Source: Bacilli bacterium (GTDB lineage: Bacteria > Bacillota_I > Bacilli_A > RFN20 > CAG-826). From it: a stretch of DNA of 12,166 nucleotides. A model generated the notes under the pieces. That model saw nothing but the letters and a program-made list of their open reading frames with translations. It did not search any database and was not told the origin of the DNA. The translations under genes and the position numbers were made by a program. Location of the stretch: assembly GCA_045597865.1 (NCBI GenBank), contig JAZLKX010000017.1, positions 1 through 12,166 of the forward strand. The letters run 5' to 3'. Positions 1 through 12,166 of the stretch are shown piece by piece (position 1 is the first letter of the stretch; the number at the start of each line of letters is the position of its first letter).

Positions 1-59
1 AGACAAGACAAGACAAGACAAGACAAGACAAGACAAGACAAGACAAGACAAGACAAGAC
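1..59 (+). repeat. Terminal tandem pentamer array (AGACA)11 + AGAC
   Basis: Read directly from the sequence. Confidence 0.98.
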
Positions 60-141
60 CTATACCATATAGGGAAACTATACAGTATAGGCCAATAGAG
101 ATAGGATAAGATTATAGAGATCTATCATAGACTTGGACAAA
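1..141 (+). repeat. Left inverted terminal repeat (141 bp)
   Basis: 1..141 is the exact reverse complement of 12026..12166; identity breaks at 142/12025. Confidence 0.97.
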
Positions 142-1239
142 AGCATGTTCAAAGTCTGATCCTGTCAAATCATCTAAATATAATGTATGATTATTCATCA
201 TAGAACTACTTATTAGTTTTATTAGTTTTCTAGCTGGTGGTAAATCAGAAGTATAATTATAGTGTTTGAAATTAGGAATAGTAGGTTTATCAGTTAGAGT
301 AAAATACTCTAATCTCTTAGCTAATCTATCAGGACTTACATATAACCATATACCATCATTCTTCTCAACAGCGTAGCAATATAATCTATATTGTTCAGCT
401 TCTAATATAATTCCGATATTAGGTAATATATCATTATAAAAGTCATCTAAATTGAACTAAGGATATGCTCCTACTTGCCATTGTCCTTTTACGATCATAT
501 CTTGTCTTTGATTATTGAACGTAAAGAACGATCTAGACTCATTACTTTGATTTACGGGATTACAATATTCAATAGCTACACTATTTTCTACGCCATTCTC
601 GCCCATATAGCTATATCTTTGTATCTGTCCAATGTGTAAGTCGCGCACATTGATATTCATTTCAGCTAAGATTTGGTTATTGCGGTTTACGGTATTACCT
701 AACATATATACTACCATATTTTCTCTATTACGCTTTATAGTAGATATAAAGTTCAAGAATAACTCAAACTCGCCTTTTAGCTCAAATTGGTTTGGCCCAA
801 CTAAGAACTCTTCATAACAAATAGTGTCTACGTTTGGATAAGATACCGATTTATCATAGGTACTTTGGTTTAGCGCAAAGTAATATCCAATAGTGCCTAG
901 ATTTTCTTTTTTACTAGGACTATCTTCGTTGAAACCTAAGATCTGCCATTCACCTTTATAAGTCTTTATATAGAAATGATCATAACCAAATCTTTCATTT
1001 AGTCTTTCCTACATATAGCCGTTCAAATCATTCCAATAGTTGCCGACTCTCTTGGTTTCTATTTCTTCAGCTAAGCGACGAAGATAAGCAAATTGTTTTC
1101 CTGTTTCTAGCCAATGATCAAATGCCTATTTCTTATAAGCATAAGTTTTACCATTACCACGTCCACCAATAGCAATGCGGTAATTAGCTTTTGTTTCATT
1201 TAGCTAATCTAAACTATACCATTTTATTTCTTTACTCAT
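112..1239 (-). CDS. DNA packaging ATPase, phi29 gp16-like (375 aa with TAG read as sense)
   Basis: ATG at 1239 overlaps the upstream TGA (ATGA). Reads MSKEIKWYSLD*LNETKANYRIAIGGRGNGKT (Walker A), QFAYLRR, SYPNVDTICYEEF (Walker B), FISTIKRNRENMVVYMLGN. In-frame TAG at 1204-1206, 1126-1128, 1009-1011 and 457-459; ends at TAA 112-114. Confidence 0.93.
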
Positions 1240-1994
1240 TTCTTCCTCGTCGCACTCCAATCTACGCTCTTTCTGTGCTCAGCTTTTACCATAGCCTTTT
1301 GATATGGATCTAATCTATCATTATACATACCTTTTTCAATATTCTTTGCTATGCGGGTGTCGCCATTTGCTTCGTATAACGAGTCAAACTCTCCGCTTTG
1401 CTTCATTAGTCTCCAAGTCAAATCAAGTGGTTCATCTGTGCGGTAATTTTCATAAATCCAGTTTGCGATATCCGTAGTTGGTAAAGCACGCATAGAGCTA
1501 TTATTACAATAGGCTTCAATAATCTCTTCACTTGGAACACCACTACCACGTAGCTTGTTCAATAAAACTCGTAATTTGTCCATTTCGGCGCCGCTTAGCA
1601 TTTTTGGTTCATATCCACGTTCTTTCAAAGCTTTTGCCAAATTTTCATTACCTCGTTCTCGCATAGCTCTTAGTCCAGCTACAGAACTTTTAGCACTTCT
1701 AAGTGCTATTGCTAATTCTTTGACTCGTCTTCTAGCTTCGTTGATTTCGGCAGAGCCACTAGTATCAAACTCGCTAACTTCGCCAAATACACCGAAAATT
1801 TCATCGCTTACAGCGGTTTTGATAGCTACGCCTTGTAAATAAGATATACCAATCTCAGCTTCGTACTCTACATTCTACATTGCGGATTGAATTTCATATA
1901 GCTATTTATTCAATTGCTGACTATATTTATCAATATACTCATTCAATTCTTGTAAGCTAAGTTTATCAATCTCTTGTTCAGTTAGAATTTTCAA
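1236..1994 (-). CDS. 252-aa helical protein, candidate terminal (primer) protein
   Basis: AAAGGAG RBS then TTG at 1994. Open into ORF 1236..1664 except for TAG at 1902-1904 and 1875-1877; ends TGA. The terminal-protein call is inferred only from size and context. Confidence 0.55.
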
Positions 1995-2011
1995 TAATTC
2001 TCACTCCTTTT

Positions 2012-2143
2012 TTAGTAATTTTTATAATATTCATCAATGGCGTCCCGCACTATATCAGATACAGAACTACCAGTCAATGATACTAAATATTCTAATTCAG
2101 CTTCTATTTCTTCAGTTAGCCGAACAGTTATTTTTTTGTTCAT
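2012..2143 (-). CDS. Ribbon-helix-helix (CopG/Arc-like) DNA-binding protein, 43 aa
   Basis: AAGGAG RBS; MNKKITVRLTEEIEAELEYLVSLTGSSVSDIVRDAIDEYYKNY, with beta-ribbon ITVRL and SVSDIVRDAI helix; not in the ORF track. Confidence 0.82.
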   Translation of the reverse strand: MNKKITVRLTEEIEAELEYLVSLTGSSVSDIVRDAIDEYYKNY

Positions 2144-2489
2144 TACCTGTCTCCTTTCTTATTGGGTGATTGTGGTAATATTCTCTTATGTTGTCTAATA
2201 AAGACATCCACTCCAAATTGTCTACATTATTATTCTTTGGATTTTCATCTATATGATTTACTGTTTTCAAATTATTGGGATTTGGCAAAAATGCTTGCGC
2301 GACTAGTTGATGAACATAATAGTTCTTACGGTTTCCGTTTTTACACAACATAACACGCAAATATCTATCGCCATTTCTACTACCCGCACTCAAAAATTTA
2401 TTTCGTCTATAACTCCAAACTTGTCCACGAGTATTCACTGCGTATAAGCCTTCATAACCTTTTATGTCTTTCATTTCACAAATCATCAT
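2112..2489 (-). CDS. NUMOD4-HNH homing endonuclease-like protein
   Basis: N-terminal KDIKGYEGLYAVNTRGQVWS (NUMOD4); YVHQLVAQAFLPNP...VNHIDENPKNNNVDNLEW (HNH). Confidence 0.92.
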   Translation of the reverse strand: MMICEMKDIKGYEGLYAVNTRGQVWSYRRNKFLSAGSRNGDRYLRVMLCKNGNRKNYYVHQLVAQAFLPNPNNLKTVNHIDENPKNNNVDNLEWMSLLDNIREYYHNHPIRKETGNEQKNNCSAN

Positions 2490-2719
2490 TCTAGTACCCC
2501 CAATCCTTCATCTAAATCCATAAGATAGTCTTCAAAAACGTAAAGTGCGATTCTTAGTTTTTCTGTTCTATCAGCTAACCATTCTTTTGTAGGCTCATCC
2601 TGCTCTTGGAAATAATCCAAGCAAGTGTCATTGTAGCGTTCTTTTAGCCAATCGTGATACTTCTTTAGTTCTGAAGTATTGCTTTCCTCAAGTTGTTGAT
2701 AAAATAAATTAGTGTCCAT
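2486..2719 (-). CDS. Hypothetical acidic helical protein, 77 aa
   Basis: AAAGGAG RBS inside the polymerase 3' end; overlaps both neighbours; ends TGA. Confidence 0.75.
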   Translation of the reverse strand: MDTNLFYQQLEESNTSELKKYHDWLKERYNDTCLDYFQEQDEPTKEWLADRTEKLRIALYVFEDYLMDLDEGLGVLE

Positions 2720-4250
2720 TTTTTATATCTCCTTTTTGTATAATATAGGTTAGTAAATCTAACTCTCTTTCTAATTGGCCACCAATAGTAAATGGTATTC
2801 CAATTTTCTTTTTATCTTCTATTTTATATCGTCCCGAATATTTAGCCGGTATGACGATAGGTTGTGTATAATCAATATCGTTCATTTTTAGATATTGAGT
2901 AGCACGTTTGCTGTTTAGGCCTGAACATTTTACTATACCGTTTTGAATATATTGTTTACAGCCATAACCCACGAATGAGACTTCTTCTTCTTCAAGCTCC
3001 CATTTTCCAAGAGTTGGATGTAATTTAGCTCTTTCCGCATTTTCTGCTTCTATAATTGCGGTTAGGGGTTTGAGCGATTTGATACTATCTGTATCCCAAT
3101 ATATGGCGCGAGGGCCTGCTTTATAGAGCATCCGCATCAAATCATATCTTCCGTAGCTTGCTGTCCATAGCCCTATTACCCACGGCCGCATTTTATTATT
3201 TGCTTCTTCTAACGTTTTATTATAACGAAGCGGATCTTGCGTAAATAAACCAAAAATACTATTTAGTAAAATCTTTGCTTTTTTATAAGCTTCTGAACCT
3301 TTTGGTTCATTTTCTTTTATATCAAATTGTGTTTTGATTAGTTCTCGAAGTGGTTCCCACAATTTACCTTTGATAGCGTGATATCCAAAAGCAGGAAGTC
3401 TTTTTATTTTGAAATCATATCCCATTTTCAATATTTCATAATCTACTTTAGTTAGCACTGGATACCGTGTTGCTTCAATTTTCAAAAAGTCAATCCCGCA
3501 CTTAGGCTTCACATATTCAAATTCAAATTGCGCTACCCATAAATATTTGTTATAATATTCTAATAATTCAGGTTTTACATTAGTTTTTACAGTCATTTTA
3601 CTCATTGGGAAATCTTGCGTCATCATTTCATAAGGATAACTACTCTTGATATCGTAAGCCCAAACTTTCGTGGGTTCATAAGTCCAACCGGGACTTATAT
3701 CACATAAACCACCACGATACAACTTTGAATATAAATCATAGCTATATTGATCTAATTGTAATTTTTTATATTCGTTTTTGAGTTCTAATTGTTCTAACAT
3801 TTTGCGGATCCGGCCAGTTTGCGTTTTCGGTAATCTATACATATATTTATATTCTTCTAAACCTTGCCGCACGCCCTCAACTATAATGTCTACTGGTTGT
3901 GAATCTTCATCTAAGCCAAGCTCTAAAGCCCATTCACTCAAATCGGTATAGCCGCAATAGTCTGTTGCTGAGCGAAGCGTTATATTATCAAAACCAGTTT
4001 TCATTATTTTGTTTTCATCCATTGAATTTTCTACTTTACAATTGAAATCTACTACACCTTCCAATAGGTAATAAGTAAGCGACAAATCAGCCATAAACAC
4101 TATCATTTCTTTATTTGTTATATCTTTTAGCGTTTGCGCGAAAGCTTCAAAACCTATTCCAGCATAATAGTTTTCATTTTCTTTTATTGTCCAACTTTCG
4201 TCGTCTTTTAGTTCGGCGCCTATTGGAACATTATAATATTTAGCTGGCAT
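2709..4250 (-). CDS. Family B DNA polymerase, protein-primed type, with apparently degenerate exonuclease domain
   Basis: YRGG, YDIKSSYP (motif A), KILLNSIFG (motif B), YWDTDS (motif C), LGKWELE, KQY. Confidence 0.93.
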   Translation of the reverse strand: MPAKYYNVPIGAELKDDESWTIKENENYYAGIGFEAFAQTLKDITNKEMIVFMADLSLTYYLLEGVVDFNCKVENSMDENKIMKTGFDNITLRSATDYCGYTDLSEWALELGLDEDSQPVDIIVEGVRQGLEEYKYMYRLPKTQTGRIRKMLEQLELKNEYKKLQLDQYSYDLYSKLYRGGLCDISPGWTYEPTKVWAYDIKSSYPYEMMTQDFPMSKMTVKTNVKPELLEYYNKYLWVAQFEFEYVKPKCGIDFLKIEATRYPVLTKVDYEILKMGYDFKIKRLPAFGYHAIKGKLWEPLRELIKTQFDIKENEPKGSEAYKKAKILLNSIFGLFTQDPLRYNKTLEEANNKMRPWVIGLWTASYGRYDLMRMLYKAGPRAIYWDTDSIKSLKPLTAIIEAENAERAKLHPTLGKWELEEEEVSFVGYGCKQYIQNGIVKCSGLNSKRATQYLKMNDIDYTQPIVIPAKYSGRYKIEDKKKIGIPFTIGGQLERELDLLTYIIQKGDIKNGH

Positions 4251-4253
4251 TCT

Positions 4254-4337
4254 TTAGTCCTCGATATATTTTTTAGCGATAATAGCCATAGGAATTGTGG
4301 CTAAGGCAACCCCTATAAAATAATAAATAGCAAACAT
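4254..4337 (-). CDS. Small single-pass membrane peptide, 27 aa
   Basis: AAAGGTG upstream; MFAIYYFIGVALATIPMAIIAKKYIED then TAA; fills the intergenic gap. Confidence 0.6.
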   Translation of the reverse strand: MFAIYYFIGVALATIPMAIIAKKYIED

Positions 4338-4356
4338 TTCACATTTCACCTTTCTT

Positions 4357-4557
4357 TTATAATACTCGATAGTGATAACAACCATCATATTTTTCGGTTC
4401 TCTCAACTAAACCACGTTTTACCATAGCCGTCATAGTGGCTCCGGTAATCTTTTGTCCCGTCATTTCACTAAAGTCGCTAACACACCAATAGCGGTTGTT
4501 CATTAGTCTTTGCGGGATAGCGTTTTTGATTTCTTTGTGTAATTTGTTGTAATTCAT
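4357..4557 (-). CDS. Small winged-helix-like DNA-binding protein, 66 aa
   Basis: AAAGGA RBS; CVSDFSEMTG...TMTAMVKRGLVERT...HYRV resembles a wHTH. Confidence 0.6.
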   Translation of the reverse strand: MNYNKLHKEIKNAIPQRLMNNRYWCVSDFSEMTGQKITGATMTAMVKRGLVERTEKYDGCYHYRVL

Positions 4558-4579
4558 AATTATTTCCTTTCAAAATTAT

Positions 4580-4666
4580 TTATTTATTTATAAGCCAATC
4601 AACTAAAAGCGCTCCGGTGATAGCTCCAATTGTTGCGGAAGTCCAACCTAAGAAAAACATTAGCAT
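4580..4666 (-). CDS. Small hydrophobic membrane peptide, 28 aa
   Basis: AAAGGAG RBS; MLMFFLGWTSATIGAITGALLVDWLINK then TAA. Confidence 0.65.
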   Translation of the reverse strand: MLMFFLGWTSATIGAITGALLVDWLINK

Positions 4667-4842
4667 TTTGTATCTCTCCTTTTTTCAATTATTTTCAACA
4701 AAGGTAATTCTTCGAGCAAATCCCATATGTCATTGTCTAACATTGGCCTTTCTTCTTCTCGTCCTTCTGCATGTAAATAATAATCCATGCCTTCTGGCGA
4801 TAAGTAATCCATATCGTCGTCTACTGTAATTTTCTTTTTCAT
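4660..4842 (-). CDS. Hypothetical acidic protein, 60 aa
   Basis: AAAGGAG RBS before ATG 4842 (MKKKITVDDDMDY...); the track start at 4920 has no RBS. Confidence 0.7.
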   Translation of the reverse strand: MKKKITVDDDMDYLSPEGMDYYLHAEGREEERPMLDNDIWDLLEELPLLKIIEKRRDTKC

Positions 4843-4911
4843 AGCATTTTCTCCTTTTGGTTTTTTTGAAATTTGTAAGACATATATCTTTTCAAAAATA
4901 TATGTATAGCG

Positions 4912-5080
4912 GCTACCCACTAGGGGTAGCTCACCAATAGGAAGGAAATATAAAATTTGGTATGTAGGTGGGAGTCATCGCAAAATCAGCCCGGGTTGAA
5001 AGGCTTCCTTGTTTCGCTCGTCCCTAATTCGCTCCCGACGAATTTTATTCAGTGAAGGGTTTGAGGCCTTATTCACTTTC
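4912..5080 (-). ncRNA. Candidate structured RNA or long leader (possible pRNA equivalent)
   Basis: Starts just downstream of a promoter; non-coding; hairpins at 5051-5077, 5026-5044, 4988-5005 and 4912-4930. Confidence 0.35.
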
Positions 5081-5087
5081 TATATAT

Positions 5088-5116
5088 ATTATACAATATT
5101 TTTTTATAAAAATCAA
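5088..5116 (-). promoter_or_regulatory. SigmaA/sigma70-type promoter for the early/replication block
   Basis: TTGATT (5116-5111), 17-nt spacer, TATAAT (5093-5088). Confidence 0.75.
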
Positions 5117-5127
5117 ATAAAGGAGTC

Positions 5128-5156
5128 GTGAGGCCGGGTTCAACGGCCGGCCCCAC
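5128..5156 (-). terminator. GC-rich stem-loop, possible terminator or RNA element downstream of the structural operon
   Basis: GTGGGGCCGG-loop-CCGGCCTCAC, 10-bp stem with one G-U; the U-tract is offset and weak (GACTCCTTTATTT). Confidence 0.4.
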
Positions 5157-5279
5157 TATTAAGGAAGGAGTTTTATAATGACTTGTGAGGTTTTCCTTAC
5201 CTCACCATATATATATGAAAATACTGGAACTCAAATTTACTAGTTTTACCCAAAATTTTATAGAAATTTTTAGCAAATT

Positions 5280-6770
5280 TTAGTCGAGTATAAAAATACC
5301 AGAAGAGTTCAAAGTATCATCAACAGGACGTGTTCCTACAGACATACAACCCGTTGGGGATTTCAAACGAGCATTTGCGGTTTGAACATATCCACGCAAA
5401 GTAGATAGATTTCGCATATGATAATCTGGCTTACCGTACATAGCTTGAAAGTTATCTAAGTCTACTGGCTCATTCCAGACAAATTTAGCGCCACCTGTGT
5501 AGCCCGAATTGAAATCTGGATGGCCACCGGCAGAACCAGTCATAGAAGTTCCACCAATTTCAGATGTTTCTACCAATTGAGCAATTTGAGCTGCTGATTG
5601 GATCGCTCCGAAAGTAGCTGAAGCAGGTTTAGCGGATACCGTGGCAAGTTGCGCAACCATACCTATACCTTGAGAGGCATATTGTGCCCAAGAAACATAT
5701 GTGCTATCATAACCAAATGGGAACGTATTCGGCAAAGAAGCCAAAACAGTTATATCTTCTCGTGGGTTGCCATTTACCATAAGTATATACTTTACGGTTT
5801 GTCCAGTATAACTTACCGAAGGTAAATATCCTATACTCGTAATTTTATCTACATTTAGTTGACTTAGATTGCCTTCTATTTTAGCACCATTACGAATATT
5901 TAGGGTAAATGTTCCCTTTTTTCTATAACCATAAAGCTCAATACCACCCGAAGGAATATCGTAATAAACAGGATCGCAATAAGAATCGCTTACTGGAGCT
6001 GATGTGGGGACATTGCCCCAATATTCATAAGCTACATCGCCTTGTGGTAAATCTATACTCCACAAATCCGCACCCGATGATTCATATCTATATAAAGTAA
6101 TAGTATTTGTAGCTCTAATATCTTTTTTATTTATCAAATCAGCGGTTATCATTCCACAACCTAGGATACACTAACCAAATTCTTTTGAATGTTCTTCATC
6201 TGTTTCAAAATTTTCTGTAAAATCATACCACGCTTTTAGCGTAAAAATATAAGTAGCAACGCCATCTGGGGCGGCTAATCTTTGTGGATGTCCAGGATTA
6301 TAAACGGGATAAGAACATACATTAGCATATACAAAAATATAATCTCCGTTAGCATTATCGGGATATCTTTTAGGAGTTATCATATATTCAGAAGTAGCAG
6401 ATACTCTATCAAGATACTTAGCTCTATCATCAAATAAATAATCACTTCCAAGAGAAGAGTAGTTTACCATAGCCGTGTCATTGAAACAGCCATCGATCCA
6501 AGCCATTTCTAATATATCTTCTGTAATATAATATGTGTAAAGCCCATTCGCATTAGTAGAAGCCATAGTCCAACCACAATAAGTTAGATTATACTTCTCA
6601 TCTCTATAAACGCAATAATTACTCGGCCATTTTTCCGATAAAACGAAACTGGCGGAGCCAAAGTAGAAGTCGCCATAAACTTCGGCTTCTACTTCGACTA
6701 CTTTTGTTGAGTGATTTATTTTGTTTACGTCATTCTTGCGGCAAGGGCATTGATATAACGTAATTTTCAT
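5280..6770 (-). CDS. Tail protein (possibly phi29 gp9 tail-knob-like), 496 aa with TAG read as sense
   Basis: ORFs 6171..6770 and 5280..6152 are in one frame, separated only by TAG 6171-6173 (KEFG*CILGCGMIT). N-terminal MKITLYQCP and C-terminal MYGKP...GYVQTANA...LNSSGIFI resemble phi29-like tail proteins. Confidence 0.75.
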
Positions 6771-6775
6771 TTAGC

Positions 6776-7801
6776 TTATCCTCCAACAATAATCTGAGAT
6801 GTGAATCTAGGTTTATCTACCCAAAGAGTTAGTTCACTTGGAGTTGTATAGCCTAGTTCTTCACGAATAGCCTCGCCCGCAAATATAGTACTAAATATAG
6901 GAGTGATATTCTTGGTTGGGGCAGTAATTGTTAGAGATTGTAAAGCCAAACGGCTATTATATGAGTAATAAAGTGTATCATAAGCACCAGATACAGTATG
7001 CGCAGTTCTAATAATACATAAACTATTATATAAAACGCTTACGGCACGTCCAGTAGAATGAGCAACTTCAATATTTTGTGTTAGGCTATTGAACTTAGCT
7101 TGTGCGCCATTATTCAACTGAACCATACAATTTGTCTTAGTAATAGTTTCACCTTGATAATCAGTAGAATTCAAAACTAAGTAAGGACTTGTGCCGCCGC
7201 ACTTCCAATTTACATAGCTTGTATAGATGCTACAACCTTCAATAGTAATAGAACCACCTTGAACAGTATTATCAAAAGTACAGTTCTCAAAGTGTAAACG
7301 GCTATTATAAAACGTTAGTGTTTTAGTGCCTGTTTCTCTTACTACTGGTTGTAGTATATAAGCCTCAGGTGCGGGAGTGAAGCCAGTTTCCTTTTCGCCA
7401 TAAATGTGAAGTGTAATTCCACTAAATAAATATTTTACATAGTTGAAAGGATAAGTTCCAGGAGTAGTGAGTATAATAAACAAAGAGTTAGCTTCTTTAT
7501 TTAGAGTTTCAAGTGCCTTATCAACATTGCGGAAAGGCGTATTTTCTGTAAGGCCATCGTTTGTGTCATCACCGTTTAGGCAATCGACATAACGACGTGT
7601 ATAAGTGGAATCAATCCAATGATCATATTCAATGGCATCAATTCGTTCACCTAACGCCGCGATAGCTTCATCTTGCTCATCATTTTTCTCGTCAATACGA
7701 GCAACATCTTCTTGAAGTTCTTCAATAGCTTCTACTATTGGATCGCCATCAAGTTCTATATCTCTGTAGTAATGACTTCTATCAAATTCAGCAGGATTCA
7801 T
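6776..7801 (-). CDS. Tail spike / receptor-binding appendage with beta-helix, 341 aa
   Basis: GGAGG RBS before ATG 7801; N-terminal coiled coil; YVDCLNGDDTNDGLTENTPFRNVDKAL cap motif typical of pectate-lyase-like beta-helices. Confidence 0.75.
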   Translation of the reverse strand: MNPAEFDRSHYYRDIELDGDPIVEAIEELQEDVARIDEKNDEQDEAIAALGERIDAIEYDHWIDSTYTRRYVDCLNGDDTNDGLTENTPFRNVDKALETLNKEANSLFIILTTPGTYPFNYVKYLFSGITLHIYGEKETGFTPAPEAYILQPVVRETGTKTLTFYNSRLHFENCTFDNTVQGGSITIEGCSIYTSYVNWKCGGTSPYLVLNSTDYQGETITKTNCMVQLNNGAQAKFNSLTQNIEVAHSTGRAVSVLYNSLCIIRTAHTVSGAYDTLYYSYNSRLALQSLTITAPTKNITPIFSTIFAGEAIREELGYTTPSELTLWVDKPRFTSQIIVGG

Positions 7802-8021
7802 TATTGTCTGCCTCCATTTCAAGTTTTATTTCAATGCTCTCTAAACGAGCGTTAGTTTCTTTTTGATCGGCTTTTACGCCACATATTTCTTCTTTTACAC
7901 TAGTGATCAAGTCTTTTAGTTCGCTAATGATTTTTGAGTTGAACCACATAAAGTAAGCTAGGCAACCAATTGCGGCGCCATTATTTACCAATAGTGAAAC
8001 AATTGCTTCTATTGTTATCAT
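7788..8021 (-). CDS. Holin-like protein (one N-terminal TM helix plus coiled coil; BhlA/YvrJ-like)
   Basis: AAAGGAG RBS is best spaced to ATG 8021 (alternative ATG 8027); IVSLLVNNGAAIGCLAYFMWF followed by a charged coiled coil. Confidence 0.65.
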   Translation of the reverse strand: MITIEAIVSLLVNNGAAIGCLAYFMWFNSKIISELKDLITSVKEEICGVKADQKETNARLESIEIKLEMEADNNESC

Positions 8022-8033
8022 TGTCATTCTCCT

Positions 8034-8600
8034 TTACATGGACAACATGAAATAGTCGTCGAATTCGGCTAGATAACGTTCTTTCAAACGATATAATCTA
8101 GCATACATTTCTTCAGTAGATTCTTCAATAGCACCCAAGGTTTGAACACCGATGTTGCCATAAACGTGGCCATGGTGATCTAAGGCTCCGTCCGCACTAG
8201 TATTAGCGTTGGATTTACCTTCACTCTCACTTACTGGCTTTTTGATACCTTTGTCCATTGGGAATTGAGAACCAAGAGTGTCAGAGTTTACAGAACTTTG
8301 AGCTTTGTTTTTAGTTGCTTCTTCAATATCTTCAAAGCGATCATAGTTCCATAGTGGGTTTTCAGTCGTTTGTTCGGATAAACCGATTAGACTAAATAAT
8401 TTATTATAATGTTCAGCGAGCAAGTCGGCTCTAGCTTGAACCGCATAAGCCTAGGTATCTACATCTGGATAAGCCATTTCCTCAAAAGCAAAATGACGTT
8501 TCATCAAATCGCGCATTTTAGAGTCGTCTATCCAATCCAAATGGAACTCAATATTCAGAAATAGTTCCGGATGATCCTTCACTAAGTTGGGATAATACAT
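8034..8600 (-). CDS. Lower collar protein, phi29 gp11-like, 188 aa with TAG read as sense
   Basis: GAGGAGG RBS, ATG 8600; MKRHFAFEEMAYPDVDT*AYAV...HYNKLF; NPLWNYD; HGHVYGNIGV; EFDDYFM. TAG at 8451-8453. Confidence 0.85.
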
Positions 8601-9462
8601 TCTCAACTGCCTCCTCGCCACGTATTTTTACAGAAATTGAAGTGCCGAAAAGCTTATTGCACTCATCACAGGCTTTCTGTCTAGCCTCTAAGAAGTAAGC
8701 ACGGTTTACTAAGATTTCTTGATCGTTAGCATGAACTTCTGCGGTTAGGTTGCGCTCGCCTTTAGTAAGGTTTGCCGCACTCTCATTGATACCGAAGTGA
8801 ACAAAGAAATCATTTAGTACTGTCCGCATATCTTGTAAATATTTATCAGTAAGATAATCACTAGCGGTAGCATATACCGGGATAGAACCGTCATCTAAGA
8901 TAGAATCGGCAATACCTTTTTTGATAATTGTTCCCAACTTGCCGGCGTCCGCATCATCAACCATCTTACGAATTTGCTGAGCTTGAGCGTCTCCATTAGC
9001 AACGAATACTTTAGTTAGTCGGCTATTGGATAAGCCAACGTTCATTGAAGTTTGAATTTTAGCTAACTGACGCGCATAGTATTTTACGGTAGATAAAACA
9101 TTTACCGCGAATTTATTATTTTTGATCCAAACGCCATTGACACCAACAGTAGCATTGATATCATGTTTGAGCGCAGGGTTTACAATACGCAAGGCTGTTG
9201 GCTACATATAAACATCGAAGCCAGTCTTTGCGCAACGAAGGCCTCTAACTTTTCCTTGATCATCTTTTACGAATGCGGCCTGGCCTTCTGTCATAAGAAC
9301 CCACTCTAAATAATCAGGATTTATATCTCCGTTTTCAATCTCAGGGCCTTCCCATTGATACATTGAAACAACTTTGTTCCAAAGAACATTATACCAATAA
9401 GAAGCTAATTTGTCTTCTGGACGCCCACTTTTACAAAACGGATTAGCATTATCATATAACAT
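8548..9462 (-). CDS. Connector/portal (upper collar), phi29 gp10-like, 304 aa with TAG read as sense
   Basis: GGAGG RBS; MYQWEG...YLEWVLMTEGQAAF; GFDVYM*PT; FGINES...KGERNLTAEVHAND; ARQKACDECNKLFGTSISVK. The two track ORFs are joined in frame by TAG 9202-9204. Confidence 0.92.
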
Positions 9463-9480
9463 TGTTTACCTCCAATTCTG

Positions 9481-9531
9481 GGCCCGCCTTATAGGCTGTA
9501 GCCCGTAAAGGGCCGGGGGCCGAAGCCCCCG
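9481..9531 (-). promoter_or_regulatory. GC-rich multi-hairpin between capsid and connector genes
   Basis: CGGGGGC-TTCG-GCCCCCG (9531-9514), then GCCC-TTTAC-GGGC and GCCT-ATA-AGGC. Confidence 0.6.
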
Positions 9532-9561
9532 AATTTATATAAAAAGAGACAATGGAATTTA

Positions 9562-10716
9562 TTAGTTTAGAGTAAAGATAACTGCGTTAGCATCTTTATT
9601 CAAAATATATTTAGTCTGGACATTGATCCAGTTGTTGAAGTATTCACCACGTGCGTTGAAAGGAGTTGTGCGAACAGCTTCATGGCAAACATACTCACCG
9701 ATAGCATATTTGTCGAAAAGAACAGCAACGATTGGGCTGGACTCGGTTTCGCCTTCGATAGAAGAATCGCCAACAACGAAAGGATCATCTTCACGCTGCC
9801 AGAAAGGAACAACTTCATAATTGCCCATAGATTCTGGACGGCGAACATCTTGAACAACGTAAGTAGAGATACCGCCATCAAGAGCGCCAACAACCATTAG
9901 CTTCTGATCTTCATCTGTCTGAGGAGTGAAGGTTTTTGCGTCAGAAATGTTGTAGCTAGTAGATGGATGAGCAATCTTAGAACGAACAGTCTTGATTACG
10001 TGAACCGCAAACTTGACGAATTCGCCATTGTAAAGAGCGTTATCTTTAGTAAGAGAAGCGCCATAAGTGTCGTTGTAAAGGGAAACTAGAGGATAAGATT
10101 GAGCTGGTGCGTAAACAGACTCAGCTTCATCACTTTCAGCTTCAATAGCTTTGATAAGAGCGTCAACTAAACCAAGACGGCCTTCCTCACGAGCAAGCTC
10201 ATTACTATTCAAAGCATAGCGAATCTTAGCGTCTAAGAAACGATTCATTGCTTCTGGAGAAGCGAAAGCACCCTCGAGTTCAAGATACTGAATGGTGACT
10301 GGGATCTGATAAGCATTATCCTTTACGAAATACTGAACATTCTGGCCACCTTTGTTGATTACATACTGATCAACGGTTTCACCATCTTCTAACTTGACGA
10401 AAGCAGCTTCACGAGTCAAATAGAAGTTGTGAGTGATCATTTCGATAACGCCATTAGCGCTCATCTGTCCACGAATCAAAGAAGTGAACTTGCCGCTATA
10501 ATCACGAGCGGTATCGATAGAAAGTTTTACTTTGTTTGCGATTTCGATAGCAAAAGAGTTCATGAATTCCTGAACTTCAGCTTCAGTCATAGCAGAACCT
10601 AGTTTCTTACCAAAATCTACGAATGTAGTTTCATCAACGATTTCAGCAGCAGTACCACCAGTAGCGCGACTTACTAACTCGTTAACGGTTTTCCAAAAGT
10701 TATTATTAATTGCCAT
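9562..10716 (-). CDS. Major capsid protein, 384 aa
   Basis: GGAGG RBS; directly upstream of the connector; C-terminal TTPFNARGEYFNNWINV...NAVIFT resembles phi29-like capsid proteins; ends TAA TAA. Confidence 0.85.
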   Translation of the reverse strand: MAINNNFWKTVNELVSRATGGTAAEIVDETTFVDFGKKLGSAMTEAEVQEFMNSFAIEIANKVKLSIDTARDYSGKFTSLIRGQMSANGVIEMITHNFYLTREAAFVKLEDGETVDQYVINKGGQNVQYFVKDNAYQIPVTIQYLELEGAFASPEAMNRFLDAKIRYALNSNELAREEGRLGLVDALIKAIEAESDEAESVYAPAQSYPLVSLYNDTYGASLTKDNALYNGEFVKFAVHVIKTVRSKIAHPSTSYNISDAKTFTPQTDEDQKLMVVGALDGGISTYVVQDVRRPESMGNYEVVPFWQREDDPFVVGDSSIEGETESSPIVAVLFDKYAIGEYVCHEAVRTTPFNARGEYFNNWINVQTKYILNKDANAVIFTLN

Positions 10717-10776
10717 TTGAGTTTACCTCCAAAAAATTTTATTTTTTATAATTTGTGTGACGAGCCAATAGGCGAG

Positions 10777-11301
10777 TCACTTAGCGTATACATAATATTT
10801 TGTTCCTGCTGGGAAATTACCAGTAGAAGGGCTAATTGAGAATTTATCGAATTTATTGTGTAGGTGTCCTGTAGTAGCTGCTTGAACAAGTGCGGTATTG
10901 CTGTTAGCTGCGCCTGTATCAACGTGATAATAATCATCTGTAATCTTATCAACATGAATATCTATAACTCTACCCGCATTTGCTAATACAGTGCCGATAC
11001 TACCACTACCTACTTCATCTTGCCCATTGAAGAATCTAAAACTACCACCAACATTTCCTGATGTTCCAGTAGCAACTTCAATATGGATGATTGCGCAATC
11101 GCATCCATATAAACCATGTTCGATGCTAATAATATTAGACTCTTCTGATAGTGTTCCAGACTCTACTAGTTCTGCAGGTTTCTTCAAATTATCAACATCA
11201 GTATCTAGTTGCCCAACCTTATCATTGATACTATTGAGCACTTGCTTCATAAGATAAATTTCTTGTTCGGATAAATCCGAGGTCCATTCATTGAATAACA
11301 T
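10777..11301 (-). CDS. Putative head fibre/decoration protein, 174 aa
   Basis: GAGGTG RBS; short coiled coil then beta-rich domain ending FPAGTKYYVYAK; N-terminus paralogous to 11316..11729. Confidence 0.55.
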   Translation of the reverse strand: MLFNEWTSDLSEQEIYLMKQVLNSINDKVGQLDTDVDNLKKPAELVESGTLSEESNIISIEHGLYGCDCAIIHIEVATGTSGNVGGSFRFFNGQDEVGSGSIGTVLANAGRVIDIHVDKITDDYYHVDTGAANSNTALVQAATTGHLHNKFDKFSISPSTGNFPAGTKYYVYAK

Positions 11302-11315
11302 TTCAGTGTTTCACC

Positions 11316-11729
11316 TCACTTGTGGAATACTATATCAAACTCTACGCCCATACCAGAAGGTGATGTAGTAGAAAGTTCAATCTTATCTAATACACTAAAC
11401 TTCTGAATGGCATGAGGTGTATCAAATATTACACTACGAACTGTTCCACCTGAAGCACCATAAGAAAGGATACCATCTAGCATTTGATATAAAGTACCAT
11501 TAGCGAAAGTAAATGTATTAGCATCATTTAGTTTAGCAGTTACTTGCCCATCATAACTATCAGGTATCCGCAAACTAAAACCTGTATAAGGTCCTTCGAT
11601 TACTGTTGGTTCTGCTACAGTTACACGCACTAACTTAGATTCATTACTTGGCTTCAAAGCTTCTTCAATAGCTTGTTTCATCAACATGATTTCTTGTGCG
11701 GACGTACCATCAAATTTATTGAATTTCAT
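11316..11729 (-). CDS. Putative head fibre/decoration protein paralogue, 137 aa
   Basis: GGAGG RBS before ATG 11729; MKFNKFDGTSAQEIMLMKQ resembles MLFNEWTSDLSEQEIYLMKQ. Confidence 0.55.
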   Translation of the reverse strand: MKFNKFDGTSAQEIMLMKQAIEEALKPSNESKLVRVTVAEPTVIEGPYTGFSLRIPDSYDGQVTAKLNDANTFTFANGTLYQMLDGILSYGASGGTVRSVIFDTPHAIQKFSVLDKIELSTTSPSGMGVEFDIVFHK

Positions 11730-11730
11730 C

Positions 11731-11907
11731 TTAGTCTTCGCCTCCATCAACACCTAACCAAGCTAAGAACGGATCTTGAGTAGGTTTATTATTATTAGGT
11801 TCTGTAGATGGTTCTGTATTATTTAGCTTTTCTGTAAGTTGTGATACCTAAGCGGTTAGACTTGCTAAATCTTCAGCCATCTTATTCATAAGTTCTTGTG
11901 GTTCCAT
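11731..11907 (-). CDS. 58-aa coiled-coil protein, possible scaffolding protein (TAG read as sense)
   Basis: AAAGGAG RBS; MEPQELMNKMAEDLASLTA*VSQLTEKLNNTEPSTEPNNNKPTQDPFLAWLGVDGGED; TAG at 11848-11850; TAA stop lies 1 nt before the next ATG. Confidence 0.7.
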
Positions 11908-11945
11908 TATCTCTATCTCCTTTACTTATTCTTTTATCTAGATAT

Positions 11946-11974
11946 ATTATAACAAAAATTTTGACTTTTGTCAA
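11946..11974 (-). promoter_or_regulatory. Consensus sigmaA promoter for the structural operon
   Basis: TTGACA (11974-11969), 17-nt spacer, TGt-TATAAT (11951-11946) with extended -10. Confidence 0.88.
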
Positions 11975-12025
11975 ATATTTCTTTGTCTATATATTATGAA
12001 AATTATAGTAATCGTCTTGAAAGGA

Positions 12026-12166
12026 TTTGTCCAAGTCTATGATAGATCTCTATAATCTTATCCTATCTCTATTGGCCTATACTGTATAGTTTCCCTATAT
12101 GGTATAGGTCTTGTCTTGTCTTGTCTTGTCTTGTCTTGTCTTGTCTTGTCTTGTCTTGTCTTGTCT
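12026..12166 (-). repeat. Right inverted terminal repeat (141 bp)
   Basis: Exact reverse complement of 1..141. Confidence 0.97.
12108..12166 (-). repeat. Terminal tandem pentamer array (TGTCT)n, i.e. AGACA on the minus strand
   Basis: Read directly from the sequence. Confidence 0.98.

Follow-up and report, generated by a model that had tools for sequence, protein, structure and literature searches.

Genome organization of the phage

The window analysed here (the whole 12,166-nt stretch) is an entire contig of its assembly (C17; JAZLKX010000017.1). It is bounded by inverted terminal repeats (ITRs) at 1–141 and 12026–12166, whose 141-nt arms are 100% complementary, and about 12 tandem AGACA units lie at each genome end (bases 1–59 at the left end). 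The contig holds, in full, the linear genome of a very small podophage of the phi29-like, protein-primed kind. A previous sequence-only reading had taken the genome to be complete from its ITRs, and the perfect repeats on a whole contig agree with it. Perfect ITRs of at least 40 nt were present in 72 of 238 related loci. With TAG read as sense, 17 genes, all on the minus strand, cover 90% of the sequence, and gaps of at least 30 nt sum to about 1.2 kb, the ITRs included. The non-coding stretches named in that reading (4843–5279, 9463–9561, 10717–10776 and 11908–12025) were correct, but it had missed two tRNA-free gaps of about 100 nt each, at 4251–4356 and 4558–4659.

A sigma-70-type consensus promoter (11946–11974, minus strand; 12 of 12 hexamer matches and a TG extension) precedes the structural operon. 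The first gene of this operon (11731–11907) encodes a 58-aa protein with a TAG at residue 20; it aligned across the TAG to syntenic ORFs of 63 and 64 aa in L178 and L177, the closest relatives with DNA. Two TAG-free genes, for a 145-aa protein (11316–11753) and for a 174-aa protein upstream of the capsid gene (10777–11301), gave no family match. The major capsid protein (Phi29_MCP, 384 aa, 9562–10716, TAG-free) matched PF25622 (6.4e-21) and had 645 relatives at E ≤ 0.001; its gene contains 11 CAG and 2 CAA glutamine codons, and other genes differ in this usage. The phi29 gp10-like connector/portal protein (304 aa, 8548–9462) matched PF05352 over residues 21–282 (2.1e-28) and PHROG 2038, and carries a TAG at residue 87; in tblastn it aligned to L177 and L178 over residues 2–284, with 51% identity to L178. 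Directly after it lies the gene of a 195-aa protein (8034–8621) with a TAG at residue 57, for which tblastn aligned residues 10–195 and 3–193 to L177 and L178, respectively. A TAG-free 79-aa protein (7788–8027) with weak family matches has a coiled-coil tail behind a hydrophobic N-terminal part, and is possibly a membrane-lysis protein. It is followed by a TAG-free tail protein of 348 aa (6776–7822), which PHROGs linked weakly to families of hydrolases and tail fibres, and by a 496-aa protein of no known family (5280–6770; TAG at residue 200). Two homologues of the latter, 506 and 547 aa long, span 100% of the query across the TAG, and its position after the tail gene suggests that it is a tail protein.

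Behind the structural operon, the largest non-coding stretch (4846–5279, 434 nt) contains a pair of G+C-rich hairpins, a sigma-70-like promoter at 5116–5088 and then a leader of about 185 nt. It matched no known RNA family in Rfam and showed no similarity to 239 related loci. No Rfam match to a packaging RNA (pRNA) was obtained in the window; the intergenic leader is a possible location for such an RNA, but its predicted fold did not exceed that of shuffled sequence.

The remaining genes encode a 61-aa protein (4660–4845), whose ATG start lies behind a Shine-Dalgarno-like AAAGGAG, a 66-aa protein (4357–4557), a protein-primed family B DNA polymerase of the organellar/viral type (513 aa, 2709–4250; PF03175, 6.8e-8; PHROG 1907, 1.9e-26), a 77-aa acidic protein (2486–2719), a homing-type HNH endonuclease recognized by its NUMOD4 and HNH_3 family matches (125 aa, 2112–2489) and a ribbon-helix-helix DNA-binding protein (43 aa, 2012–2143; PF01402, 2.2e-7), all of them TAG-free. 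The 61-, 66- and 77-aa proteins had no family match; the best Atlas score for the acidic protein was 0.81, which serves as a lead only. Between this polymerase block and the packaging gene lies a conserved all-helical protein of 252 aa (1236–1994) with TAGs at residues 31 and 40, both spanned by its alignment to syntenic ORFs of L177 and L178 (tblastn and alignment). It matched no family in Pfam or PHROGs, and its AF2 model (pLDDT 61) gave no Foldseek match in the PDB at E ≤ 0.001; by its position, it is a candidate terminal protein. The last gene encodes a phi29 gp16-like DNA-packaging ATPase (382 aa, 112–1260; PF05894, 1.2e-17; PHROG 2150 terminase, 1e-31) with TAGs at residues 19, 45, 84 and 268, and its alignment with 18 homologues was unbroken across all four. 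The matches to PF25622, PF03175 and PF05894 bore out the earlier statement that the phage encodes its own capsid, polymerase and packaging motor.

TAG as a sense codon

Ten in-frame TAGs interrupt 6 of the 17 genes (first bases on the minus strand: 11850, 9204, 8453, 6173, 1904, 1877, 1206, 1128, 1011 and 459), and no in-frame TAA or TGA occurs. The carriers are the connector, the 195-, 496-, 58- and 252-aa proteins and, with four TAGs, the packaging ATPase; no TAG occurs in the polymerase gene, the capsid gene or the small early genes. The 17 genes stop with TAA (10) or TGA (7) and never with TAG. Given the codon content of the genome itself, the probability that ten random nonsense codons would all be TAG is about 5e-6. 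All ten fall within coding sequence that aligned to relatives. TAG is thus a sense codon in this phage genome, and the initial description of the genome as recoded holds.

The inserted residue is probably glutamine, by precedent. The nearest relatives have A, F, M, P, R, E, D/K, E, T/Y and L at the ten TAG columns, and glutamine is present at some ATPase TAG columns in close homologues, where it is not dominant. Residues this diverse do not single out glutamine.

In L177 and L178, the homologues are uninterrupted and the code is standard, with TAG as the stop in 2 of 16 and 1 of 15 genes, respectively; therefore, the recoding is derived within a standard-code group. No tRNA was found in two sets of related small-phage loci (0 of 80 and 0 of 151, 231 in total), so the lineage is not a tRNA-carrying one.

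Source of the amber-decoding activity

ARAGORN detected no tRNA on the phage contig. Rfam cmscan with 4227 families and E values up to 10 returned two chance-level matches, neither of them a tRNA, and a custom scan for anticodon-like CUA hairpins paired with a T-loop motif, spaced as in a tRNA, gave no candidate. Among the 17 products, Pfam and PHROGs identified no release factor, synthetase or tRNA-modifying enzyme. The sequence-only reading had likewise seen neither a suppressor tRNA nor a gene for a release factor or synthetase. A hidden tRNA is very unlikely, because the genome is complete, only 12 kb long and 90% coding, and all 231 related loci of its lineage lack a tRNA.

We then considered the bin that holds the contig (58 contigs, 96.9% complete), to which binning assigns it. 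ARAGORN identified 75 tRNAs in the bin, none with the anticodon CTA, TTA or TCA. Infernal gave five extra hits; the alignments of four of them (all but C1:689–757) and the sequence of C38:3583–3652 were inspected, and none was a canonical CUA tRNA. The bin encodes RF1 (prfA, 499 bits) and RF2 (prfB, 481 bits) but lacks PylS, and TAG terminates 75 of 561 long ORFs (about 13%) on seven host contigs. The bin bacterium, as assembled, cannot supply amber suppression, which speaks against it as the suppressor or recoded host allowed for in the earlier reading. Co-binned phage DNA offered no source either: a 266-kb jumbo phage contig (C52) has 26 tRNAs, no suppressor and a standard code, and the prophage-like part of C46 also has a standard code and no suppressor. 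The phage contig had no spacer-like or protein match in the bin, and a simple scan of the main bin contigs revealed no CRISPR array.

Since the genome is complete, reads TAG as sense and has no apparent decoder, supply from outside is the simplest reading, and decoding in trans is the most economical inference. We consider it fairly probable that this is a complete phi29-like podophage that uses TAG for an amino acid, has no decoder of its own and obtains suppression from outside. Such a phage would act as a natural multiple-amber mutant; its virions, and possibly its replication, would need a cell that already has amber-suppressing activity, which its actual host strain, a prophage resident there or another phage would supply. 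Decoding in trans had been proposed before, and the lack of a decoder in the genome agrees with that proposal; the helper that it invoked was not found in the bin.

That helper was to be a co-infecting code-15 phage. As a special case of supply in trans, the phage could be an obligate satellite for its code, completing its cycle only with a larger code-15 phage, co-infecting or lysogenic, from which it borrows tRNA-CUA. The tRNA-free genome and lineage fit this view, and with no tRNA in either, the usual model in which a suppressor comes first and in-frame stops follow cannot apply within the genome. A preprint suggests that recoding may allow a phage to detect co-infection by phages that share its code (10.1101/2021.08.26.457843), and the other phage DNA in the bin makes a mixed infection of one host conceivable. 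However, none of the bin contigs carries a code-15 phage, other TAG recoding or tRNA-CUA, the co-binned jumbo phage uses the standard code, and obligate simultaneous infection is demanding for a lytic 12-kb phage. We regard this version as unlikely, and the bin results did not sustain it as first put forward; the helper search covered the bin and not the whole community, and binning is no proof of the host. It had also been suggested that lysis might come from a helper. If the binned bacterium is the host, the missing lysin needs no helper, because mraY and murG were not found in the bin. Nothing in the analysis shows dependence on a helper phage. It is unlikely that the phage is a structurally self-sufficient 'genetic-code parasite', with proteins for the connector, tail, packaging and perhaps priming that can be translated only where another mobile element has switched the cell to amber suppression; if true, the recoding would have evolved without the phage ever owning decoding machinery, and the switch might be due to a prophage that is itself recoded or to a co-infecting phage.

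As a counterpoint, protein-based decoding through one of the uncharacterised small genes is conceivable. A TAG-free small early protein might block or deplete RF1 and let near-cognate host tRNAs read UAG. The 61-, 66- and 77-aa proteins are possible agents, all ten TAGs lie at variable columns that tolerate several residues, which would be compatible with ambiguous decoding, and modification of the host translation machinery is raised in the same preprint (10.1101/2021.08.26.457843). Without similarity to translation-related families, and with four TAGs in the ATPase that would demand very efficient readthrough, this mechanism is decidedly unlikely. We know of no bacterial lineage with general TAG reassignment, and it is highly unlikely that the binned bacterium is not the host and that the true host reads TAG as sense through, for example, a chromosomal amber suppressor or a pyrrolysine system. 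The host assignment by binning leaves room for this, and more distant relatives often have a basic residue at some of the TAG columns, a weak signal with a lysine-like fit; the RF1 of the bin and its lack of PylS and CUA tRNA speak against it. A non-canonical decoding RNA in the 434-nt region or in the two gaps of about 100 nt is very improbable. The former is G+C-rich relative to the genome, forms hairpins and follows a good promoter, and the preprint suspects undetected non-canonical tRNAs (10.1101/2021.08.26.457843). However, there was no tRNA-like match at E = 10 with permissive filters and no CUA hairpin coupled to a T-loop, and the 434-nt region folded no better than shuffles (z = −0.88). 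That the genome is defective, or that the TAGs are assembly or sequencing artefacts, is scarcely credible: the records contain just one contig with this exact genome (P0001 and P0272, one member and one contig each), but the interruptions are solely TAG, with no TAA, TGA or frameshift, both ITRs are whole and the genes avoid TAG stops. Supply from outside is our preferred explanation.

Comparison with known systems

The missing suppressor tRNA, a main point of the sequence-only reading, is not unusual for a recoded phage: one survey reports a suppressor tRNA in only 40% of TAG-recoded genomes (10.1101/2021.08.26.457843) and another in 375 of 715 (52%; 10.1101/2023.12.19.572299), and by these reports recoded phages without a detectable suppressor tRNA (48–60%) are already common. 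Both describe TAG decoding without a suppressor tRNA as not fully understood and suspect undetected tRNAs (10.1101/2021.08.26.457843; 10.1101/2023.12.19.572299). In genomes of at least 100 kb, this suspicion is hard to dismiss. The present genome is a clean test case that sharpens the question to which outside element or small phage protein decodes TAG, and with 17 genes and ten TAGs it is small enough for gene-by-gene testing. What is new is the genome size, the phi29-like lineage and the firmness with which a tRNA is excluded; TAG recoding now reaches the phi29-like phages, and a genome smaller than those of the clades that 10.1101/2021.08.26.457843 names. Our literature search found no report of this combination, but supplementary tables may list such genomes.

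Code 15 gut phages (crAss-like, Lak and the Garnet/Amethyst/Topaz clades; 10.1101/2021.08.26.457843; PMC9523058) resemble this phage in having TAG in structural and packaging genes and a standard-code polymerase, low G+C, no TAG terminators and an apparent host with the standard code, and many of them also have no detectable suppressor tRNA. Topaz (22 ± 3 kb), the smallest clade that the preprint 10.1101/2021.08.26.457843 names, has roughly twice the genome length of the present phage, which differs from these phages in being a phi29-like protein-primed podophage with only ten TAGs.

Among small phi29-like podophages, the closest cultured relatives are the Amedibacillus phages AD70P2/P3 (Guelinviridae); next come small phages of enterobacteria, among them Salmonella phage astrithr. 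Like the present phage, they have ITR-bounded genomes of about 11–12 kb that encode a gp16-type ATPase, a gp10-type connector, a Phi29-type capsid protein and a protein-primed PolB. Capsid identity is only about 25%. The present phage differs from this group in reading TAG as sense and in having tandem pentanucleotide repeats at its ends, and all its genes share one strand, in contrast to the divergent modules of the nearest metagenomic relatives.

Phage satellites of the P4, PICI and PLE types are without capsid genes, replication genes or both, and live in the genome of their host. The likeness to them is solely the idea of depending on another element; genes for the polymerase, the capsid, the connector, the tail and the packaging ATPase are all present here, on a free linear molecule that ends in ITRs. 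By gene content, the present phage is not a satellite.

In laboratory amber (sus) mutants, essential genes are interrupted by UAG and can be translated only with an amber suppressor, and the UAG-interrupted genes of the present phage would likewise need one. Unlike in those mutants, ten natural ambers are fixed here in a wild genome, at non-conserved positions, and TAG has been purged from the stop codons.

A complete phi29-like genome that reads TAG as sense

The window is the complete contig C17 of a 1.74-Mb assembly of 58 contigs and carries perfect 141-nt inverted terminal repeats (ITRs) at both ends. The tip of each ITR consists of about 12 tandem AGACA units (1-59 and 12108-12166). These pentanucleotide termini are telomere-like, and the start of the related locus L125 also consists of short tandem repeats. 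Such repeats could aid sliding-back in protein-primed initiation.

When TAG was read as a sense codon, 17 genes covered 90% of the window, and every convincing gene lay on the minus strand. Matches in Pfam and PHROGs assigned 112-1260 to a packaging ATPase of gp16 type, 2709-4250 to a family B polymerase of the protein-primed class, 8548-9462 to a connector of gp10 type and 9562-10716 to a major capsid protein of Phi29 type; an HNH endonuclease and a ribbon-helix-helix protein were also recognised. Two sigma-70-like promoters on this strand delimited two operons: one, matching the consensus at 12/12 positions (11974-11946), was upstream of the structural genes, and the other (5116-5088) was upstream of the replication and packaging genes. 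The phage belongs to the small phi29-like podophages as a distant member. The function of a 252-aa protein was sought separately; the protein collection returned only the self-match, and the AF2 model (pLDDT 61) had no Foldseek match in the PDB at E <= 0.001.

Six genes contained ten in-frame TAG codons: four in the ATPase, two in the 252-aa protein, and one each in the connector and the 195-aa, 496-aa and 58-aa proteins. No in-frame TAA or TGA was present in the 17 genes, and TAG terminated none of them (0/17). Judged from the genome's own codon content, TAG accounts for only 29% of the single-base routes to a stop codon, and the chance of finding TAG at ten of ten sites is about 5e-6. All ten sites fell within sequence aligned to relatives. 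The alignment of the ATPase with 18 homologues ran across all four of its TAG sites, and the connector TAG at residue 87 was enclosed by a Pfam match spanning residues 21-282. The connector, 195-aa and 252-aa proteins had tblastn matches to unbroken genes in L177 and L178, the nearest relatives with DNA, and the 58-aa protein aligned with syntenic small ORFs in both. Homologues of 506 and 547 aa matched 100% of the length of the 496-aa protein, indicating that its TAG at residue 200 is not a stop at the boundary of two genes. Across the ten TAG columns, the residues of the nearest relatives were A, F, M, P, R, E, D/K, E, T/Y and L; no consistent residue could be inferred from these, and glutamine was assumed by precedent only. 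Glutamine codon usage was examined too: CAG made up 11 of the 13 glutamine codons of the capsid gene, versus 13 CAG and 92 CAA in the other 16 genes pooled. Codon bias thus differs in the capsid gene, which is TAG-free and the most highly expressed.

Search for a decoder in the window and in the binned bacterium

ARAGORN, a check proposed by the sequence-only reading, found no tRNA in the window. An Infernal search with all Rfam families at E values up to 10 gave two chance-level matches, neither of them a tRNA, and a scan for CUA anticodon-like hairpins found none coupled to a T-loop motif at tRNA distance. The gaps of at least 30 nt were the two ITR-bearing ends, 4251-4356, 4558-4659, 4846-5279, 9463-9561 and 10717-10776. 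In the largest, 4846-5279, hairpins resembling terminators were accompanied by a promoter and a leader of roughly 185 nt. This leader folded no better than shuffled sequences (not significant), and the gap showed no similarity among 239 related loci. No product resembled a release factor, a synthetase or a tRNA enzyme in Pfam and PHROGs. These results bore out what had been read from the sequence alone, namely that TAG is sense in a complete genome in which no tRNA is found and no release factor or synthetase gene is visible.

The bin, a CAG-826 bacterium, was the sole candidate host at hand. It carried both RF1 (499 bits) and RF2 (481 bits), the latter implying that TGA is read as stop there. 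PylS was absent from the bin, and none of the 75 tRNAs found by ARAGORN had a CTA, TTA or TCA anticodon. The sequence-only reading had also proposed that the host be checked for tRNA-CUA and RF1; for this bacterium the outcome, no CUA tRNA and the presence of RF1, did not favour suppression by the host. Of the 561 long ORFs examined on seven host contigs, 75 ended in TAG.

Infernal gave five additional weak tRNA matches in the bin. No canonical amber suppressor was seen in the four alignments inspected, a set to which that of C1:689-757 did not belong, nor in the C38 sequence. C46:40350-40421 (L100:1851-1922) folded as a cloverleaf whose anticodon stem has 4 bp and whose 5-nt loop includes CUA; C46:43222-43309 (L100:4723-4809) had an anticodon arm extended by about 17 surplus bases; and the anticodon arm of C38:3583-3652 was truncated. 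All three were rejected as canonical suppressors and kept as leads only.

Neither mraY nor murG was detected in the bin, which is 96.9% complete, and genomes in its genus span 0.8-1.5 Mb. The binned bacterium has a small genome and probably lacks a cell wall, which would account for a phage without a recognisable lysin. The sole tie of the window to the bin is binning itself. The window had no short DNA or protein match to the other contigs of the bin; with TRF and a k-mer scan, no CRISPR array was found on the main contigs, and a repeat array was present only on the 1.8-kb contig C47.

Genetic code of co-binned phages and of relatives

Two other phage elements were present in the bin. C52 (266,469 bp, 39% G+C; L258-L267) is a jumbo phage encoding a tail sheath protein (1037 aa), PolB and the anaerobic ribonucleotide reductase NrdD, together with numerous big ORFs without known function. 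Its 26 tRNA genes are divided between its two ends, suggesting a circularly permuted contig with a single large tRNA array. This phage reads the standard code, and none of its tRNAs is a suppressor. C46 has a prophage-like region at about 38.5-44 kb (L100) that contains a tRNA cluster and three genes of Bro-N/antirepressor type; it too uses the standard code. ORF coverage increased slightly with TAG readthrough in C13, C48 and parts of C52, C1, C21 and C28; recoding of C13, C48 and C52 was rejected, as their ORF lists showed merged neighbouring genes and no broken genes.

We then examined 80 IMG/VR loci and 151 more IMG/VR or metagenome loci with a related ATPase (a non-dereplicated set). tRNA genes were found in 0/80 and 0/151 loci, and the relatives' core-gene homologues had two in-frame stops in total over several hundred alignments. 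The related loci read the standard code; recoding in the window is thus a derived state in a lineage that lacks tRNA genes and keeps that code. L177 and L178 showed 42%, 51% and 42% identity to the window ATPase, connector and capsid, respectively, and used TAG as the stop of 2/16 and 1/15 genes. They have the same gene set as the window, but their modules are divergent. Their structural module lies on the strand opposite the polymerase-ATPase module, whereas both lie on one strand in the window, indicating a whole-module inversion between them.

A search of genome contigs gave no closer relative with DNA. Viral contigs gave relatives only at <= 37% ATPase identity or <= ~26% capsid identity, and the best metagenome contigs were L177 and L178 at 42%. 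Closer ATPase, capsid and tail proteins (46-59% identity), from contigs of about 12.4-12.6 kb, were present in the protein collection. Among 400 other genomes in the bin's family, five carried a distant phi29-type capsid gene; its 22-27% identity is too remote to inform host or code.

Two side observations concern the relatives. Crude ORF coverage of five IMG/VR loci (L041, L049, L054, L057 and L077; ~11.5-12.5 kb, 43% G+C) rose by 0.07-0.13 with TGA readthrough; tblastn found no in-frame stops in their core genes, so the effect is probably not recoding. The contig starts of five ITR-bearing relatives (L027, L083, L085, L088 and L106) resemble sequencing-adaptor sequences, which suggests that adaptor ligation took place at the real physical ends of the genomes and that the adaptors persisted into public assemblies.

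Source of TAG decoding and comparison with known phages

On balance, outside supply of TAG decoding seems the most economical explanation. The phage would act as a natural multiple-amber mutant: it lacks a suppressor, suppression would come from outside its genome, and only in cells that suppress UAG would the proteins for connector, tail and packaging, and possibly those for priming, be produced. The sequence-only reading had likewise placed decoding in trans, which is reasonable for a complete genome with no decoder; its more specific form, a code-15 helper, gained no positive evidence, and the label of satellite was unsupported.

Obligate dependence on a co-infecting code-15 helper phage is unlikely; C52 and C46 use the standard code, which disfavours those particular candidates. 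Inactivation of RF1 by a small phage protein is slightly less likely again. We consider a TAG-reading host other than the binned bacterium improbable, even with binning as the only link to that bacterium. A concealed non-canonical decoding RNA in the window, whose gaps were searched as described, is more improbable still, and a defective or mis-assembled genome, for a contig with perfect ITRs, is the least probable of these.

The nearest cultured phages are the Amedibacillus phages (Guelinviridae), with a capsid identity to the window of about 25%. In our literature search, no paper described a phi29-like, Salasmaviridae or Picovirinae phage that uses code 15 or reassigns a stop codon, but small recoded genomes or clades lacking tRNAs may appear in survey supplements. 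In one survey, the clades named reach down to 22 +/- 3 kb and only 40% of the TAG-recoded genomes had a detected TAG suppressor tRNA; its authors speculated that recoding might allow phages to detect co-infecting phages that share their code (10.1101/2021.08.26.457843). Another reports a suppressor in 375 of 715 table-15 phages (10.1101/2023.12.19.572299). The absence of a suppressor from many recoded phages is thus already known and unexplained, and the window offers a useful minimal system for how tRNA-less recoded phages decode TAG.

Follow-up and report, generated by a model that had tools for sequence, protein, structure and literature searches.

The closest described cases of TAG used as a sense codon are the gut phages said to follow code 15, which include the crAss-like, Lak, Garnet, Amethyst and Topaz clades (Borges preprint, 10.1101/2021.08.26.457843; Peters et al. 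2022, PMC9523058). The smallest recoded clade given in the Borges preprint measures 22 ± 3 kb. The same source detects TAG suppressor tRNAs in only 40% of TAG-recoded phages and finds recoding concentrated in structural and lysis genes, and Gulyaeva et al. (PMC9610469) report a suppressor tRNA in 13% of 285 recoded phages. A second group of relevance comprises the small phi29-like phages of 11-13 kb, such as Amedibacillus phages AD70P2 and AD70P3, Salmonella phage astrithr and its kin, and Acinetobacter phage Phanie; IMG/VR holds hundreds of small phi29-like contigs in this size range. The terms "genetic code", "stop codon" and "recod" appear nowhere in the text of a 2024 review of phi29-like phages (PMC11476376).

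The window that we analyzed is a whole contig of 12,166 nt, a linear phi29-like genome with every gene on the minus strand. Judged by its genes and ends, the genome is close to complete and belongs to a small podophage that is phi29-like and protein-primed. The phi29-type Pfam set is present (Gp16 ATPase, PF05894; Phage_connector, PF05352; Phi29_MCP, PF25622; DNA_pol_B_2), and the protein-primed type of the family-B polymerase is indicated by DNA_pol_B_2 above cut-off (E 6.8e-8) and PHROG 1907 (E 1.9e-26), the Pfam and PHROG scans having taken in 16 proteins. The gp9 tail-knob fold of a 496-aa protein was recognized by Foldseek (E 3e-13), and gp10 and gp16 by PDB sequence matches. Together with the inverted terminal repeats (ITRs), these results bear out the phi29-like identity first proposed in a sequence-only reading of this DNA. 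The features are as follows.

1..141, no strand: left ITR, 100% complementary to 12026-12166; (AGACA)n fills bases 1-59
112..1239, minus: packaging ATPase of phi29 gp16 type, 375 aa (Pfam, PHROG, PDB); TAGs at 1204-1206, 1126-1128, 1009-1011 and 457-459 (codons 12, 38, 77 and 261)
1236..1994, minus: TP-like protein, 252 aa, named from position only, between the ATPase and the PolB region; TTG start at 1994 with AAGGAG 8-9 nt upstream; TAGs at 1902-1904 and 1875-1877 (codons 31 and 40)
2012..2143, minus: 43-aa ORF (ORF call)
2112..2489, minus: HNH endonuclease, 125 aa, TAG-free (Pfam HNH_3 and NUMOD4; PHROG 59, E 5e-39)
2486..2719, minus: 77-aa ORF, no Pfam or PHROG match
2709..4250, minus: family-B DNA polymerase (PolB), 513 aa, TAG-free (DNA_pol_B_2; PHROG 1907)
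4357..4557, minus: 66-aa ORF, no Pfam or PHROG match
4660..4920, minus: 86-aa ORF, no Pfam or PHROG match; GTG start without a ribosome-binding site, the true start probably being an internal ATG
4846..5116, minus: promoter-like site (5116-5088, TTGATT-17-TATAAT) with an untranslated, structured leader, located in the sole long gap
5280..6770, minus: tail knob protein with phi29 gp9 fold, 496 aa (AlphaFold and Foldseek); TAG at 6171-6173 (codon 200)
6776..7822, minus: second tail protein, 348 aa, TAG-free; weak PHROG hydrolase and tail fibre matches (E 4e-6 to 6e-4)
7788..8027, minus: 79-aa protein in which inspection by eye suggests a single hydrophobic stretch; no Pfam or PHROG match; homologous ORFs at the equivalent place in relatives L139-L142
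8034..8621, minus: protein at the lower-collar position, 195 aa (position and homology; no family match); TAG at 8451-8453 (codon 57)
8548..9462, minus: connector (portal), phi29 gp10, 304 aa (Pfam and PDB); TAG at 9202-9204 (codon 87)
9562..10716, minus: major capsid protein (MCP), 384 aa, TAG-free (Pfam Phi29_MCP, E 6e-21); CAG used 11 times, CAA twice
10777..11301, minus: 174-aa ORF, no Pfam or PHROG match
11316..11753, minus: 145-aa ORF, no family match; real start probably the ATG near 11729
11731..11907, minus: 58-aa first gene of the structural operon, "scaffold-like" from position only; AAAGGAG ahead of the ATG; TAG at 11848-11850 (codon 20)
11946..11974, minus: sigma-70-type promoter match upstream of the structural genes, by consensus only (TTGACA-17-TATAAT with TG, 12/12)
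12026..12166, no strand: right ITR, perfect 141-bp partner of the left arm

Perfect ITRs of 29-523 bp occur in 51/80 relatives. The 141-base ITR length equals the direct overlap at the ends of C52, a 266-kb circular element in the same bin; therefore, the repeats were probably truncated by the word size of the assembler, and the phage genome may in truth extend beyond them. An Rfam search of the window for prohead RNA (pRNA) gave no match at E ≤ 1. The 237-nt leader folds with z = -2.4, equalled by 3/200 shuffles, and is a candidate pRNA or leader.

The ten in-frame TAGs in six genes that had been listed from the sequence alone were recovered at exactly the same coordinates, each given as the lowest position of CTA on the plus strand. 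Also borne out, over 18 ORFs, was the absence of frameshifts and of in-frame TAA or TGA. The claim that 20 called genes all end in TAA or TGA stood in its substance, since the 18 terminators comprise 11 TAA, 7 TGA and no TAG, but not in its number, as 17-18 genes were called here. An eleventh TAG, at 4407, is codon 3 of a weak 53-aa ORF and was excluded from the count; it probably lies upstream of the real start of that ORF. TAG makes up 26% (202/767) of the off-frame stop triplets in the phage genes, and the chance that all ten in-frame stops would be TAG is P = 1.6e-6. A C-to-T artefact should also have affected the 95 CAA and 13 CGA codons (P = 6e-7). The comparison of coding density with TAG as stop and as sense, which the sequence-only reading had put forward as a check, gave a rise in the gene frames from 0.80 to 0.91, and the cover of stop-to-stop ORFs of at least 600 nt rose from 0.49 to 0.67. 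This gain in cover is at most 0.043 in 17/18 other contigs of at least 10 kb in the same assembly, and in the exception, C13, it reflects the fusion of adjacent bacterial genes. TAG closes 46/441 genes in the relatives, and its absence from 18 terminators is not significant alone (P = 0.14). The TAGs fall in structural genes (four), the packaging ATPase (four) and the TP-like gene (two); every gene without TAG is intact with a ribosome-binding site. With ten events only, the lack of TAG in PolB and MCP is not significant.

At each of the ten TAGs (10/10), the alignment to an intact gene or protein from a standard-code relative continues through the site. The ATPase matches Pfam Podovirus_Gp16 (E 1.2e-17) in a single stretch that takes in the Walker A motif and three TAGs, those at codons 12, 38 and 77, as well as PHROG terminase (E 1e-31) and PDB 7jq6 (E 3.9e-15), and its homologues measure 360-380 aa with 93-97% coverage. 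The connector matches Phage_connector in a single stretch (E 2e-28, residues 21-282) and phi29 gp10, PDB 1h5w (E 4.6e-24, residues 22-300). The tail knob model (pLDDT 73.6) resembles phi29 gp9 (5fb5), C1 gp12 and the Andhra tail knob, and its homologues of ~480-510 aa align end to end. Residues 4-162 of the TP-like protein share 30% identity, ungapped across both TAGs, with the ORF between ATPase and PolB in L139, the closest DNA relative; the protein has no Pfam or PHROG family match and no homologue beyond that ORF. The protein at the lower-collar position, whose fold model (pLDDT 49.7) is too poor for use, is 37-38% identical over its full length to the post-connector ORF in L139-L142 and to L001. 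The 58-aa gene aligns ungapped through its TAG with a 63-aa ORF at the equivalent place in L139. Homology thus upholds the earlier claim that read-through is needed for whole ATPase, connector, tail knob and other proteins. A public protein collection already includes three products of this contig in read-through form: the 375-aa ATPase, the 304-aa connector and the 496-aa tail knob.

The relatives, in contrast, keep the standard code. Among 124 related contigs, TAG falls inside a conserved-gene match in 0/80 IMG/VR loci and 0/44 metagenome loci, and in all of those examined it is a stop or unused. The nearest relatives with DNA, the metagenome contigs L139, L141, L140 and L142, are 42-51% identical to this phage in ATPase, MCP and connector, share its structural gene order and carry homologous versions of its genes for the TP-like and lower-collar-position proteins and of the 58-aa gene. 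However, L139 and L141 have the replication module on the opposite strand, and in L139, L140 and L141 the lower-collar and tail-knob genes terminate in TAG. The intact homologues and the TAG stops of the relatives argue, on comparison of sequences, that TAG changed from stop to sense in the lineage of this phage. We found no recoded relative repeating the pattern, which is that of a single genome.

Overall, we interpret the contig as a near-complete phi29-like genome in which TAG is a sense codon, the ten TAGs lying in six genes that need translation, with a probability of roughly 0.78. None of the six proteins would then be made whole unless TAG is read, and decoding would have to be efficient because the ATPase alone has four TAGs. 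The phage is a further TAG-recoded phage, recoding of this kind being already known in larger genomes. Similar to the code 15 gut phages, it has in-frame TAGs in packaging and structural genes, avoids TAG as a terminator, has low GC and a likely host on the standard code, and suppressor tRNAs are often undetectable in those phages as well. Unlike them, it is linear and protein-primed with ITRs, has only ten TAGs, and leaves almost no unassigned space, which makes it very unlikely that the assembled part conceals a tRNA, RF2 or synthetase. Its description as unusually small holds against the smallest recoded clade, of which it is about half the size (Borges preprint), but not against the phi29-like group, for which 12 kb is normal. 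With the small phi29-like phages it has in common the size, the ITRs, the Gp16 ATPase, the family-B polymerase, the gp10 connector, the Phi29_MCP and the lack of tRNA genes, although its MCP is only 22-26% identical to those of isolates.

The residue inserted at TAG is less certain. Glutamine had been proposed from a segment of phi29 gp10, and the segment was given correctly: phmmer pairs fDVYM[TAG]PT with rDVYNQAT of gp10 (PDB 1h5w), which has Q at the connector TAG column. Over the ten sites the homologue columns score 5.33 bits for Q, 4.74 for K and 4.09 for E, whereas Y, L, F and W score -2.5 to -7.5 (six TAG columns). These scores point to a long polar residue, with Lys or Glu possible. 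The connector column holds F in six protein homologues (46-57% identity) and in the four nearest DNA relatives, and N, K, R, E, H and, twice, Q (CAG) in more distant homologues. In L139, nine of the sites are occupied by K, E, Y, L, R, E, M, F and A, with no Q; these include R and E at the TP-like columns, A at the 58-aa gene column, and M at the lower-collar-position column, which is also M in L140-L142. The sequence-only reading had looked to the homologue columns for a consistent residue; there is none, and glutamine fails on that count, a weak test because all ten sites are variable. A sense codon other than glutamine, most plausibly Lys or Glu inserted by a mutated host tRNA, is the strongest of the alternatives, and we consider it unlikely. 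It draws on the nearness of the K and E scores to that of Q, on ATPase codon 38, which is K in 8/11 nearest protein homologues and E (GAA) in L139, L141 and L142, on the lack of GlnRS in the binned Bacilli, and on the precedent of a mutated tRNA in Bacilli, the Bacillus subtilis tRNA-Lys suppressor sup-3, which inserts Lys at nonsense codons (PMC4824269). Against it stand the top column score of Q, the Q of phi29 gp10, the Q found at the tail column in 4/23 homologues and the account in the Borges preprint, in which TAG to Gln and TGA to Trp are the only reassignments seen where phage and host codes differ. On phage precedent and the thin lead in the homologue columns, glutamine is probably the residue.

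We then consider how TAG might be read. Searches of the window for tRNAs, the leader gap 4846..5116 included, gave none under either default or relaxed settings, and the only canonical U-CUA-R loop falls within the ATPase gene. Suppressor tRNA(CUA) or code-change genes are frequent, not universal, in code 15 phages; this assembled contig has none, and no RF2, synthetase or other code-change family was detected among the 16 scanned phage proteins. The 62 tRNAs of the bin include no anticodon CUA, the other contigs contain no suppressor tRNA, C52 with its 18 tRNAs included, and 0/60 relatives carry a tRNA of any kind. Because neither contig nor bin yields a decoder, it would act in trans or lie in the unassembled termini. 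Both release factors are encoded by the co-binned bacterium (RF1, 499 bits; RF2, 481 bits), in which TAG closes 125/828 (15%) of the long ORFs. The bacterium has GatB and no GlnRS above cut-off; therefore, the mischarging by GlnRS that has been suggested for other recoded phages would not operate there, and the likely host class, without GlnRS, differs in this from those of the code 15 gut phages.

In its simplest form, the decoder would be a tRNA with anticodon CUA encoded outside the assembled 12.2 kb: in the true host, in a prophage or a recoded phage infecting the same cell, or in the outer stretch of the terminal repeats beyond the assembly. In a post hoc test, the TAGs are biased to the 5′ ends of genes (mean relative position 0.26; P = 0.004 against uniform, and P = 0.0007 relative to the 56 CAA/CAG codons in those genes). 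The bias fits a gate, in which translation of packaging and structural genes would abort early without suppression. We speculate, tentatively, that the phage has no translational hardware of its own, and that it borrows a suppressor from a co-resident element or encodes a small protein that blocks RF1, the 5′ TAGs serving as gates. The RF1 blocker would be one of ~7 small unassigned proteins, with near-cognate host tRNAs then reading TAG. Such gates would hold back the packaging and structural proteins, at low cost, until the TAG-reading state arrives.

A related, doubtful alternative is that TAG keeps its stop function in the normal host and that the phage is conditionally viable, depending on an amber suppressor from a recoded prophage or co-infecting phage; the TAGs would then be a dependency or gate and not the phage's own code. 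The missing decoder on the contig and in the relatives, the standard code and RF1 of the binned bacterium and the 5′ bias all fit this, and sensing of same-code co-infecting phages is raised as a possibility in the Borges preprint. However, no such suppressor was found in the other contigs of the bin, and the alternative overlaps our preferred reading of TAG as a sense codon without excluding it.

We consider it highly improbable that the phage simply matches a true host with TAG as a sense codon or without RF1, its binning with this bacterium being accidental. The link between phage and bacterium is by binning only, no sequence of at least 16 nt is shared between the phage and the rest of the bin, and bin contamination is 5.4%. 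However, we know of no bacteria with TAG reassigned other than pyrrolysine users, and in the bin, which may not be the true host and to which this search was confined, PylS_Cterm scored at best 20 bits against a cut-off of 178, PylB had no match and tRNA-CUA was absent. Isolated relatives infect Bacillota, for example Amedibacillus, and MCP relatives occur in 5/400 other genomes of the same bacterial family; therefore, a standard-code Bacilli host is the plain expectation. We give least credence to a non-working code, whether a defective genome with many amber mutations or an assembly or sequencing artefact: the pattern is seen in one contig with no recoded relative, but the exclusive use of TAG, the untouched CAA and CGA codons, the lack of frameshifts, the other genes intact with ribosome-binding sites and the ITRs at both ends oppose it.

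Stop-codon recoding in phages has so far been described mainly in large genomes able to carry suppressor tRNAs, release factors and synthetases, and pipelines often omit alternative-code testing below 20 kb (Gulyaeva et al., PMC9610469). As a practical warning, table 11 calls the ATPase, portal and tail knob of this phage as fragments. A 12-kb genome with its genes accounted for and no decoder indicates that recoding reaches the smallest tailed phages. The question of the code switch is narrowed to a few small ORFs or a trans factor and is therefore experimentally tractable. If a borrowed suppressor or an RF1 block were true, a phage-specific genetic code would have its minimal known example in this phage.

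On the evidence of its genes, the reading of TAG as a sense codon in this phage holds. The sequence-only reading had listed ten in-frame TAG codons in six genes, and all ten were recovered at exactly the same positions: 1204, 1126, 1009 and 457 in the packaging ATPase gene, 1902 and 1875 in the gene for a terminal-protein-like (TP-like) protein, 6171 in the tail-knob gene, 8451 in the gene at the lower-collar position, 9202 in the connector gene and 11848 in the 58-aa first gene. It had also reported genes free of internal TAA and TGA and never ending in TAG. Both statements proved correct for the 18 ORFs that we retained (20 genes had been called earlier), none of which contains an in-frame TAA or TGA and which end in TAA (11) or TGA (7) but not TAG. 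An eleventh TAG (4407) was left out, being codon 3 of a doubtful 53-aa ORF. Translation table 11 breaks up all six genes, leaving 99 aa as the largest piece of the ATPase and dividing the connector into 86 and 214 aa. The proposed comparison of codes raised the coding density in gene frames from 0.80 (table 11) to 0.91 (TAG as sense). Because TAG makes up only 26% of the off-frame stop triplets (P = 1.6e-6 for ten out of ten in-frame stops being TAG) and because none of 95 CAA and 13 CGA codons shows conversion to TAA or TGA (P = 6e-7), chance and a C-to-T artefact are excluded as the source of the ten TAGs.

Homology runs through every one of these codons. In the ATPase, one unbroken Pfam stretch spans three TAGs together with the Walker A motif, and homologues of 360-380 aa align at 93-97% coverage. 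The connector is likewise covered by a single Pfam stretch (residues 21-282) and aligns with phi29 gp10 over residues 22-300, and the homologues of the tail knob are full-length. The lower-collar-position protein shows 37-38% identity, end to end, to the ORF that follows the connector in L139-L142, the nearest relatives with DNA. The TP-like protein, which starts at a TTG with AAGGAG upstream, had itself as its sole match in a collection of 5.8 billion proteins; its residues 4-162 align with the matching ORF of L139, and both TAGs are crossed ungapped. Finally, the alignment of the 58-aa first gene with its positional counterpart in L139, a 63-aa ORF, crosses the TAG. Therefore, as judged from these alignments, translation must pass the TAG at all ten sites.

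The description of the genome as that of a phi29-like phage was borne out by its gene set, its inverted terminal repeats (ITRs) and the fold of its tail knob. The window of 12,166 bases is a complete contig (C17), one of 58 in a metagenome-assembled genome of 1.74 Mb, and its minus strand carries all genes. Pfam and PHROGs identified a gp16-type packaging ATPase, an HNH endonuclease, a family-B polymerase, a gp10 connector and a phi29-type capsid protein. A 496-aa protein has the fold of the phi29 gp9 tail knob (predicted model pLDDT 73.6; Foldseek E 3e-13), and the model of the lower-collar-position protein (pLDDT 49.7) was too poor for a structure search. The features outside the genes are as follows.

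1-141 and 12026-12166, both ends: perfect 141-bp inverted repeats, starting (AGACA)n.
4846-5279, the sole long non-coding stretch: two GC-rich hairpins that follow the tail-knob gene, a promoter-like site and a 237-nt leader.

Perfect ITRs of 29-523 bp are present in 51 of 80 relatives from IMG/VR. Since a second contig of the assembly, C52, is circular by a direct end overlap of equal length (141 bases), 141 is probably the word size of the assembler at which the phage termini were truncated, and the true ends may lie further out. Upstream of the structural genes stands a perfect match to TTGACA-17-TATAAT. Of 200 shuffled sequences, 197 fold less well than the 237-nt leader, and Rfam gave no match at E <= 1 anywhere in the window, 4846-5279 included; this stretch may be the location of a candidate pRNA, as used by gp16-type motors. 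The 174-aa (10777-11301) and 145-aa (11316-11753) proteins have N-termini that look alike by eye (..EQEIYLMKQ.. and ..AQEIMLMKQ..) and are possibly paralogues, for example head fibre or decoration proteins. The capsid gene (9562-10716) uses CAG 11 times, CAA twice and TAG not at all, and the remaining genome has 93 CAA and 13 CAG.

Phages of this size class are common: among the matches listed, 579 of 593 IMG/VR pattern matches encode a relative of the ATPase. The isolates Amedibacillus phage AD70P2 and Salmonella phage astrithr are phi29-like and of the same size class, with 22-26% identity in the major capsid protein (MCP). We found no close DNA relatives in IMG/VR (by MCP and connector alignment) or in GTDB genomes, and the relatives from a metagenome scan reached at most 51% identity. 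Within the matches to the window's proteins, none of the 80 IMG/VR loci contains a TAG and none of the 44 metagenome loci contains any stop. An in-frame TGA within the MCP match of L015, an IMG/VR locus, is the only stop inside any match among the 124 relatives. TAG terminates 46 of 441 homologous ORFs in these 124 loci, including the lower-collar gene and the tail-knob gene of each of L139, L140 and L141 (42-51% identity). Because the relatives terminate genes with TAG and lack internal TAG, the code would have changed in the lineage of this phage, which, as read from these comparisons, ceased to end genes with TAG and acquired it within them. The weight of this case lies in the in-frame sites rather than in terminator loss, as the absence of TAG from 18 terminators is not significant alone (P = 0.14). 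ORF cover suggested mild recoding in two relatives, L022 and L076, which we rejected since TAG in both is a genuine stop that closes genes. Also rejected was C13 (L138), another contig of the assembly. Although its ORF cover rose from 0.73 to 0.90, this contig is a piece of bacterial DNA (Na+/H+ antiporter, short-chain dehydrogenase, integrase, Mrr_N plus AAA), and reading through TAG does no more there than join adjacent genes. As to gene order, all genes of the window and of L142 point in one direction, whereas L139 and L141 resemble phi29 in carrying the ATPase-TP-PolB module in the orientation opposite to that of the structural genes.

Glutamine had been suggested as the inserted residue from a segment of phi29 gp10. 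The segment was given correctly, and DVYM[TAG]PT aligns with DVYNQAT; however, this part of the proposal stood only in part. At the connector column, six protein homologues (46-57% identity) and L139-L142 have F, and less closely related loci show N, K, R, E, H, D or A, with Q (CAG) twice. The four ATPase columns (51 homologues) hold mostly K/N/D/R, Y/K, E/L/V and H/L, respectively, and the tail-knob column (23 homologues) P (9), Q (4) and N (4). M occupies the lower-collar-position column in four relatives, and L139 supplies R and E for the TP-like columns and A for the 58-aa gene. Q occurs at one TAG column each in the two closest protein relatives, P0002 (ATPase, 59%) and P0122 (connector, 83%). 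Because Q in near relatives may itself be a translated TAG, these two and P0003, another near homologue, were excluded from the profile score. Summed over ten columns, the log-odds were 5.33 bits for Q, 4.74 for K, 4.09 for E, 1.82 for N and 1.62 for H; Y, L, F and W were strongly disfavoured (-2.5 to -7.5, six columns). Judged from these columns, the residue would be long and polar, and Gln, Lys and Glu are not separated. Glutamine is a reasonable default, its lead coming chiefly from phage precedent. The co-binned bacterium cuts against an easy glutamine: its best GlnRS score is 43.8 bits against a cut-off of 425.8 and GatB is present, which means that the indirect route supplies its Gln-tRNA. 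The classic nonsense suppressor sup-3 of Bacillus subtilis is a tRNA-Lys (PMC4824269).

As the ATPase has four TAGs, we infer that leakage past each of them at a level of a few per cent cannot give a useful yield of the protein, and decoding must therefore be efficient. ARAGORN found no tRNA in the window, with only implausible calls at relaxed settings, and the single canonical U-CUA-R anticodon loop lies within the ATPase gene; no tRNA gene was found in 60 relatives. In the bin, the anticodon CUA is absent from all 62 tRNAs, neither PylS nor PylB was found, RF1 and RF2 both score above the cut-off, 15% of long ORFs end in TAG and ORF cover fits the standard code. An 88-nt tRNA-like gene on contig C46 (43222-43309), directly after tRNA-Leu(UAA) and called 'gcaa' (Cys or Leu) by ARAGORN, was rejected as a TAG reader on account of its 8-nt anticodon loop with GCAA. 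The decoder would lie beyond the 12.2 kb assembled here, in the true host, in a prophage or a recoded phage that co-infects the cell, or in the missing outer ITR. The circular contig C52 (266,469 bp; GC 0.39, compared with about 0.34 for the bin) has large ORFs on one strand and 18 tRNA genes clustered over the junction, with no suppressor tRNA among them. In several of its 10-kb stretches, ORF cover gains 0.13-0.24 with TGA as sense. C52 may be a jumbo phage or a megaplasmid in which TGA is perhaps recoded in part.

Only binning connects the phage with the co-binned bacterium, and the phage shares no sequence of at least 16 nt, CRISPR-like or other, with the rest of the bin. By RF1 (98%), the genome closest to that of the bacterium bears the label Candidatus Fiminaster equi, among uncultured Bacilli with small genomes. 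Of 400 other genomes of the bacterium's family, 5 contain MCP relatives, at 22-27% identity.

The TAGs lie early in their genes: nine have relative positions of 0.03-0.40 and one of 0.69 (mean 0.26), whereas the mean positions of CAA, CAG, AAG and GAG are 0.46-0.53. In post hoc tests, this 5′ bias gave P = 0.004 relative to a uniform distribution and, with the CAA/CAG codons in these six genes as reference, P = 0.0007. The bias is consistent with a gate that cuts translation off early when there is no suppression, and equally with looser constraint on N-termini.

TAG-to-Gln recoding is established in gut phages (10.1101/2021.08.26.457843; PMC9523058). The smallest recoded clade described in the preprint averages 22 +/- 3 kb, compared with 12.2 kb here, and its supplementary tables could hold smaller ones (10.1101/2021.08.26.457843). 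Suppressor tRNAs are reported there for 40% of the genomes that recode TAG, and elsewhere for 13% of 285, with alternative codes tested at >=20 kb only (PMC9610469). Our literature search turned up no description of recoding among phi29-like phages (Picovirinae, Salasmaviridae), and the text of a 2024 review of these phages contains neither 'genetic code', 'stop codon' nor 'recod' (PMC11476376). A public protein collection already includes the read-through forms of this contig's ATPase, connector and tail knob, so some automatic gene caller applied a TAG-sense table; this is not a printed description. The phage joins the already-known TAG-recoded phages, and what sets it apart is its size and the lack of space for decoding machinery. 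A genome of 12.2 kb without room for decoder genes sharpens the question of mechanism.
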